Positions 1 through 58,696 of a stretch of 58,696 nt of DNA are shown here, one piece after another; positions within the stretch are counted from its first letter, which is position 1; each line of letters begins with the position of its first letter. Position numbers and translations under genes: made by a program. The stretch is from an uncultured Candidatus Saccharibacteria bacterium (GTDB lineage: Bacteria; Patescibacteriota; Minisyncoccia; Phycocordibacterales; Zambryskibacteraceae). The notes below the pieces were generated by a model, which was not told where the DNA came from, made no database searches, and saw only the letters and a program-made list of their open reading frames with translations. The stretch covers positions 3,789-62,484 of the forward strand of contig CAYIKP010000001.1 in NCBI GenBank assembly GCA_964364225.1. The letters run 5' to 3'.

Positions 1-6
1 TATAAT
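1..6 (+). promoter_or_regulatory. -10 box TATAAT directly upstream of pilM (leaderless-type arrangement)
   Basis: TATAAT at 1-6, 6-nt spacer, ATG at 13; no purine-rich SD in between; the -35 would lie outside the window. Confidence 0.4.
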
Positions 7-12
7 AACAGT

Positions 13-1143
13 ATGAAATTGCCCTCTATATTCTCGCGCATTTTTAAAAAACCAGAAGGAAGTATTTTGGGTATTGATGTTGGTTCTTCCTCAATAAAAA
101 TTGTACAGCTTCGCAAAAAAGGTGAAACAGCCACACTAGAAACTTATGGAGAGCTGTCTCTTGGCCCATACGCAGGAGGCTCTGTTGGCCAATCAACAAA
201 TCTCCCAACAGAAAAAATAATTGAGGCACTAAATGATTTATTAAAAGAAAAAGAAGTAAATATTTCTACCAAGTCTGCTGCTTTTGCAATACCCTTTGCG
301 TCGAGCTTAATGTCCCTTATTCAAATACCGGATGTACCGATGAAAGAGCTTCAAAACCTAATACCTATTGAGGCTAGAAAATACATTCCTATTCCTATTG
401 CCGAAGTAGCCCTAGATTGGTCCATAATTCCTCGTGACGACACTTCTATAGAGGACAATCCAGAGGGAACTACCACATTTCAAAAACCAAAAGAAAAAGC
501 TCTAGACATCTTGCTTGTGGCTATACACAACACTGTGCTACAAAAATACCAATCTATCGTTACTGGTTGTGGTCTGGAGGCATCTTTTTTTGAAATAGAG
601 ATTTTCTCCACCATGCGTGCAGTTCTTGATGAAACAATTGCACCAGTAATGATTTTTGATATGGGGGCCTCTACCACCAAGCTTTATATTGTGGAAAGAG
701 GTATCGTGCGCCTGTCTCACACAGTGAACAGAGGATCTCATGACATAACTGTTGCTATTTCTAAATCAATGGGGCTCGCATTAGATAGGGCGGAGGTAAT
801 GAAAAGAACTGTCGGTTTGGGTGGCGGAGAAGACAAAGACATGTCAGACATTGTGCATCTCTCGTTGGATTATATTTTTGCAGAAGCAAACAGGGTGATT
901 TTAAATTTTGAAAGAAAATACAATAAAAACTTAAAAAAGATCATTTTTGTTGGTGGCGGTTCCGCACTTAAAGGCTTGGCAGAGCTTGCACAAAATAATT
1001 TTGAGACCCCAGTTGAGACAAGTGATCCTTTTGCAAAAATAGAGGCGCCGGCATTTCTCGAGCAGGCCTTGAAAGAAACTGGTCCAGAGTTTGCTGTGGC
1101 AATTGGTTTGGCATTGAGAAAATTGCGTGAGGGCGGTGAATAA
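13..1143 (+). CDS. pilM: type IV pilus assembly protein PilM (actin-like ATPase fold)
   Basis: 376 aa; N-terminal GIDVGSSSIKIVQL FtsA/actin-like motif; heads a pilMNO-pilB-pilT-pilC cluster. Confidence 0.85.
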   Translation: MKLPSIFSRIFKKPEGSILGIDVGSSSIKIVQLRKKGETATLETYGELSLGPYAGGSVGQSTNLPTEKIIEALNDLLKEKEVNISTKSAAFAIPFASSLMSLIQIPDVPMKELQNLIPIEARKYIPIPIAEVALDWSIIPRDDTSIEDNPEGTTTFQKPKEKALDILLVAIHNTVLQKYQSIVTGCGLEASFFEIEIFSTMRAVLDETIAPVMIFDMGASTTKLYIVERGIVRLSHTVNRGSHDITVAISKSMGLALDRAEVMKRTVGLGGGEDKDMSDIVHLSLDYIFAEANRVILNFERKYNKNLKKIIFVGGGSALKGLAELAQNNFETPVETSDPFAKIEAPAFLEQALKETGPEFAVAIGLALRKLREGGE

Positions 1144-1169
1144 GTGAATAACAGCTATTTGCTTTGAAT

Positions 1170-1183
1170 TATTGCGGTATAAT
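1170..1183 (+). promoter_or_regulatory. putative promoter -10 region (TATTGCGGTATAAT)
   Basis: The 14-mer contains TATAAT (1178-1183) 9 nt before ATG 1193; the identical 14-mer recurs at 7359-7372 upstream of the major pilin. Confidence 0.45.
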
Positions 1184-1192
1184 TAATAAAGA

Positions 1193-1816
1193 ATGGAACC
1201 AAAATTCCAATCATCTTTTATTCCAAAAACCTCTTCGCAGGAAACTGCGGTTCCTAAAGAGGTGGAAAGAGCCACTGGTCCAAGAGACGGTGGTGGTATT
1301 TGGAGTTTTATCTCCAGCACTATTTTTACATTAGCAATTGTGGCCGCCATTGTTGTTTTTGCTGCACAGTGGTATTTAAATAGAAATTTGGTTTCCATGG
1401 GAACACAACTTTCGGCTGCTCGTGAAGAGCTAGACCCCCAAAGGATTCAAGAAATAAATAGAAATTACGACAGAATAATTACCGCTAAAACCCTACTATC
1501 AAAACACGTAACCCTTTCAAGTTTTTTTGAGAAATTAGGAGCAATGATGGTTAAAAACACTCGTCTAACAGATCTTTCATTCAGTATGATTTCTGGTAAG
1601 GGCTCTTCAGTAGCATTCAAGGGTGAGGCAATAGGCTATGTAGCCGTGGCACAGGTTTCTGATGTTTTTAGTAAATCCAATATTTTTAAAACTAGGAATT
1701 TCTTTGATCTCGATCTAAATGATAAGGGGGCAGTCGTTTTCTCTTTTAAGGGTGAAATAGACCCAACGGTAATTATTTCTGGACAAGAACAAAGTACGGA
1801 ACAAGAAAACCAATAA
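1193..1816 (+). CDS. PilN-like pilus assembly membrane protein
   Basis: 207 aa; short cytoplasmic N-terminus, one TM helix (IWSFISSTIFTLAIVAAIVVFAA), then a coiled-coil/periplasmic part; sits directly after pilM; assigned by architecture and position only. Confidence 0.5.
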   Translation: MEPKFQSSFIPKTSSQETAVPKEVERATGPRDGGGIWSFISSTIFTLAIVAAIVVFAAQWYLNRNLVSMGTQLSAAREELDPQRIQEINRNYDRIITAKTLLSKHVTLSSFFEKLGAMMVKNTRLTDLSFSMISGKGSSVAFKGEAIGYVAVAQVSDVFSKSNIFKTRNFFDLDLNDKGAVVFSFKGEIDPTVIISGQEQSTEQENQ

Positions 1817-1817
1817 C

Positions 1818-2369
1818 ATGAAACCATTTTTACCAATCATTCTAGTAGTAATCGCAATAGGAATTTTTTATGCATATATAGATCCTCAATATATGGAAGT
1901 GCGAAGTTTGCTAAGCCAAAGAAGTGAATACACAAACGCATTGGCAAATATTGAACAAGTAAAACAATTGAGAGATGAATTGGAAACACAAATAAGTGAT
2001 TTATCTCCAGAGAATGTTAGTCGTCTTGAAAAAGCGATTCCATACGAATTAAACACAGTGAAATTGACGAGTGATCTAGACTCGCTTGCGGGGCGCAGAG
2101 GAATGTCTATAAGAAACGTTAGGGTTGTTGAAGAGATGGTAGATTCAGGGGCAACCATTAGCTCTAAACCAAAAGGACCATACAAGACAACTACCATGTC
2201 CTTTAGTGTTGTTGGTACTTATAACAATTTCATAGCTTTCTTGAAAGATGTTGAAAAAAGTCTACAAATTCTTGATGTTCGCGCCATTAGTATGAGAGTG
2301 AGCGGTAGCACCCAGAGCCCAGTTATTATGCAGTTTGATTTAACAGTTCAAACCTATTGGATTCAATAA
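1818..2369 (+). CDS. PilO-like pilus assembly membrane protein
   Basis: 183 aa; N-terminal TM helix (FLPIILVVIAIGIFYAY), coiled coil, C-terminal globular part; abuts the previous stop; assigned by architecture and position. Confidence 0.5.
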   Translation: MKPFLPIILVVIAIGIFYAYIDPQYMEVRSLLSQRSEYTNALANIEQVKQLRDELETQISDLSPENVSRLEKAIPYELNTVKLTSDLDSLAGRRGMSIRNVRVVEEMVDSGATISSKPKGPYKTTTMSFSVVGTYNNFIAFLKDVEKSLQILDVRAISMRVSGSTQSPVIMQFDLTVQTYWIQ

Positions 2370-2370
2370 T

Positions 2371-2712
2371 ATGAAATACAACACTAAAATGATTGGCTGG
2401 ATAATAGTGGTAGTAATTGTGGTTAGTGCTTTGTACACACTTGCTTTTAAAGATCCTGTAACAAAAGACGCTTCTGGCGCAACTGCTAGTGTTGGAAGTG
2501 ATCTACTTGAGCTTCTAGACAAACTTAAGGGCGTTAGTTTTGACACTGATTTATTTTCAAGTACAAAATTTTCTTCTCTTATGGACTGGTCGATACCACT
2601 TCCTAGGCCAGATTTAGGGAGACCAAATCCTTTTGAAAGGATTGGACTTGATATTGGAGTAGTAGCGCCAATTAGTACTCAACAGCCAACAGCTACAACA
2701 ACAGCACCTTAA
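2371..2712 (+). CDS. small membrane protein of the pilus operon (PilP-like position), function unknown
   Basis: 113 aa; one TM helix, Thr/Pro-rich tail; tightly packed between the PilO-like gene and pilB. Confidence 0.35.
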   Translation: MKYNTKMIGWIIVVVIVVSALYTLAFKDPVTKDASGATASVGSDLLELLDKLKGVSFDTDLFSSTKFSSLMDWSIPLPRPDLGRPNPFERIGLDIGVVAPISTQQPTATTTAP

Positions 2713-2718
2713 TTTTCT

Positions 2719-4494
2719 ATGAGTTTTCTTGAAATATTAGCCGACAAAAAATTAATTTCGGCCAAAGATATCCAACCTATACAAGAGGAGGCTGAATCAA
2801 AAGGAATTTCTATTGAAAGGATTCTTTTAGATAGGGGAATTGAGGCAAAAGAGATTTTAAAAAGCAAGGGTGAATCACTGGACATTCCGACTAGAGAAAT
2901 TGGCGAAGCCGAAGTTCCGGGTAGTATTTTAGATTTAATCCCCGAAGAGTCGGCGGCTTATTATCGTTTTGTTCCTCTTGGGGTTGAGGATGATGTTTTG
3001 GAGGTTGGAATTGTTGACCCAGACAATATCGAGGCGAGAGATGCTTTGAATTTCATTTCTTCAAAGCTCAACATGCCATTTAAACTTTTTCTTATTACAG
3101 AAGAGGATTTGAAAAAAGTTATTAATCAATACAAGGGGCTTACGGGTGAAGTGACAAAGGCTCTTGGTGAATTTGAAACAGAAATTGCAGAAGACACTAA
3201 AAAAGCGGAGGGACAACAAATGGATGAGGGTCCGCAAGAAGTTGATGCCGGAATTGATGAAGCAATAACCGGATCAATAGAAAGAAAAAATAAAGATGGA
3301 ACAACCACAATTGTTGAAGATGCCCCAGTAGCGAAAATGGTGGGTACGATTTTGCGTTATGCAATTGATGACAATGCGTCAGATGTTCACATAGAACACA
3401 TGGGCACTACTGTAAGGGTTAGGTTTAGAGTTGATGGAGTCCTTAATACTTATTTAACCTTACCGCCAAAAGTCCACCAATCTGTTGTTGCTCGTATAAA
3501 AATTCTTTCAGCCATGCGTCTTGATGAAAAAAGAAAGCCACAGGATAGCCGTTTTTCTGCAAAAGTAGGTGATAGAAAGGTTGACTTCCGTGTTTCTACA
3601 TTTCCAGCTTACTACGGAGAAAAAGTGGTGATGAGAATTCTTGACCAAGCAAAAGGCGTAAGAAGTTTGGAGGAAATTGGAATTACAAAAGAAAGTATTG
3701 GTGTAATTCGTAAGGCAATGGAAAGACCATACGGACTCATTCTTATTTCTGGGCCAACCGGTTCTGGAAAATCCACTACTCTTTATGCCATGTTGAAAGA
3801 ATTTGATCGTGACCACAGAAATGTTTTGTCCCTTGAAGATCCTATTGAGTACAACATTGAGGGCGTTACCCAATCCCAGATTCGTCCTGATATTGGCTAT
3901 ACATTTGCAACAGGGCTACGTACCACCCTCCGTCAAGATCCAGACATCATAATGGTGGGAGAAATTCGTGATAAGGAGACGGCCCAGCTTGCTATACAAG
4001 CGGCACTTACCGGCCACGTAGTGCTTTCTACTATTCACACCAACAACTCTATTGGAGTTATTCCACGCCTTATTGATATGGGTGTTGATCCTTATTTGAT
4101 ACCACCAACCCTTGTTTTAGCTATTGCCCAAAGACTTGTAAGAACCTTGGTTCCTGGTACAGGAAAGAAATTACCAGTAGAAGGTGCAGTTAAGGCCATG
4201 ATAGACAAACAATTTGAAGATTTGCCAGAAGAGTTTAAAAAGAAATTGAAACTCGGAAAAGAATTTAGGGAAATAGAAGCAACAGAAGACAATCCAACAG
4301 GAACCAAGGGTCGTATGGCCGTGATGGAGCTTCTTGAAATGGATAAAGAGGTTGAAAAATTAATTCTTACAAACGCCGGAGAAGCAGAGATATACAAAAT
4401 CGCGCGTTCGAAAGGAATGCTTTCTATGAAAGAGGATGCAATACTAAAAGCATTTGATGGATTAATTCCTTTCGAAGAAGTAGCTGGCTTATAA
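2719..4494 (+). CDS. pilB: type IV pilus assembly ATPase PilB (GspE family)
   Basis: 591 aa; Walker A GPTGSGKST, LSLEDPIEY, VGEIRD, TGHVVLSTIHTN boxes typical of GspE/PilB. Confidence 0.92.
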   Translation: MSFLEILADKKLISAKDIQPIQEEAESKGISIERILLDRGIEAKEILKSKGESLDIPTREIGEAEVPGSILDLIPEESAAYYRFVPLGVEDDVLEVGIVDPDNIEARDALNFISSKLNMPFKLFLITEEDLKKVINQYKGLTGEVTKALGEFETEIAEDTKKAEGQQMDEGPQEVDAGIDEAITGSIERKNKDGTTTIVEDAPVAKMVGTILRYAIDDNASDVHIEHMGTTVRVRFRVDGVLNTYLTLPPKVHQSVVARIKILSAMRLDEKRKPQDSRFSAKVGDRKVDFRVSTFPAYYGEKVVMRILDQAKGVRSLEEIGITKESIGVIRKAMERPYGLILISGPTGSGKSTTLYAMLKEFDRDHRNVLSLEDPIEYNIEGVTQSQIRPDIGYTFATGLRTTLRQDPDIIMVGEIRDKETAQLAIQAALTGHVVLSTIHTNNSIGVIPRLIDMGVDPYLIPPTLVLAIAQRLVRTLVPGTGKKLPVEGAVKAMIDKQFEDLPEEFKKKLKLGKEFREIEATEDNPTGTKGRMAVMELLEMDKEVEKLILTNAGEAEIYKIARSKGMLSMKEDAILKAFDGLIPFEEVAGL

Positions 4495-4499
4495 TTAAG

Positions 4500-4907
4500 A
4501 TGATTTTAGAAAACGCAGAAACAAAATCAGTTCTTCTGGTCGATGACAACCGCTTTGTACTTGAGATGTATGCAGACGAGTTTAGGGTGGCTGGTTTTAA
4601 AACAGACATAGCTGTTGGGGCGGCAGAAGCTTTGAGAAAAATGAGAGAAAATAAATATAATGCGATAGTTCTTGACCTTATTATGATTGCGGTTGATGGG
4701 GTGGCGTTGTTAGAGAAGATGAAGAATGAAAAACTGGCCGAAGGTTCGGCACTTATCCTCCTTACAAACTCTGACGATCCTGATAAAATAGAAAGGGCTC
4801 GAGTACTTGGTGCAGAGACCTATTTAAAAAAACTTTCAACAGTTCCCCGTGAGGCAGTCTCTCAAGTTTCTAAAGTTATTCAGTCTCAAAATTTACAAAC
4901 AATATGA
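4500..4907 (+). CDS. single-domain response regulator (CheY-like receiver)
   Basis: 135 aa; VLLVDDN acidic pocket, phospho-acceptor context AIVLDLIM; embedded between pilB and pilT. Confidence 0.8.
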   Translation: MILENAETKSVLLVDDNRFVLEMYADEFRVAGFKTDIAVGAAEALRKMRENKYNAIVLDLIMIAVDGVALLEKMKNEKLAEGSALILLTNSDDPDKIERARVLGAETYLKKLSTVPREAVSQVSKVIQSQNLQTI

Positions 4908-5025
4908 ATCCCGTTAGAAACCGCGGTCACGAAACAAATAAATAGATATAATGGTCAATATGATTATCAATAATATAAATTTCAGGCTAAGCGGTGATAC
5001 CGCGACCTGTTTCTAACGGGATGAA
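4904..5025 (+). repeat. start-codon hairpin element, copy C (ATGAATCCCGT...ACGGGATGAA)
   Basis: Arms atcccgttagaaac (4908-4921) and gtttctaacgggat (5009-5022) pair over 14 bp, plus cgcggt/accgcg; the first ATG overlaps the response-regulator stop (ATGA 4904-4907); the last ATG (5021) starts pilT; mini-ORF MNPVRNRGHETNK at 4904-4945. Confidence 0.7.
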
Positions 5026-6091
5026 CTCATCTGAACACAACGCATTATTTACAGAACTAGTGGACATTTGTGTTCAAGAGAATGGTTCGGATTTGCATCT
5101 TTCAGAAGACAGATCTCCCATAATAAGAGTCGATGGTTTTCTTATTCCTCTAGTAAAAAAGAGCGCGCTTACTCATGAAAACATAGAAGGAATACTTTCT
5201 GTGATTCTTTCTGAATCAAACCTAGAAGAGTTCAAGGCTCGTAAAGAGGTTGATTTTGGATACACCCATGATGGCAAAGCTAGATTTAGGGGAAATGCAT
5301 ATTATGAACTTGGTAAAATTTCTATTGCGCTCCGTTTAATCCCTCAAAAAATTCGTACACTTACAGAATTAAACCTTCCTCCCATTCTTGAGCAATTTGC
5401 ACATAGGCAACAAGGATTTTTCTTAGTGGTTGGGCCTGCTGGTCATGGAAAAACTACTACCCTAGCAGCACTCATTGATATGATCAACCATGAAAGATTG
5501 GAGCACATTATTACAATTGAGTCTCCAATAGAATATATTTTTACTGAAGACAAGGCCTTAATTGACCAAAGAGAAGTAAAAATTGATACCCCAAGTTTTC
5601 ACGATGCACTACGCGGAATTTTTCGACAAGATATTGATGTTTTGATGATTGGTGAAATGCGAGACATTGAAACCATTTCAACTGCAGTAACCGCTGCAGA
5701 AACAGGACACTACGTTATGACAACCCTTCATACCAATACGGCTTCACAAACAATTGAACGTATTATTGACTCTTTCCCTGCTAACCAACAAAATCAAATT
5801 AGAGTTCAACTTTCTGGATCTTTGGCCGGTATTTTTTCCCAGCGTCTTATACCCAGAATCTCAGGGGGTCTAATTCCTGCCTATGAACTTTTAGTGAATA
5901 ATGCTGCGGTATCTAATTTAATAAGAGATAATAGAACTCACGAGATAGATAATGTTATAGAAACGTCTAGTGAATTAGGAATGGTCGATCTAAACAGATC
6001 TTTAGCTGACCTAGTTCGTAGTGGGGAAATCACGACCGAAAATGCATTTCTTTATTCAACAGACCCAAGATCGTTAGAAAAACTTATGTAA
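5021..6091 (+). CDS. pilT: twitching-motility ATPase PilT
   Basis: Walker A GPAGHGKTTT, IITIESPIEY, MIGEMRD, TGHYVMTTLHTN; start set at ATG 5021 (MNSSEH...) because 4994-5020 is the 3' arm of the hairpin element. Confidence 0.9.
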   Translation: MNSSEHNALFTELVDICVQENGSDLHLSEDRSPIIRVDGFLIPLVKKSALTHENIEGILSVILSESNLEEFKARKEVDFGYTHDGKARFRGNAYYELGKISIALRLIPQKIRTLTELNLPPILEQFAHRQQGFFLVVGPAGHGKTTTLAALIDMINHERLEHIITIESPIEYIFTEDKALIDQREVKIDTPSFHDALRGIFRQDIDVLMIGEMRDIETISTAVTAAETGHYVMTTLHTNTASQTIERIIDSFPANQQNQIRVQLSGSLAGIFSQRLIPRISGGLIPAYELLVNNAAVSNLIRDNRTHEIDNVIETSSELGMVDLNRSLADLVRSGEITTENAFLYSTDPRSLEKLM

Positions 6092-6092
6092 T

Positions 6093-7304
6093 ATGTTATA
6101 TCAATACCAAACAATATCTGTAGAGGGGAAAAAAGAAGAAGGCAATATAGATGCAGCATCGCTTGATATTGCTATTGCTTCGCTCCATAAAAGGGGATTA
6201 ACGGTAGCCGAGATTCACCCAGTAGAGGGAGAAAAAAAGTTTGGAATAATTTCACAACTTACAAAGAGAGTAACCAACAAAGAGGTTGTTATTCTGTCGC
6301 GTCAGTTGGCCACCCTTTTCCAAGCCCAAGTTTCTGCACTGAGAGTTTTCAAATTGTTGGCTGGGGAAGCAGAAAATTTATTGCTTCGCGAATCTTTGAC
6401 AGAAATCACGGATGATTTACAAGGAGGATCAAGTATTTCCAAAGCACTAAGTAAGCATCCTAAAATTTTCTCTGAATTTTATGTAAACATGGTACGCGCC
6501 GGAGAAGAGACCGGAAAACTCGATGACACCTTTACTTATTTAGCAGATCACCTAGACCGTACATACGAAGTAACATCAAAAGCACGTAATGCTTTTATTT
6601 ACCCCTCCTTTGTGGTTATAGTTTTTATTGGAGTAATGGTTTTGATGTTTACTTTAATTATTCCTAAAATTGCAGTTATCATTCAGGATTCTGGCCAAGA
6701 AATCCCTATATATACCAAAATAGTTTTCGCTATTTCTAGTTTCTTTGTGAATTACGGACTGTTAATTTCTGCTCTGCTCGTCATAGGTTTGTTTTTCTTA
6801 ATTAGGTTTGCTCGCACAGAAGAAGGTAAAATCGCTTTTGATAGAAGCAAGTTAACATATCCATATATAGGGGACCTTTACAGAAAACTCTATCTTTCGG
6901 TTATCTCTGACAACATGCATACCATGGTTGTTTCTGGAATTCCTATGTTAAAGGCTCTTGAAATTACTTCTAGCGTTGTAGGAAATGCTGTTTATAAGGA
7001 TATTCTTTCTGCTGCAGCGACAGATGTTAAGGGTGGCGCTTCTCTTTCTTTAGCCATTTCTAAGTATCACGAAATACCCAGCATTTTAGTTCAAATGGTT
7101 AAGGTTGGAGAAGAGACAGGAGAGTTGGGCAACATTCTTAATACTATGGCTAAGTTTTATCAAAGAGAAGTAAATAATGCCGTAGATGTGATAGTGAGCC
7201 TCATTGAGCCGGTCATGATTGTGGGCTTGGGTCTTGGAGTTGGAGTGCTCTTGGCTTCGGTTCTACTTCCTATTTACAACATTGCTTCAAACGCTGGCAT
7301 ATAA
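6093..7304 (+). CDS. pilC: type IV pilus platform protein PilC (GspF family)
   Basis: 403 aa; duplicated T2SS-F domain organisation with interspersed TM helices. Confidence 0.9.
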   Translation: MLYQYQTISVEGKKEEGNIDAASLDIAIASLHKRGLTVAEIHPVEGEKKFGIISQLTKRVTNKEVVILSRQLATLFQAQVSALRVFKLLAGEAENLLLRESLTEITDDLQGGSSISKALSKHPKIFSEFYVNMVRAGEETGKLDDTFTYLADHLDRTYEVTSKARNAFIYPSFVVIVFIGVMVLMFTLIIPKIAVIIQDSGQEIPIYTKIVFAISSFFVNYGLLISALLVIGLFFLIRFARTEEGKIAFDRSKLTYPYIGDLYRKLYLSVISDNMHTMVVSGIPMLKALEITSSVVGNAVYKDILSAAATDVKGGASLSLAISKYHEIPSILVQMVKVGEETGELGNILNTMAKFYQREVNNAVDVIVSLIEPVMIVGLGLGVGVLLASVLLPIYNIASNAGI

Positions 7305-7358
7305 AGGGGGTAATAGCTGGGTGGCTTGAGTCGCTAACTTATTACTTGCAAAGCAGTA

Positions 7359-7372
7359 TATTGCGGTATAAT
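7359..7372 (+). promoter_or_regulatory. putative promoter -10 region (TATTGCGGTATAAT) of the pilin gene
   Basis: Identical 14-mer to 1170-1183; TATAAT at 7367-7372, 35 nt upstream of ATG 7408. Confidence 0.45.
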
Positions 7373-7407
7373 GGACTTTAGTTTTATAAGATTATATTTA
7401 GAAAATA

Positions 7408-7887
7408 ATGAAATTATTAAGAAAAATTAAAAAAACAGGAGGTTTCACCCTCATTGAATTACTGGTTGTTATTGCCATTATCGGTGTTCTCTCTTCAGTT
7501 GTATTGGCAAGTTTGGGTACAGCAAGAGGAAAGGGAGCAAATGCAGCCATAAAGGGTAATCTTAATAACCTAAGGGGCCAAATGGAGCTATTTTATGACT
7601 CAAATGGTTCTTCCTACGGTTCTTATACAGTAGCAAATTGTCCTTCTGCTGCTACAAGCCCAGCAACCACTGGGTTACATGACGCGCCGGCTGTTAATAT
7701 GCTTGAATCTGCTAGGGCTGCAGCTGGAGCATATGCAAAATGCAAGGCCGCTGGTTCATACTGGTGGGTTTCTTCCCCTCTAAAAGCGCAAGAAGGAAGC
7801 AATCTTTATTGGTGTGTTGATTCCACAGGAAATGTGACAGGAAAACAATTACAACCAGCAGATGGTTATACAAGCTGCACTAGTTAA
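7408..7887 (+). CDS. major type IV pilin
   Basis: 159 aa; class III signal peptide KKTGG|FTLIELLVVIAIIGVL (prepilin cleavage/N-methylation motif); Cys pairs in the C-terminal domain; followed by a strong terminator. Confidence 0.9.
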   Translation: MKLLRKIKKTGGFTLIELLVVIAIIGVLSSVVLASLGTARGKGANAAIKGNLNNLRGQMELFYDSNGSSYGSYTVANCPSAATSPATTGLHDAPAVNMLESARAAAGAYAKCKAAGSYWWVSSPLKAQEGSNLYWCVDSTGNVTGKQLQPADGYTSCTS

Positions 7888-7905
7888 TTTAGACTCTATT
7901 AAATC

Positions 7906-7931
7906 AAAAACACCCCGAAAGGGGTGTTTTT
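7906..7931 (+). terminator. rho-independent terminator after the pilin gene
   Basis: aaaaa-cacccc-gaaa-ggggtg-ttttt: GC stem with GAAA loop and T-run. Confidence 0.75.
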
Positions 7932-8772
7932 GATTTATAATGAATATGTGAATTCTATTTTGTTTTTCATTTTTATATTTGTCCTAGGTACTATTGTGGG
8001 CAGTTTTATAAACGTCTTTATTTTTAGACGCGCAACTGGAATGGGGATGGGCGGAAGATCCAAATGCGCTTCCTGTGGACACACACTAAGGGCGCTTGAT
8101 TTAATTCCAGTGATTTCCTTTTTACTTCTTGGAGGAAAATGTAGGTATTGCAAAACGAAAATTTCTTCGATATATCCTCTTATTGAAATTGGGGCAGGAG
8201 CATTATTTTTTCTGATCGGTTTAGTAAATACATCAATACTTATTTCATTTTCTGTTATTCCTTATTCCATGTTTTTTATTCAACTTGTGTTTTGGTCACT
8301 AGTTTTTGCAACCGCAGTCTATGATTTGAAGCATCTAACAATTCCTAATATGTGGGCACTTTCTTTGACGATCATTGCCATAATTTATTCTGCGATTAGT
8401 AATTATGGTTTTGGGAAAAATTTCCTTTTTTCAATACTCTCTGGCGCTATTTTCTTTATATTCTTTTTCTTAATATGGCTCTTTTCAAGAGGAAAATGGA
8501 TGGGTCTTGGAGATGCAAAATTAGCATTTCCGCTTGGTGTATTTTTGGGCATATCAAAATTATTTTCAGCATGGGCACTCTCTTTTTGGACTGGTGCAAT
8601 AATTGTATTAATTTATTTTTCTTACGAACAAATTATCTTGGCTAAAGGCAAAAGGTTGAGTGCGCTCGGTAGGCCAATTACCATGAAGAGTGAGGTGCCA
8701 TTCGGCCCTTTCCTATTTCTTGGTTCTTTTCTTGCTTTTTTGGGTCTAGTAATTCCGTTTAGTGGTATTTAA
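7924..8772 (+). CDS. pilD: prepilin peptidase PilD (A24 family)
   Basis: CxxC...CxxC zinc motif (CASCGHTL, CRYCKTKIS), multiple TM helices, catalytic Asp context GLGDAKL; the ORF-track GTG 7924 lies inside the terminator stem, so the true start is probably GTG 7948 or TTG 7960. Confidence 0.9.
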   Translation: MFLIYNEYVNSILFFIFIFVLGTIVGSFINVFIFRRATGMGMGGRSKCASCGHTLRALDLIPVISFLLLGGKCRYCKTKISSIYPLIEIGAGALFFLIGLVNTSILISFSVIPYSMFFIQLVFWSLVFATAVYDLKHLTIPNMWALSLTIIAIIYSAISNYGFGKNFLFSILSGAIFFIFFFLIWLFSRGKWMGLGDAKLAFPLGVFLGISKLFSAWALSFWTGAIIVLIYFSYEQIILAKGKRLSALGRPITMKSEVPFGPFLFLGSFLAFLGLVIPFSGI

Positions 8773-8795
8773 GTAATTCCTACTAGAAAGTACAT

Positions 8796-9446
8796 ATGCA
8801 TAAAATTTTGAAAGAAATAATAAATAACTTCAGAAAGACCTCCGGTTTCAGTTTGATGGAAATGCTGGTTAGTATTGCAATAGTAGCTCTTATTATGGCG
8901 GTTGTTGTTTTAAATCAAGGAGATTTTACAGATAGCTTTAATCTCTCAACCAACATCAATGATTTAGAGCTACAAATTAGACAAGAACAGGTATTTGGTA
9001 TTTCTGTAAAGGAATTTGAAAATGAATTTTCATCTGCCTACGGAGTTTCTCTGAGCACTTTTTCAGAAGAAGAAAAACTTTTTTATATTGTTTTTGCAGA
9101 CAGAACAATAAGTGGATCGAAGAATGGAATTTATGATAGTGGTTCCTCTTGTGTTGTTGGGGGCTCTTCAGAGTGCATAAAATCAAATCCTCTTACTAGA
9201 GGAGTCAAGATTAACAAAATATGTGCACTTAATGAGGTAAATCCAACCACGTGTAGTGAAATTGTTGGACGTGCTGATATAACATTTAACAGGCCATACC
9301 CGAACGCAAAAATATCTTTTTTTGATTCTAGTGGGCTTTTAATAACCGTAAGTAATGCTGTGGGCGTACAAATAGAATTGATATCACCACAAGGGAAGTT
9401 AAAATCAGTGAAGGTTTATACTTCAGGACAGCTTTCCATTTCATAA
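8796..9446 (+). CDS. minor pilin / pseudopilin
   Basis: 216 aa; prepilin-type N-terminus SGFSLMEMLVSIAIVALIM. Confidence 0.7.
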   Translation: MHKILKEIINNFRKTSGFSLMEMLVSIAIVALIMAVVVLNQGDFTDSFNLSTNINDLELQIRQEQVFGISVKEFENEFSSAYGVSLSTFSEEEKLFYIVFADRTISGSKNGIYDSGSSCVVGGSSECIKSNPLTRGVKINKICALNEVNPTTCSEIVGRADITFNRPYPNAKISFFDSSGLLITVSNAVGVQIELISPQGKLKSVKVYTSGQLSIS

Positions 9447-10021
9447 TGAAAAAACTAACAGATAAAAACAGAAAAGGCTTTACTTTAATTGAGGTAATAA
9501 TTTCAATTTCAATTTTTATTATTATAGTTACAGTATCTATGGGTGCTATTGCAAGTATATTTGACGCCAATAGAAAATCTCAATCCTTGAAAGCAATTAT
9601 GACAAACCTAAATTTTGCGCTGGAGATAATGGCAAGAGAAATGAGATTTGGAACTAATTATCATTGCAAAGAAGATGGAAATATCTATCAACCACAAAAT
9701 TGTACGGAGGGAGGTAATTTTGTATCCTTTTTATCAAGCGAGGGACAACAAATTGTCTATAGGCTAAATTCTTCCACCAATCAACTTGAAAAATCTATTA
9801 ATGGAGGATCGTCTTATGTTGGTATTACTGCTCCGGAAATAACAATACAGTCTCTAAAATTTTTCGTTCTTGGGGCCACGGTGGAAGTGTCACCAGCTTC
9901 TCCTTTACAACCTAAAGCAATTATTTTGATAAGGGGTTTTGCTGGCACGAAAACAACTAGTCAGTCTTTGTTTACACTAGAGACTACTGTGTCACAAAGA
10001 GTTTTGGATACACCACAATGA
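9446..10021 (+). CDS. minor pilin / pseudopilin
   Basis: 191 aa; KGFTLIEVIISISIFIII prepilin N-terminus; start overlaps the previous stop. Confidence 0.75.
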   Translation: MKKLTDKNRKGFTLIEVIISISIFIIIVTVSMGAIASIFDANRKSQSLKAIMTNLNFALEIMAREMRFGTNYHCKEDGNIYQPQNCTEGGNFVSFLSSEGQQIVYRLNSSTNQLEKSINGGSSYVGITAPEITIQSLKFFVLGATVEVSPASPLQPKAIILIRGFAGTKTTSQSLFTLETTVSQRVLDTPQ

Positions 10022-10599
10022 AAATTAAACACTCAACAAATAACAATAAAAAAGAACTTTCCAAGCATGACGGTTTTACGGTGCTAGAAACATTGGTAGC
10101 AATTGCGATTTTAATTTTGTCTCTAACTGCGGCCTTTTCTGTGGTTCAAAGTAGCCTCTCTATTTCCATGTCTTCTCGTGACGAAGTTACTGCTTATTAC
10201 CTAGCTCAAGAGGGAATAGAAATGATAAGAAATATGAGAGATGAAAATAGCCTTTATGACCCAGTGCGCCCATGGCTTACAGGAATTGCCTTTTCGCAAG
10301 ACGATCCATGTTATTTTGAAAATTATTGCGCTGTGGATTCACCAAACAAAGTTTTTGTTTCCTGTGGCACTTATGCCGGTAATTGTCCGGCCCTAAGACA
10401 AGACAGGGATTCTAATTCGCAGACCTTCGGTATGTACGGCCTAGATAATGCCTGGGACGCAACCATTTTTAAGAGAGAGATGATTTTAAAACAAATAGGG
10501 GCAGATGAAATTGCGCTTACAATTACAATTTACTGGACCAAGGGAATGACAACTAGGCAATTTGTAATTCATGAAAATCTTTTTAACTGGCAAAAATGA
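10018..10599 (+). CDS. minor pilin / pseudopilin
   Basis: 193 aa; DGFTVLETLVAIAILIL prepilin-like N-terminus; 4-nt overlap with neighbours. Confidence 0.7.
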   Translation: MKIKHSTNNNKKELSKHDGFTVLETLVAIAILILSLTAAFSVVQSSLSISMSSRDEVTAYYLAQEGIEMIRNMRDENSLYDPVRPWLTGIAFSQDDPCYFENYCAVDSPNKVFVSCGTYAGNCPALRQDRDSNSQTFGMYGLDNAWDATIFKREMILKQIGADEIALTITIYWTKGMTTRQFVIHENLFNWQK

Positions 10600-11081
10600 T
10601 AATTAAACATAAACAAAATAATAGAGGAGTTACTTTATATGTTTCTATTGTTGTAACATCGGCCCTTCTCTTGGTTTCTTTTGCTATAGCTAATACTACT
10701 TTCAAACAAGCAGCAATTGCCTCAATTAACAGAGATTCACATATAGCTTTCTTTGCAGCAGACTCTGGAGTCGAGTGTGCTTTGTACTGGGATGTTAAAA
10801 ATACAACTGGAGGTAGTGCTTTTGCTACTACTAGCCCATCCACCATTTCTTGTAATGAGAATCCAGAAAACCCAAGTAATCCAAATCCAAAAATTGTTGG
10901 TGGAACTGCCACTTCAACATTCACAATTACTTTTCAGCCAGAAACTTACTGTGCAGTTGTTTCCGTGGGGAAAAGCTATCAAGGTGGTAATTTAGTAACT
11001 TACATAGAGTCCCGCGGGTACAATTCTTGTGATGAAAACAACATCAGAAGAGTAGAAAGAGCTATTAGGGTTATCTATTAA
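10596..11081 (+). CDS. pilin-like protein (PilX-like position)
   Basis: 161 aa; RGVTLYVSIVVTSALLLV hydrophobic N-terminus without the canonical G-F-T-L-x-E; last gene of the pilin block. Confidence 0.5.
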   Translation: MIIKHKQNNRGVTLYVSIVVTSALLLVSFAIANTTFKQAAIASINRDSHIAFFAADSGVECALYWDVKNTTGGSAFATTSPSTISCNENPENPSNPNPKIVGGTATSTFTITFQPETYCAVVSVGKSYQGGNLVTYIESRGYNSCDENNIRRVERAIRVIY

Positions 11082-11109
11082 GCTTCCGTATCTTTAGGTA
11101 ATATAGGGA

Positions 11110-13266
<2,157 letters not shown>

Positions 13267-13391
13267 TGTACCCTCTGAACTTTTTAACAGTAACCTCAGG
13301 TGGTTTTGTTCACGAACTATTCTTATATACTAAAATCGTGAAATCTCTATTAAAAGATGAAAATAAAAAGTTTCTAGGGTAAATTACACTT

Positions 13392-13676
13392 ATGATTTCA
13401 GAAGAAGAAGTAAAAAAACTAGCCAGCTTGGCAAGAATAGAACTAACTACTAAGGAAGTTGTTCAGTATGCTGAAGATATGGGAGAAATACTCGAGTTTG
13501 TTAAATCTGTTAAAGGAATAAATAATGATGCAGAAAAGTCTCAGGGTTTGGTTAAAAATGTTTTGAGAGGAGACTCCAATATAAGAGAATCAGGTGTTTA
13601 TGCCGAGGAAATATTAAATAATGCACCCAAAAAACAAAAAAATTATTTTGTAGTAAAAAAAATAATAGAGAAATGA
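13392..13676 (+). CDS. gatC: Asp/Glu-tRNA amidotransferase subunit C
   Basis: 94 aa; typical GatC N-terminus (EEVKKLASLARIELT); overlaps the gatA start. Confidence 0.85.
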   Translation: MISEEEVKKLASLARIELTTKEVVQYAEDMGEILEFVKSVKGINNDAEKSQGLVKNVLRGDSNIRESGVYAEEILNNAPKKQKNYFVVKKIIEK

Positions 13677-15070
13677 TTGATACTAAGAAAATAACAATTA
13701 AAGAGGCGGGTGAAAAAATAAAATCAGGGAGTTTAAATCCTGAAGAGCTTTTAAATGCGTTTAAAGAAGAGGCGAAAAAACAAAACAACGAGTTAAACGC
13801 CTTTTTGGAGATTTTTGACGATTCAAAAGAAAATGTTGAGTCAGCAACAAACTCCGCAGATAATCCACTTCGTTTTATGCCAATTGCCTATAAAGACAAT
13901 ATGTCTTTGAAGGGAAGGGGTGTTACTGCTGCTTCAAAAATTTTAGAAGGGTATATTGCACCATACACAGCAACTGCTATTAAGAATCTTTTAGATAAAG
14001 GAGTGGTTTTTATTGGCAGAACAAATCTAGATGAATTTGCCATGGGAGCATCAACAGAAAATTCTGCCTACGGTCCTACAAAAAATCCGATTGATAAAAA
14101 TAGGGTTCCAGGAGGATCTTCTGGCGGTTCTGCTGTGGCTGTAGCGGCTGGTCTTGCCATTGCTGCCCTAGGCTCAGATACAGGGGGTTCTATTCGCCAA
14201 CCAGCGGCTTTTTGTGGAATTGTTGGAATGAAACCAACATATGGCGCAGTTTCTCGTTTTGGTCTTTTAGCGCTTGGTTCTTCTCTTGATCAAATAGGGC
14301 CCCTCACGCGCTCTGTATCTGATGCAGAAATTATTTTTGATGTTATTAAAGGGGCCGATAAAAATGATGCTACTAGTTTTTATCCAAAAGATACGAATAA
14401 AGAATTTAAAAAGATTATTGGAGTTCCAGAGGGTATAACTGAAGGCTTAGAAAAAGATGTAAAAGAAAATTTTGAAAACGCTCTTAATAAAATGAAAGGA
14501 CTCGGTTTTGATATCAAAGAAATAAAAATGCCCCACCTTGCTCTTTCTTTGGCGGTTTATTATATTTTGCAACCAGCAGAAGCATCTTCCAATCTAGCTA
14601 GGTATGACGGCATACGATTTGGTTTAAGTGTTGAAGCAAATGACGTGTTAGGTGGGTATCTTTCAACAAGAGAGGGTGGGTTTGGTGCAGAAGTAAAAAG
14701 AAGGATTATGCTTGGCACTTATGTTCTCTCATCTGGATATCATGATGAGTATTACGGCTCAGCTTTAAATGCTAGAGAGATTATTAAAAAAGAATTTGAA
14801 AACGCATTTAAAGATGTTTGTGCTATTGCAACACCAACGACCCCTACGCCAGCGTTTAAAATTGGAGAAAAAATAAATAATCCGGTTGAAATGTATTTAG
14901 CAGATATTTTCACAGTCCCTGCAAATATTTCAGGAATACCAGCCATTTCTCTGCCTAGTGGAACCGTAAATAGAGAAGGCGTGGATTTACCTCTAGGTTT
15001 TCAATTGATGGCCGATAACTATAGAGAAGATGTTTTATTTAACTTAGGGAAACTTTTTATGGGAGAATAG
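13673..15070 (+). CDS. gatA: Asp/Glu-tRNA amidotransferase subunit A
   Basis: 465 aa; amidase signature GGSSGGSAVAVAAG and DTGGSIRQPAAFCG. Confidence 0.92.
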   Translation: MIDTKKITIKEAGEKIKSGSLNPEELLNAFKEEAKKQNNELNAFLEIFDDSKENVESATNSADNPLRFMPIAYKDNMSLKGRGVTAASKILEGYIAPYTATAIKNLLDKGVVFIGRTNLDEFAMGASTENSAYGPTKNPIDKNRVPGGSSGGSAVAVAAGLAIAALGSDTGGSIRQPAAFCGIVGMKPTYGAVSRFGLLALGSSLDQIGPLTRSVSDAEIIFDVIKGADKNDATSFYPKDTNKEFKKIIGVPEGITEGLEKDVKENFENALNKMKGLGFDIKEIKMPHLALSLAVYYILQPAEASSNLARYDGIRFGLSVEANDVLGGYLSTREGGFGAEVKRRIMLGTYVLSSGYHDEYYGSALNAREIIKKEFENAFKDVCAIATPTTPTPAFKIGEKINNPVEMYLADIFTVPANISGIPAISLPSGTVNREGVDLPLGFQLMADNYREDVLFNLGKLFMGE

Positions 15071-15076
15071 GGGTAT

Positions 15077-15766
15077 ATGGCAGATGCACCTAAAAAAAAT
15101 GATAAACCGCCGGTAGTACAAAAGGTCTACAATTTTGAAACCTTTTTGGCAGACGCATTAATAGTGATTTTTGGGCTGTTTATATTAGGGGCACTTCTGG
15201 GAAGAATCGCTTTAGTTTTCGGATCTTCTTCACAGTTTACTTTGTTTAGTGACTTTTCTAATTGGTTTTTAAGTAAGGTGTATCCTACGATAAAAATTAT
15301 ATCGCTAGTTTTATCCGCCCTTTTTCTTTGGGGAATAATTTTTTCAGCAAGAAAACTTACTAGGGTAAACAATACATATAACGTTTTGCGCAAAGAAAAA
15401 TTGAAAGAGAGCGTTGTTCACACTGCTAATGAGACAGTCGTAAAGAAAATAGATTTTAGTAAAAACTGGCACATAGTTCTTAATCACGCATCCAGCCATA
15501 ATCAAAACGATTGGAAAATAGCAATTCTTGACGCAGATTCTATTCTTGATGATGTATTAAAGATAAAGGGCTATGTTGGCGATACTATGGCAGATAGGTT
15601 AAAAGCTATTGATAGGGGAGATTTACAAAATTTAGATTTAGCATGGGAAGCACATAAGTATAGAAATGCCATTGCTCATGGAGATGATATTTCTTTCAAC
15701 CAACATGAGGTTCGTAGGATAATTTATAATTTTGAAAAAGTCTTAAAAGAATTTAAAGCGATTTAA
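15077..15766 (+). CDS. hypothetical membrane protein
   Basis: 229 aa; two TM helices in the N-terminal half, soluble C-terminal domain; no motif I can name. Confidence 0.4.
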   Translation: MADAPKKNDKPPVVQKVYNFETFLADALIVIFGLFILGALLGRIALVFGSSSQFTLFSDFSNWFLSKVYPTIKIISLVLSALFLWGIIFSARKLTRVNNTYNVLRKEKLKESVVHTANETVVKKIDFSKNWHIVLNHASSHNQNDWKIAILDADSILDDVLKIKGYVGDTMADRLKAIDRGDLQNLDLAWEAHKYRNAIAHGDDISFNQHEVRRIIYNFEKVLKEFKAI

Positions 15767-15809
15767 TGCTTGAATTTTGTGCTAATCGGGCATATTATTG
15801 GGGTCCAAT

Positions 15810-15880
15810 CGCGGGGTGGAGAAGTAGTATCTCGCAAGGCTCATAACCTTGAGGCCTAGGTGCAATTCCTGGCCCCGCAA
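15810..15880 (+). tRNA. tRNA-Met (CAU), initiator type
   Basis: Hand-folded cloverleaf; CGCGGGGTGGAG 5' end as in E. coli tRNA-fMet; C1 opposite A72 mismatch; anticodon loop CTCATAA. Confidence 0.8.
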
Positions 15881-15999
15881 CAATTTTCTTTATTTTTTAA
15901 TTGTTTAAACGCTATACCATATACTTACCCATGTGGGCATTTATTATTTCACGTTTTTAATGGTAATTTAGTAAGTGTGCGGTATACTTTTGCCTACTT

Positions 16000-16071
16000 G
16001 TCGGTGTAGTTCAACGGTTAGAACAGGGGACTCATAAGCCTCAGACAGTGGTTCGACTCCACTCATCGACA
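16000..16071 (+). tRNA. tRNA with CAU anticodon (elongator Met or Ile2/lysidine)
   Basis: Acceptor gtcggtg/catcgac, D arm gttc-aacggtta-gaac, anticodon loop ctcataa, T arm agtgg-ttcgact-ccact. Confidence 0.8.
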
Positions 16072-16105
16072 CACGTTTCGAGTTAGAATACACGGAACGA
16101 ACAAT

Positions 16106-16179
16106 GCGGGCGTAGCTCAGCTGGTTAGAGCGCTTCCCTGTCACGGAAGAGGTCGTGGGTTCAAATCCCATCGCTCGCG
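16106..16179 (+). tRNA. tRNA-Asp (GUC)
   Basis: Acceptor gcgggcg/cgctcgc, D arm gctc-agctggtta-gagc, anticodon stem-loop cttcc-ctgtcac-ggaag, T loop ttcaaat. Confidence 0.9.
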
Positions 16180-16291
16180 CATCGATTTGTGTCAATAAAC
16201 TAGCCTTGAAAACCTCATGGGTTTATGAGACGTAGGACAAGCCTGTTTTTGGGTATATAATAAAAAAATATCATTTTAACAAAAAAATTGT

Positions 16292-16612
16292 ATGTCTATA
16301 GAAGGATACGAAGTACCATTTGATGGAGCAGTACCACAAGAAATACCAGATACTCTTGAGCACACAGAGTTATCCGAGCAAACTCCAGAACAAAAAGCTG
16401 ACACTGCGCAATTTAAATACTGCCAAGGAAAGAGTGATGAGTATCATCGTAGACTGACAGAGCTTCAGAGCAGGATTCCATTACTAGGCACAGCAGAATA
16501 TGCTGCTTTTGCAAGAGAAGAACGAGATATTGTTGACCTCATGCACTCAAATGACCGAGTGATAAATGAACTTACCAAAAGGATAGCAAAAACAGGAGCG
16601 GCTTTTTTTTGA
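16292..16612 (+). CDS. hypothetical protein
   Basis: 106-aa ORF, acidic N-terminus; no recognisable motif. Confidence 0.35.
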   Translation: MSIEGYEVPFDGAVPQEIPDTLEHTELSEQTPEQKADTAQFKYCQGKSDEYHRRLTELQSRIPLLGTAEYAAFAREERDIVDLMHSNDRVINELTKRIAKTGAAFF

Positions 16613-16830
16613 TTAAGAACCAATTCTTTCCTAACACAAGCCCGTGCATTTGTGTGGATTAGATAAAATAATATACTTATGATATGGAAAAATCTGAAGA
16701 TATTTCTGAATTTAATATAAACCCAGAAACGGCTCAAAAAGCAGTTGTTGTAGAAGAATGATTTATTATTCCAGTTCTAACATCTCCCACTATCCCGCGC
16801 AAATATAAAACCTTTTTTATTCCCCCCGAA

Positions 16831-18312
16831 ATGGTAGAGTGTTGCCTTATGGCAAAATCGGATTCAATCGTTTCGTTTGAAAAAGTATCTTTTGAGTATG
16901 GACACAACAAACCAATATTAGATGAGGTGGATTTTGTAGTACGTCGCGGTACTAAAATCACAATTATGGGTCAAAATGGTGCTGGCAAGAGTACTATTTT
17001 TGAACTCATTACAAAAGGGTTAAAACCAGAATCTGGGAAAGTAAATATTACAAACGGCATAAGTATTGCTATCGCTCGCCAGGTTATTCCTAGAGATGAA
17101 TTAGATATAACAGTACGCGATTTTTTCACAAAGCGTTTTTCAGAAAAAAAGTACAATATTGATCAGAAAGTAGATGAAGTGCTTGAGGTGGTTAATTTAA
17201 GGGGCCATGTAAAAATGCACGATAGGATAATTCGTTCCTTTTCTGGTGGTCAACAAGCGCGCCTTCTTTTAGCGTCTGCCATTATTCAAGATCCAGATAT
17301 TCTTCTTTTAGATGAGCCAACTAATAATTTAGATAAAGGGGGTATCGAGCACCTAACTCAATTTTTAGTGAATTATAAAAAAACAGTAATTGTTATTTCT
17401 CACGATGCTGACTTTTTAAATAAATTTACAGACAGTGTTTTATATTTAGATATTTATACACGTAAAGTTGAACAATATTCTGGAAACTATTTTGTAGTAA
17501 CCAAGGAAATTGAATTACGGAAAGAAAAAGAAAATAGAAAAAATGCCCAACTAGCAAAAGAAATACAAGCCAATAAAGATAAAGCAAACTTCTTTGCGAT
17601 GAAGGGAGGGCAGATGCGACTGGTCGCTCGTCGTATGCGAGATAAGGCTGAAGAACTAGAGGAAGAAAAAGTTGATGTTCGTAAAGAAGATAAAATCATT
17701 CGTCCATTTATTATTCCAATGCAAGAGGGGCTTGTGGGGGATGTTATTAAAATCACATCATTCACAACACTTGGTAAAAACCACAAGATAGTAAAAAGAA
17801 AGGCAAATATAATCATGCGCAAAGGCCAGCACCTACTTCTCCGTGGTCCAAACGGAATTGGTAAAAGCACGCTTTTGGAGGCAATTGCTGGAAGAAAAGC
17901 AGAAGGTTCGGTAATTAGTGAAAATGTAGTGGTTGGTTATTATCGCCAAGATTTTTCAACGCTAAACTTTGAAGACACTGTGTATGAATCCCTAATGGCA
18001 GTTTCTCAAAAACTTGGTGAAGAATTTGTTCGAGGAGTTGCAGCTGGATTTTTAATAACTGGTGATGTAATTCACACAAAAATAGGCGATTTATCTGAAG
18101 GGCAGAAAGGTTTGGTGGCTTTTGCACGCTTAGTGCTTGAAAAGCCTGGGCTTTTAATTTTGGATGAGCCAACTAATCATATAAATTTCCGCCATCTTCC
18201 CATAATTGCTAAGGCACTTGCTGATTACAAAGGGGCAATGATTCTTGTTTCTCACGTAGAAGAGTTTGTGGAGCAGATCCGTATTGATGAAATTTTAGAT
18301 TTAGAGAAATAA
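16831..18312 (+). CDS. ABC-F family ATPase (two ABC cassettes, no TM domain)
   Basis: GQNGAGKST / LSGGQQARLLLA / LLLDEPTN and GPNGIGKST / LSEGQKGLVAFA / LILDEPTN joined by a charged linker; alternative start ATG 16849. Confidence 0.9.
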   Translation: MVECCLMAKSDSIVSFEKVSFEYGHNKPILDEVDFVVRRGTKITIMGQNGAGKSTIFELITKGLKPESGKVNITNGISIAIARQVIPRDELDITVRDFFTKRFSEKKYNIDQKVDEVLEVVNLRGHVKMHDRIIRSFSGGQQARLLLASAIIQDPDILLLDEPTNNLDKGGIEHLTQFLVNYKKTVIVISHDADFLNKFTDSVLYLDIYTRKVEQYSGNYFVVTKEIELRKEKENRKNAQLAKEIQANKDKANFFAMKGGQMRLVARRMRDKAEELEEEKVDVRKEDKIIRPFIIPMQEGLVGDVIKITSFTTLGKNHKIVKRKANIIMRKGQHLLLRGPNGIGKSTLLEAIAGRKAEGSVISENVVVGYYRQDFSTLNFEDTVYESLMAVSQKLGEEFVRGVAAGFLITGDVIHTKIGDLSEGQKGLVAFARLVLEKPGLLILDEPTNHINFRHLPIIAKALADYKGAMILVSHVEEFVEQIRIDEILDLEK

Positions 18313-18382
18313 TATAATTTGGTGTGCCACGTACTTAATTGAAAAAGAATGATTTAAAAAGTAAGATTGAGCTCTACCAAAA

Positions 18383-18454
18383 GCCGGAGTAGTTAAGTGG
18401 TATAACAACCCCATGGTAAGGGGTAGGCCGGGAGTTCGATTCTCCCCTCTGGCT
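18383..18454 (+). tRNA. tRNA-Thr (GGU)
   Basis: Acceptor gccggag/ctctggc, anticodon stem-loop acccc-atggtaa-ggggt, T arm gggag-ttcgatt-ctccc. Confidence 0.9.
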
Positions 18455-18488
18455 CTAGTCATTTTTAGAATGTAAGCTGTTATATACT

Positions 18489-18562
18489 GCCGAAGTAGTT
18501 CAGTGGTAGAACACTACTTTCGTAAAGTAGGAACATGAGTTCGATTCTCATCTTCGGCTCCA
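18489..18562 (+). tRNA. tRNA-Thr (CGU), CCA encoded
   Basis: Acceptor gccgaag/cttcggc, anticodon stem-loop ctact-ttcgtaa-agtag, T arm atgag-ttcgatt-ctcat, then t-cca. Confidence 0.9.
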
Positions 18563-18565
18563 CTT

Positions 18566-19471
18566 ATGAAAAAAGAAGAAATACAAAAACAAATTTTAGA
18601 AATTGAAGAGCAAATGCAGGCTTCTGATTTTTGGAGCGATAAAGATGAAGCGCAAAAAGTGATAAAAGAATATGAAAAACTTAAAATCACAAAAGATGGT
18701 GGTGGGGAATACGATGGTGGTTCGGCCGTGCTTACAATATTTTCTGGGGCAGGAGGTGACGATGCCGAAGATTTTGCACGAATGTTAATGGAGATGTATA
18801 CAAAGTTTTTTGATAAAAAAGGCTGGAGTTATGCATTTCTTCATGAAAACAAAAATGATCATGGGGGATATAGAAATATCACTATGGAAATTGACCCTTC
18901 GAATACCTCAGGGCAGGTGGCAAGGGGACTGGGACCATATGGAATTTTGAAAAATGAATCTGGGGTTCATCGCCTCGTACGGGTGTCTCCATTTAGTGCG
19001 AAAAGTTTGCGCCATACGTCTTTTTGTTTGGTTGAGTTTATTCCTAAATTTGAGGAGGTTACAGAATATGCAATTCCAGATGATGAAGTGAGAGTAGAGT
19101 TTGCTCGCTCCGGTGGCCCAGGAGGGCAAAATGTAAACAAAAGAGAAACAGCTGTTCGTGTGATTCATGAGCCGACAAATCTTTCTGTTCATGTTTCTAC
19201 AGAGCGCTCACAAGCTCAAAACAGAGAAAAAGCCATGCAAATTCTTTCTGCAAAACTTTATAAAATCAGAGAAGACGAGAGAATAGCGAAAGAAAAGGGA
19301 ATGTATATTTCAAAAACCACAGAAATAACATGGGGCAATCAGATTCGCTCATATGTTTTGCATCCGTATCAAATGGTAAAGGACCATAGGACAGAAGCGG
19401 AAACAAGAAATGTAAAAGATGTTTTGGATGGAGATATAGACTTGTTTTTGGAGGCAGAAAAAGGGCTCTAA
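18566..19471 (+). CDS. prfB: peptide chain release factor 2 (short form, no frameshift site)
   Basis: 301 aa; RF2-specific SPF (RVSPFSAK) and GGQ (GPGGQNVNK); ATG lies 4 nt after the tRNA-Thr CCA end. Confidence 0.9.
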   Translation: MKKEEIQKQILEIEEQMQASDFWSDKDEAQKVIKEYEKLKITKDGGGEYDGGSAVLTIFSGAGGDDAEDFARMLMEMYTKFFDKKGWSYAFLHENKNDHGGYRNITMEIDPSNTSGQVARGLGPYGILKNESGVHRLVRVSPFSAKSLRHTSFCLVEFIPKFEEVTEYAIPDDEVRVEFARSGGPGGQNVNKRETAVRVIHEPTNLSVHVSTERSQAQNREKAMQILSAKLYKIREDERIAKEKGMYISKTTEITWGNQIRSYVLHPYQMVKDHRTEAETRNVKDVLDGDIDLFLEAEKGL

Positions 19472-19488
19472 TATGTTAAAATAGCGAG

Positions 19489-20169
19489 GTGATTTACTTT
19501 GAAAAAGTTTCAAAAATATACCCAGACAGCTCTGTAGCACTTGAAGATGTGAGCTTTACAGTAGAACCCAAAGAATTTGTCTCTTTGGTAGGGCATTCTG
19601 GTGCTGGAAAAACTACTCTTATAAAAATGCTTTTGGCAGAGGATAAACCCACAGAAGGGCATGTCTTTTTCGGCTCTCAAAACGTTCATCAGCTTTCAAA
19701 AAAAGAGATTAATGAATACCGCAGGAAAGTGGGTGTAGTTTTTCAAGATTTTCGTCTTCTTCCGTACAAAAATATTTATGAAAACATAGCATTTTCAATG
19801 GAAGCAGCAGGAAGAACAGATGAAGAGATAGAGGCAGATGTTCCTCATGTACTAGAGCTTGTGAATTTGGGTAACAAAATATGGAATTTTCCCCATGAGC
19901 TTTCTGGTGGAGAAAAGCAAAGGGCTGCTATTGCGAGAGCCATTGTTAATCAGCCAGAGATAGTGGTTGCCGATGAGCCAACAGGAAATTTAGATCCGGT
20001 TAATACCTATGAAATTGTTCAGATACTGAAGAAAATCAATGATTTAGGCACCACAGTCATTCTTACTACACATAATAAGGGCGTTATTGATGCGTTGGGC
20101 AAAAGGGTGATAACTATGGAAAATGGTCGAATTGTGCGAGATGATAAGACAGGTAGATATGTTTTGTAA
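19489..20169 (+). CDS. ftsE: cell-division ABC ATPase FtsE
   Basis: Walker A GHSGAGKTT, signature LSGGEKQRAAIARA, Walker B IVVADEPTGNLD; GTG start. Confidence 0.9.
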   Translation: MIYFEKVSKIYPDSSVALEDVSFTVEPKEFVSLVGHSGAGKTTLIKMLLAEDKPTEGHVFFGSQNVHQLSKKEINEYRRKVGVVFQDFRLLPYKNIYENIAFSMEAAGRTDEEIEADVPHVLELVNLGNKIWNFPHELSGGEKQRAAIARAIVNQPEIVVADEPTGNLDPVNTYEIVQILKKINDLGTTVILTTHNKGVIDALGKRVITMENGRIVRDDKTGRYVL

Positions 20170-20173
20170 CTTC

Positions 20174-20469
20174 ATCCTCTAAACTTTTTACCTATGCATT
20201 ATGCAGTACGTCTATGTACTACAAAGTAAATTAGATAAAGATCTTTATATAGGATGTACTAATGATATAAAAAAGAGACTTGTACTACATAATGCAAAGA
20301 AGGTTAATTCAACTAAAAAACGCACCCCATTAGTGTTAATATATTACGAAGCGTTTATTAACCCCACAGATGCATTTAATCGAGAAATATTCTTAAAATC
20401 GGGGTGGGGTAGAAATAATCTACGCAAATTATTGCATAACCACCTTCATAGGTAAAAAGTTTTTAGGAT
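20174..20469 (+). mobile_element. GIY-YIG mini-element bounded by 23-bp inverted repeats, inserted between ftsE and ftsX
   Basis: Left atcctctaaactttttacctatg (20174-20196) and right cataggtaaaaagtttttaggat (20447-20469) are reverse complements at 21/23 positions (16-bp perfect core). Confidence 0.55.
20201..20455 (+). CDS. GIY-YIG nuclease-domain protein (84 aa)
   Basis: YVYVLQS...LYIGCTNDIKKRLVLHN matches the GIY-YIG core with downstream R/E/N positions. Confidence 0.8.
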   Translation: MQYVYVLQSKLDKDLYIGCTNDIKKRLVLHNAKKVNSTKKRTPLVLIYYEAFINPTDAFNREIFLKSGWGRNNLRKLLHNHLHR

Positions 20470-20471
20470 AA

Positions 20472-21404
20472 ATGGCATTTTTTTCAACAAACACAAGAAG
20501 AATAGTTAAAACCGGCTTTTTCAGCTTTTGGAGAAATGGATTTGTTTCTCTTTCTTCAGTAGTGGTGATGCTTGTTACACTCTCTGTTATAGGCGGACTT
20601 ATTTTTCTTTCAGCTATTTTAAATACGACTCTTACAGAAATAAAAAATAAAGTTGATATAAATGTTTATTTTGTAACAACAGCAGGGGAGGGTAGTATTT
20701 TGTCTCTCAAAAAAACAATAGAGGGAATGCCGGAAGTGATGGAAGTAAAATATACAACACGTGAACAAGCGTTGGCAGATTTTAAATCCAAACATTCTAA
20801 TGATGAAATAACTCTTCAAGTGCTAGAAGAATTGGGAGATAATCCACTTGGTGCAACACTAAACATCCGAGCAAAAGACCCATCCCAATACGAAGGTATT
20901 GCTAAATTTTTAACAAACCAAGGCGCACTTTCATCGGGAGATAATTCGATAATAGATAAAGTAAATTATTTCCAAAACAAAACAGCAATTGATCGCCTTT
21001 CTAAAATAATAGACTCTGCCAATCGCCTTGGCTTTATTACAACACTAGTGCTATCAATAGTTTCAATAATTATTACTTTCAATACCATTCGTCTTGCAAT
21101 CTTTATTTCTAAAGACGAGATTTCTGTAATGCGCCTTGTAGGTGCGGCGCAGGGTTATATTAGGGGGCCCTTTATGGTGGCTGGCGTTTTGTATGGTGGT
21201 GTAGCGGCACTCATTACTCTTATTGTATTTTTTCCAATAACCTATTGGCTTGGTGGTGTAACTGAAAATTTCTTCATAGGTTTAAATATATTTTCTTACT
21301 ATCTAAATAATTTCGGTGAATTTTTCTTAATTCTAGTTGGTTCTGGTGCACTCATTGGTGCTGTATCTAGCTTTTTGGCTACTCGCAAATATTTGAAAGT
21401 TTAG
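20472..21404 (+). CDS. ftsX: cell-division protein FtsX
   Basis: 310 aa; N-terminal TM, large extracytoplasmic loop, three C-terminal TMs; partner of ftsE. Confidence 0.85.
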   Translation: MAFFSTNTRRIVKTGFFSFWRNGFVSLSSVVVMLVTLSVIGGLIFLSAILNTTLTEIKNKVDINVYFVTTAGEGSILSLKKTIEGMPEVMEVKYTTREQALADFKSKHSNDEITLQVLEELGDNPLGATLNIRAKDPSQYEGIAKFLTNQGALSSGDNSIIDKVNYFQNKTAIDRLSKIIDSANRLGFITTLVLSIVSIIITFNTIRLAIFISKDEISVMRLVGAAQGYIRGPFMVAGVLYGGVAALITLIVFFPITYWLGGVTENFFIGLNIFSYYLNNFGEFFLILVGSGALIGAVSSFLATRKYLKV

Positions 21405-21443
21405 TTTGAATAAAGCTGTTTTTGGGGTATCTTATGAACACAT

Positions 21444-21514
21444 TGCCAGATCGTCTAAAGGTAGGACGTCGCTCTCTGAAAGCGAAAATTTTGGTTCGAT
21501 TCCAAGTCTGGCAG
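21444..21514 (+). tRNA. tRNA-Gln (CUG)
   Basis: Acceptor tgccaga/tctggca with U1-A72 and G73 as in bacterial tRNA-Gln; anticodon stem-loop tcgct-ctctgaa-agcga; T arm tttgg-ttcgatt-ccaag. Confidence 0.85.
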
Positions 21515-21902
21515 CACTTCGACTCGCTTCGCTCGCTCAGTGCGAGCAAAGGAGAAGTGTCCTGAGCGGTTCGACTGCGCTCACCGCAGGCGAGAGTCGA
21601 AGGACGTATTATTTACATATGTATTTTTTATATCTTATACAATGCGAAGATAATTCTATCTACACCGGGATAACCACGAATGTTGAACGAAGATTCAACG
21701 AGCATAAAAGTGGTATAGGTGGACACTTCACTAGATCACGAAGGGTAGTGAAAATATTGTATACAGAACAGCATCTAAATCGGAGTTCTGCATTGAAACG
21801 CGAAGCACAAATTAAGGGTTGGAGACGGCAGAAAAAATTAAATTTAATAAAGTTTGGAAAATTATCGGTTTCCAAAGAGCGAGATATCCAAGTCTGGTAG
21901 CA
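21515..21902 (+). mobile_element. GIY-YIG-carrying insertion at the 3' end of tRNA-Gln
   Basis: tccaagtctggcagca (21501-21516, tRNA 3' end) is repeated as tccaagtctggtagca (21887-21902), 15/16 identical; the interval holds a GC-rich structured spacer plus a GIY-YIG ORF. Confidence 0.5.
21619..21900 (+). CDS. GIY-YIG nuclease-domain protein (93 aa)
   Basis: MYFLYLIQCEDNSIYTGITTNVERRFNEHKSG core; the ORF-track start 21406 runs through tRNA-Gln and is rejected. Confidence 0.8.
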   Translation: MYFLYLIQCEDNSIYTGITTNVERRFNEHKSGIGGHFTRSRRVVKILYTEQHLNRSSALKREAQIKGWRRQKKLNLIKFGKLSVSKERDIQVW

Positions 21903-21978
21903 AATTTTGATACGAGTATAAAAAACCCTTATTTATAGCCATTTTTTGGCCACAATATAAGGAAAGTGATAAAACCAC

Positions 21979-22006
21979 TTGACAAAAATAATAGATCTGC
22001 TACAAT
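21979..22006 (+). promoter_or_regulatory. sigma-70-type promoter (TTGACA-16-TACAAT)
   Basis: TTGACA at 21979-21984, 16-nt spacer, TACAAT at 22001-22006. Confidence 0.6.
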
Positions 22007-22012
22007 AGGCAC

Positions 22013-22155
22013 AGAAGTTCATAAAATAAATTGGTGCAAAAAAAGCAGGACCCTGTGGGCGGTGTATATATAAAGACCGCCAAACAATATAGGCTAAAAT
22101 GCCTATATTGAAATGTTTCTCAGCCCCTCACTTAAAAAAGTGAGGGGCTTTTTTT
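22013..22155 (+). ncRNA. candidate small RNA (about 140 nt) between a consensus promoter and an intrinsic terminator
   Basis: Hairpins ggcggt/accgcc (22058-22081) and caatataggc/gcctatattg (22085-22110), and terminator agcccctcac/gtgaggggct plus T7 (22122-22155); no ORF with a credible start. Confidence 0.45.
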
Positions 22156-22193
22156 ATTTGATTTAAAACACCTGCTAATATAGCCTGTATACA

Positions 22194-24472
22194 ATGAAAG
22201 GTATCGAAAACACTCCAGAATTAAGTAGTGCAGAACAGGAGCAAATTGGAAAAATCCTTGAGAGATTGAAGACTACAGCAAATATAATTGGAGGAGATTT
22301 TGGAATGGAAGTGAAATTAGGGGAACCCGGGCAAGGAAGTTTTTTAATACAGAAGAAGTTTCTATAACATTTGATCCAAATCACATATTAAAAGATTCAG
22401 AACAGGCTGAGGTTATAGCAATTCATGAAGGATCACACAGAGCAATATCAAGAGGGCCAACTGAGATTGGTTTGAAAAGAGAAGAGATACCAAAAATTTT
22501 TGACAACATTGGTTTTAATCTTCTTTATCAAACATTAGAAGACAACGCTGTAAATACTTGGGCGGGTAATTGTTTTGAATATGGTAGGGATGTCCTTCAA
22601 AGAAGGTATGAAAATGATTTTCAAGTTTTAGATACTCGAGGAGGCTTTATTGGTTCTGACAATCCTCAAGTCAGGGCTTTGCTTCAAAGACTAGGGCGTA
22701 TACCAAAATTTTTACACTACGGAACCGAAGCCAGAAGATGGTGGCTTAAGGGCGAGCTGGCTCCTAAACTAGATCAGCAAGTAAGAGACTGTTTAGAAAA
22801 AACTATAAGAGATTTTGAAAGGGCTTATAAAGAAATTCCTGGAGCACATCCTAGTGAAAAAGAAGTTATAAAACTAGCAAAAAAAAGATTTGTTGATACA
22901 TATACCAAGGTTTGGCCTGAATACAAAAAACTTGTAGATGAAGATATTTCAGATGAAAAGCTAAGGCAAATGCTTAAGGAAGATTTGGAAAAACTTGTAG
23001 AAGAATTACAAAATGATCCACAAAGTGGTTCTGGTAAATCACCACTTGATGAATTACCACCCGAGCTAAGAAAAGAACTTGCAGAAAAGATACAGCGGGC
23101 CATGGAGGATTTTGAAAATGAACAACAATCTGAAGAGCAAGGCCAAGGAGAAGGTGATTCTGAAGAAAGTGAACCACAGTCTGGTGAAAATGGCGGTGGT
23201 CCTAAGCGGGGTGATGATGGTGACGAGGGTGAGTCCGCAGAGAAGCAAGAGGCGGAAGGAGAAGGGGGAGCTTCTCAACCCACTGAGGGCGAAGAAATGT
23301 CACAGCCGAGTGAAAAATCTCAAGAGGGTGCTAATGGTGGTGGGGAGGAAACAGATGAAAAAGAACAAATAATTCCAATAGATAAATTTTCAGAGAAATT
23401 AAAACAGGCCCTTAAAGAAATTTTTGACAAATTACCACAAGAAAAAAAAGATCAATTAGTTAAACAGGCGATGGAGGAATTAGCAAGAATAGAAGATGCT
23501 ATTAGTGAGGCAATGAAATCTCAACTTTCAGAAGACATAACTCCAACCCATGAAGAAATAGAAATTGATCGCGAAAAAAGTGATCAAGAAAAAGAAGAAG
23601 AGAAAAAAAGACAAGAGCAGGAAAAAGAAAGAGAGAAAAGTGCAACTGAACTAGAGAAAACAATTGAAGCTCAACTTACGGAGTACGACCGTTATTACAA
23701 AGAGGTAGCGCCGATAGTTAATGACTTGTTTAATAGAGCAGAAAGAATTTTCCAACCAAATAAACAACCAAGGTGGCAAAAGGGATATGCCTCTGGCGGA
23801 AGGTTAGATCTACAAGCCGCTAGAGAATTTGAAAGAGACAGAAGTAAATATACGGGACTTTGGGAACAAAAAACAATTCCCCAGAAAAGAGATTATCGAT
23901 TCGTTATTCTTGTTGATATGTCAGTGTCAATGCAAGATAGAGATATTAATGATGACGGGGCACCCTTTGGGCCAACTAAAATACAGGAAACATTTAAGGG
24001 GGTTATTGTATTAAGCGAAGTATTAAATAAACTACGTATTGATAATGAGGTTATAGGCTTTACAACGAATTTTCCTGATTCTCATCGAGTATATAAAAAA
24101 TTTGAGGAGGTCTTGGATGGCTCGATTAGAGACAAAATGACTAGGATGCTATGGGAAGGGGGCGATTTTACGCCCACAGACGAAGCCACAGCCATGGCAT
24201 CTAAGCTTCTAGAGAAGAAGGGCGTAAGAAACCAGTTTCTGGTAACATTAACTGACGGTCAGCCAGATTCAGCACAAGATACAAAAATGGTTATAGCCAA
24301 AATCAGAGAAACAACCAATCAAAAATTAATTGGTATTGGGCTGGGTGCAAATACCCGATTTGTAGGAGAGTTTTATCCAGCCAGCGTAGTTTTGCCGGAT
24401 ATTAGTCAATTTAGTCAAAAAATAGCAGATTTATTTGAAGAAATGATAAGAAATCCAGAAAAATATAAATAA
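22194..24472 (+). pseudogene. zincin (HExxH) - acidic linker - vWA protein interrupted by a -1 frame change at a T6 run (pseudogene, sequencing indel or -1 frameshifting)
   Basis: A 57-codon ORF from ATG 22194 (stop 22365-22367) continues in the -1 frame (open from 22262) into ORF 22472-24472; the junction is TTTTTTA at 22340-22346; the joined product reads ...GEPGQGSF(F/L)NTEEVSITFDPNHILKDSEQAEVIAIHEGSH. Confidence 0.6.
22472..24472 (+). CDS. vWA-domain protein (ORF-track portion of the frameshifted gene)
   Basis: Long E/D/G/S/Q-rich acidic linker; C-terminal vWA with MIDAS DxSxS (LVDMSVSM). Confidence 0.75.
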   Translation: MKREEIPKIFDNIGFNLLYQTLEDNAVNTWAGNCFEYGRDVLQRRYENDFQVLDTRGGFIGSDNPQVRALLQRLGRIPKFLHYGTEARRWWLKGELAPKLDQQVRDCLEKTIRDFERAYKEIPGAHPSEKEVIKLAKKRFVDTYTKVWPEYKKLVDEDISDEKLRQMLKEDLEKLVEELQNDPQSGSGKSPLDELPPELRKELAEKIQRAMEDFENEQQSEEQGQGEGDSEESEPQSGENGGGPKRGDDGDEGESAEKQEAEGEGGASQPTEGEEMSQPSEKSQEGANGGGEETDEKEQIIPIDKFSEKLKQALKEIFDKLPQEKKDQLVKQAMEELARIEDAISEAMKSQLSEDITPTHEEIEIDREKSDQEKEEEKKRQEQEKEREKSATELEKTIEAQLTEYDRYYKEVAPIVNDLFNRAERIFQPNKQPRWQKGYASGGRLDLQAAREFERDRSKYTGLWEQKTIPQKRDYRFVILVDMSVSMQDRDINDDGAPFGPTKIQETFKGVIVLSEVLNKLRIDNEVIGFTTNFPDSHRVYKKFEEVLDGSIRDKMTRMLWEGGDFTPTDEATAMASKLLEKKGVRNQFLVTLTDGQPDSAQDTKMVIAKIRETTNQKLIGIGLGANTRFVGEFYPASVVLPDISQFSQKIADLFEEMIRNPEKYK

Positions 24473-24570
24473 ACTTATGTTCTTCAGAAGAAGAACAAAT
24501 AAAAACCATAACTTTTTTTCAGGCCCTTGATAACGTTCTAAACGGTCAAAATTTTGATTTAGGATTAGTT

Positions 24571-24990
24571 GTGACGAATAGATTTAAGGCAGAAGATTTT
24601 CTTGGTTTAATACCACCAAAAGCTACAGCAGATATTTTTACTTTAACCACAAAAGAACACCCAGATGATGCTATTTTACAAATAGTAGAATCTTTTAAAT
24701 CTAATAAGTGGTTTATTCTAGAATTACAAGAGTCCTATATGCCAAGCCAGTTGTATGGCCAATTGCGGTCTTTGTCGGTGTCTAATAGATTGGATATACA
24801 AAATCTATTAGGGAGTGATGAGAAAGAAATGATTGTTGAACAACCAAAGGAATCGAGAGTCGTGGTTATTAATACTAATGAAATAGCCGAGAAGTTAGGT
24901 AATAAGTTTAAAGGCTTATTTGGTCCATTATTAAATATATTAAATTTTGAATGCCTCAATCTAGTGCAGAGAAACCAACTAACCCTGTAA
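24571..24990 (+). CDS. hypothetical protein between the vWA and AAA+ genes
   Basis: 139 aa; GTG start preceded by AGGA; the frame is open from 24469 but has no earlier canonical start; stop overlaps ATG 24990 (TAATG). Confidence 0.4.
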   Translation: MTNRFKAEDFLGLIPPKATADIFTLTTKEHPDDAILQIVESFKSNKWFILELQESYMPSQLYGQLRSLSVSNRLDIQNLLGSDEKEMIVEQPKESRVVVINTNEIAEKLGNKFKGLFGPLLNILNFECLNLVQRNQLTL

Positions 24991-26831
24991 TGAAACCAGA
25001 GGACGTTAAAACGTTTTTTGAGTCTGAAGAAAAAATGAGAGAGCTTGAGGTCAGGAGCAAGGGAGTAATTGCTTATGTAACCAAAAAAGAACAAATTGAT
25101 GGTGTGGAGGTTGAGACGGAATACGTTGTTATTGCTGGTATTGAGCTTCCGGTAAATAAAGAAGGAATGGGAACTCTTTTTAAAGGTGAAGAGTTTTTAG
25201 ATTTTTCTTTAGATAGTAAGAGTTTGGAATTGTTGGGGATATATGCACAAGCAATAAAATTAAATCAACCAGTTTTAGTTGAAGGTGAAACAGACATAGG
25301 AAAAACAAAAGCACTTGAATTTTTATCATTTCTTACAAACACAAGGCTTAAACGTATATCTTTTTCGGGGCAAACTGATGTAACAGAATTCATTGGAAAG
25401 TATGTTCCAAATATTGAAAGTGCTCAAAAACTTTTTGAAAAAACACTTCAAAATAAAAAAAAGTTGAGTGAAGGGTCTCTAGCCATTATTGCCAGAGCCG
25501 AACAGGAGAAGAGGGGCTTAACAAAAGAAGAATCTCAAGAAATAGCTGAAATAGAAGGCATACACCTAGAAGACGTAAATTGGGTATGGCAAGACGGAAT
25601 GATTCCCCAAGCCATGGAAGGAAACAATGGAAGGGGTTTTTGGCTCTATTTTGACGAATTAGGAGCAGCAGAACCTTCAGTTTTAGTAAAAACTAACCGT
25701 ATTTTTGAGCGCAAAGGCAGATTAGAATTATCAGAAAATGGCGGAAGATTAGTTGAAGCCGGCCCAGATTTTAGAATCATTGCTTCAACTAACCCACCAG
25801 AATATGCAGGCAGGGAGGCTTTTGCACCAGATTATGTGAGAAGGTTTGTTTACCAAAAAGTAGGTCCTCTAAACTCAAAAGAAATAAGAGACAGAACTGC
25901 TTTTATATTTAGACAACAGCGATCACTATTGGACCCAGACGGTTTTCATATAAGTGCAGAAAATCCAGTTAATTTACATGAAAACCCAGAAGTTTCAGAA
26001 ATAATTGAGACTGCTTTAGTTGAATTTCATACCGCTGCTCTTAAGCAATTGGAAGCCGGCCTTTCTAAGGATCAAAACCAACAATTTAGATATGAGTTTT
26101 CTGACCTAATAAGGGTAAGAGATTTTCTAAACAAACTACAAGAGGCGGATTTATTACGAACCTTGAGATCTGCTGTGGAATTTTATTATGTAAATAAATT
26201 GGGCAATGAAGGTGCCCGTGAAAAATTAAGACAGGTATTTGAAACGACACTAAGACTACATAAAACTGAAGAGAAATTAAAGACAGCTTTAAAGAGAATA
26301 AAAGACCCAACAGGAAAAGAGGATCTGCCAAAACCAGAGGGAATACCAACAAATGCAGAAGATGGTCCAGAAAAACTCTCTCCTGGGCACTACAATGTTT
26401 TTTTTAATGAAAGTCCAGATAGATTTGGTAATAAAGGTTTTATTTGCAAGGTGCCTAATAGAAAAATGATAGTTTTAGATAAGGGTTCCAATGTAAAGCC
26501 AGAAAAAGGAGTGGAATATCATGTTCGGGTAGTAAAAGAAACATACCCAGGTGAATTTAGAGGCGTTATGTTTGTGACTATTATTGATAAAAGTAAGTTT
26601 CAAAAATTGACAGAAGAAATGACGGCTAGTGGTTATGAGTTTGTAATAAATAAACCAAAGTTTGATTACTCCGTTCCTGGAACAGCACAAGAAATTCCTA
26701 GAATAGATATTGTAAGAGAGGTGGCAGATACTTTTGGTATTCCAGCAGACAAAATAGTAGTTAAAGGATTAGCTACAGATATTTACGGTAACCCCTTAGA
26801 GGATAGTTGTAGTATTTGGGCGCCGAAATAA
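24951..26831 (+). CDS. AAA+ ATPase (MoxR / AAA_5-like) with C-terminal extension
   Basis: Walker A GETDIGKTK, Walker B FWLYFDELG; about 230-aa C-terminal domain of unknown type; alternative coupled start ATG 24990. Confidence 0.8.
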   Translation: MPQSSAEKPTNPVMKPEDVKTFFESEEKMRELEVRSKGVIAYVTKKEQIDGVEVETEYVVIAGIELPVNKEGMGTLFKGEEFLDFSLDSKSLELLGIYAQAIKLNQPVLVEGETDIGKTKALEFLSFLTNTRLKRISFSGQTDVTEFIGKYVPNIESAQKLFEKTLQNKKKLSEGSLAIIARAEQEKRGLTKEESQEIAEIEGIHLEDVNWVWQDGMIPQAMEGNNGRGFWLYFDELGAAEPSVLVKTNRIFERKGRLELSENGGRLVEAGPDFRIIASTNPPEYAGREAFAPDYVRRFVYQKVGPLNSKEIRDRTAFIFRQQRSLLDPDGFHISAENPVNLHENPEVSEIIETALVEFHTAALKQLEAGLSKDQNQQFRYEFSDLIRVRDFLNKLQEADLLRTLRSAVEFYYVNKLGNEGAREKLRQVFETTLRLHKTEEKLKTALKRIKDPTGKEDLPKPEGIPTNAEDGPEKLSPGHYNVFFNESPDRFGNKGFICKVPNRKMIVLDKGSNVKPEKGVEYHVRVVKETYPGEFRGVMFVTIIDKSKFQKLTEEMTASGYEFVINKPKFDYSVPGTAQEIPRIDIVREVADTFGIPADKIVVKGLATDIYGNPLEDSCSIWAPK

Positions 26832-26873
26832 TTTAGCAACAAGACAGCATAATGAAATAAAGCTCAAGTTCGG

Positions 26874-27740
26874 GTGTATTATCGAGTGATGCTTCTAGCG
26901 GACGAACGGGACATCATAGAAAAAACTCAAAATGGGGATGCTGAGGCATTTGGTGTTTTAATGGAACATTTTGAACCCAAAATAAAGCGCTATGGTAGAA
27001 ATTTTCTTAAAGATAGAGAAGATATTCAAGATATAGTCCAAAATGTTTTTATGAAGGCCTATGTAAATATTCAGAGTTTTGATTTGGATCGGCCATTTTC
27101 ACCGTGGATATATCGTATAGCACACAATGAGTTTGCAAATGAATTAAGAAAGAAAAGTAAGGGTTTATTTATAAATATAGACTTCAATACAGACATCTTT
27201 TTTCCGCATCCGATAGCCCCAGAGACAGCAGATAAAGAAACCAGCGATGCTTTTTTAAGGAAAGCCATGGAAGAATCACTCTCTTTATTAGATGAAAAAT
27301 ATAGAAAACCAATAGTATATTCTCTTTTAATTGTTTTAGCTTTTGTTATGGCAGGAAGCTTGATAGAGGATAATTTAAAATTTCATGAAAGATTCTCTGA
27401 CTATGCCGGTAGAAGGGGTATGTCCATGTTCGGGCCTTTTTATAGTAATTTCCTAGATCAAGAACAAGGAGAAATTCATATGGGAGTTATTGCAACTAGT
27501 ACTAACGATGGTTTTATTCTAAAAACGCCAAATGAGGGCGACTTAGATGTTGTTGTAACTTCTGAAACTAAAATATCTAGAGATTTGAGTTTAATTGAAA
27601 ATATTGCAGTAGTGGTTTTTGGTGAACGCACAGAAAATGTTGTGCAGGCAGTGGGTATAAAGAAGGTTGGTGATGGAAACAATAAACCCCACAGAATGAT
27701 GTTTAAAAGATTTAATGATCGTCTTGAAATAAAGTATTAA
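26874..27740 (+). CDS. ECF-type sigma factor N-terminal domain fused to a TM helix and extracytoplasmic domain
   Basis: Sigma-70 region 2 (DIVQNVFMKAY...PWIYRIAHNEF); after LDEKYRKPIV the expected region 4 HTH is replaced by YSLLIVLAFVMAGSL (TM) plus about 140 aa; probable start ATG 26889. Confidence 0.6.
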   Translation: MYYRVMLLADERDIIEKTQNGDAEAFGVLMEHFEPKIKRYGRNFLKDREDIQDIVQNVFMKAYVNIQSFDLDRPFSPWIYRIAHNEFANELRKKSKGLFINIDFNTDIFFPHPIAPETADKETSDAFLRKAMEESLSLLDEKYRKPIVYSLLIVLAFVMAGSLIEDNLKFHERFSDYAGRRGMSMFGPFYSNFLDQEQGEIHMGVIATSTNDGFILKTPNEGDLDVVVTSETKISRDLSLIENIAVVVFGERTENVVQAVGIKKVGDGNNKPHRMMFKRFNDRLEIKY

Positions 27741-27801
27741 AACCGGTGTATTAAGTATTGCATCAAGTGAATGATGCTTTATAAGTAATTAAAAATTAAA
27801 A

Positions 27802-28239
27802 ATGAAGAAAAATATATCAACTAAAGCAATTTTGTCACTTGTTGGGCTAGGCTTATTAGGTAGTGCCAGTTTGGTTTCCGCTAAGGGCCCAGTTATGCAG
27901 AACCTAACTCCAGCTGAAATAGCTACAAGACAGTCAGAGATGTTCCAAAGACAGGCAACCCTACTTGGAATATCAGTTGATAAAATCAAAGCTGCTTGGG
28001 CAGAAGGAAAGACTATGCAGGAATTAGCTGCCGCGAATGGCATTACTGCAGAGCAACTAGGGCAAAAGATGAAAGACGAAAGAAATATTCAAATGAAAGC
28101 ACATTTAAAAGTCCTCGTTGATCAAAAAGTAATAACTCAGACCCAAGCTGATGCTCGTTTGGCAGTTATGCAAAAAATGATGTCAAATAATGGCAAAACA
28201 AAAGGGAATAACAAAACACATGGTTGGTTTGGGTTCTAA
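27802..28239 (+). CDS. secreted helical protein, function unknown
   Basis: 145 aa; signal peptide (LVGLGLLGSASLVSA|KG), Q/K/A-rich helical body. Confidence 0.4.
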   Translation: MKKNISTKAILSLVGLGLLGSASLVSAKGPVMQNLTPAEIATRQSEMFQRQATLLGISVDKIKAAWAEGKTMQELAAANGITAEQLGQKMKDERNIQMKAHLKVLVDQKVITQTQADARLAVMQKMMSNNGKTKGNNKTHGWFGF

Positions 28240-28268
28240 TTCGTAGTTCAGTCTTAATAATCTTTGAG

Positions 28269-28309
28269 AATGTAAAAGGGTCATTTATTATGACCCTTTT
28301 ACATTTTAG
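28269..28309 (+). terminator. rho-independent terminator
   Basis: Perfect 15-bp stem aatgtaaaagggtca/tgacccttttacatt with 7-nt loop, followed by tt. Confidence 0.7.
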
Positions 28310-28366
28310 AGATACTATTTTTATCTTAAATATTCTTATAATCTAGTTTGAGGTATAATCCTCCCC

Positions 28367-29503
28367 ATGAAGAAGGTTATTCTATCTTGTGTAGTTATTG
28401 CAGGACTCACCCTATTTTTTAGTGTCCAAAGTGGGCACGCCGCCTCTATTGGTTGGGGAGAAAATTATATAGTACCCAAAGGCGATGTTGTAAAAAGTAA
28501 TCTCTATGTTGCAGGGCAACAGCTGACATTAATGGGAAATATTTTTGGGGATGTATTGGGTGGGGGAGGGAATGTTTTTATTAATAACGATATACAGGGC
28601 GATGTAATGATAGTGGGTGGCACTATCAATTTAATTTCATCAGTTTCAAACGACGTAAGATTAGCCGGAGCTACGATTGTTGTTTCTGGAAAAATTGGTG
28701 GAGATTTAGCCGCAATTGGAAACAATATAAGGGTTGTAGAAAATACCTCTATTGGCGGTGACGCACTTTTGGCGGGCGGTACCATTGTGCTTTCTGCCCC
28801 AGTTTCTGGAAAGATTAATATTTCTGGCGCTGATGTGACGCTTAATGGAAAAATAGAGGGTGATGCTAATGTGGTGGCAGATAGGCTTACTATTGGGCCA
28901 AATGCCCTTATAAATGGAAAACTGGTATATAAATCTGTCAGAGAGGCAGTAATAGATGAAAATGCAAAAATTTTGGGTGGAACTCTCTTTCAAAAAGTCT
29001 CAAATGGCCCAGACTCTAATTTATCTGCATTAATATGGAGTTCTCTTTTTTGGGTAAAATTAATAACCCTTTTTGTTTCTTCTATGATTCTTTTTGCAGT
29101 TGGTAAAAAGAGTATGAGTGTAATTGCAGGACGCGCAAGAATAAATATTTGGCAAAATTTAATTGCTGGCTTTGTATTCCTCATTGGAGCACCAGTTTCA
29201 GCACTTCTTTTGATAATGACAGTAATAGGTTTACCGCTCGCTGGCGCAGCCATTGGCTTAGGAATTATTTTTATAATTATTTCTCTTGCCTTTATGCCAA
29301 TTCTTCTAGGGACCACAATTAAAGTTTTACTTAAAAAAGGGGATGCAGCGTCTTGGAAGGCCATTCTGTTGGGATCTTTGATAATTTCGCTTCTTGGCTT
29401 TATTCCATTTCTTGGGTACCTAGTATATGCAGGACTATTTTTAGCTTCACTTGGAGTAATGATCCGTATGTCTCTTATCAAACTACAATCTATAAGATCA
29501 TAA
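28367..29503 (+). CDS. beta-helix repeat (bactofilin-like) membrane protein
   Basis: Signal peptide; repeated G-x-[IV]-x-G-D units (GDVLGGGGNVFINNDIQGDVMIVGGTINL...); 5-6 C-terminal TM helices. Confidence 0.45.
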   Translation: MKKVILSCVVIAGLTLFFSVQSGHAASIGWGENYIVPKGDVVKSNLYVAGQQLTLMGNIFGDVLGGGGNVFINNDIQGDVMIVGGTINLISSVSNDVRLAGATIVVSGKIGGDLAAIGNNIRVVENTSIGGDALLAGGTIVLSAPVSGKINISGADVTLNGKIEGDANVVADRLTIGPNALINGKLVYKSVREAVIDENAKILGGTLFQKVSNGPDSNLSALIWSSLFWVKLITLFVSSMILFAVGKKSMSVIAGRARINIWQNLIAGFVFLIGAPVSALLLIMTVIGLPLAGAAIGLGIIFIIISLAFMPILLGTTIKVLLKKGDAASWKAILLGSLIISLLGFIPFLGYLVYAGLFLASLGVMIRMSLIKLQSIRS

Positions 29504-30084
29504 TGGAAACAGAAGAAAATAAAATAAGTAGAGCCTCAATGATATTAATAGTGACAATAGTTTTATTTATTATTGGTACATATTTTTCATTAAAGAAAAT
29601 TAATAGATCCATAGAAGGTCCTACAGACTCATTTATTTCTTGTGTTGCAAATGGTTTTCCAGTTTTAGAGTCATTTCCCAGAAAATGTACAGATGCAGAC
29701 GGGAACGCATACATAGAAGAGGTTACTCCGCCATTGAACGCAATTACAAATGAAAAGGTGCACGTTTATTACCCAGTGCCAGGAACAAGCGTCAATACTC
29801 CGATTTCGTTTTCAGGAGAAGCTAGAGGCACTTGGTTTTTTGAAGGTTCTTTTCCTGTAGAAGTAAGAAATATCACTGGTAAAACTATTGCTAGAAGCCA
29901 TGCGGAAGCAAAAGGTGAATGGATGACGGAAGAATTTGTTAGGTTTGAGGGAGATATTTTACTTTTACAACAAACACCAGCTGGGCCACTATTTTTGGTC
30001 TTAAAAAAAGATAATCCATCTGGCGACCCAACTAGGGACGAGGAGGTTGTTATTCCTATAAATTATTTAGGTCTCAAAAAGTAA
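29503..30084 (+). CDS. membrane-anchored Gmad2-like Ig-domain protein
   Basis: TAATG overlap with the previous gene; TM anchor (ILIVTIVLFIIGTYF), then GEARGTWFFEGSFPVEVRN. Confidence 0.5.
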   Translation: METEENKISRASMILIVTIVLFIIGTYFSLKKINRSIEGPTDSFISCVANGFPVLESFPRKCTDADGNAYIEEVTPPLNAITNEKVHVYYPVPGTSVNTPISFSGEARGTWFFEGSFPVEVRNITGKTIARSHAEAKGEWMTEEFVRFEGDILLLQQTPAGPLFLVLKKDNPSGDPTRDEEVVIPINYLGLKK

Positions 30085-30107
30085 AAATCAATATCTCAAA
30101 GGCCAAA

Positions 30108-31271
30108 CTATTTTGTATCTTTCAGACGTAAAGCTAAAAATACACTAGCTATTAATATAGCTCCTAAAACAATAAAAGATTGTTGAAATCCGAGTAATTT
30201 TATAGAGAAAGCCCCTATTATTGGGCCCATTATTAAAGCGAGTGGTCTTGCTAACCTAAAAACACCTATTACTTCTGTATCTCCCCCAGAGACATGTTTA
30301 AAAAAATATGATTCCGTTGATATTTCAATTGCGCTTGCGCCTGTTCTTGTTAGAAAGAGGATGAGTGCCCATGCGACAAAAGATGCACTGGTTATTAAAC
30401 TAATTGAAACTGTAGCGAATCCTGCGATTAAAAAACCTCCAGCCATTATTTCTTTTTCGCCGAACATTTTATCTTCTAGTTCACCGAGTGGTAATTCAAA
30501 CAATGCAAAAGGAAGGAGCATTATAGAAAAAATTAATCCGATTTCTTGCCAACTGAAACCGATTATTTGATTAAGATATATCGGACTCCACGCAATCATC
30601 CATCCATAAAAAAATTGCAATATAAAACTTAAGAAAACCCCAAGCCTTAACGAGCTGGGTATTTTTTCATGAATTTTTGGTAACGAGTGTTTTTCAATAG
30701 CTTTTCCAAATTGTAAAAATAGCACAGGAATTAGTACCATTAGTGAAGCAAAATAAACAGATCTAAAACTTCCACCAGACAATATAAAACCGGTTGCTAT
30801 TGGGGCCAAAATAATCGCTATACTTGCTGATGTTAAAAAAATTCCTCGTACTTCTCCAGTAGTTCCTTCGTCTTTAACCTCTCTTTCCAAAAAAACATCT
30901 AGTAGATAAGTTAAAAACCCAATTGAACCCTGCATTAATACAAAACCTAAAGCAATTAGAGTGGGGGAATTAGCTGAAGAAAGTATGGTTATTGCTAAAG
31001 CTTCAACAAGTATAAAAATAAAAAATATTCGTTTTGCCCCGATTTGTGTCAGTAATTCACTAGAAAGCAAAAGGGTTAAAAAAAGTACCGCCCCCAAACC
31101 AAATAGAAATGCTACCTCTATTTGTGAAAAAAAAGTTTCCAAGAAAGAAGAATTTACATAAAGAACCAACCCATAATGAAAAGACATTAAAAGGGAGCAC
31201 AAATATATAGGTAAAAATTTTCTATTTCTCCCAACTATTCCTTGGTGGTGTAGGCGACTAATAACACGCAT
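30108..31271 (-). CDS. MFS-type transporter
   Basis: 387 aa, hydrophobic throughout with about 12 helices. Confidence 0.7.
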   Translation of the reverse strand: MRVISRLHHQGIVGRNRKFLPIYLCSLLMSFHYGLVLYVNSSFLETFFSQIEVAFLFGLGAVLFLTLLLSSELLTQIGAKRIFFIFILVEALAITILSSANSPTLIALGFVLMQGSIGFLTYLLDVFLEREVKDEGTTGEVRGIFLTSASIAIILAPIATGFILSGGSFRSVYFASLMVLIPVLFLQFGKAIEKHSLPKIHEKIPSSLRLGVFLSFILQFFYGWMIAWSPIYLNQIIGFSWQEIGLIFSIMLLPFALFELPLGELEDKMFGEKEIMAGGFLIAGFATVSISLITSASFVAWALILFLTRTGASAIEISTESYFFKHVSGGDTEVIGVFRLARPLALIMGPIIGAFSIKLLGFQQSFIVLGAILIASVFLALRLKDTK

Positions 31272-31392
31272 ATAAACATTTTATCAGTAATTAAACTTAA
31301 AGAGAGCCTTATTCTCTGACGAACATTGCGGAATCGGGCCAGCATGGTGAGTCAATCTGCGAGGCTTTTGACTCTAGCGAGATGAGCATAGC

Positions 31393-31414
31393 AAAAACCC
31401 CCGCTGGGGGTTTT
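31393..31414 (-). terminator. terminator downstream of RNase J
   Basis: Minus strand reads aaaaccccc-agc-gggggttttt. Confidence 0.6.
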
Positions 31415-31448
31415 ATGCGCGTTCGCCGGAGAATACAGCGAACGACCT

Positions 31449-33365
31449 TTATACTCCTAGTGTTACAGGAATAACAATTGGCCTTTTGTTGGTTTTTTGG
31501 AATAGAAAACGCGCAACATCATCTGTTAAATTTGCCTTCACAAAATCAAAGTTAATTGGGTTCATACCCTGAGTTGATCTTTCAATCGATCTTTTAATCA
31601 CTAATCTTGTTTGATTTAGAAGATCTTGTGACTCTCTTAAATAAACAAAACCTCTTGAGATAATATCCGGACTTTTCTTTAATTTACCTGTTTGAACATT
31701 AATTGTGGCCACAATTACAAAGATACCGTCTTCAGCTAATGTTTTTCGGTCCCGCATAACAACCTCCTGAACGTCTCCTATTGAGAAACCGTCAACCATT
31801 ATGTCTTCTGAAGGAGCTTTCTCTTTTAGCACGGTCATTGTCTTTCCTTCGTCCCTAATCTCTATGATTGAGCCGTTGTCAGGAATAATTACATTTTCTT
31901 TAGGAGTACCCGTTGCAACAGATAAATCAGCGTGCTGTCTTAACATGTGATGGTAGCCGTGAAGAGGAATGAAAAACCTATGAGGGATTTGCTCGTGAAT
32001 CCATTTTAGTTCATCACGATTTCCATGGCCTGATGCATGAATATCTGAATCCAAATAAGTAATTATTTTTGCACCAGAACGGAACAGATTATCTTTCAAC
32101 TTAATAACAGAAGCATGGTTGGTGGGAATAATTGATGATGAAAGTAGCACAGTGTCTGTAGGCTTTAATTGGACCTTCTTGTGTGTTTTATTTGCTATAC
32201 GCATTAGTGCAGCAAATTCTTCTCCTTGAGCCCCCGTTACAAGCATAATAATTCTGTCTGGCGGATAATTATCAATTTCTTCTAGTGGGATTATGTTCTT
32301 CGTTTCTGTTAGTTTTAGGAGTTTTATAATATCTATATTAGTTTTCATACTGCGACCTTCAATAACAACTTTTTTGTTGTATTTTTCTGCAGCCTGAATA
32401 ATGGCAATGATACGCTCTACTTGAGAGGCGAAAGTGCTAATGACCATTCTTCCAGAAACGTCTTTTATGAACCTATCTATGTTTTCAATAACTACTGACT
32501 CTGAAAGTGAAAAACCCGGCTTCTCAATTGATGTTGAGTCCATTGTAAGAAGGAGCGCTTCTTTTCCTTTAAATTGTTTATATTGCTCAACCTCTTCTTC
32601 TGTAGGAACTCCTTTTATGTTGTCTACGCGCACATCTTCAATAAATACAATATCTCCAAATGGGGTTTCAATAATGAGGCCCATTGAATCTGGAATAGTG
32701 TGTGAGATTGGGAATGTGCGTATACGCAAAGATCCACAAGAAATTGCTTCTTTGCCTTCAATTATTTTTATTTCTAGCTTTTGAAGATGAGGAAATTCCT
32801 CTTGTCTTTTTTGAATCATTATTGCCCCAAATTGTCTTGTGTAAATTGTTGGATAGCCAATACGATCAATAAGATAGGGAATACCACCAATGTGATCCAA
32901 GTGTCCGTGGGTTATGAAAAGACCACGAATCTTTTCTTTTCTTTCTTCTAAATATTTTGTGTTTGGTAAAATGTAATCAATTCCCGGAGTATCCTCTTCT
33001 TTAAATTGAAAACCAGCGTCAACAATAATGATGTCATCTTTGTATTCAATTGCTGTCATATTCTTTCCGATTTCCTCAACTCCTCCTAAAGGAATGATGC
33101 GAAGGGCGTCTCCTATTGGTGGAATTGGAATATTTTTTATAGCACTCCTTTCGTCTCTTACATGAGACATAGTTCCATTAGTTAGTCTTGGTCTGAATGT
33201 TTGCCTTGATCTTCCTCTCATTCCTCCACCCCCCCCACGAGAAGGGAATCTTCCAGGGCCACCGCTTGATGATGGGCTTCTTGTTGATGAATAAGCACGC
33301 CTAAAGACCCTTCCTTGCGATCCGGAATTTCCTTGATCGCTCATTTTTTTGTCTCCTGATTCCAT
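31449..33365 (-). CDS. rnj: ribonuclease J
   Basis: Metallo-beta-lactamase motif THGHLDHIGG, beta-CASP and C-terminal domains; Arg/Gly-rich N-terminal extension. Confidence 0.9.
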   Translation of the reverse strand: MESGDKKMSDQGNSGSQGRVFRRAYSSTRSPSSSGGPGRFPSRGGGGGMRGRSRQTFRPRLTNGTMSHVRDERSAIKNIPIPPIGDALRIIPLGGVEEIGKNMTAIEYKDDIIIVDAGFQFKEEDTPGIDYILPNTKYLEERKEKIRGLFITHGHLDHIGGIPYLIDRIGYPTIYTRQFGAIMIQKRQEEFPHLQKLEIKIIEGKEAISCGSLRIRTFPISHTIPDSMGLIIETPFGDIVFIEDVRVDNIKGVPTEEEVEQYKQFKGKEALLLTMDSTSIEKPGFSLSESVVIENIDRFIKDVSGRMVISTFASQVERIIAIIQAAEKYNKKVVIEGRSMKTNIDIIKLLKLTETKNIIPLEEIDNYPPDRIIMLVTGAQGEEFAALMRIANKTHKKVQLKPTDTVLLSSSIIPTNHASVIKLKDNLFRSGAKIITYLDSDIHASGHGNRDELKWIHEQIPHRFFIPLHGYHHMLRQHADLSVATGTPKENVIIPDNGSIIEIRDEGKTMTVLKEKAPSEDIMVDGFSIGDVQEVVMRDRKTLAEDGIFVIVATINVQTGKLKKSPDIISRGFVYLRESQDLLNQTRLVIKRSIERSTQGMNPINFDFVKANLTDDVARFLFQKTNKRPIVIPVTLGV

Positions 33366-33372
33366 ATTAATT

Positions 33373-35163
33373 TTAATTAGTGAATATTTTCCAAACAGAA
33401 TTTGTCTCTTTATACCAAGTAGATACTCCTAGGAATCTTTCCGAACCAATGTTCAATGTATTAAGTAATACCTTTTTGAGCCCTTTTGGCACAACATAAA
33501 TGTATTTCGGGGCGTAAATAAATGCCGCCGGATAATCTGCATTGAATTCGAAGAGAAGCGAATCGAGAATATCCTGTTGCTTAGAAGTATTACTCTCTCG
33601 CCTTAAGTTGTCAAGTAATTTATCTGCCTTACTGTTTGCGTAGAGGGCAACATTTAATCCAGGATCAAATCTTTCACTTGAATGCCAAAAAGGAAATAAA
33701 TCTAGACTTCTACCAACCACTTCACCAAAAAGAAGTGTCTCATATTTTCTTTCTCTAATAATATTTTGTTGTAGATCGCCCTGTTCAAAAATATTTATTG
33801 ATACTTCAATACCAAGTTTTTTGTAAGCACTCTCCAAAGCGTGTGCTACTGATATTAAATCTGGTGTGTCTGCCGTTGCAATAGTAAATTTAATTCCCGT
33901 TGATGCAAGAGTTTTTCCTTTGCCAGTAGTTTTTATTCTTAAATTTGTTGAGCTAGACATTTTGTATCCAAGCTTATCTAGGATATCGCCGGCGAGCATT
34001 AATCGTTTATCAAACGAATCACCACTTACACTTTCTACTGGCACAGGACCATTTACTGATATCGCAAAGCCTTTTAAAGAATTGGAAATTATTTCTTCTT
34101 TTGGTATTCCCAAAGATAACGCTTTACGAATATTTTTATCGGCCAGAATCTTGTTTTTATTTTGATTAAAAAATAGAGCAAATACTCTTGGGAGCGGTGC
34201 TGTTTCTATTCTAAAACCACGATTCTTTAGAACGCCAGCATTTTCAGGAGAAACACCCCCAAGTGAGTCTATATCGTTAGAGATAAGGGCAGATACAGCC
34301 TTTGCTTCATTGGAAAAAAAACTAGTTGTTATGTTTGTTATAAAGGGTTTACCCATGACAAACTTATCAAAACTTGTTAACTGCATGCTTGATGGAATAC
34401 CGCCAGAATCTCTGGAAACATTTATAACCTTATAAGGTCCAGCTCCAACCGCATTTAAATTGAGATCGCTCCAAGGAAATTCCTCAGAAGGTACTTTTTC
34501 CCAAAGGTGTTTGGGTAAAATTCCTAAGGTGAGATTTTCCATAAAGGGTGCGTAAGGAGATTTTAGATGGAAATTTACTGTCAAATTATCTATTTTTTCC
34601 ACCTCAACCCCTTCCCAGTTTGCTCTTCGTGGACTTTTAATTGCAGGATCTTTTATTTTTGAAATAGTGAATAAGATGTCGTCTGCAGTTACGGGGTTTT
34701 TATCATGAAATTCCGCATTCGGTTTTATGTGCACAAAGTAAGTTTTTCCGTCAGACGATATATCAATGGACTCTGCTATAAGATTTTTATATTCATTATT
34801 TTTATCAGGAGTTACAAGGCCGGCATAAACTAATGCCGTTATATCTTTATCTGCATCAGATATTGCTAGTACTGGATTTATAAAGCGAGGCGTTCCCACA
34901 ATACCCTCATTTATTGTTCCGCCAGTGGCCGGAATTTCTATAAGAAATTCGTTATTGACCTTAAGTCCCAACAAAAGAGCTGTCATGAACATAACAACGG
35001 CCAAAATCATGAAGATAGTCCTTTCAGTAATAGAAAAAAGTTTATATGAGTGCCTAATGTTTGTTAATCCAGGCAAGGTAAAACTTTTTTCTAGAAAACG
35101 AAACTTAGAGAACAACCTTCCAGAAATTACAGACTCGATTAGAAGAATTATTTTTTTCTGCAT
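33373..35163 (-). CDS. ABC transporter substrate-binding protein (family 5, peptide/nickel type)
   Basis: 596 aa; N-terminal TM anchor; length and sequence style of SBP_bac_5 proteins. Confidence 0.75.
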   Translation of the reverse strand: MQKKIILLIESVISGRLFSKFRFLEKSFTLPGLTNIRHSYKLFSITERTIFMILAVVMFMTALLLGLKVNNEFLIEIPATGGTINEGIVGTPRFINPVLAISDADKDITALVYAGLVTPDKNNEYKNLIAESIDISSDGKTYFVHIKPNAEFHDKNPVTADDILFTISKIKDPAIKSPRRANWEGVEVEKIDNLTVNFHLKSPYAPFMENLTLGILPKHLWEKVPSEEFPWSDLNLNAVGAGPYKVINVSRDSGGIPSSMQLTSFDKFVMGKPFITNITTSFFSNEAKAVSALISNDIDSLGGVSPENAGVLKNRGFRIETAPLPRVFALFFNQNKNKILADKNIRKALSLGIPKEEIISNSLKGFAISVNGPVPVESVSGDSFDKRLMLAGDILDKLGYKMSSSTNLRIKTTGKGKTLASTGIKFTIATADTPDLISVAHALESAYKKLGIEVSINIFEQGDLQQNIIRERKYETLLFGEVVGRSLDLFPFWHSSERFDPGLNVALYANSKADKLLDNLRRESNTSKQQDILDSLLFEFNADYPAAFIYAPKYIYVVPKGLKKVLLNTLNIGSERFLGVSTWYKETNSVWKIFTN

Positions 35164-35193
35164 CTTTCTATATTAACAATATTAAAGACCCCC

Positions 35194-35418
35194 TTATTTT
35201 ATGAAGAGTGCTGCAAATGCAGAAAGTGCAAAAAGAATGGCAACAATAATTGTACCCACAAAAATTATTTTTTCTAAACCACGCTTTTCGTATTTGACCC
35301 CCCCGAAAGTATCTTGACCAAAAGCTGAACCAAGTCCCGCATCTGAACGTTGAAAAAGTATTCCTATAATAAGAAGAACGGCTAGAACTACCTGAATAAT
35401 GGGTAATATTTGTGACAT
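35194..35418 (-). CDS. secG: preprotein translocase subunit SecG
   Basis: 74 aa; two TM helices with a Gly-rich loop (LFQRSDAGLGSAFG). Confidence 0.8.
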   Translation of the reverse strand: MSQILPIIQVVLAVLLIIGILFQRSDAGLGSAFGQDTFGGVKYEKRGLEKIIFVGTIIVAILFALSAFAALFIK

Positions 35419-35583
35419 AGGGGATAGGATAGCTTATTTAGACCAATTTGCCAAAGATTTTTGACTGTTTTAAGTAGTGTCTGAACTATTGGGCGAACGA
35501 AACAAGTGAGAATTTATTATCATTTGTGAGTGAGCGAAAATAGCAAGTCACTAAGCCATATTTTTGGATATAGGCTTAATGAC

Positions 35584-35612
35584 TTGACAAAAATATATAG
35601 ATATGCTACTAT
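35584..35612 (+). promoter_or_regulatory. sigma-70-type promoter (TTGACA-17-TACTAT) of the GC-rich cassette
   Basis: TTGACA at 35584-35589, 17-nt spacer, TACTAT at 35607-35612. Confidence 0.65.
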
Positions 35613-35689
35613 ATACACAGCAGTACAGTAACATCCCGTTTCTAACTGGTTTTACAACGCACTCGCCCTAAGTGGGCAAAGGAGTCACC

Positions 35690-36361
35690 GTGATCAACCG
35701 GAGCCGCTACAACGCTGTGGCCAACTACCTCAAGGCAGTGGCCAAGAAGATGGTCGAGGCGCTCAAGGATGCCGAGAACATCATCCCGCAGTTCGCGATT
35801 CCCGCCGACGTCTTCGCGAGCTCGAACAAGGATGCGAATGCCGTGATGAACACGGTTCGCCAGCTGGAGCTCGATCCCGAAGGTGCGAACATCGTGCGTC
35901 TGCAGGACGCCGGTGCATTCGCGGACGAGATCGCCTCGTACTTCGGCGAGCGCAAGAGCCTCGAACAGCGCTTCCTGCACTCGCAGTGGCTCTCCGACGA
36001 CATGTACAACCGTATCGTCGTCCTGCCGAACGAGTTCGCGGAACCCCTCATCATCCTCTGGAAGGCGTATGACGCCATCCGGCAGAATGGTGCGGAGACC
36101 TCCGAGCTTCGGAGCGCGTGGACCGAGATCGACAAGAAGCTTCGTGCTGCCGAGATCGCCTCGGTGGGGAAGGAGCTTCGCGAGTCGAACCCGGCTCGTC
36201 GGGTCAGGCTGACGCTGGCGCCGAAGCCCGTCGCGAGCGCCTCTCCCAAGGGACGCAACGCTGAGAAGCGCCAGCACGATCGGCAGATTCGCGCGTCCAT
36301 GCAGCAGGGCAAGGGTACCGCGTCGAACAGCAAGGCCAAGAAGAACAAGAAGCACGCCTAA
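35690..36361 (+). CDS. GC-rich orphan protein with a Lys/Arg-rich C-terminal tail, function unknown
   Basis: About 60% GC (36/60 on line 35701) against 35% in the flank; AAAGGAG 5 nt before GTG 35690 (ORF-track start GTG 35672 is in frame); the plus strand is chosen because the promoter, SD and terminator are all on the plus strand. Confidence 0.6.
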   Translation: MINRSRYNAVANYLKAVAKKMVEALKDAENIIPQFAIPADVFASSNKDANAVMNTVRQLELDPEGANIVRLQDAGAFADEIASYFGERKSLEQRFLHSQWLSDDMYNRIVVLPNEFAEPLIILWKAYDAIRQNGAETSELRSAWTEIDKKLRAAEIASVGKELRESNPARRVRLTLAPKPVASASPKGRNAEKRQHDRQIRASMQQGKGTASNSKAKKNKKHA

Positions 36362-36382
36362 CCGGCACGCGAGAAACGGGGA

Positions 36383-36416
36383 ACAGCCATCTCTAAAGGG
36401 TGGCTGTTTTCTTTTG
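36383..36416 (+). terminator. rho-independent terminator of the GC-rich cassette
   Basis: acagcca-tctctaaaggg-tggctgt followed by tttcttttg. Confidence 0.7.
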
Positions 36417-36454
36417 CTTGCAAATTTTTATATACGTATATAATGAGCGCACTT

Positions 36455-38441
<1,987 letters not shown>

Positions 38442-38471
38442 ATAAAAATCACTCTGTTATAATATAAGAAT

Positions 38472-39023
38472 ATGACAACAAATATAATTTTAGGTGTAGC
38501 GATTATCCTAGTACTTTGGGTTATTTCTTTGTTCAATAAACTTGTTCGTCTAAAAAACCGCGCAAAAGAAGCGTGGTCGGATATTTCTGTGCAATTGAAA
38601 AGAAGATATGACCTCATTCCGAACCTTTTAGAAACAGTGAAAGGTTATGCTACACACGAAAGCACTCTTTTAGAAAAGATAACGACAGCGAGGACCTCTG
38701 CCATGAATGCAGGAACTATTGCCAATTCTGGACCAGCTGAAAATATGCTAAGTAGTACCCTAAAGTCTCTTTTTGCTGTTGCCGAAAATTATCCAGATTT
38801 GAAAGCAAACCAAAATTTTCTTGAGCTTCAGAAAGAGCTTTCAGATACAGAGAATAAAATTCAAGCATCTCGTCGTTTTTACAATACTAATGTTAGAGAT
38901 CTTAATATTGGTATTGAATCATTTCCCGCTAATTTAATTGCTGGGGTATTTAATTTTTCTAGAATGGATTTCTTTGAGTTAGAAGATGTAGCTGCAAATG
39001 AGCCAGTGAAAGTATCCTTCTAA
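38472..39023 (+). CDS. lemA: LemA family protein
   Basis: 183 aa; N-terminal TM; ...RRYDLIPNL...YPDLKAN...RRFYN LemA signature stretches. Confidence 0.9.
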   Translation: MTTNIILGVAIILVLWVISLFNKLVRLKNRAKEAWSDISVQLKRRYDLIPNLLETVKGYATHESTLLEKITTARTSAMNAGTIANSGPAENMLSSTLKSLFAVAENYPDLKANQNFLELQKELSDTENKIQASRRFYNTNVRDLNIGIESFPANLIAGVFNFSRMDFFELEDVAANEPVKVSF

Positions 39024-39032
39024 TTTATAAGT

Positions 39033-39938
39033 ATGCAAACAGGGGAAAATCTATATACGCATAGAGATGAGAATATTTTTCGCACTTGGGGATTAATGGC
39101 AGTTTTTCTTGTGCTCGTGATAGCTGTTGGATTTGTTGTCTCTTATATATATAACAATCAAAATATTCTTTATTTTGCTGTTATATTCGCATTTTTAATG
39201 AATATCATTTCCTATTGGAATTCAGACAAAATAGTTCTTTCTATGATGCACGCTAAGCCAATAACCAAAGGAGAGTATGCAGATCTTTATAATATTACGG
39301 AAAATCTAGCCATTACAGCCGGATTACCAATGCCCAGGCTGTATCTTATTGAAGAATCGTCTCCAAATGCCTTTGCTACGGGCAGAAACCCTAGTCATGG
39401 GGTTATTTGCGTGACTTCTGGTTTGGTAGCACTTCTATCTAAAGATGAGCTTGAGGGGGTTATTGCTCATGAAATGAGCCATATTGGTAACAGAGACACC
39501 CTTATCTCTACTGTGGCAGTAATTTTGGCTGGTTTAATAGCCATTATTTCAGATATAGCTCTAAGATCCAGATTTAGTTCTCGAAATAATGACAGAGGGG
39601 GTGGTTTTATTCAAATTTTAGGAATTATTTTCATTATTCTTTCTCCGATTGCAGCGACCCTCATCAGATTGGCCGTTTCTAGAAAAAGAGAATTCTTGGC
39701 AGATGCAACTGGTGCACTTTTGACACGTTATCCAGAAGGTTTGGCAAATGCTTTAAAAAAGATTGAATCTCAAATAAATCAAAAACCTTTTTCATCAACA
39801 TCAAATGCGACAGCTCACCTTTTTATAGAAAATCCATTTGGAACAAAATCTCTTTCTGGTATAGGCAAGTTATTTATGACGCATCCCCCTGTCGCTGAAC
39901 GAGTTAGCGCACTAATTGGTAACAGAAACAATTTATGA
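39033..39938 (+). CDS. htpX: M48 family zinc protease HtpX
   Basis: HEMSHIGNRD (HExxH), four TM helices; lemA-htpX pairing. Confidence 0.9.
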   Translation: MQTGENLYTHRDENIFRTWGLMAVFLVLVIAVGFVVSYIYNNQNILYFAVIFAFLMNIISYWNSDKIVLSMMHAKPITKGEYADLYNITENLAITAGLPMPRLYLIEESSPNAFATGRNPSHGVICVTSGLVALLSKDELEGVIAHEMSHIGNRDTLISTVAVILAGLIAIISDIALRSRFSSRNNDRGGGFIQILGIIFIILSPIAATLIRLAVSRKREFLADATGALLTRYPEGLANALKKIESQINQKPFSSTSNATAHLFIENPFGTKSLSGIGKLFMTHPPVAERVSALIGNRNNL

Positions 39939-40549
39939 AAAATTTTTTAAACAGAGATTTGTCAAAAGAGGAGTTATTAAAAAAAGTTTCCAAGTTAGAG
40001 TTAGAGATAAAAGATTTAAAGAAAGATTTAGTTCACGATACTTTAACTGGATTAAAAACTAGAAACTTTTTTGAAGAGGAGGGGAGGGTGTTCTATGATT
40101 CAGCCTTAAATAAATTTAAAGGTTTAAGGTCGGAGTGGTTTAATTTTGGGAGTGTTAGTTTTATTTTTATTGATGTAGATCATTTTAAAAATATAAATGA
40201 TACATATGGACATTTGGAGGGGGATAAAGTTTTAGAAAAAGTAGCAGATGTTATAAAACAAAGTATTCGTGAAGGAGATGTGGCGGCACGATTTGGTGGC
40301 GAAGAAATAGTAGTTGAACTTTTGGGGGCGAGTGAAAAATTTGCCAAAAAGAAAGCAGAAGAAATTAGAAAAAAAATTGAAGCGTTAAGTTTTGAAATAC
40401 CAGAATTAAAAATCACAATTAGTGCGGGAGTTTCAACTGTAGAAAAAGACATTTCTTTTAATGAAATTTTAAATCGTGCAGACAAGGCAATGTATAAAGC
40501 AAAAGAGAATGGAAGAAATAGGGTAGAGGTTTATTCTGAAATAAATTAG
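39935..40549 (+). CDS. diguanylate cyclase (GGDEF domain) with N-terminal coiled coil
   Basis: RFGGEEIVVEL active-site motif; DHFKNINDTYGH. Confidence 0.85.
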   Translation: MKNFLNRDLSKEELLKKVSKLELEIKDLKKDLVHDTLTGLKTRNFFEEEGRVFYDSALNKFKGLRSEWFNFGSVSFIFIDVDHFKNINDTYGHLEGDKVLEKVADVIKQSIREGDVAARFGGEEIVVELLGASEKFAKKKAEEIRKKIEALSFEIPELKITISAGVSTVEKDISFNEILNRADKAMYKAKENGRNRVEVYSEIN

Positions 40550-40587
40550 ATTTATCATTTTTTTCTGTTAATCTAAGTTTTATAAAT

Positions 40588-40672
40588 GGAGGGTTCGCAT
40601 AGCGGTCTAGTGCACCACGTTGGAAACGTGGCGTGGGGAAACCCACCGAGAGTTCGAATCTCTCACCCTCCG
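40588..40672 (+). tRNA. tRNA-Ser (GGA)
   Basis: Acceptor ggagggt/accctcc, anticodon stem-loop ccacg-ttggaaa-cgtgg, long variable arm, T loop ttcgaat. Confidence 0.9.
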
Positions 40673-41112
40673 CAATTAAAAGTACCTAAGTTATCCACAT
40701 CAGGAATTCAAAGTTTTTTTTGAGAAATTTCATCAAATTTTTTATGTAGGCAAGTTATATAAAATTGTATTTTGTTAAAAAGCATTTTTTACAATTGGAT
40801 AAAGTTATTAATTAAAACAGGGTAGTTAATAGGGCTTTTTATAAATGTTTATAACAGATAATTTTCATTGATTTTAAATGTATATCAATGTTATAAAGCT
40901 AACTTTATAACAAGATTCCACATCGATGGTTTTCAGGTTTCAAAATTATTAAAAAAACAATGCCAAAAAATGTCCCATTTATGGCCTAAAAAACTTGATT
41001 AAAGACCCAATATTTTTAATGCAAAAATGATGAAAAATTGGCTCTACTTAGGTTTTTATTAAGGATTTAGGTTGTTATAATTTCTATTGAACTTAATTAG
41101 TTTTTTATCAAC

Positions 41113-42489
41113 TTGAAACGGGCAAAATATTTCCAGTTCTGGTCTACGAAATTATTTATATTTTTTGTTGTTTTTTCGTCTCTTTTTCTTGCTCCCTTTG
41201 CTCAAATTCATGCTGCTGGAGTGCCAATGGTTTTTGCTTTAAATATTTCAGCCCAAGAATCTTCATCCACTAATTTTATAATTCCAGAACAGACACTTTT
41301 TTCTGGTAGTTTTTCAACCTCTACAAATTTTGGACTCCAAAGCTTACTCTCTCAAACAGCGGTCGGGACTACTACCTCAACAAGTTTTGGATTAAATCCA
41401 AGTTTTTTGTATTTTCCTTTCGTCTCCACTCCCGTAGTTGGTGCTACTGCAGGAGCTGAAAAAGTGGATTTATCCTGGGTCTCCGCTGACTCATCTACTG
41501 GTTGGGTGGTTTCTCAATATTCAGTAGGGCAATCAACTACCTCTGGTGGACCATACTCTTATACCAATTTAGGAAATGTTTTAACAAGTTCACGCACAGG
41601 GCTGACTGCGGGAACGACGTACTATTTTGTAATTAGGGCGTTAGATTTTTATAACAATGGCATAGCAACATCGAGTGAGGTTTCTGGCGTGCCAACTGCA
41701 TCTGGTGGCGGTGGTGGCGGTGGTGGCGGTGGTGGCGGAGGAGTTGGAACAACATTGGGATCTGGGTCCGTAATTTTTTCTGGAAGAGCGTATCCCAAAA
41801 TTACAGTGACAATTCTTAAGGATGCCCAAGTTTCTGCTACATCTATTGCTGGTGTTGATGGAACTTTTTCTGTAACAGTAGGTAGTCTTGTTGCTGGTAA
41901 TTATATTTTTTCTATTTATGCAGAAGATAAAGACGGAAGACGCTCGAGTTTACTTAGTTTTCCAGCAAGTGTGACGGCAAACATTGCAACAAATATAGAA
42001 GGTATCTTCTTAGCGCCAACAATTGCGGTTGATAAGAGCGAAGTCAAGAGAGGGGATAATATAGCCATTTTTGGACAGGGCGCACCTCAAGCGGATGTTG
42101 TGATTGCGGTTAACTCGGAAGAAGAATTTTTTGCAAAAACTATTTCAGATAAAAATGGAATTTATTTATATAATTTTGACAGTATTGTTCTAGAGTATGG
42201 TTCGCATAGCACTAAATCAAAAGCCTCAATTGGCAACCAATTGATTAGCGGTTATAGCTACGCCGCAAATTTCAAAGTGGGAACTAAAAATGTAGCTGCG
42301 GTTGGGATAGTAGCACAGTCGAATATTCCAGGAGATCAGAATGTAGATGGTAAAGTAAATTTAGTAGATTTTTCTATTTTAGCTTTTTGGTTTAAGAGAT
42401 TAAATCCACCATCTAAGGTGGATTTGAATCACGATGGAAAAGTGGATTTGATAGACTTCTCAATAATGGCTTACAACTGGACTGGATAA
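41113..42489 (+). CDS. secreted FN3-like / poly-Gly / dockerin-containing protein
   Basis: Signal peptide; 13-Gly linker encoded by (GGTGGC)n at 41702-41741; C-terminal duplicated Ca-loop dockerin repeats DQNVDGKVNLVDFS and DLNHDGKVDLIDFS; TTG start. Confidence 0.65.
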   Translation: MKRAKYFQFWSTKLFIFFVVFSSLFLAPFAQIHAAGVPMVFALNISAQESSSTNFIIPEQTLFSGSFSTSTNFGLQSLLSQTAVGTTTSTSFGLNPSFLYFPFVSTPVVGATAGAEKVDLSWVSADSSTGWVVSQYSVGQSTTSGGPYSYTNLGNVLTSSRTGLTAGTTYYFVIRALDFYNNGIATSSEVSGVPTASGGGGGGGGGGGGGVGTTLGSGSVIFSGRAYPKITVTILKDAQVSATSIAGVDGTFSVTVGSLVAGNYIFSIYAEDKDGRRSSLLSFPASVTANIATNIEGIFLAPTIAVDKSEVKRGDNIAIFGQGAPQADVVIAVNSEEEFFAKTISDKNGIYLYNFDSIVLEYGSHSTKSKASIGNQLISGYSYAANFKVGTKNVAAVGIVAQSNIPGDQNVDGKVNLVDFSILAFWFKRLNPPSKVDLNHDGKVDLIDFSIMAYNWTG

Positions 42490-42490
42490 T

Positions 42491-43327
42491 ATGAAATATA
42501 AATATATTTTAATTTTAGTTTTATTAATTTCCCCACTTATAACCCAAGCGGCGGAAATTTCTTTTTCTAGTCCAACAGCAGTTTCTATCGGAGAAGAAAT
42601 ACTGGTTTCTTTAGATGTTTCTTCCATGGCTCAAGTATTTAATGCTGTTTCTGGCAATATTGTTATTCCTAAAAATTTCTCAATTTCTCATATATATGAT
42701 GGGAGTTCAGTTGTAACTGTGTGGGTGGAGCGTCCATCAGTTAATAAAGAAGAAAATACCATTTCTTTTTCTGGAATAACCCCAGGTGGCGTTAAGGGTG
42801 ATTTTAAAATTATTTCTTTTGTTTTAAAACCGATGAGTTCCGGAAGTGTTGTGCTTAAGGCAGAGAATTTTTCACTGTTGGCAAATGATGGAAAGGGGAC
42901 AATAATCCCCGTTAAACATAATTCTCCAACAATTATTATTTCAAAAATAGTGAAGGAAAAAGTTATTACACAAGATGATTCATTTTCACCAGAATTATTT
43001 AAACCAACAATTTCAAGAACCATAGATATTTTTGAGGGTAAAAATTTTATTTCTTTCTCAACAAATGATAAAGGTGTTGGATTAGATCACTATGAAATAG
43101 CTTCTTCTTTTATTTTTTCACCAAAAAAGGAGTCTTACTCAATAACAGAAAGTCCGGTAGTACTTTCAAAGACACAGCTTGTTAAAAAGATATTTATAAA
43201 GGCGGTTGATAGAAATGGCAATGAGAGACTAGTTTATATAGCAGGACCGTACTATTACTATGGCATAATAGGCCTAATATTGGCCGTATTATTGGCGTTT
43301 TATCTAACTAGAAGGTTGTTGAAATAA
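42491..43327 (+). CDS. membrane-anchored cohesin-like protein
   Basis: Signal peptide, cohesin-like beta-sandwich region (AEISFSSP...LVSLDVSS...FSGITPGGVKGDFKIISFVLKP), C-terminal TM (IIGLILAVLLAFYL). Confidence 0.5.
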   Translation: MKYKYILILVLLISPLITQAAEISFSSPTAVSIGEEILVSLDVSSMAQVFNAVSGNIVIPKNFSISHIYDGSSVVTVWVERPSVNKEENTISFSGITPGGVKGDFKIISFVLKPMSSGSVVLKAENFSLLANDGKGTIIPVKHNSPTIIISKIVKEKVITQDDSFSPELFKPTISRTIDIFEGKNFISFSTNDKGVGLDHYEIASSFIFSPKKESYSITESPVVLSKTQLVKKIFIKAVDRNGNERLVYIAGPYYYYGIIGLILAVLLAFYLTRRLLK

Positions 43328-43393
43328 CATTGAACAACCAAGCGGAGCGAGTGAAATGGGTGCTTGTACACGATTTCCGAGCGAGCGAGGTTG

Positions 43394-43428
43394 CAATCCT
43401 TCCAGGAAGCTGGAAGGATTGACTTTTT
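43394..43428 (+). terminator. rho-independent terminator
   Basis: Perfect 11-bp stem caatccttcca/tggaaggattg, loop ggaagc, then acttttt. Confidence 0.75.
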
Positions 43429-43446
43429 AGGTGATGTGTGTATAAT
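43419..43446 (+). promoter_or_regulatory. promoter of the RRM gene (TTGACT-16-TATAAT), overlapping the terminator tail
   Basis: TTGACT at 43419-43424, TATAAT at 43441-43446. Confidence 0.55.
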
Positions 43447-43525
43447 AGGGGCCGTACAGATTGCTTACGTTACTGGTTCAAATCCGTGTGCGAAGCTTCC
43501 TGTAAGTTATAAGTAGCGTAAACAA

Positions 43526-43834
43526 ATGGCTAAAAAATTGTTCGTGGGCGGAATCCCTTACACTTCCACAGAAGATGCAATTCGTGCACTCTTCGCGACT
43601 GTTGGTGCTGTTGAGTCAGTTGCAATTATTACTGACCGCATGACCGGCCGTTCAAAAGGTTTCGGTTTCGTTGAAATGGTGTCTGATGAAGATGCTCAGA
43701 AAGCAATCGATACTTTGAACGAGTCAGACTTCGAAGGCAGAAAAATTTCTGTTAAAGAAGCACAACCAAAGGCTCCTCGTGAAGGAGGCTTCGGAGGTGG
43801 CGACAGAGGTGGACGTGGTCGTGGTGGATACTAA
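43526..43834 (+). CDS. RRM-type RNA-binding protein with RGG tail
   Basis: RNP2 LFVGGI and RNP1 KGFGFVEM; C-terminal GGFGGGDRGGRGRGGY. Confidence 0.85.
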   Translation: MAKKLFVGGIPYTSTEDAIRALFATVGAVESVAIITDRMTGRSKGFGFVEMVSDEDAQKAIDTLNESDFEGRKISVKEAQPKAPREGGFGGGDRGGRGRGGY

Positions 43835-43857
43835 TCCAATACGATTTTAGGATTCTC

Positions 43858-43895
43858 CTAAACAAAAGGCACCCGCGAGGGTGCCTTTTGTTTAG
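43858..43895 (+). terminator. rho-independent terminator
   Basis: ctaaacaaaaggcaccc-gcga-gggtgccttttgtttag, 17-bp stem with T-rich 3' side. Confidence 0.8.
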
Positions 43896-43961
43896 TCTTG
43901 ATTTTATTTTTTATAAACGTAATGTGTTTAAAGAAGAACACTAAAAGCCATCGGAGGGCAC

Positions 43962-44402
43962 ATGTCGCGATCGAGCGAAGAATTTTCGGCAGAGGAACGG
44001 GCTGTATTTGAGGCGTTCGTGGCAAAGCATTTACCACGGACCACGCCACTCAATGGCCATCCCAAGCTTCTGATCGTGAATCAGAGTGATCTCCCATTGC
44101 CGAATGTTATGCAGTGGATTCACGAACATGCACCCGCGATTGTCTCGATCTCCACTGTTGAAATGATGTTCAACAAGATGGAGGGTCGTTCTCAAAGAAT
44201 CGGGAATGGCAAAATTCTCCGTATTGCTCTAGAGGTTGTGGAGCGTCTTTTCGCAATGAGAGACAAGCATACCTTCAAGGTTGGATACAACATTGTGCTC
44301 ATCCTGCGGGGCGAGTACATGAATATCTCCGGTGAGGTTATCAGGCTTGCGACTTCGCTCGGTGCTGAATGCAAAGTGTATGAGCATGACGAATTGGTCT
44401 AG
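43962..44402 (+). CDS. hypothetical protein in a GC-elevated cassette
   Basis: 146 aa; about 53% GC (32/60 on line 44041); GGAGGG 3 nt before the ATG; own terminator. Confidence 0.5.
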   Translation: MSRSSEEFSAEERAVFEAFVAKHLPRTTPLNGHPKLLIVNQSDLPLPNVMQWIHEHAPAIVSISTVEMMFNKMEGRSQRIGNGKILRIALEVVERLFAMRDKHTFKVGYNIVLILRGEYMNISGEVIRLATSLGAECKVYEHDELV

Positions 44403-44420
44403 ATTGGGTTTGTGATTTAG

Positions 44421-44450
44421 GGCGCGCATTATAATGCGCGCCTTTTGTTT
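44421..44450 (+). terminator. rho-independent terminator
   Basis: ggcgcgcatt/aatgcgcgcc palindrome followed by ttttgttt. Confidence 0.8.
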
Positions 44451-44491
44451 AAAAATTAAAATAAAGCACCGCGCGAAAATTCACGCGGTGC
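44451..44491 (-). terminator. terminator of the minus-strand mini-gene
   Basis: gcaccgcg/cgcggtgc 8-bp stem (44466-44491) followed on the minus strand by tttattttaattttt. Confidence 0.6.
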
Positions 44492-44511
44492 TTGTAGTGC
44501 TAGAAGCGACC

Positions 44512-44631
44512 TTACTCCTTTTTACGCTTGGGACTGATGTTCACGATGCCCTGATCGTCGTTCTTGTTGACAGCTCTCACGGCAGCGAACACGATCACCG
44601 CTATGGCCACTACTCCGATGATAATCCACAT
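44512..44631 (-). CDS. 39-aa single-TM peptide (below the ORF-track cutoff)
   Basis: Minus strand: AAGGAGG-7 nt-ATG; MWIIIGVVAIAVIVFAAVRAVNKNDDQGIVNISPKRKKE; own terminator; GC-elevated. Confidence 0.55.
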   Translation of the reverse strand: MWIIIGVVAIAVIVFAAVRAVNKNDDQGIVNISPKRKKE

Positions 44632-44716
44632 AGTACTGCCTCCTTTTGGTTGGTTCCACTCTCATTTCTACTCCTTTTGTTTTTTTAATGCAAGTCATAT
44701 GAGATAATCAGTACAA

Positions 44717-45175
44717 ATGACAAGGATATTATTTGTTATTGCTATAACATTCCTTTTTACATTTTTTGTATTTTATTTTGGACAACAATTTTATATCAAC
44801 AGCTCCCAAAGAGAGCTTAAGTTTGATAAAAAAATAACTATTGGCGGTGCACATTTTTTAGTAGATTTTTCAAAAACAGACAAGGAGAGTTCTAGGGGTT
44901 TGTCAAAACTGGAAAAACTTTTGCCTGATCAGGGCTTATTGATGTTTTTTCAGTACGAAAATGATTGGGGTATTTGGATGAAAGACATGAACTTTCCTAT
45001 AGATATCGTTTGGATCAACAAAAATAAAGAAGTCTCATATATAAGAGAGAGAATAAGCCCGAACACATACCCAGAGATATTTTACCCACCAGGGAAAGAG
45101 CTATATGTGCTTGAATTGCCTGCAGGGACCGTGGAAATGAAGCACATTAAGGTTGGGGACTTGTTGCTCTATTAA
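44717..45175 (+). CDS. DUF192-like protein with N-terminal TM
   Basis: 152 aa; ...MNFPIDIVWIN...ELYVLELPAGT resembles the DUF192/COG1430 family. Confidence 0.7.
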   Translation: MTRILFVIAITFLFTFFVFYFGQQFYINSSQRELKFDKKITIGGAHFLVDFSKTDKESSRGLSKLEKLLPDQGLLMFFQYENDWGIWMKDMNFPIDIVWINKNKEVSYIRERISPNTYPEIFYPPGKELYVLELPAGTVEMKHIKVGDLLLY

Positions 45176-45193
45176 ACCGCTATAGTGCTGGGG

Positions 45194-45199
45194 TATAAT
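45194..45199 (+). promoter_or_regulatory. -10 box TATAAT 6 nt upstream of the gap ATG
   Basis: TATAAT at 45194-45199, spacer gctttt, ATG at 45206. Confidence 0.5.
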
Positions 45200-45205
45200 G
45201 CTTTT

Positions 45206-46276
45206 ATGTCTATTAAAGTTGCTGTAAACGGCGCAGGAAGAATTGGGCGTGCATTTATAAAATTAGCTGTAAATAATCCAGAGATTGAACTCGTAGCAAT
45301 AAATGATTTAGGAGATATTGATAATATTGCTTATTTAATAAAACACGACTCTGTTTATGGAGAAGTACAATTTCCAGTTGAAGTATCTCAGGATAAGAAA
45401 AGTTTAATTTTGAATGGTTTGAGCGTTGCATTTCTATCAGAAAAAGATCCGAGCTTATTGCCATGGAAAAATTTAGATATAGATGTGGTAGTGGAATCAA
45501 CTGGTTTTTTCACTACCTATGAAAAATCAAAAGCTCACTTAGATGCTGGAGCAAAAAAAGTAGTAGTGACGGCGCCAATGAAAGATGATCCAGCTGGTGT
45601 TGCAGGCGCAACAATTCTTATGGGAGTAAATGAGGAAGAGTTTCCTAGATGCGTTATAACATCTGATGCTTCCTGCACCACCAATGCCGCGTCTCCACTT
45701 ATTGCTATTTTGGATGAAACTATAGGAATTGAAAAAGCTGTTTTAAACACAGTGCATGCCAATACCGCCAGTCAGCCAATTGTGGATAGCGCTAACACAA
45801 AAGATTTTAGAGAAGGAAGAGCTGGGGCCTACAATATTGTCCCAACATCGACAGGCGCTGCCATTGCTGTGACAAAAGCATTTCCAAAGCTTATCGGGTT
45901 GTTTGATGGAATTGCTATTCGTGTTCCCGTTATTGCTGGCTCAATCGTGGATGTAACTTTTATCTCTAAAAGAGAAACAAGTGTTGAAGAGGTAAATGAA
46001 ATATTGAGAAATGCATCCAAAGATAAAAGATGGACAGAGATTTTTTCAGTAACTGAAGAGCAATTGGTGTCGAGCGATATTGTTGGGTCGAAATATGGCT
46101 CAATTGCAGACTTAAAACTTACAAGGGTTATTGGTGGTAATTTGGTAAAAGTTTTGGCTTGGTACGACAATGAAATGGGGTACACGAATACACTTTTGGC
46201 ACACGTGCTAAAAACAGGCCGTTCAGGCTCTGAGAGCCTTCAGGACATTCGTCTCCGAGAGACTCAGTCTCGATGA
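45206..46276 (+). CDS. gap: glyceraldehyde-3-phosphate dehydrogenase
   Basis: NAD-binding VNGAGRIGR, catalytic-Cys context SDASCTTNA; start at ATG 45206 (MSIKVAVNG), in frame with ORF-track GTG 45185. Confidence 0.9.
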   Translation: MSIKVAVNGAGRIGRAFIKLAVNNPEIELVAINDLGDIDNIAYLIKHDSVYGEVQFPVEVSQDKKSLILNGLSVAFLSEKDPSLLPWKNLDIDVVVESTGFFTTYEKSKAHLDAGAKKVVVTAPMKDDPAGVAGATILMGVNEEEFPRCVITSDASCTTNAASPLIAILDETIGIEKAVLNTVHANTASQPIVDSANTKDFREGRAGAYNIVPTSTGAAIAVTKAFPKLIGLFDGIAIRVPVIAGSIVDVTFISKRETSVEEVNEILRNASKDKRWTEIFSVTEEQLVSSDIVGSKYGSIADLKLTRVIGGNLVKVLAWYDNEMGYTNTLLAHVLKTGRSGSESLQDIRLRETQSR

Positions 46277-46300
46277 GCTTGATGAGAAAGAATTAAAATT

Positions 46301-46771
46301 ATGAAGATATATATAGGGAGTGATCATGCAGGGCTTACTCACAAAGTAGAAATAGTAAAAAGTCTTAAAAATATGGGTTTTGAGGTTATTGATTGTGGTG
46401 CAATGGAATTTAACGAAGAAGACGATTATCCAGATTTTTGCATAAAGGTGGCCAAAGAGGTTTCTCAAAATCCAGCCAATTCTAGGGGAATAGTTTTAGG
46501 GGGATCAGGGCAAGGTGAGGCAATGGTTTGCAACCGTTTTCATAAAGTTCGTGCTGCTGTTTATTACGGTGCAAAGGACACCATTCCTGGGGATCATAGT
46601 ATTTTAGAACTTTCTAGAGACCATAATGATGCAAATGTTTTATCAATAGGCGCTAGATTTGTAACGGTAGAAGAGGCAGTGGAAGCAGTTTCAGCATGGA
46701 TCAATACGCCATTTTCAGAAGAAGAGAGACATAAAAGGAGAATTGCAAAAATAGATAGAGCGCATGAATAA
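46301..46771 (+). CDS. rpiB: ribose-5-phosphate isomerase B
   Basis: MKIYIGSDHAG and GSGQGEAMVCNR motifs of the RpiB/LacAB family. Confidence 0.9.
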   Translation: MKIYIGSDHAGLTHKVEIVKSLKNMGFEVIDCGAMEFNEEDDYPDFCIKVAKEVSQNPANSRGIVLGGSGQGEAMVCNRFHKVRAAVYYGAKDTIPGDHSILELSRDHNDANVLSIGARFVTVEEAVEAVSAWINTPFSEEERHKRRIAKIDRAHE

Positions 46772-47483
46772 AATACCCCAAATTATTCCTTCAATTTTAG
46801 AAGATAAGTTTGTTGAGATAGAGAAAAAAGTGGAAACCATTTCTTATGATTCTTCGTGGGTGCAGATTGATATTGTCGATGGAGTATATGCGCCATACAA
46901 AACCTGGCCATTTTTAAAGACGGATGACGAAGACTTAAAAGCATTAGTTCAGGAAGATAAGTCACTTCCTGAATGGGAAAATGTTTCTTACGAGTTTGAT
47001 TTAATGGTTGCTAATCCTAGAGCTGTCGCAGATACATTTGCAATGGCGGGAGCTTCTAAAATAATTGTTCATTATTCTTCATTTAAAGATGGGGAAGAGA
47101 TGGGAGTTTTTTTAAGGGAATTTAAAAATAGATACACTTTGCATGGCCCACTTTCAGTGGAATTGGGTTTAGCGATTGGGACTGATATAAATATAGAAGA
47201 AATTTTAAAATACAAAGACACAGTTGATTTCGTGCAGTTGATGGGGATTGATCACATAGGAAGACAAGGTGAAAAATTTAATGAAAACACAATAGAGCGT
47301 GTGGCTGAGCTAAAGAAGCTAGCACCAGAGATGGGTATTCAGGTAGATGGGGGAGTAAAAGAGGAATATATACAAAAATTGGTTGAGGTTGGGGTAGACA
47401 GAATAATTGTGGGTTCTGCTATTTGGAAAGCAGAGGACCCTATAGAAGAGTTTGAAAAATTTTTAGAAATTGCCTCAAAATAA
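46764..47483 (+). CDS. rpe: ribulose-phosphate 3-epimerase-like TIM-barrel protein
   Basis: IIPSIL...VQIDIVDG...VDGGV pattern; overlaps rpiB by 8 nt. Confidence 0.75.
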   Translation: MNKIPQIIPSILEDKFVEIEKKVETISYDSSWVQIDIVDGVYAPYKTWPFLKTDDEDLKALVQEDKSLPEWENVSYEFDLMVANPRAVADTFAMAGASKIIVHYSSFKDGEEMGVFLREFKNRYTLHGPLSVELGLAIGTDINIEEILKYKDTVDFVQLMGIDHIGRQGEKFNENTIERVAELKKLAPEMGIQVDGGVKEEYIQKLVEVGVDRIIVGSAIWKAEDPIEEFEKFLEIASK

Positions 47484-47512
47484 GGGTTTATTTTGAGGCC
47501 CCTATTTACTAC

Positions 47513-47541
47513 TTGACAAACAACTAATTTAGGTATATACT
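47513..47541 (+). promoter_or_regulatory. sigma-70-type promoter (TTGACA-17-TATACT) of the DGR target gene
   Basis: TTGACA at 47513-47518, 17-nt spacer, TATACT at 47536-47541. Confidence 0.65.
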
Positions 47542-47575
47542 AGGTCTAGTAAAGTACCTTAATAAACCACTTGCA

Positions 47576-47634
47576 TCGCCATAGCTTTTAGAGCTTCAAA
47601 TCAGATTAATTTGGAGAATTAAAAGCTATGGCGA
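47576..47634 (+). promoter_or_regulatory. long 5'-UTR hairpin upstream of the DGR target gene
   Basis: Perfect 15-bp stem tcgccatagctttta/taaaagctatggcga with 29-nt loop; followed by a gctatc-GCAA-gatagc hairpin (47664-47679) and GGGAGA SD. Confidence 0.6.
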
Positions 47635-47694
47635 CACAACGGTCGTCCACTGGCAAACTAGCTATCGCAAGATAGCGCTTCATGGGAGAACCCT

Positions 47695-48303
47695 ATGAGC
47701 ACCAACGCAACACTGGACCAGGCCGGTCACGTCCTTCGTCTCGTAAGCGACAAGGGCGTCACCAAGGAACAACTGGCGGGCATCGTGAACGACGGCACCC
47801 TGCCGGACTTCCTCGAAGCCGTGGCAACGGGCTCTAACAAGAGCCGGGAAGAACTTCGCGCTTTCCTCGGCCTCGGCCCGCTCGTCCTCTCGGTCATCGT
47901 GGATTACACGATGAGCCTCGCCGATATGATCAAGGCGGGGAAGTACGACTGGACGAACCACGACATCACCGAGAAGCGATTCCCCGTGAAGGGCGAGGGC
48001 AAGAAGGAGACCGCCGTCGAACTCATCCACTTCAACCGTGTGATGAACTCCAACCAGGTGGAGCAGGAACTCGACAAGATGGGACTTCGTCCCGGAACGA
48101 CCGAGGAACTGCTCGCCTTCGGCGCGACCTTCCCGGAAACGCAACGGAAGTTCCCTATCCTCGCGCTCGGCTCAGTCGCCGAGATCAGCGGTGGTCGCGT
48201 CGTGGCGTACCTCGACGGGGGCGGCTCCGAGCGTAGGCTCCGCCTGTACTGGCCTGACAACGACTGGAGCGTGGTCTGTCGGTTCCTCGCTGTTCGCAAG
48301 TAG
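47695..48303 (+). CDS. DGR target (variable) protein, GC-rich
   Basis: 202 aa; the last 43 codons are the VR; about 63% GC (38/60 on line 47761); GGGAGA 5 nt before the ATG; C-terminus ...YWPDNDWSVVCRFLAVRK. Confidence 0.85.
   Translation: MSTNATLDQAGHVLRLVSDKGVTKEQLAGIVNDGTLPDFLEAVATGSNKSREELRAFLGLGPLVLSVIVDYTMSLADMIKAGKYDWTNHDITEKRFPVKGEGKKETAVELIHFNRVMNSNQVEQELDKMGLRPGTTEELLAFGATFPETQRKFPILALGSVAEISGGRVVAYLDGGGSERRLRLYWPDNDWSVVCRFLAVRK
48169..48297 (+). repeat. DGR variable region (VR)
   Basis: 129 nt, gap-free match to 48658-48786 with 23 mismatches, 22 of them at TR adenines. Confidence 0.9.
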
Positions 48304-48358
48304 TACTCTGGCACTCGGACCTTGGATCAGACGCTTTGATCCTTTGGCCCTTGAGCGC

Positions 48359-48394
48359 GGCCCCGACACGAGATGTGTCGGGGCCGTTTCATTT
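48359..48394 (+). terminator. GC-rich hairpin / terminator downstream of the VR
   Basis: ggccccgacac-gagat-gtgtcggggcc (48359-48385) followed by gtttcattt. Confidence 0.7.
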
Positions 48395-48657
48395 ATATAA
48401 ATTTCTTCTATACAATGATAATGACAAATGAAAAATCTAAGGTTACGGCTTTAGGTAATTTGTCCGCACACCTAGGTAATGAGAATTTCGGAGATTACGA
48501 TTTCCGAAAGAGGGTTTCTAGGTTTGGATTAAAAACTAGAGAAAGTTGGTGCGATACACTTTGTGATAATAAAGATCACGAATACGATTCAATCTCAAAA
48601 GTCCGACTAAGATTTTTCGGACTTAAGAGATGGTGGCATGGATGGCGTGTCGCACAT

Positions 48658-48786
48658 GGCTCAGTCGCCAAGATCAACGGTAACCGCAACGTGGCGTACC
48701 TCAACAGGAACGACTCCAAGCGTAAGCTCAACCTGAACTGGCAAGACAACGACTGGAACGAGATCTATCGGTTCCTCGCTGTTCGC
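48658..48786 (+). repeat. DGR template region (TR)
   Basis: Adenine-rich copy of the VR with 9 AAC codons in the VR frame; the last 18-19 nt have no A and are identical to the VR. Confidence 0.9.
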
Positions 48787-48788
48787 TA

Positions 48789-49121
48789 CTATCCATGGTT
48801 CTCCTGGGATTTGTTCCCAGGAGTTTTGTTAACAAGTTGTCTCTTCCAACCCCCGAGCATTTTCCCAATCTCGTTAAGCATTTCAGATATATGAGTATAT
48901 TTTTTTGTATCAAGTGCTTTTATTTCCCAAGCAAGTTGTAAAAGAAGTTTTATTAGATCAACCCTTGAAATTGCTCTATCAACTAGCACAATTTTTTCCA
49001 CACTTGTTGAGTAACTTGCGAGAAAACAATATTCAATGGCAGCCAAAAACACGTCGTCAATCTTCGAACCGAGTGTAAAACGATTTGCTTTCGGAAAATG
49101 TGTTAAAAACCCTTGCCACAC
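48789..49121 (-). CDS. avd: Avd-like four-helix-bundle accessory protein (N-terminally incomplete as called)
   Basis: ...FPKANRFTLGSKIDD...EIGKMLGGWKRQ resembles the DGR Avd / 23S-IVS four-helix-bundle family; lies on the strand opposite to TR and RT; the frame stays open upstream of GTG 49121. Confidence 0.7.
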   Translation of the reverse strand: MWQGFLTHFPKANRFTLGSKIDDVFLAAIEYCFLASYSTSVEKIVLVDRAISRVDLIKLLLQLAWEIKALDTKKYTHISEMLNEIGKMLGGWKRQLVNKTPGNKSQENHG

Positions 49122-49204
49122 GCCGTATACATCCTTAAGCTTGAGTACAACAGGTATCAGTCTCTCGCTAAATCGTGCGGGGGGGGAGACTTTAAAGTAA
49201 ATAA

Positions 49205-50185
49205 ATGAGAATTGGATTCATTCATACATATAAAGATATCATCTCTGTTGATAATTTACTTCTTGCATGGAAGGAATTTTTGAAAGGAAAAAGAAATAAA
49301 AAAGATGTTCAACAATTTCAAATTAAATTAATGGACAATATTTTTGAACTTCACAATGATTTAGTAAATAAAAAATACACACATAGTGATTATTATGCTT
49401 TTAATATTTCTGATCCAAAACCTAGAAATATTCATAAAGCATCTGTACGAGATAGGCTACTTCATCATGCAATATATAGAACTCTCTATGCTTCTTTCGA
49501 TAAAACATTTATCAAACGACTCTTATTCGTGCAGAAAATTTAAAGGTACTCACCGTGCAATAAAAAGATTTCGTCAATTCATATATAAAGTAAGCGAAAA
49601 CAATACTAAGACATGTTGGATACTGAAGTGTGATGTACGAAAATTCTTTGCATCAATAGATCAGAATTTACTTTTGGAAATCATTGGTAAATATATTCAA
49701 GATAAAGATATAAATTGGCTTCTTTCACAAATCGTTACTAGTTTTTCTTCAACAAAGGAAGGTATTGGTTTACCGCTTGGCAATCTCACATCTCAATTAT
49801 TAGTGAATGTGTACATGAGTGAATTTGATTATTTCATGAAGCATACATTAAAAACAAAATATTATATCCGTTATGCTGATGATTTTGTAATCTTGTCTCA
49901 AGATAAGAAATGGTTGGAAAGTATACTTCCAGAAATACGAATATTTCTTTTAGAAAAACTTAAACTTACTCTACACCCAGATAAGATATTTATTAAAACC
50001 CTTGCCTCTGGTGTTGATTTCTTGGGTTGGGTACATTTCTGTGACCACAAAACTTTAAGAACTAGTACAAAGAGAAGAATGTTTAAAAAATTCAAAAGTG
50101 CTGTGCCCAAAAAGTATTTGATTCCTATTTTGGCCTTTTAGGGCATGGAAATACGCACAAATTAAGAAAACAGCTAGTGCTATAA
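49205..50185 (+). pseudogene. DGR-type reverse transcriptase with two single-nucleotide frame breaks
   Basis: LPLGNLTSQ (DGR-type GxxxSQ) and YIRYADDFV (YxDD); break 1 at atcaaac 49511-49517 (FDKTFI | NDSYSCRKFKGTH), break 2 at the A5 run 50109-50113 (SAVPKK | VFDSYFGLLGHGNTHKL); restored stop at 50183-50185. Confidence 0.85.
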
Positions 50186-50186
50186 T
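50181..50186 (+). promoter_or_regulatory. -10 box TATAAT 6 nt upstream of the tkt ATG
   Basis: TATAAT at 50181-50186, spacer ttatat, ATG at 50193. Confidence 0.5.
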
Positions 50187-50192
50187 TTATAT

Positions 50193-51062
50193 ATGACATA
50201 TGTCATCTTAGACGATAACAAGAAGAGTGAGCTAATGGTCAAAGCGAATGAAATCCGCGAGTCTATTATTGAAATGCTAGTTGTTGCTAAATCGGGGCAT
50301 ACCGCAGGCCCACTGGGAATGGCGGACATTTTCACCCTCCTTTATTTTCATGTTTTAAACCAAAATCCAGGAAGTCCATACGATAAAGATAGAGATAGGT
50401 TAGTACTTTCAAATGGACACATTTGTCCTGTGTATTATGCGACTTTGGCTCATGCGGGGTATTTTCCAGTAAAAGAATTAAGTACACTTCGTAAGTTCGG
50501 CTCTCGTTTGCAGGGGCATCCTCACCGAGATTTTCTACCTATATTAGAAACATCAAGTGGTCCACTTGGTTCTGGTCTTTCGCAAGCAGTTGGAATGGCG
50601 CTTGGTTTAAAAATGGACAAAAATCCAGCAAGAGTTTTTTGTTTGATGTCAGACGGGGAACAAGAGTGTGGTGCTACTTGGGAAGCAGGAATGCTTGCCG
50701 GAAAAGAAAAATTAAATAATCTAATCGGAATTATTGATAGAAATTATATTCAAATAGATGGATTTACAGAAGACGTAATGCCTTTGGAGTCACTTTCGGA
50801 CAAATGGAAAGCATGGAATTGGCACGTGATTGAAGTTGATGGACACAATTTTGAAGATATAAATGATGCAATAGAAGAGGCAAAAACAATTTTTGATAGA
50901 CCCGTGATGATAATTGCACATACAATTCCAGGGAAGGGAGTGAAGGAATTTGAAAGAGATTATAGGTGGCACGGAAAACCACCAACGGAGGAGGAGGGTA
51001 AAATGGCCTTGAAAGAGTTGAGATCATTAGGAGGTAAAATAACCGGATATCACAATGACTAA
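50193..51062 (+). CDS. tkt: transketolase, N-terminal (TPP-binding) subunit
   Basis: GHTAGPLGMADI, SNGH, SSGPLGSGLSQAVGMA, MSDGEQECG motifs; split-gene form. Confidence 0.9.
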   Translation: MTYVILDDNKKSELMVKANEIRESIIEMLVVAKSGHTAGPLGMADIFTLLYFHVLNQNPGSPYDKDRDRLVLSNGHICPVYYATLAHAGYFPVKELSTLRKFGSRLQGHPHRDFLPILETSSGPLGSGLSQAVGMALGLKMDKNPARVFCLMSDGEQECGATWEAGMLAGKEKLNNLIGIIDRNYIQIDGFTEDVMPLESLSDKWKAWNWHVIEVDGHNFEDINDAIEEAKTIFDRPVMIIAHTIPGKGVKEFERDYRWHGKPPTEEEGKMALKELRSLGGKITGYHND

Positions 51063-51660
51063 CGAAGATAATAAAAAAATCGTTCAATTTATTTTTAAGA
51101 TGGGAACTATGCGTAAGTTGCCACGTATTCATCGCCAAGTATTTTTAACAGATGATATGTCTGACAACATTGCTACTCATTCATACAGAGTGACTGTTAT
51201 TGGCTGGTTTTTAGCAAAAATGGAAAAGGTTGATCCATATAAAGTTGCGATGATGTGTTTAATTCACGATATGCCAGAAATTAGGAGCAATGATCATAAT
51301 TGGATTCATAAAAAATATGTAAAAATTTTTGAGGAAGAGATAAAACAAGATCAATTGGGAACACTACCGTTTAACGATTTGAAGGAAATTGTTGACGAGT
51401 ACGATAAGAGAGAAAGTAAAGAAGCGATATTGGCCAAGGAAGCAGATCTTCTTGATCAACTTTTTCTTTTACGTGAGTATGTTTGGCAAGGAAATAAAGA
51501 AGCTCAAATATGGTTAGAGGGTAAACCAGGACAGGGAGGAGAAAAAGATAAATATTTAGAACGTTTTAAAACCGAAAGTGGCAAAGCCATTGCAAGGGTT
51601 GCTATTAATGAAGATCCGTCCAGTTGGTGGAATGAGCTATGGACCGATAAGAATAGATAA
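51055..51660 (+). CDS. HD-domain phosphohydrolase
   Basis: HSYRV...LIHDMPE (H...HD) metal site; inserted between the two transketolase halves. Confidence 0.7.
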   Translation: MTNEDNKKIVQFIFKMGTMRKLPRIHRQVFLTDDMSDNIATHSYRVTVIGWFLAKMEKVDPYKVAMMCLIHDMPEIRSNDHNWIHKKYVKIFEEEIKQDQLGTLPFNDLKEIVDEYDKRESKEAILAKEADLLDQLFLLREYVWQGNKEAQIWLEGKPGQGGEKDKYLERFKTESGKAIARVAINEDPSSWWNELWTDKNR

Positions 51661-51695
51661 TATGATTAATAAATCTTTAAACAAAAAAATACTCG

Positions 51696-51757
51696 CCCCG
51701 TACAAAACAGGAACTCGCGAAGCGACTGAAAGCTCGGTTCCGCTGTTTTGTTTGGGG
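51696..51757 (+). repeat. long imperfect hairpin between the HD gene and the transketolase C-terminal subunit
   Basis: ccccgtacaaaacaggaac pairs with gttccgctgttttgtttgggg around a GC-rich loop containing gcgaagcga. Confidence 0.5.
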
Positions 51758-51795
51758 TTCGTTACGAGATGTGGTTACATTAAATTTAATCCTGT

Positions 51796-52809
51796 ATGTT
51801 AAATCCTAAAGTAAAATTAAATCCGCATATTTTTTCTAACGATGTGGAGCAAGTGCCAATTAGGCATGGGTTTGGTGAGGGATTAGTTATAGCAGGAGGG
51901 AAAGATAAAAATGTGGTTGTGCTTTGTGCAGATCTTACAGAGTCAGCACAAGCAATCTTTTTTAAAGAAAAATTTCCTGAAAGATTTATTGAAATTGGTG
52001 TAGCGGAGCAAAATTTAGCAGGAGTGGCTTCAGGAATTTCTGCAACAGGTAAAATTCCATTTATTACTTCATACGCAATGTTTTCTCCTGGACGAAACTG
52101 GGAACAAATTCGTACTACTATTGCTTATAACAACAGGCCAGTAAAAATTGCGGGCTCTCATACTGGAGTTTCAGTTGGTCCTGATGGGGGAACCCATCAA
52201 GCATTGGAAGATATGGCAATTATGCGCACAATTCCTCGGATGGTAGTGATTTCACCCTGTGATGCGATTGAGGCAAGAAAAGCTACTGTTGCATCTGCAA
52301 AAACCGATACCCCTGTATATATAAGACTTGCTAGAGAAAAAACCCCCGTGATGACTACAGAGGAAACCCCTTTCGAAATAGGCAAAGCACAAATATTTTT
52401 TGAGCCTAATCCTTCGGACGGCCGAGATCAAAAACCAGAGGTCGCAATAATTGCAACAGGCGCATTGGTTCACAAGGCGTTACAAGTGGCCAAAAAATTA
52501 GAAAATGAGGTTGGTGTTGTAGTTGTGAATCTCACAACAATAAAACCATTAGATGAAAAAACTATTTTAGATGTGGCAAAACGAACAGGGGCGGTAGTTA
52601 CAGTAGAAGAACATCAAATAATGGGGGGCATGGGGTCTGCTGTTTCTGAGTTTTTATCTGCAAACTACCCAGTGCCAATGGAATTTGTTGGTGTTAAGGA
52701 TCAATTTGGGCAATCTGGTACCCCAGAAGAACTTATTGAGTATTATGGTTTAGGGGAAGACGGAATTGAAAAAGCAATCAAAAAAGTTTTAAAAAATAAA
52801 AATACTTAA
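51796..52809 (+). CDS. tkt: transketolase, C-terminal (pyrimidine-binding) subunit
   Basis: FPERFIEIGVAEQNLAGVASG and GPDGGTHQALEDMA motifs. Confidence 0.9.
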   Translation: MLNPKVKLNPHIFSNDVEQVPIRHGFGEGLVIAGGKDKNVVVLCADLTESAQAIFFKEKFPERFIEIGVAEQNLAGVASGISATGKIPFITSYAMFSPGRNWEQIRTTIAYNNRPVKIAGSHTGVSVGPDGGTHQALEDMAIMRTIPRMVVISPCDAIEARKATVASAKTDTPVYIRLAREKTPVMTTEETPFEIGKAQIFFEPNPSDGRDQKPEVAIIATGALVHKALQVAKKLENEVGVVVVNLTTIKPLDEKTILDVAKRTGAVVTVEEHQIMGGMGSAVSEFLSANYPVPMEFVGVKDQFGQSGTPEELIEYYGLGEDGIEKAIKKVLKNKNT

Positions 52810-52903
52810 CAGGGCTAAGGTTAGCGGTTTTGTAGCTGTTAATTAGAAAAACATATTTTTACCCCCCCCATATATACTTAGTACATAACAATAAATTAAA
52901 AAT

Positions 52904-55606
52904 ATGAAGAAAGTAATTCTTGGGTTAGTGTTTCTTTTTCTTGTTCCTTTTATTAGCACTCATGCAATGACAGCAAGTGAAGAACAACAATTAATCCAAA
53001 CTCTTCTTCAACAAATTGCATCGCTCCAAGCTCAACTTCAAGTCTTAATTTCTCAAGGGGCAACCACTGTGCCAAGTCAGTCATTTAACGCGCGACAAAT
53101 TTTAGATGGTGATTTTTCAACCGCGACAAATTTTAGTGTTGGCGATACAGTGGAATCAACAGTTGATATATTAAATGTTAGGTCTTCACCTGGGACTGGT
53201 GGCGTTATCGCCAAAATTTCAAGTGGTATTTTAGGAAAATTGATATCTGGTCCCAAAATAGTAGTGAATGGAAGTAAATGGTGGCAGGTTTCTTGGAATA
53301 ACGGAATAAACGGATGGAGCGCTGAAAGTTTTATTTCAAAAACGAATGGTCCGATTCCAGTAGTTACTTCAATTCCGCCAAATTCAAAGTATATCTCAAT
53401 TATTTCTCCAATCCCCGGAGAAATAATTAAACAAGGAACTGGTTACAATGTTCGCTGGACTGGGAGAGAAACTGATGTAAATAGTTATGATGTATACCTG
53501 TACAACGGCTATTCTTTAGTTCAAACATACTTGGGTTCTGCTAATTTACAAACCGATAAAGATGTAAGTGCATTTTATTGGGCAGTTCCGACGAATTTTA
53601 CGGTTGGAAGTGGTTATCAGTTTCATTTAGTTAGTGGAAAGAATGTCTCTACTAATGTGACTGGCGGGTGGAGTAATGCATTTACGCTTGCAGACTACAA
53701 TGGAAATGTTGGTTCAACTGTTACCTTAACTACCGATACTGATAAAATAGTTAAACCCGGCGAAGCGGTACTCTTGCGATTTAGCGCAAACAATGTTTCT
53801 TACTGCGCTGGACCAGACACGCTGATAAGTAGAAATATACAAAATACTATTAATGGATTTAATACTGTATATCCAAAGGAAACAACAACATATTCCATTC
53901 ACTGTTACAAAAAAACACCAACAACCGAGCAAGAAAACGGTCATCCTGATGCAAGTGCGAGGGTTGTTGTTAATGTCTCAGGACAAACTTCAACAACAGA
54001 TCCGATTGTGTCAGTAATATCTCCAGTAGCGGGCTCGGCTCTAGAAACAGGAAAAACATACTCTGTAGCATGGTCGCTTGGTAACGGTACTGTGAATGGT
54101 GGTCCGTATACGGTTAATCTTGTTGGTGGAAGCCTTGGTTCTGTGGGTAGTAGATACATAACATCTATTCCTTCCTCATTACCAAATTCTAGTGGTTCAT
54201 TCGCTTGGCAAGTGCCAAATGACATTATCGCTAGTTCTGGTTATCAAATATCGTTTAGTGGTCCAAGAGCGACTGGTAATAATAGTGGCTCGTTCTTAAT
54301 TATTGGCGCAAAGTCTCCAATACCAGCATTAACTCCAACAGTCTCTCTTTCCGTTAATCAATCCTTTGGTTCTGGTTCAGATACAGCAATTGCTGGTACA
54401 TACAAAGTTCTTGATTGGACTGAAACCAATGCAACGGTTTGTTATCTGTCATCAAACAGTGGAATGAATCAACTGGTTTATAACAGGGGAGATAATGTTA
54501 CCCAAACAAGCTCGTCTGGCTCACAGTCTGTTGGCCCGCTAAATCAAACAACAGCCTACACAATTACTTGTACCGGTGCTGGTGGCTCTAATTTGGCAAG
54601 CGTAACAATAAATGTTGGTACAGTCCCAACCGCAGGCCCAGCTGTCTCTTTTTCAGCAACTCCGACCTCAATAACTGCAGGTCAAGTGACTAGACTAGTG
54701 TGGAATGCAAGTGACGCAACTCAGTGTACTGGTACACCGAGTGGTATGTTTGCCGGGACCAATAATAGTGTTGAAACTTACCAAACCCAGACAACAACCT
54801 ACACCCTCACTTGTTCAAATAGCGCAGGACAATCAGTGACCCAGAATGTCACAGTAGCTGTAACCCCAGCATCGACACCAGCCCCAACCGTTCGTCTCTC
54901 AATTAACTCAAGTTACTACTTGGGTGCATCAACACTACCCGCTGGTTCACAAACAATCTTAGATTGGTCCTCAACGAATGCGACAACATGTAATGCTCCA
55001 TGGTTAGCATCAGGGTATGGTGCGGGTCCTGGCTCTCAAACTGTTGGTCCCATTTACCAAACCACAACCTATACGCTTACCTGTACCGGTGCGGGCGGTT
55101 CTAATTCCGCTAGTGTGACAATAAATGTTCTAGCGCCTACCACAGCTGTGCCATCAGCACCAACGGGATTAACTGCAACAGCAGGAGCGTGTGGGACGGG
55201 TGTGATAAATCTTTCATGGTCTGCAGTTCCAAATATCATCTATTATGATATTCACGGAGGAAATAATGCGTTTTATGGGGGCATGCCTTTGCAGATTTCA
55301 TTGCCAGGATCCACACTCTCGTATGTTGATAGGGGAGTTACGTCTGCGTCATCTGGATTTACACCAGGTGCTTCATATTCCTATTACATAACAACACGAA
55401 ATTCAGTAGGAGAATCTTCTCCATCAAATACAGCATCCGCAATTGCGCCCTCTGCTTGCCCAACAAACACAAACTCAACCACGGGCCCCAATGGAGTGGA
55501 GTTGATGTATAACGGACAACCTAATCTTGCATCAGTTCAAATTGGGTTTGATGCGCTACTAAAGGCATTTCAGGAATATGTAAGCGGGGTAAATAGACAA
55601 GATTAA
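52904..55606 (+). CDS. large secreted repeat protein (SH3b-like, Ig-like repeats, FN3-like)
   Basis: Signal peptide; LNVRSSPGTGG...WWQVSW; repeated units ending T(A/T)YT(I/L)TC(T/S)GAGGSN.ASVTINV at least three times. Confidence 0.6.
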   Translation: MKKVILGLVFLFLVPFISTHAMTASEEQQLIQTLLQQIASLQAQLQVLISQGATTVPSQSFNARQILDGDFSTATNFSVGDTVESTVDILNVRSSPGTGGVIAKISSGILGKLISGPKIVVNGSKWWQVSWNNGINGWSAESFISKTNGPIPVVTSIPPNSKYISIISPIPGEIIKQGTGYNVRWTGRETDVNSYDVYLYNGYSLVQTYLGSANLQTDKDVSAFYWAVPTNFTVGSGYQFHLVSGKNVSTNVTGGWSNAFTLADYNGNVGSTVTLTTDTDKIVKPGEAVLLRFSANNVSYCAGPDTLISRNIQNTINGFNTVYPKETTTYSIHCYKKTPTTEQENGHPDASARVVVNVSGQTSTTDPIVSVISPVAGSALETGKTYSVAWSLGNGTVNGGPYTVNLVGGSLGSVGSRYITSIPSSLPNSSGSFAWQVPNDIIASSGYQISFSGPRATGNNSGSFLIIGAKSPIPALTPTVSLSVNQSFGSGSDTAIAGTYKVLDWTETNATVCYLSSNSGMNQLVYNRGDNVTQTSSSGSQSVGPLNQTTAYTITCTGAGGSNLASVTINVGTVPTAGPAVSFSATPTSITAGQVTRLVWNASDATQCTGTPSGMFAGTNNSVETYQTQTTTYTLTCSNSAGQSVTQNVTVAVTPASTPAPTVRLSINSSYYLGASTLPAGSQTILDWSSTNATTCNAPWLASGYGAGPGSQTVGPIYQTTTYTLTCTGAGGSNSASVTINVLAPTTAVPSAPTGLTATAGACGTGVINLSWSAVPNIIYYDIHGGNNAFYGGMPLQISLPGSTLSYVDRGVTSASSGFTPGASYSYYITTRNSVGESSPSNTASAIAPSACPTNTNSTTGPNGVELMYNGQPNLASVQIGFDALLKAFQEYVSGVNRQD

Positions 55607-56604
55607 ATCATAGAGAGCTTATAGGCGGGTTTTTTAGAGAGTTCGTACTCTATTTCTCCTTGTGTTAAAAGACCTTTTTGAGCGCCCACATAACGACAAA
55701 CGCTCATGCCATTTACTGCGCCCCAAGACAGGGCAATTGGCAGGGTTTTACCCAATAACAAAGCAGAAGTACAAGCCGATGCGAAGGCATCTCCTGCACC
55801 GGTTCGTTCATGTGCTGGCTCCTCAGGATTGAATGCTGGAGCAAAATAAATTCCTGTTTTATCTCTACCATATGCGCCCTTTGGACCCATTGTAATAACA
55901 ACCGATTTTGGACCAAGATTATTAATTCCGAGTAAAAGTTCTTTTATGTTGGTACCGGTCGGTTTACCTAAAATTTTTTCTGCTTCCTCGTTATTACAAA
56001 AGAAAACTTCTGTACGTAAGTAAATGTCTTTCAATTCCTCAATACCCAATGACATTTGAAATGTCCCTGGTTGAAAGGCAAGTTTTATATTTGGGCGTTT
56101 TTTTAAGAATGAAGCAATTTGTTTGTGGTATTCACGAGTGGATGGCCCAAGGGAAGAAAGGTAAAGCCATTTTGGCGATCCAACATCAGGAAAATTGTAT
56201 TCATACTCATGATGTTTTACTAAAATAGTGCGATCTTTTTCATACCAAAGCACGTAGTGATAATTAGTTGCATAACCTTTGTGTGCAGAGATATATTTAT
56301 GGCCCACTCCCTCTTTTTCAAGGATTTTCAAACAATCTTTCCCATTTTGGTCGCTTCCAATATTAGTAACCAAAGCAGATTTTATTCCCAAACGTGATGC
56401 GGAAACTGCTGCATTTGGCGCATTGCCAACCGCGCTTACTACATCCACAGATTCATATGGAATTTTGTCTCCAAATTTCATTGAGATAGTGCAGTGTTCT
56501 TCGTTTACATCACAATTAACACTTGCATCGACGAGTTTTATGAAAGCATCGGTGGTGATATCTCCGATTGCCACGAAATCATAAGTTTTTTTGAGGAACG
56601 ACAT
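55603..56604 (-). CDS. PfkB-family sugar kinase
   Basis: 333 aa; C-terminal TGAGDAFASA ATP-binding signature; N-terminal GDITTD. Confidence 0.85.
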   Translation of the reverse strand: MSFLKKTYDFVAIGDITTDAFIKLVDASVNCDVNEEHCTISMKFGDKIPYESVDVVSAVGNAPNAAVSASRLGIKSALVTNIGSDQNGKDCLKILEKEGVGHKYISAHKGYATNYHYVLWYEKDRTILVKHHEYEYNFPDVGSPKWLYLSSLGPSTREYHKQIASFLKKRPNIKLAFQPGTFQMSLGIEELKDIYLRTEVFFCNNEEAEKILGKPTGTNIKELLLGINNLGPKSVVITMGPKGAYGRDKTGIYFAPAFNPEEPAHERTGAGDAFASACTSALLLGKTLPIALSWGAVNGMSVCRYVGAQKGLLTQGEIEYELSKKPAYKLSMI

Positions 56605-56646
56605 GCTCCAATTATAACAAAAATAATATGAGTTTTTAGTAAGGTA

Positions 56647-56675
56647 TTGATTTTATTGCTTAATTATTTCATAAT
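56647..56675 (+). promoter_or_regulatory. promoter (TTGATT-17-CATAAT) of the small basic protein gene
   Basis: TTGATT at 56647-56652, 17-nt spacer, CATAAT at 56670-56675. Confidence 0.55.
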
Positions 56676-56720
56676 CTGAAACAGAATAAATAGTTTATCC
56701 AAACCTTATTTGAGGGCACC

Positions 56721-56894
56721 ATGAAAGCCAAAATAAAACGGAAGGCAGGTAAGGCCACTAAGGCTTCAAAGCCTTCCAGTGGGTGCAGAAAGGAAAGAGA
56801 AAGGCTCCCTTATTGGGTAGCAGGTAGCAAGGAGCCGTGGCCCAAATCGAAAGAACGTCGGCCAGTTCCTGGTTGGAGTGGGGGCAGTTGGTAG
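56721..56894 (+). CDS. 57-aa highly basic, Trp-rich protein (below the ORF-track cutoff)
   Basis: GAGGG 4 nt before the ATG; MKAKIKRKAGKATKASKPSSGCRKERERLPYWVAGSKEPWPKSKERRPVPGWSGGSW; about 50% GC; own promoter and terminator. Confidence 0.55.
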   Translation: MKAKIKRKAGKATKASKPSSGCRKERERLPYWVAGSKEPWPKSKERRPVPGWSGGSW

Positions 56895-56906
56895 GCCCAT
56901 GGAATG

Positions 56907-56940
56907 GCTCCGCAAGATTTATCTTGCGGAGCATTTCTTT
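56907..56940 (+). terminator. rho-independent terminator
   Basis: gctccgcaaga/tcttgcggagc stem followed by atttcttttg. Confidence 0.8.
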
Positions 56941-56963
56941 TGTGCATGATAAAATATAGAATA

Positions 56964-57105
56964 ATGAATCCCGTAGTAGAAAATGGTATTCGAGCCAGCT
57001 AGGGGTTAATAAAATAAGATGGTAGACCGAAATTTAATAAAACTAATTATAAATAGTGGTAGCTTGCTCGAATAGAGCAATACCATTTTTCACTATCGGG
57101 ATGAA
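56964..57105 (+). repeat. start-codon hairpin element, copy B (ATGAATCCCGTAG...ATCGGGATGAA)
   Basis: Arms 56964-56996 and 57074-57106 pair (atcccg/cgggat, aaaatggtatt/aataccatttt, cgagc/gctcg, agcta/tagct); mini-ORF MNPVVENGIRAS at 56964-57002; the last ATG (57101) starts fba. Confidence 0.75.
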
Positions 57106-57967
57106 AACTTTAAAAGAGTATATAGCTGACGCAGAAAAAAAGGGTGTAGCGATTGGGCACTTTAATGTTTCTGATTCAGAGGGTTTTAAAGCGGTGGTTG
57201 AGTCTGCAACAGAACTCGGAGTTCCTGTAATAGTTGGAGTTTCTGAGAAGGAAAGAAGTTTTTTTGGTGTGGCTGAAATAAGGGCATTGGCAATGGTTGA
57301 AAAAGAAAAGGGGTTTCCTGTATTTCTTAATGCCGACCATACATATTCTGTGGAAGCTTCGAAGGAAGCAGTAGATAATAACTTTGATTCAGTAATTATT
57401 GATGGTGCAGAGAAGCCATTTTTTGAAAATGTTTTAATGACAAAAGAAGTTGTTAAGTATGCAAAGTCTCACCATTTAGATAAGGGGGGAGAAGAAATTT
57501 TAGTGGAAGGAGAACTTGGGTTTATAGGCTCTGGTTCTTTAATTAGAGATGTTATTCCAGACAAGGTGTCTCTTGAGACGCAAACTACCCCAGAAGACGC
57601 AAAAAGATTTGTAGAGGAAACATTTATTGATCTTTTTGCACCATCTGTTGGAAATGTTCATGGACTTATTAGTTCTGGGGAACCGAAGTTAAATATTGAG
57701 AGGATAAAGGCAATAGCTAAAGTGGTAAAAGTGCCATTAGTTTTGCATGGCGCTTCAGGAAACAATGACGAAGAAATTGCTGAAGCAATTAAGGCTGGAA
57801 TAAGAATTGTGCATATTAATACCGAATTAAGAATTGCATATAAAAAAGGCATCAAAAAGGGAATAAGTTCTGATGAACTAGCTCCATACAAGTTTATGGC
57901 AGAGGGAGTGGAAGAAATGAAAAAAGTTATCACGGCAAAATTAAAACTCTTCAATAACATAAGATGA
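57101..57967 (+). CDS. fba: class II fructose-bisphosphate aldolase family protein
   Basis: MKTLKEYIADAEKKGVAIGHFNV, LNADH, LHGASG motifs; start at ATG 57101, in frame with ORF-track GTG 57056. Confidence 0.85.
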   Translation: MKTLKEYIADAEKKGVAIGHFNVSDSEGFKAVVESATELGVPVIVGVSEKERSFFGVAEIRALAMVEKEKGFPVFLNADHTYSVEASKEAVDNNFDSVIIDGAEKPFFENVLMTKEVVKYAKSHHLDKGGEEILVEGELGFIGSGSLIRDVIPDKVSLETQTTPEDAKRFVEETFIDLFAPSVGNVHGLISSGEPKLNIERIKAIAKVVKVPLVLHGASGNNDEEIAEAIKAGIRIVHINTELRIAYKKGIKKGISSDELAPYKFMAEGVEEMKKVITAKLKLFNNIR

Positions 57968-58696
57968 AAGAAGAGTTAAAAAAGATAATCTCTGGGGAGG
58001 TTGAAGATAATGAATCAACTCTTATTAAATACTCAAAAGATGCGTCCATTTTTAAAGTAAAACCAAAGCTAGTTATTTTTCCTAGAGATTCTGCTGATAT
58101 TGAAAAAGTAGTTAAGTTTGCTTCTGAAAACAAAAAAAATGACCCAAATCTATCAATAACGGCTCGCGCCGGAGGTTCATGCATGGCTGGAGGTCCCCTT
58201 AATGAATCAATTATTTTGGATACCACAAAGTATTTAGTGGGCATAAAATCTTGGGCAAATGATTCGGCCGTAGTAATGCTCGGAACTATGTATAAGGATT
58301 TTGAAATCGAGTCTTTGGCAAGAGACTTGTTGCTCCCATGTTTTACTGCCTCTAAGAATTTGAATGCTATTGGCGGGATGATTGGCAATAATTCTGCGGG
58401 GGAAAAAACACTTAAATATGGCCAAATGGATAGATACGTTAAAAAACTAAAAATGGTTTTTTCTGATGGTGTTGAGAGAGAAATAAGACCACTTTCTGTG
58501 GATGAGCTTGAGCAAAAGAAAAAACAAGATGATTTTGAGGGAAAAATTTATAGAGAAGTAGACGAATTAGTGGAGAGCAACAAAGAATTAATTGAAAAAG
58601 CTCGGCCAAAAGTTTCTAAAAATTCTGCCGGATATTACTTATGGAATGTAAAACAAAATGGAATATTTGATTTAATTAAATTGATAGTTGGCTCTC
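57964..58696 (+). CDS. FAD-binding oxidoreductase (GlcD / FAD_binding_4-like), 3'-truncated by the window end
   Basis: Open frame from ATG 57964 (ATGA overlap with the fba stop) to the window end; ITARAGGSCMAGG FAD-binding motif; absent from the ORF track because no stop is reached. Confidence 0.7.
   Translation, partial: MKEELKKIISGEVEDNESTLIKYSKDASIFKVKPKLVIFPRDSADIEKVVKFASENKKNDPNLSITARAGGSCMAGGPLNESIILDTTKYLVGIKSWANDSAVVMLGTMYKDFEIESLARDLLLPCFTASKNLNAIGGMIGNNSAGEKTLKYGQMDRYVKKLKMVFSDGVEREIRPLSVDELEQKKKQDDFEGKIYREVDELVESNKELIEKARPKVSKNSAGYYLWNVKQNGIFDLIKLIVGS

Follow-up and report, generated by a model that had tools for sequence, protein, structure and literature searches.

A self-contained, predicted transcription unit between secG and groES

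Within the 58.7-kb stretch of DNA analysed here (the window), positions 35584-36416 form a self-contained unit between secG and groES, which consists of a promoter, a leader, a Shine-Dalgarno (SD) sequence, an open reading frame (ORF, here called X) and a terminator. The features of the unit are:

35584-35612, plus strand: sigma-70-type promoter, TTGACA (35584-35589), 17 nt, then a TG-extended -10 element TACTAT (35607-35612)
35619-35689, plus strand: predicted 5'UTR of ~71 nt, GC 0.49, with the transcription start placed from the position of the -10 element
35635-35643, plus strand: 5' arm of a predicted end-pairing helix, CCCGTTTCT, 9/9 pairs with 36372-36380
35665-35677, plus strand: small hairpin GCCC-TAAGT-GGGC predicted by RNAalifold, directly 5' of the SD
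35678-35684, plus strand: Shine-Dalgarno sequence AAAGGAG, followed by a 5-nt spacer and GTG at 35690
35690-36361, plus strand: coding sequence (CDS) of X, 223 aa, 62% GC, GC3 0.85, with three-base periodicity
36372-36380, plus strand: 3' arm of the end-pairing helix, AGAAACGGG, directly next to the terminator and 10 nt beyond the stop codon
36382-36416, plus strand: intrinsic terminator, stem AACAGCCA.../...TGGCTGTT, then a U-tract

The first-pass annotation of this DNA had described a TTGACA-17-TACTAT promoter, a leader of about 70 nt, AAAGGAG five nucleotides ahead of a GTG start, and a hairpin terminator, and all of these signals are present (hairpin and U-tract at 36378-36412). Perfect TTGACA-N16-18-TAnnnT sites occur only three times in the window, namely upstream of X, at 21979, and at 47513, where the site belongs to the target gene of a DGR; the 44 nt from 35584 on share 84% identity with the promoter at 21979. 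No promoter-like site was found on the minus strand inside the unit. The arrangement of these signals suggests that the consensus promoter would give rise to a monocistronic mRNA of ~800 nt ending at its own terminator.

GC content reaches 0.58-0.63 over 35601-36400 as compared to 0.33-0.36 in the adjoining 400-nt bins, and windowed GC and GC3 both bear out the GC-rich body proposed earlier. The CDS of X shows GC1/GC2/GC3 values of 0.61/0.41/0.85 (GC3 > GC1 > GC2); its overall GC is 0.62 versus 0.38, and its GC3 contrasts with ~0.27 for the genome and 0.20-0.38 for all ordinary genes in the window. The enrichment covers the whole transcript and not the third codon positions alone, with UTR values of 0.49 (5') and 0.55 (3') against 0.17-0.41 in other spacers, and it extends to amino-acid usage (Ala 14.8% versus 7.3%, Arg 8.1% versus 4.1%). 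GC skew at X is weak (-0.05 and +0.02).

The strong three-base periodicity and the dN/dS of 0.24-0.47 against the orthologues, among which 100 residues are invariant, indicate that X is protein-coding. Its product is predicted to consist of an all-helical body of ~165 aa and a basic tail, with a net charge of +14 in the last 60 aa; the Lys/Arg-rich tail reads as previously quoted. At the protein level X evolves faster than the neighbouring genes, and its synonymous sites show no unusual conservation, with a pS of 0.45-0.46 that is much as in the flanks. Searches of Pfam, PHROGs, NCBIfam, PADLOC and PDB sequences revealed no domain in X; the first four yielded only sub-threshold matches, to DUF7179 (E = 0.095) and, in two orthologues, to RepB (E = 0.04-0.05), and a PDB profile search was without result. 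The AlphaFold2 model, built from a 4-sequence alignment, is all-helical but has a pLDDT of only 47, which makes its Foldseek matches (best E = 0.6, to designed helical repeats) meaningless. The earlier statement that no domain is recognisable has hence withstood sensitive homology searches and structure prediction, neither of which gave a domain or a fold. X appears to encode a helical, rapidly evolving protein whose tail is strongly basic; an abundant nucleic-acid-binding protein would be the simplest guess.

Orthologues of X with 53-75% identity are found in related Paceibacterota in the same slot, between secG and groES or the LemA gene. Five loci (L001, L003, L009, L011 and L020) share slot and orientation, with secG divergent and groES or LemA downstream, and the neighbours in all loci are secG, SBP, RNase J, groES/EL and LemA, with the RNase J gene located 2 kb from X. 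The orthologues all have ~62% GC, whereas their own genomes have 36-46% GC and represent at least four diverged lineages. The -35 and -10 region is conserved in L001, L009, L003, and also in L017 and L018, and the leader block GTACAGTAACAnCCCGTTTCT is conserved in the four orthologous loci and in L017. The start codon is an aligned ATG or GTG, and the SD is conserved. As for the hairpin directly upstream of the SD, GCCC/GGGC is kept in three loci and two inner pairs in all four, without covariation; the 15-mer that contains it has an exact copy in L010. The terminator is conserved in L001 and L009, while L003 and L017 have a different hairpin at the same place.

Folding and end pairing of the predicted transcript

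The X mRNA folds more strongly than its codons require. Compared to synonymous-codon shuffles, the folding z-scores are -2.7 for X of the window and -3.9, -3.0 and -5.9 for its orthologues. The slot genes of L017 and L018 score -3.7 and -3.9, and three DGR targets fall between -2.5 and -3.1, while 10 AT-rich neighbours have a mean of about -0.5 and six ordinary S. meliloti genes (pSymA, 59-66% GC) a mean of +0.09. Excess folding is absent from a distant homologue of X in L010 (z = -0.9). The consensus folding energy of the X CDS alignment has z = -2.8 against column shuffles.

The two ends of the predicted transcript are complementary. The 5' arm begins ~17 nt inside the predicted 5' end and leaves the SD, 35 nt further downstream, uncovered, a placement that suggests no obvious way of blocking RNase J or RNase Y. 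The same 9-bp helix is found in L001, L009, L003 (CTCATTTCT/AGAAGTGAG) and L017 (CCCATTTTT/AGAAATGGG), i.e. in five loci with the window. All nine core pairs are intact (100%) in each of 4 distinct sequences, which differ by two compensatory pairs and three wobble-compatible single changes, and arm complementarity is significant against shuffles in each locus (p = 0.004-0.015). The covariation score, for which the 3' segments were chosen after the RNAalifold result was seen and which is drawn from this small sample of 4 sequences, was reached in 55 of 500 shuffles, a control that does not decide the matter. The helix is part of the minimum free energy (MFE) structure of the 798-nt transcript of the window with pair probabilities of 0.94-1.0, and of the MFE structure in 5/5 loci with probabilities of 0.4-1.0; control pseudo-transcripts often show end helices too (at least 8 consecutive pairs in 3/16 and at least 5 in 9/16), so the high pair probabilities are weak evidence by themselves. 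RNAduplex runs on whole UTRs gave no discrimination from shuffles. For L018 and L010, the predicted end pairing touches the start or SD region and is without covariation support.

We propose that X is a resident gene, that its fast-evolving product is a protein with a basic tail, and that selection maintains the GC-rich, end-paired mRNA, probably on account of its stability; we give this explanation, which is derived from comparison of sequences, about an even chance of being right. The X transcript would be selected to be compact and nuclease-resistant by means of GC enrichment, excess folding of the CDS and the end helix. The 9-bp helix between 5'UTR and 3'UTR would stack on the terminator hairpin and thereby close the molecule, and the likely benefit would be shielding of free RNA ends and single-stranded AU-rich stretches from RNase attack, resulting in a long-lived message.

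The closest precedent for such end pairing appears to be the hbs mRNA of B. subtilis, in which a 14-bp pairing between the 5'- and 3'-UTR modulates cleavage by RNase Y and hence access of RNase J1 (PMC5737220). Both would be monocistronic mRNAs for a small basic protein, with a strong SD and long-range UTR pairing, and RNase J is encoded beside X. The hbs helix lies over a mapped RNase Y site, while that of X has 9 bp and is a prediction; moreover, hbs is not compositionally deviant from its own genome, and the two proteins are not homologous. In the icaR mRNA of Staphylococcus aureus, the 3'UTR pairs with the SD region of the 5'UTR and represses translation (PMC3868564). The X transcript resembles it in the predicted pairing of a 3'UTR segment with its own 5'UTR, but the 5' arm of X lies upstream of the SD region that is paired in icaR. 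The hok mRNA of hok/sok, described by the Gerdes laboratory in the 1990s, is closed by end pairing (fbi/tac), and processing of its 3' end reportedly activates translation. The X mRNA would share with hok a very stable and compact full-length form closed by 5'-3' pairing. In hok, however, the 3' arm forms the very 3' terminus and is processed away, whereas in X it is upstream of an intact terminator hairpin, and hok encodes a small hydrophobic toxin opposed by an antisense RNA. A hok/sok-like type I toxin-antitoxin system was rejected for X on the grounds that the ORF encodes a soluble basic protein of 223 aa and that the minus strand of the unit has no promoter-like site.

Codon usage and the DGR target gene

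A second gene of GC-rich construction belongs to the DGR, which is located 11 kb away, and its features are:

47513-48392, plus strand: DGR variable-protein gene, used as a comparator to X, with promoter at 47513-47541, CDS at 47695-48303 and terminator at about 48357-48392
47576-47634, plus strand: conserved hairpin in the leader of the DGR target

The design that the first-pass annotation saw as common to both genes was recovered in our analysis: the DGR target has the same CTTGACAAA context of the -35 element as X, a terminator of its own and a GC3 of 0.82, and the two genes are correlated in codon usage (r = 0.77). The DGR variable-protein family, which is widespread in Patescibacteria, displays persistent GC enrichment; the RT gene tracks host GC and the target gene does not. 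A 5'/3' clamp of the X type was not found in the DGR target mRNA. X itself was rejected as a component of the DGR, whose repeats (VR within 47695-48303, TR at about 48650-48790) lie at that distance, as no part of X is duplicated in the window. The suggested extension of the group to the ~50% GC genes at 43962, 44631 (minus strand) and 56721 is weak: the ORF at 43962 has a GC3 of 0.56, and a perfect consensus promoter is absent from all three. The idea of a distinct expression class is borne out and made more precise, given that X and the DGR target have two of the three perfect promoters and share anti-genome codon usage and excess mRNA folding, with X having the covarying UTR helix in addition. 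The two genes, which follow the same compositional rule, seem to form a small class of transcripts with a special construction. In the literature we found no report of wholly GC-rich DGR targets or of GC-rich gene classes in Patescibacteria.

This likeness also bears on the strongest alternative, according to which expression is gated by codons: GC-ending codons would need scarce or conditional tRNAs, X and the DGR protein would be made only in a particular state (possibly the presence of tRNAs from a GC-rich host), and folding and clamp would be secondary. The codon usage of X is the inverse of that of the genome (r = -0.26), with AAG at 19/19, CAG at 10/10, and TTA, ATA and AGA absent. The highly expressed groEL has ordinary AT-rich codons (GC3 0.29), which implies that translation in this organism is not best served by GC-ending codons. 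Uptake of host RNA by Patescibacteria, and parasite codon usage complementary to GC-rich hosts, have been reported (preprint 10.64898/2026.06.21.733656). A further analogy comes from a different group of bacteria. In Streptomyces, a small set of genes is marked by a codon that is rare in the genome, TTA, read by one tRNA, bldA. As in that system, a few genes are set apart here by genome-rare codons, but in X the recoding affects the whole CDS, in contrast to a single rare codon, and GC enrichment reaches into the UTRs. The tRNAs encoded in the window include the CNN-anticodon species Thr-CGT and Gln-CTG, which as dedicated readers of G-ending codons argue against gating, and the GC enrichment of the UTRs and the shift in amino acids point to a pressure at the nucleotide level. 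The excess of folding over synonymous shuffles is not predicted by gating either. The data fit codon selection nearly as well as selection for RNA stability; all points considered, we regard gating as an unlikely primary cause, though it is the most serious competitor of the reading that we prefer.

Both kinds of selection could be subsumed in a wider and rather improbable scenario, in which Patescibacteria would keep a small class of GC-rich, highly folded, host-like transcripts (the secG-slot genes and the DGR targets) because of their RNA-scavenging, host-attached lifestyle, which would require survival in an RNase-rich cytoplasm or tie translation to host tRNAs. If it were true, codon heterogeneity within a genome would be an adaptive, heritable expression code rather than a footprint of gene transfer. 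Selection on the X transcript, if confirmed, would bear on the recent claims that the codon usage of Patescibacteria is shaped by the handling of host RNA.

Inheritance of the slot and of its composition

The position next to secG could alternatively be a variable slot, in which foreign or rapidly exchanged genes pass behind a fixed promoter and leader and recombination drives GC up. We consider this unlikely, slightly more so than codon gating. In L017 and L018, GC-enriched CDSs lie within a promoter and leader frame homologous to that of X, and they have no detectable similarity to X in any frame according to hhalign, BLASTP, Smith-Waterman with shuffles, blastn and tblastx; only promoter and leader align, and the off-frame tblastx matches are compositional. 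In L019 the slot is occupied by another gene, and in more distant relatives by no gene at all, while L010 harbours a recognisable X homologue in another genomic context, with the copy of the leader 15-mer upstream of the homologue's promoter. The faster evolution of the X protein would also agree with exchange. Against it, the GC rise is limited to the transcript, the conserved promoter being AT-rich, and in none of the loci is the slot flanked by an integrase, a transposase, repeats or a tRNA. Within the window there is no second copy, partial copy, silent cassette or paralogue of X, and X is identical in six assemblies of the population. The divergence of X broadly tracks that of the flanks (closest among the window locus, L001 and L009, and farthest to L003), although X does not resolve L001-L009 as the closest pair. 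Known effects of GC-biased conversion in bacteria amount to a few percent of GC3 and are too small for the change from 0.27 to 0.85 that would be needed. The vls locus of Borrelia, a locally GC-rich variable locus in an AT-rich genome, is comparable in that X is a fast-evolving GC-rich gene in an AT-rich genome, linked to diversification through the DGR target that shares its traits, but X is without silent cassettes, marked GC skew or variation in the population. An integron-type gene cassette was rejected too, since the unit has its own consensus promoter and no integrase is among the called neighbours.

Still less probable is that the functional product is mainly RNA, for instance a stable end-paired decoy or sponge, with the ORF tolerated, secondary or of de novo origin. 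Promoter, leader and clamp arms are better conserved than the protein and persist in L017 with an unrecognisable protein, and excess structure characterises all slot genes and the consensus structure of the X CDS. This is opposed by the periodicity, the dN/dS below 0.5 and the 100 invariant residues, by a good SD that is kept at its proper distance in the orthologues, by synonymous sites without unusual conservation, and by the absence of any Rfam match. The coding signature and the lack of an Rfam match in the body likewise argue against a structured non-coding RNA. We also rejected an overlapping antisense gene, because the fully open -1 frame of X recurs in 100% of synonymous shuffles and because L003 has interruptions in both the -1 and the -2 frame.

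Gene-sized GC islands in AT-rich genomes are routinely read as horizontal transfer, and the first-pass annotation accordingly proposed capture from a high-GC donor such as a host or a phage. Composition and codon usage of X do resemble a normal gene from a genome of ~62-65% GC, the amino-acid composition is GC-shifted, and the reported hosts of Patescibacteria are GC-rich. A recent acquisition that has not yet ameliorated is nevertheless very unlikely in our view. Synteny, promoter, leader and clamp are conserved across lineages in which synonymous divergence of the flanks (dS 0.33-1.35 among the window locus, L001 and L009) is mostly saturated with respect to L003, and the GC3 of the X orthologues stays at 0.76-0.85 while that of their hosts spans 0.27-0.5. 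Synonymous changes in X, polarised by parsimony with a nearly saturated outgroup, comprise 25 S>W and 15 W>S at sites that are ~80% S, implying an equilibrium GC3 of ~0.7, whereas neutral decay to 0.27 would give a ratio of ~11:1. X thus appears to be near a GC-rich steady state, and such a steady state suggests that its composition is held by selection against the AT-biased substitution pattern of the genome. Nor did we find a donor: among 5.8 billion proteins there are only 4 clusters of homologues, all from syntenic Paceibacterota, an exhaustive profile search of 1.84 billion representatives gave two remote matches and none outside the clade, and phage, plasmid and viral collections (viral contigs, and tblastn against phages and plasmids) contained no homologue of X. 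The slot protein of L018 is a singleton, and mobility genes are absent nearby. The capture proposed in the first-pass annotation therefore fails as a recent event, with syntenic ~62% GC orthologues, a steady state and no donor homologue all contrary to it; homologues of equal GC content do exist in AT-rich relatives, though without a known housekeeping function of the kind that it had coupled to them. An ancient capture may have taken place, but would not account for the persisting composition.

Judged from gene order, divergence and the conserved, AT-rich promoter and leader, X belongs in all appearance to the resident, vertically inherited and lineage-restricted genes of a small groundwater clade of Paceibacterota (Patescibacteria), and is not a fresh import. 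Islets of atypical GC are explained by the amelioration model of Lawrence and Ochman for horizontally acquired DNA, and X resembles them in its sharp anomaly of GC and codon usage, its orphan status and a slot that varies among relatives. It differs from them in a composition that does not decay over saturated divergence, in the lack of a donor and of mobility genes, and in a promoter and UTRs that co-evolve in place. An island that is syntenic, donorless and at a GC-rich steady state amid genomes of 36-49% GC has a composition that appears to be under selection. If confirmed, X would be a concrete case of whole-transcript selection (on GC content, folding and end pairing) in an uncultivated lineage and would call for caution with composition-based calls of horizontal transfer in Patescibacteria genomes.

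Finally, a chimeric assembly, in which a high-GC fragment would have been fused to an AT-rich contig, which the sharp composition boundaries might bring to mind and for which the first-pass annotation advised a look at the borders, can be dismissed with near certainty, as the arrangement recurs in other species, and both junctions as well as X itself have the same sequence in six independent assemblies, which come from different samples and from two assemblers or sources.

Layout and residence of the GC-rich unit

The first-pass annotation had described, between secG and groES, a GC-rich unit with a consensus promoter, an SD sequence, a 223-aa ORF with GC-rich third positions and a hairpin terminator, and each of these elements was located. 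Windowed GC is 58-63% in 35601-36400 versus 33-36% in the neighbouring 400-nt bins.

Features of the unit carrying the GC-rich gene (X)
35584-35589 (+), -35 element TTGACA, followed by a 17-nt spacer
35607-35612 (+), TG-extended -10 element TACTAT
35678-35684 (+), SD sequence AAAGGAG after the leader, 5-nt gap to the start codon
35690-36361 (+), X, 223 aa, GTG start at 35690, TAA stop at 36359-36361
36378-36412 (+), terminator, hairpin and U-tract

GC at the three codon positions of X is 0.61, 0.41 and 0.85, while GC3 is 0.20-0.38 in all ordinary genes of the window and exceeds 0.8 elsewhere only in the variable-protein gene of the DGR (47695-48303, the "DGR target"). The codon usage of X is inverse to that of the genome (r = -0.26): lysine is encoded by AAG (19/19) and glutamine by CAG (10/10), third-position A amounts to 3% versus 36% genome-wide, and amino-acid usage is likewise GC-shifted. 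Long antisense ORFs within X match the expectation from its codon usage, and an antisense gene was therefore rejected. A strict search of the 58.7 kb for TTGACA-N16-18-TAnnnT returned three sites: one precedes X, one the DGR target and one, at 21979, an sRNA-like unit of 145 nt. A near-consensus promoter (TTGACT-17-TATAAT) precedes a gene for an RRM-type RNA-binding protein with a glycine-rich tail (43526-43834, +), whose leader starts with GTACAG, as does that of X.

The predicted body of the X protein (~165 aa) is all-helical, and acidic to neutral in the window's copy and in the orthologues from loci L001 and L009; a basic tail follows, with the conserved motif G-R-x-A-x-K-R-x-x-D-R-Q-x-R. 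No signal peptide or membrane segment is visible in the sequence, and sensitive homology and structure searches assigned no family or fold, in agreement with the earlier remark that no domain is recognisable. From its distribution of charge and the signals for its expression, we guess that the product is an abundant nucleic-acid-binding protein.

Eight contigs encode an identical X protein, and the six that were read (three ENA and three Logan assemblies from different Hainich groundwater samples) are base-identical to the window across both GC boundaries, which rules out an assembly artefact. A search of 5.8 billion proteins yields four X clusters, one holding X and the others relatives of 74%, 70% and 53% identity; exhaustive profile searching of 1.84 billion representatives contributes just one fragment and one remote homologue more. 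All close relatives keep the position and orientation, with secG divergent upstream and groES-groEL or LemA downstream, and, within genomes whose own GC is 36-46%, reach ~62% GC and GC3 of 0.76-0.80. The remote homologue (locus L010), in another genomic context, has 58% GC and GC3 of 0.77 in a genome of ~49% GC. Capture from a high-GC donor had been proposed; as a recent import it is contradicted by the shared slot and the ~62% GC of the relatives, and searches of phage, plasmid and viral collections found no X homologues. The X unit is thus real, resident, coding and confined to a small clade, a compositional island without the behaviour of a transferred gene. In L001 (6634-6780) groES-groEL is missing and LemA directly follows X, hence X is not tied to the chaperonin operon. 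The 15-mer CTCGCCCTAAGTGGG from the leader hairpin of X recurs exactly in L010 (5898-5912), upstream of the remote homologue's promoter and with a terminator after it, which may be what remains of an earlier cassette.

Persistence of the composition and other GC-rich genes

Purifying selection acts on X (dN/dS 0.24-0.47; neighbours 0.01-0.11), and its protein evolves faster than those of its neighbours. Flank dS among the window's lineage, L001 and L009 is 0.33-1.35; against L003, whose genome GC3 is itself shifted to ~0.5, most flank values are saturated. X has dS of 0.7-1.2 and has nonetheless kept its GC3. Polarisation of synonymous third-position changes in the ingroup, by parsimony with L003 as outgroup and hence crude, gave 25 S>W (G or C to A or T) and 15 W>S changes in X, with ~80% of sites being S. 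Per site, W>S is thus ~2x as frequent as S>W, which implies that GC3 settles near 0.7 at equilibrium; were X decaying neutrally towards the genome's GC3 of 0.27, ~11 S>W per W>S would be expected. Parsimony with a distant outgroup overcounts S>W, a bias that acts against the conclusion of GC maintenance. The GC-rich composition of X is an evolutionarily stable trait.

Further relatives were retrieved with SecG as anchor. In L017 and L018, whose SecG is 84% and 80% identical, respectively, the slot is filled by a GC-enriched gene that has the orientation of X and shows coding periodicity; GC3 is 0.72 against a genome GC of 49% in L017, and 0.88 against 40% in L018. Their promoters and leaders align with those of X, whereas comparison of the proteins and DNA bodies with X in any frame found no similarity; the expression frame is therefore more conserved than its product, and the bodies differ through either runaway divergence or replacement. 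The last 60 residues are strongly basic in L017 (+15, versus +12 to +14 in X orthologues) and not in L018, whose slot protein is a singleton. In L019 (SecG 86%) the slot holds a different, HTH-like gene on the opposite strand, and in more distant relatives it is empty. A homologous gene of 203-206 aa and ~50% GC (L019 1086-1706, +; L018 2503-3114, +), with the sequence MPRK...THAQIG...RQRVAVRIRR, looks HTH-like; it is the sole occupant of the secG-LemA slot in L019 and lies beside the GC-rich gene in L018.

The DGR target family comprises >160 clusters, for the most part from Patescibacteria. In three further genomes (34.5-48% GC) the target has 54-56% GC and GC3 of 0.61-0.68, while the RT gene, present in the same cassette in two of the three, tracks the genome (GC3 0.26 and 0.51). 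Of the distinct class suggested earlier, X and the DGR target hold together by GC enrichment and family codon usage (r = 0.77). The other suggested members, three small orphan ORFs of ~50% GC at 43962-44402 (+, GC3 0.56), 44500-44631 (-) and 56721-56895 (+), are not supported as such: their GC enrichment is moderate, and the strict window search found no perfect consensus promoter for them. The 146-aa ORF among the three is called in other assemblies too, without any Pfam match.

The last ~130 nt of the 202-aa DGR target gene (47695-48303) form the VR, which differs adenine-specifically from the downstream TR (~48650-48790). Its leader contains a long hairpin (47576-47590 with 47620-47634, +; CGCCATAGCTTTT...AAAAGCTATGGCG) that recurs with compensating changes in three other genomes, upstream of position 8001 in L012, L013 and L014 (CGCCACAGCAGAAAG.../CGTCATAGCCAAAAG...), and may represent a conserved RNA structure with a regulatory or DGR-related role. 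In L012 (GCA_964582295.1, 7101-10483) the ribosomal protein operon contains, between rplB and rpsS, a Y1 transposase together with the DGR target and the RT gene.

Structure of the X transcript

Folding z-scores of coding RNA against synonymous-codon shuffles
X orthologues: -2.7, -3.9, -3.0, -5.9
Remote homologue (L010): -0.9
DGR targets: -2.5, -3.1, -2.8
Slot genes in L017 and L018: -3.7, -3.9
AT-rich neighbours (n = 10): -2.4 to +1.5, average about -0.5
Six ordinary 59-66% GC genes of S. meliloti pSymA: -0.9 to +1.0, mean +0.09

The X mRNA carries excess structure, and against column shuffles the CDS alignment has a consensus folding energy of z = -2.8. GC is also raised in the X UTRs (0.49 and 0.55 versus 0.17-0.41 in other spacers), and unusual conservation of X synonymous sites was not found; together these seem to indicate pressure on composition and on how strongly the RNA folds as a whole, more than on a single fixed structure.

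RNAalifold on four full units predicted a long-range helix ("clamp") between leader and 3'UTR.

Arms of the predicted clamp
Window: CCCGTTTCT 35635-35643 (+) with AGAAACGGG 36372-36380 (+)
L001 and L009: CCCGTTTCT with GGAAACGGG
L003: CTCATTTCT with AGAAGTGAG
L017: CCCATTTTT with AGAAATGGG

All nine core pairs can form in each of the four distinct sequences; two pairs differ at both positions, a further three changes are compatible with wobble pairing, and no pair is broken. The 3' arm is placed 8-11 nt past the stop codon at all loci, directly before the terminator, and in 3'UTR shuffles a 9-bp match to the leader's homologous 9-mer arises at p = 0.004-0.015 per locus. Partition-function folding of full transcripts (798-1005 nt) places the clamp in the MFE at 5/5 loci, with probabilities of 0.9-1.0 for most pairs in four and 0.44 in L009. 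Since end helices are frequent in control pseudo-transcripts (at least 8 bp in 3/16, at least 5 bp in 9/16), the thermodynamic prediction alone proves little; the case for the clamp rests on conservation and on covariation of the UTR arms, seen in a small sample of sequences.

Selection may favour a nuclease-resistant, long-lived X transcript. The closest precedent for such an end-paired transcript is the hbs mRNA of B. subtilis, in which pairing of the 5' and 3' UTRs over 14 bp modulates RNase Y cleavage and RNase J1 access (PMC5737220). A gene for RNase J is located 2 kb from X. The main rival is translation gating, i.e. selection on the codons of X themselves, made more interesting by a 2026 preprint which reports that Patescibacteria take up host RNA and have codon usage complementary to the host's (10.64898/2026.06.21.733656). 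GC-biased recombination within the turnover-prone slot and a function mainly at the RNA level are less probable readings. On the reading as a long-lived transcript, X would combine an end-paired stable mRNA with a compositional island, each of a kind already known.

Within 21979-22156 (+) the third perfect consensus promoter of the window, 84% identical to that of X over 44 nt, drives the 145-nt unit, which comprises three hairpins and ends in a strong terminator (22122-22155). Its folding z is -6.8, the Rfam search gave no family above threshold, and it is probably an unannotated small RNA.

Follow-up and report, generated by a model that had tools for sequence, protein, structure and literature searches.

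Genes and repeats between rpe and the transketolase genes

The window (the whole stretch of 58,696 nt that was analysed) carries, between rpe and split transketolase genes, a region at 47513-50185 that begins with the first nucleotide of a promoter-like site and comprises the following genes and elements:

47513..47541, + strand: promoter-like site of the target gene, TTGACA-17-TATACT, identified by consensus match only (11/12 positions, best in the region)
47576..47635, + strand: long hairpin in the target 5' UTR (inverted repeat I1)
47695..48303, + strand: target (variable protein) gene, 202 aa, with a helical N-terminal part of ~60 aa and a predicted C-type-lectin-like domain of ~140 aa
48169..48297, + strand: variable repeat (VR), the final 43 codons before the Lys-stop of ORF 47695-48303
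48304..48356, + strand: CTTGG-like direct repeats straight after the target stop, a conserved block in alignment A2
48357..48397, + strand: GC-rich 14-bp hairpin with T-run, putative target terminator (terminator scan; similar hairpins in relatives)
48658..48786, + strand: template repeat (TR), from a repeat finder and scripted alignment
48789..49178, - strand: avd body, including the annotated ORF 48789-49121 from GTG; the frame runs on upstream (..ARFSERLIPVVLKLKDVYG) to a repeat tract
49205..50185, + strand: reverse transcriptase (RT), 326 aa when repaired; Pfam RVT_1; best solved-structure match bRT

VR and TR align over 129 nt without gaps and differ at 23 positions, 22 of which are adenines in TR; this scripted recount reproduces the hand count of the original prediction (P=2.1e-14, hypergeometric, for at least 22 of 23 mismatches falling on A). 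TR holds 36 adenines in total, and the 22 that are altered in VR comprise 16 A>G, 4 A>T and 2 A>C changes, while 92 of the 93 non-A positions agree between the copies. The sole non-A mismatch is a C>T at TR 48684/VR 48195, the third base of AAC versus GGT, exactly as noted before, and the earlier tally of nine AAC codons in TR, eight of them altered in VR, was likewise obtained on recounting. The pair was recovered independently by a repeat finder (D1, offset 489 nt), and weak homology of TR to VR may reach back to 48651. Both repeats end with an identical block of 19 nt (TCGGTTCCTCGCTGTTCGC) that contains no A and occurs twice in the window, only at the ends of TR and VR, and directly after which the flanks diverge. 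This block had been termed IMH-like: its identity and freedom from A were borne out, and the label itself expresses a resemblance only. An A-wildcard scan of both strands detected no further VR in the window (best off-target 45/93).

Differences between two gene copies could also arise by ordinary duplication or gene conversion between the gene and a truncated paralogue, with no reverse transcription involved, and TR does lie inside a 173-aa open frame (48373-48894) that gene callers annotate in public contigs. This frame is peculiar to this genome, has no family match, and upstream of TR is interrupted by 2-8 stops in 17/19 related cassettes, so that it was rejected as a gene; its part downstream of TR is antisense avd. 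The stretch before TR changes by compensatory base pairs and loop insertions of variable length, i.e. it is kept as an RNA structure, which settles in the negative the earlier concern that TR might be part of a true paralogous gene. With TR adenines accounting for 22/23 differences, duplication is scarcely credible as an explanation.

The RT gene is broken twice in the window: at 49514 there is one A too many, and at 50106 a C is lacking. Related RTs align as single segments over both indel sites. The motifs LGNLTSQ and YADD are legible in the sequence. The repaired protein matches PDB entry 8ub7_A with 131.6 bits (E=4e-37); over the matched stretch, that chain has 100% identity with Bordetella phage BPP-1 brt. 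Group II intron RTs score at most 72 bits and chains labelled retron-type RT at most 70 bits. The proposed DGR-type RT is thus supported by a comparison of scores. In Rfam, tRNAs were the only matches at gathering thresholds, and E<=10 across 47450-49300 brought up nothing of note; since group II intron and retron RNA parts (intron domains, msr/msd) gave no Rfam matches and the RT is nearer to bRT, these two identities were rejected. The ORF at 48789-49121, suggested previously to be of Avd type, matches NCBIfam DivGenRetAVD with E=1.5e-18 (67-69 bits, under the cutoff of 80) and Pfam bAvd with 53.2 bits (over the cutoff of 40).

The target protein has 160 homologues, the named ones of which come from Patescibacteria, and no Pfam domain was detected in it. 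Its AF2 model (pLDDT 90.8) was compared with the PDB using Foldseek, and the top 50 hits are mostly C-type lectin-like domains (E~0.03, probability 0.85-0.99); as modelled, VR forms the C-terminal strands of this C-type-lectin-like protein of 202 aa. Across the family, the alignment shows a conserved scaffold, G.R.V..L....S.R.L.L.W....W...CRFLAVRK, with its variable columns falling on codons with TR adenines.

About 40 further genomes of Patescibacteria carry this cassette, located at unrelated sites of the chromosome and with clean, A-only differences between TR and VR. In these relatives, each TR/VR pair shows 11-23 A-mismatches and 0-2 other mismatches, the pooled changes amount to 218 A>G, 92 A>T and 54 A>C, and TR nucleotide identity is 66-86%. 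Among the 86 rows of homologue loci, 42 carry an RT-bearing cassette, nearly all ordered target-TR-(avd)-RT, and 44 are RT-less. The region at 47513-50185 is therefore very probably a chromosomal diversity-generating retroelement (DGR) of the CPR/Patescibacteria type with this component order, and the tests by which the original prediction proposed that it could fail, once run, gave nothing against a DGR. The TR-(avd)-RT architecture is known as B3 and is typical of CPR/Patescibacteria DGRs (Wu et al., 2018, PMC5758913), with a reported share of 90% of CPR DGRs, while DGR clade 2 is confined to Patescibacteria and has targets without known domains (Roux et al., 2021, PMC8144416). Component order and an inverted avd, a B3 feature present here in window coordinates, are shared with these classes, as are the host group, the groundwater habitat, and a small target with the A-to-N pattern and without recognisable Pfam or transmembrane domain. 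This element from groundwater Patescibacteria fits the already catalogued B3/clade 2 DGRs, nothing essential being different; it is in itself one more example of a well-catalogued class, and any wider interest would lie in the comparison across the clade.

A structured RNA upstream of the template repeat

The interval between the target terminator and TR, together with the nucleotides that follow TR, contains these elements:

48410..48417, + strand: -10-like box TATACAAT before the TR leader, TATAAT or TATACT in relatives (near-invariant columns in A2/A3)
48423..48655, + strand: structured leader RNA of seven helices directly 5' of TR (RNAalifold, covariation)
48423-29/48458-64, + strand: leader helix P1 (RNAalifold)
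48435-44/48447-56, + strand: leader helix P2 (RNAalifold)
48471-80/48514-22, + strand: leader helix P3 (RNAalifold)
48486-95/48500-09, + strand: leader helix P4 (RNAalifold)
48549-60/48644-55, + strand: leader helix P5, which ends at the TR edge (RNAalifold)
48563-67/48575-79, + strand: leader helix P6 (RNAalifold)
48592-96/48627-31, + strand: leader helix P7 (RNAalifold)
48801..48832, + strand: terminator-like 9-bp hairpin CTCCTGGGA-TTTGT-TCCCAGGAG followed by a TTTTGTT tract (terminator scan)

The consensus structure of the leader obtained with RNAalifold comprises 57 pairs, 39 of which show compensatory changes in the seed alignment. In this structure 96.3% of the leader cells are paired, compared with 82% in shuffles (0/500 equal the observed value) and 40-49% with slid partners, and the loops take up insertions of differing length among relatives. 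A search with the leader model (R1) gave 47 matches at E<=1e-8 in 84 sources, among which the leader of the window ranks second with 236 bits. The structure extends to 22 loci outside the seed, where 92.6% of leader cells are paired and 49/57 pairs are compensatory. No Rfam family matches the leader, even at E<=10 and with RT motifs included. Nearly all RT-bearing cassettes have the leader in full length, invariably adjoining TR and with P5 at the TR edge; one locus (L061) retains leader and TR, with avd and RT absent.

On the 3' side, the terminator-like hairpin lies 14 nt past TR and overlaps the last codons of avd on the opposite strand, so that TR is followed by 14 nt, one hairpin, a U-tract and then antisense avd. 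The hairpin is present in 24/24 aligned cassettes with differing stem sequences, and a renewed prediction on 17 of the 24 again gave a helix of 9 pairs, with compensatory changes. At the 5' end, the -35 element of the TR leader is weak and a generic promoter scan made no call at the -10-like box. Taken together, leader and 3' hairpin suggest, at the level of sequence, a discrete TR RNA that has its accessory domain upstream and not, as in Bordetella, downstream. TR would be transcribed as its own RNA of ~410 nt, from the -10 box at ~48410 to the hairpin and U-tract at ~48832, with the seven-helix 5' domain of ~235 nt as a scaffold for RT/Avd binding and with P5 at the TR 5' edge as a structure that could stop cDNA synthesis. 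Following the Bordetella paradigm, RT-Avd would copy this RNA into cDNA, misincorporating opposite A, and the cDNA would take the place of VR as far as the 19-nt 3' block that lacks A.

The DGR of Bordetella phage BPP-1 is arranged as mtd-avd-TR-brt, and its DGR RNA consists of the avd 3' end, TR and a 140-nt Sp; pairing with this 3' Sp RNA fills the role of a stop for cDNA synthesis (Handa et al., bioRxiv 10.1101/2023.10.23.563531). Both systems have a homologous RT (E=4e-37) and an Avd, a target of C-type-lectin type with VR at the C-terminus, AAC-rich TR codons, an identical A-free 3' block in VR and TR, a GC-rich hairpin downstream of VR and a duplex at the 5' edge of TR. In contrast to BPP-1, only ~45 nt here span the distance from TR through the terminator-like hairpin, a large structured RNA lies 5' of TR, and the partner of the segment just 5' of TR is found upstream (P5) instead of in a downstream Sp. 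A Bordetella-type RNA (~140-nt structured Sp, Rfam RT-10-like motif) was not found, with no Rfam match at E<=10. The covariation-supported model thus has the accessory RNA 5' of TR, opposite to its position in the only DGR RNA of known structure, and it makes cDNA priming and stopping in B3 DGRs directly testable.

Alternatively, the leader might act outside retrohoming, as an independent regulatory RNA or as an element of the target 3' UTR. Truncated leader remnants without TR behind some RT-less target homologues (L033, L006, L085 and L067) would fit this possibility, as would the outcome of a search for a priming duplex between leader and TR 3' end, in which no covarying pairing was detected and candidate 5-bp pairings fell in near-invariant, uninformative columns. 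The position of the leader after the target terminator and behind its own -10 box, and its full-length retention in nearly all RT-bearing cassettes with P5 at the TR edge, speak for the retrohoming role and render a function elsewhere rather unlikely. In the literature on DGRs and structured RNA in Patescibacteria, the leader was not found described; Paul et al. (2017) could contain an earlier description.

Reading frames of avd and the reverse transcriptase

The 5' end of avd contains two further elements:

49179..49186: G8 tract (C8 on the avd strand) within the avd 5' end, 18 nt before the RT ATG
49187..49225, - strand: ATG-led avd N-terminal segment (MNESNSHLFTLKS), antisense over RT codons 1-7

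Inclusion of the upstream extension of the avd frame, which is conserved in relatives, raises the coverage of the NCBIfam profile from 18-103 to 2-103. Across the C8 tract, the MNESNSHLFTLKS segment is shifted (+2) relative to the frame of the avd body; C9 instead of C8 would yield one continuous ORF, and repeat-free relatives have a single continuous avd ORF from the equivalent ATG. At the tract position, 24 of 37 related cassettes carry G7-G14, four carry (CT)n and one (GT)n; since (CT)n or (GT)n replaces the tract elsewhere, conservation does not extend to a particular G-rich sequence. In 25/30 repeat-bearing cassettes the ATG-led frame does not match that of the avd body, and only 1/26 poly-C loci has an in-frame tract, counted on short-read assemblies in which homopolymer lengths can be wrong. 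A canonical downstream avd start was considered and rejected, as in 24/30 repeat-bearing loci the stretch from the tract to the conserved first Avd helix contains no ATG, GTG or TTG. The G-tract shows no length variation among the assemblies of this genome.

A full-length Avd would consequently require a frame change in the poly-C tract, by slippage or phase variation, and it is proposed that the mutator is therefore usually off or low. Poly-G phase variation is known from contingency loci of Campylobacter and Neisseria, and transcriptional slippage at homopolymers from dnaX and mxiE. The avd tract resembles these in being a long homopolymer or dinucleotide repeat in the 5' coding part whose length sets the frame. 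It differs in that the gate would act on the accessory protein of a mutagenesis system and in the rarity of the in-frame state (1/26 poly-C loci). If true, the slippery repeat in avd would be a new case of a diversity generator under stochastic control. In the literature on homopolymeric tracts or slippage in DGRs, the avd repeat was not found described; Paul et al. (2017) may hold it.

The tract could instead serve RT expression, as a ribosome-binding or spacer element, and in some loci poly-G does lie at a Shine-Dalgarno-like distance, with spacings of 6-25 nt before the RT ATG. Its exchange for (CT)n or (GT)n at this position in other loci, and the missing start codons between tract and first Avd helix in 24/30 loci, make this reading as improbable as that of a leader outside retrohoming. 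Returning to the frame gate, leader RNA and avd repeat are putative regulatory parts across the whole clade, as judged from comparative sequence data. It is tentatively hypothesized, at somewhat less than even odds, that CPR B3-type DGRs use an as yet undescribed TR RNA of ~410 nt, in which a 5' seven-helix protein-binding domain replaces Sp, together with an avd gated by a hypermutable repeat that is out of frame in most genomes, so that hypermutation would be switched on stochastically or run at a low level.

Whether the element of the window is still alive is a related issue. An intact, expressible pair of RT and Avd is missing from the window haplotype, and current activity is doubtful because the RT is interrupted twice and the upstream avd start is out of frame. 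The two RT indels are polymorphic: among the contigs, which stem from several samples, all four combinations occur, and this distribution led to the rejection of a shared assembly error. The indels are probably real, at a low coverage (2.7-8x) and with assemblies that may share reads. Contig L096 from the same aquifer population encodes an intact RT allele of 326 aa, and both single-indel alleles are found in that population too. The two assemblies covering VR (L092 and L093, both consensus assemblies) have the same sequence there, and no protein variant above 71% identity was found except for one with a T/I change outside VR, so no diversification has been seen so far. As the RT is broken by two indels, VR is probably frozen at present in this haplotype, with the intact allele coexisting.

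These observations could also describe a dead DGR: the TR/VR pair would then be left over from earlier homing, RT and avd would have become pseudogenes, and the cassette would be heading for loss. Decay is common in the family (RT is absent in 44/86 rows, several of them with leader remnants), and the two RT indels, the out-of-frame avd ATG and the invariant VR of the window agree with it. Complete death is nevertheless considered unlikely, if not strongly so: the intact and single-indel RT alleles persist in the same aquifer, VR still equals TR at 92/93 non-A positions, and the leader, at 236 bits, ranks second among all R1 matches. An out-of-frame avd is by itself no sign of decay because it is the norm in otherwise intact cassettes. 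The coexistence of RT on and off alleles in one aquifer thereby provides a natural experiment in which RT integrity could be linked to VR diversity in public read sets.

Flanking signals and GC content of the target gene

The target 5' UTR is strongly folded between 47548 and 47700 (-54.5 kcal/mol, z=-6.7), where the long hairpin is followed by a smaller one at ~47676-47700 that covers the ribosome-binding site and the ATG. A nucleotide-level counterpart of the 5' UTR hairpin was found only in L001 (75%). Beyond the stop codon, the CTTGG-like repeats are confined to the VR side, with none after TR; past the stop, RT-bearing loci have 4.1 copies of the motif C[CT]T[CT]?GG per 80 nt versus 0.23 in the background, and the window has three. 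Any functional role of these repeats would be putative. The 14-bp GC hairpin begins 53 nt past the target stop and may correspond to the inverted repeat that follows IMH.

The target gene is sharply bounded in composition, with 62% GC against 38% for the genome and a GC3 of 0.82, compared with 0.23-0.32 for neighbouring genes. An excess is found in 84/86 homologue loci (mean +13 points), RT present or not, and in relatives the GC3 is 0.71 for the target versus 0.42 for the RT, the target being higher in 36/36 loci. Strong GC-richness of the targets relative to their host genomes is a clade-wide feature. It is not a by-product of adenine mutagenesis, an explanation that was rejected because the loss of T exceeds that of A and because the whole gene and its UTRs are affected. 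In the B3 and clade 2 literature covered here, no mention of a GC excess of DGR targets was found.

Such base composition and abrupt edges could be taken as marks of a foreign target, acquired by recent horizontal transfer or joined in a chimeric assembly, next to which the TR would lie by accident. Identical junctions in separate public contigs from several samples and the GC excess across the family led to the rejection of both routes, the adjacent TR agrees with VR at 92/93 non-A positions, and an unrelated gene of the window is likewise GC-rich and keeps the same syntenic site in a relative; a foreign origin is highly improbable. In that second GC-rich gene (35672-36361), a GC3 of 0.79-0.85 is kept at the syntenic site at a protein identity of 74%.

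The adenine-directed repeat pair and its cassette

The diversity-generating retroelement (DGR) is made up of the following elements:
47695-48303, + strand, target gene
48169-48297, variable repeat (VR), the 3' end of the target gene
48423-48655, leader RNA of seven helices (P1-P7), directly 5' of the template repeat
48658-48786, + strand, template repeat (TR)
48789-49178, - strand, avd (accessory variability determinant)
49179-49186, G8 tract at the avd-RT junction
49205-50185, + strand, reverse transcriptase (RT)

A scripted recount reproduced the ungapped 129-nt alignment of 48169-48297 with 48658-48786 that had been made by hand in the original prediction, with 23 mismatches. As claimed there, the differences are adenine-specific: 22 of the 23 lie at TR adenines (hypergeometric P = 2.1e-14), the single exception is a C>T change, and eight of the nine AAC codons of the TR are altered in the VR. 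The predicted adenine-free block at the 3' end was also found, as the final 19 nt are the same in both copies and occur nowhere else in the window. The pair was independently recovered by a repeat finder, and an adenine-wildcard scan of the 58.7-kb window detected no further VR. The 22 altered positions (among 36 TR adenines) lean towards A>G in the window (16 A>G, 4 A>T, 2 A>C) and in pooled relatives (218 A>G, 92 A>T, 54 A>C), a skew that may stem from a misincorporation bias of the RT or from selection. The possibility that the TR is part of a genuine paralogous gene was also checked; the 173-aa ORF spanning leader and TR is open by chance in this genome and was rejected as a gene.

No Pfam domain is recognised in the target protein. 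Of its 160 homologues, the few with a source name come from Patescibacteria. In the family alignment, the variable columns correspond to TR-adenine codons and the VR scaffold G.R.V..L....S.R.L.L.W....W...CRFLAVRK is kept. An AlphaFold2 model (pLDDT 90.8) consists of a helical N-terminal region of about 60 aa and a C-terminal domain whose top Foldseek matches in the PDB are C-type lectin-like domains, weak but consistent (E ~0.03, probability 0.85-0.99). The 5' UTR of the gene contains a near-perfect hairpin of ~24 bp (47576-47635; z=-6.7), and a further small hairpin spans both the ribosome-binding site and the start codon (47676-47700); nucleotide similarity to these hairpins was found only in L001, a related locus. 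CTTGG-like direct repeats follow the VR and stop codon (48304-48356), are kept in relatives and are ~18-fold above background. They represent a candidate marker of recipient versus donor, because they are absent after the TR.

The avd and RT genes bear out the assignments proposed for them. The minus-strand ORF 48789-49121 matches NCBIfam DivGenRetAVD (E=1.5e-18) and, above threshold, Pfam bAvd. The RT reading frame is A at its start (49205), shifts to B from ~49515 and returns to A from ~50107 to the stop at 50185; the repaired protein of 326 aa matches Pfam RVT_1. Among solved structures it is nearest to 8ub7_A (131.6 bits, E=4e-37), ahead of a group II intron RT (72 bits) and a chain labelled retron-type RT (70 bits), and over its matched stretch 8ub7_A has 100% identity to the brt of Bordetella phage BPP-1. 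The alignment with this bRT crosses the first repair site without a break, and ~35 related RTs cross both sites as single segments. The window is identical across the DGR region to contig Hain_H52_01um_R2_42 (L092), and other public contigs of the same aquifer population differ from it at exactly the two repair sites:
L093, second RT indel absent
L095, first RT indel absent
L096, both RT indels absent, intact 326-aa RT encoded

All four combinations of the indels (49514 and 50106) thus occur among contigs L092-L096, from wells H51 and H52 and a later run, at low coverage (2.7-8x). Because all four occur, the indels are taken as polymorphisms, errors being the less likely alternative in runs this short; as read from the contigs, the combinations would imply recombination or recurrent mutation in the population. 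The VR is the same in both contigs that span it, and no VR variants were found among the target protein matches, the next of which is 71% identical. The DGR was functional recently, and that of the window haplotype is probably inactive.

Relatives comprise 80 genome loci with a target homologue; nearly all lineage-named ones are Patescibacteria (CPR), and a few titles name other phyla. An RT-bearing cassette is present in 42 of 86 rows (about half; the window and a duplicate contig are included), in nearly every case arranged as target (+), TR (+) 390-610 nt past the VR, avd (-) abutting the TR, and RT (+). Many cassettes show strictly A-only differences, with 11-21 A-mismatches and no others in L017, L023, L059, L068, L076 and L078. 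Their chromosomal sites are unrelated among genomes, that of the window lying between rpe and transketolase. A Patescibacteria-restricted DGR clade 2, with targets lacking recognisable domains, has been described (Roux et al., PMC8144416). The original finding is thus correct: this is a typical CPR DGR, a further member of an already known kind.

Several relatives deserve separate mention. The L001 cassette (5101-8483; target 67% and RT 69% identical) lies within the S10 ribosomal-protein operon, with L2 on one side and S19 on the other, and adjoins a Y1 (IS200-like) transposase gene. In L033, L006, L085 and L067, target homologues that lack an RT have truncated remnants of the leader behind them and no TR. 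In L061 (5646-6030) the leader is complete and an A-mutagenised TR/VR pair is retained, with neither avd nor RT inside 5 kb. Such loci represent decayed cassettes or, alternatively, TR RNA served in trans. A different arrangement is found in L031 (4072-6034) and L057 (3865-5718), where the target directly abuts inverted avd, with no leader match and no TR in the usual place, and in the protein P0095, whose C-terminus runs on into antisense avd.

The interest of the element lies in three clade-wide features (leader RNA, repeat-interrupted avd and GC-rich targets), of which no description was found in the literature searched; the first two are concrete and testable.

A structured leader RNA 5' of the template repeat

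Between the target terminator and the TR, nucleotide conservation is far above that of the neighbouring proteins: 195 nt are 82% identical to L001, compared with 67-69% for its target and RT proteins, and for a core of 46 nt the identity is above 90% in several loci. The alignment reveals a conserved -10-like box followed by the seven helices. In 17 sequences, 96.3% of the cells are paired, against 82% in shuffles (none of 500 as high) and 40-49% with slid partners, and 39 of 57 pairs show compensatory changes. Among 22 loci outside model building, pairing holds for 92.6% of cells, and compensatory changes are seen at 49 of 57 pairs, in an alignment fitted to the model. Full-length covariance-model matches (E<=1e-8) were obtained in 47 of 84 sources; wherever a TR exists, the match lies immediately upstream of it. 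Rfam, which is expected to cover the RT motifs of Weinberg et al., gave no match to the leader even at E<=10; one of these motifs, RT-10, is the Bordetella spacer (PMC5737381).

Downstream, a hairpin of 8-9 bp begins ~14 nt after the TR and is followed by UUUUGUU in 24 of 24 aligned cassettes, with stem sequences that vary between loci. A generic scan calls it a terminator (48801-48823), and it overlaps the last avd codons on the opposite strand. Together with the -10 box, this hairpin suggests a discrete TR RNA of ~410 nt. In Bordetella, the required RNA comprises the TR with 20 nt ahead of it and a 140-nt downstream Sp, which envelops bRT; pairing between Sp and the stretch immediately 5' of the TR halts cDNA synthesis (bioRxiv 10.1101/2023.10.23.563531). 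In the window, by contrast, this stretch pairs upstream, in helix P5 (48549-48560 with 48644-48655), which ends 2 nt short of the TR. This upstream pairing suggests that the accessory RNA domain has moved to the 5' side of the TR. A search of the leader against the TR 3' end did not locate a priming duplex.

A repeat tract interrupting avd

The avd coding frame extends upstream of the annotated GTG into a conserved segment, ERLIPVVLKLKDVYG; with this segment added, the DivGenRetAVD match reaches profile position 2. Repeat-free relatives encode a single continuous avd ORF, with an ATG start overlapping RT codons 1-7 in antisense; some of what is conserved in the N-terminal peptide mirrors the RT N-terminus. 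The tract is G8 in all assemblies of the window genome, and at its position 24 of 37 relatives carry G7-G14 while five others carry (CT)n (four) or (GT)n (one), although homopolymer lengths from short reads are fallible. In 25 of the 30 cassettes with a repeat, all upstream frames that open with an ATG and run into the tract are out of phase with the avd body, and in 24 of 30 such loci no ATG, GTG or TTG occurs between the tract and the conserved first Avd helix. Only one of 26 poly-C loci is in frame, compared with an expected one third (~4e-4 by binomial arithmetic). The C8 of the window gives frame +2; C9 would give a 145-aa Avd. These reading frames suggest that full Avd would require slippage at the tract, either transcriptional or ribosomal, or alternatively that the tract may act as a phase-variation switch that is mostly off.

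GC-rich target genes

At 62% GC, the target gene stands out together with its UTRs as an island; GC3 is 0.82, against 0.23-0.32 in neighbour genes. The target shows a GC excess of more than 3 points in 84 of 86 loci (mean +13), whether or not an RT is present, and its GC3 is above that of the RT in 36 of 36 loci (0.71 vs 0.42). Adenine mutagenesis was rejected as the cause, because T is depleted more than A. In the target family (window 47640-48395; L001-L085), the excess peaks over the VR. A second single-gene GC-rich island (35640-36412) lies between secG and groES and holds a 229-aa ORF (35672-36361), which has an AT-rich promoter-like sequence and a terminator of its own. This gene is unrelated to the target, yet its composition is nearly the same (GC1/2/3 0.61/0.41/0.85); its product has no Pfam match and is almost an ORFan (three protein clusters). 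A counterpart in L086 (74% aa identity) occupies the same syntenic site, at 63% GC within a 37% GC genome.
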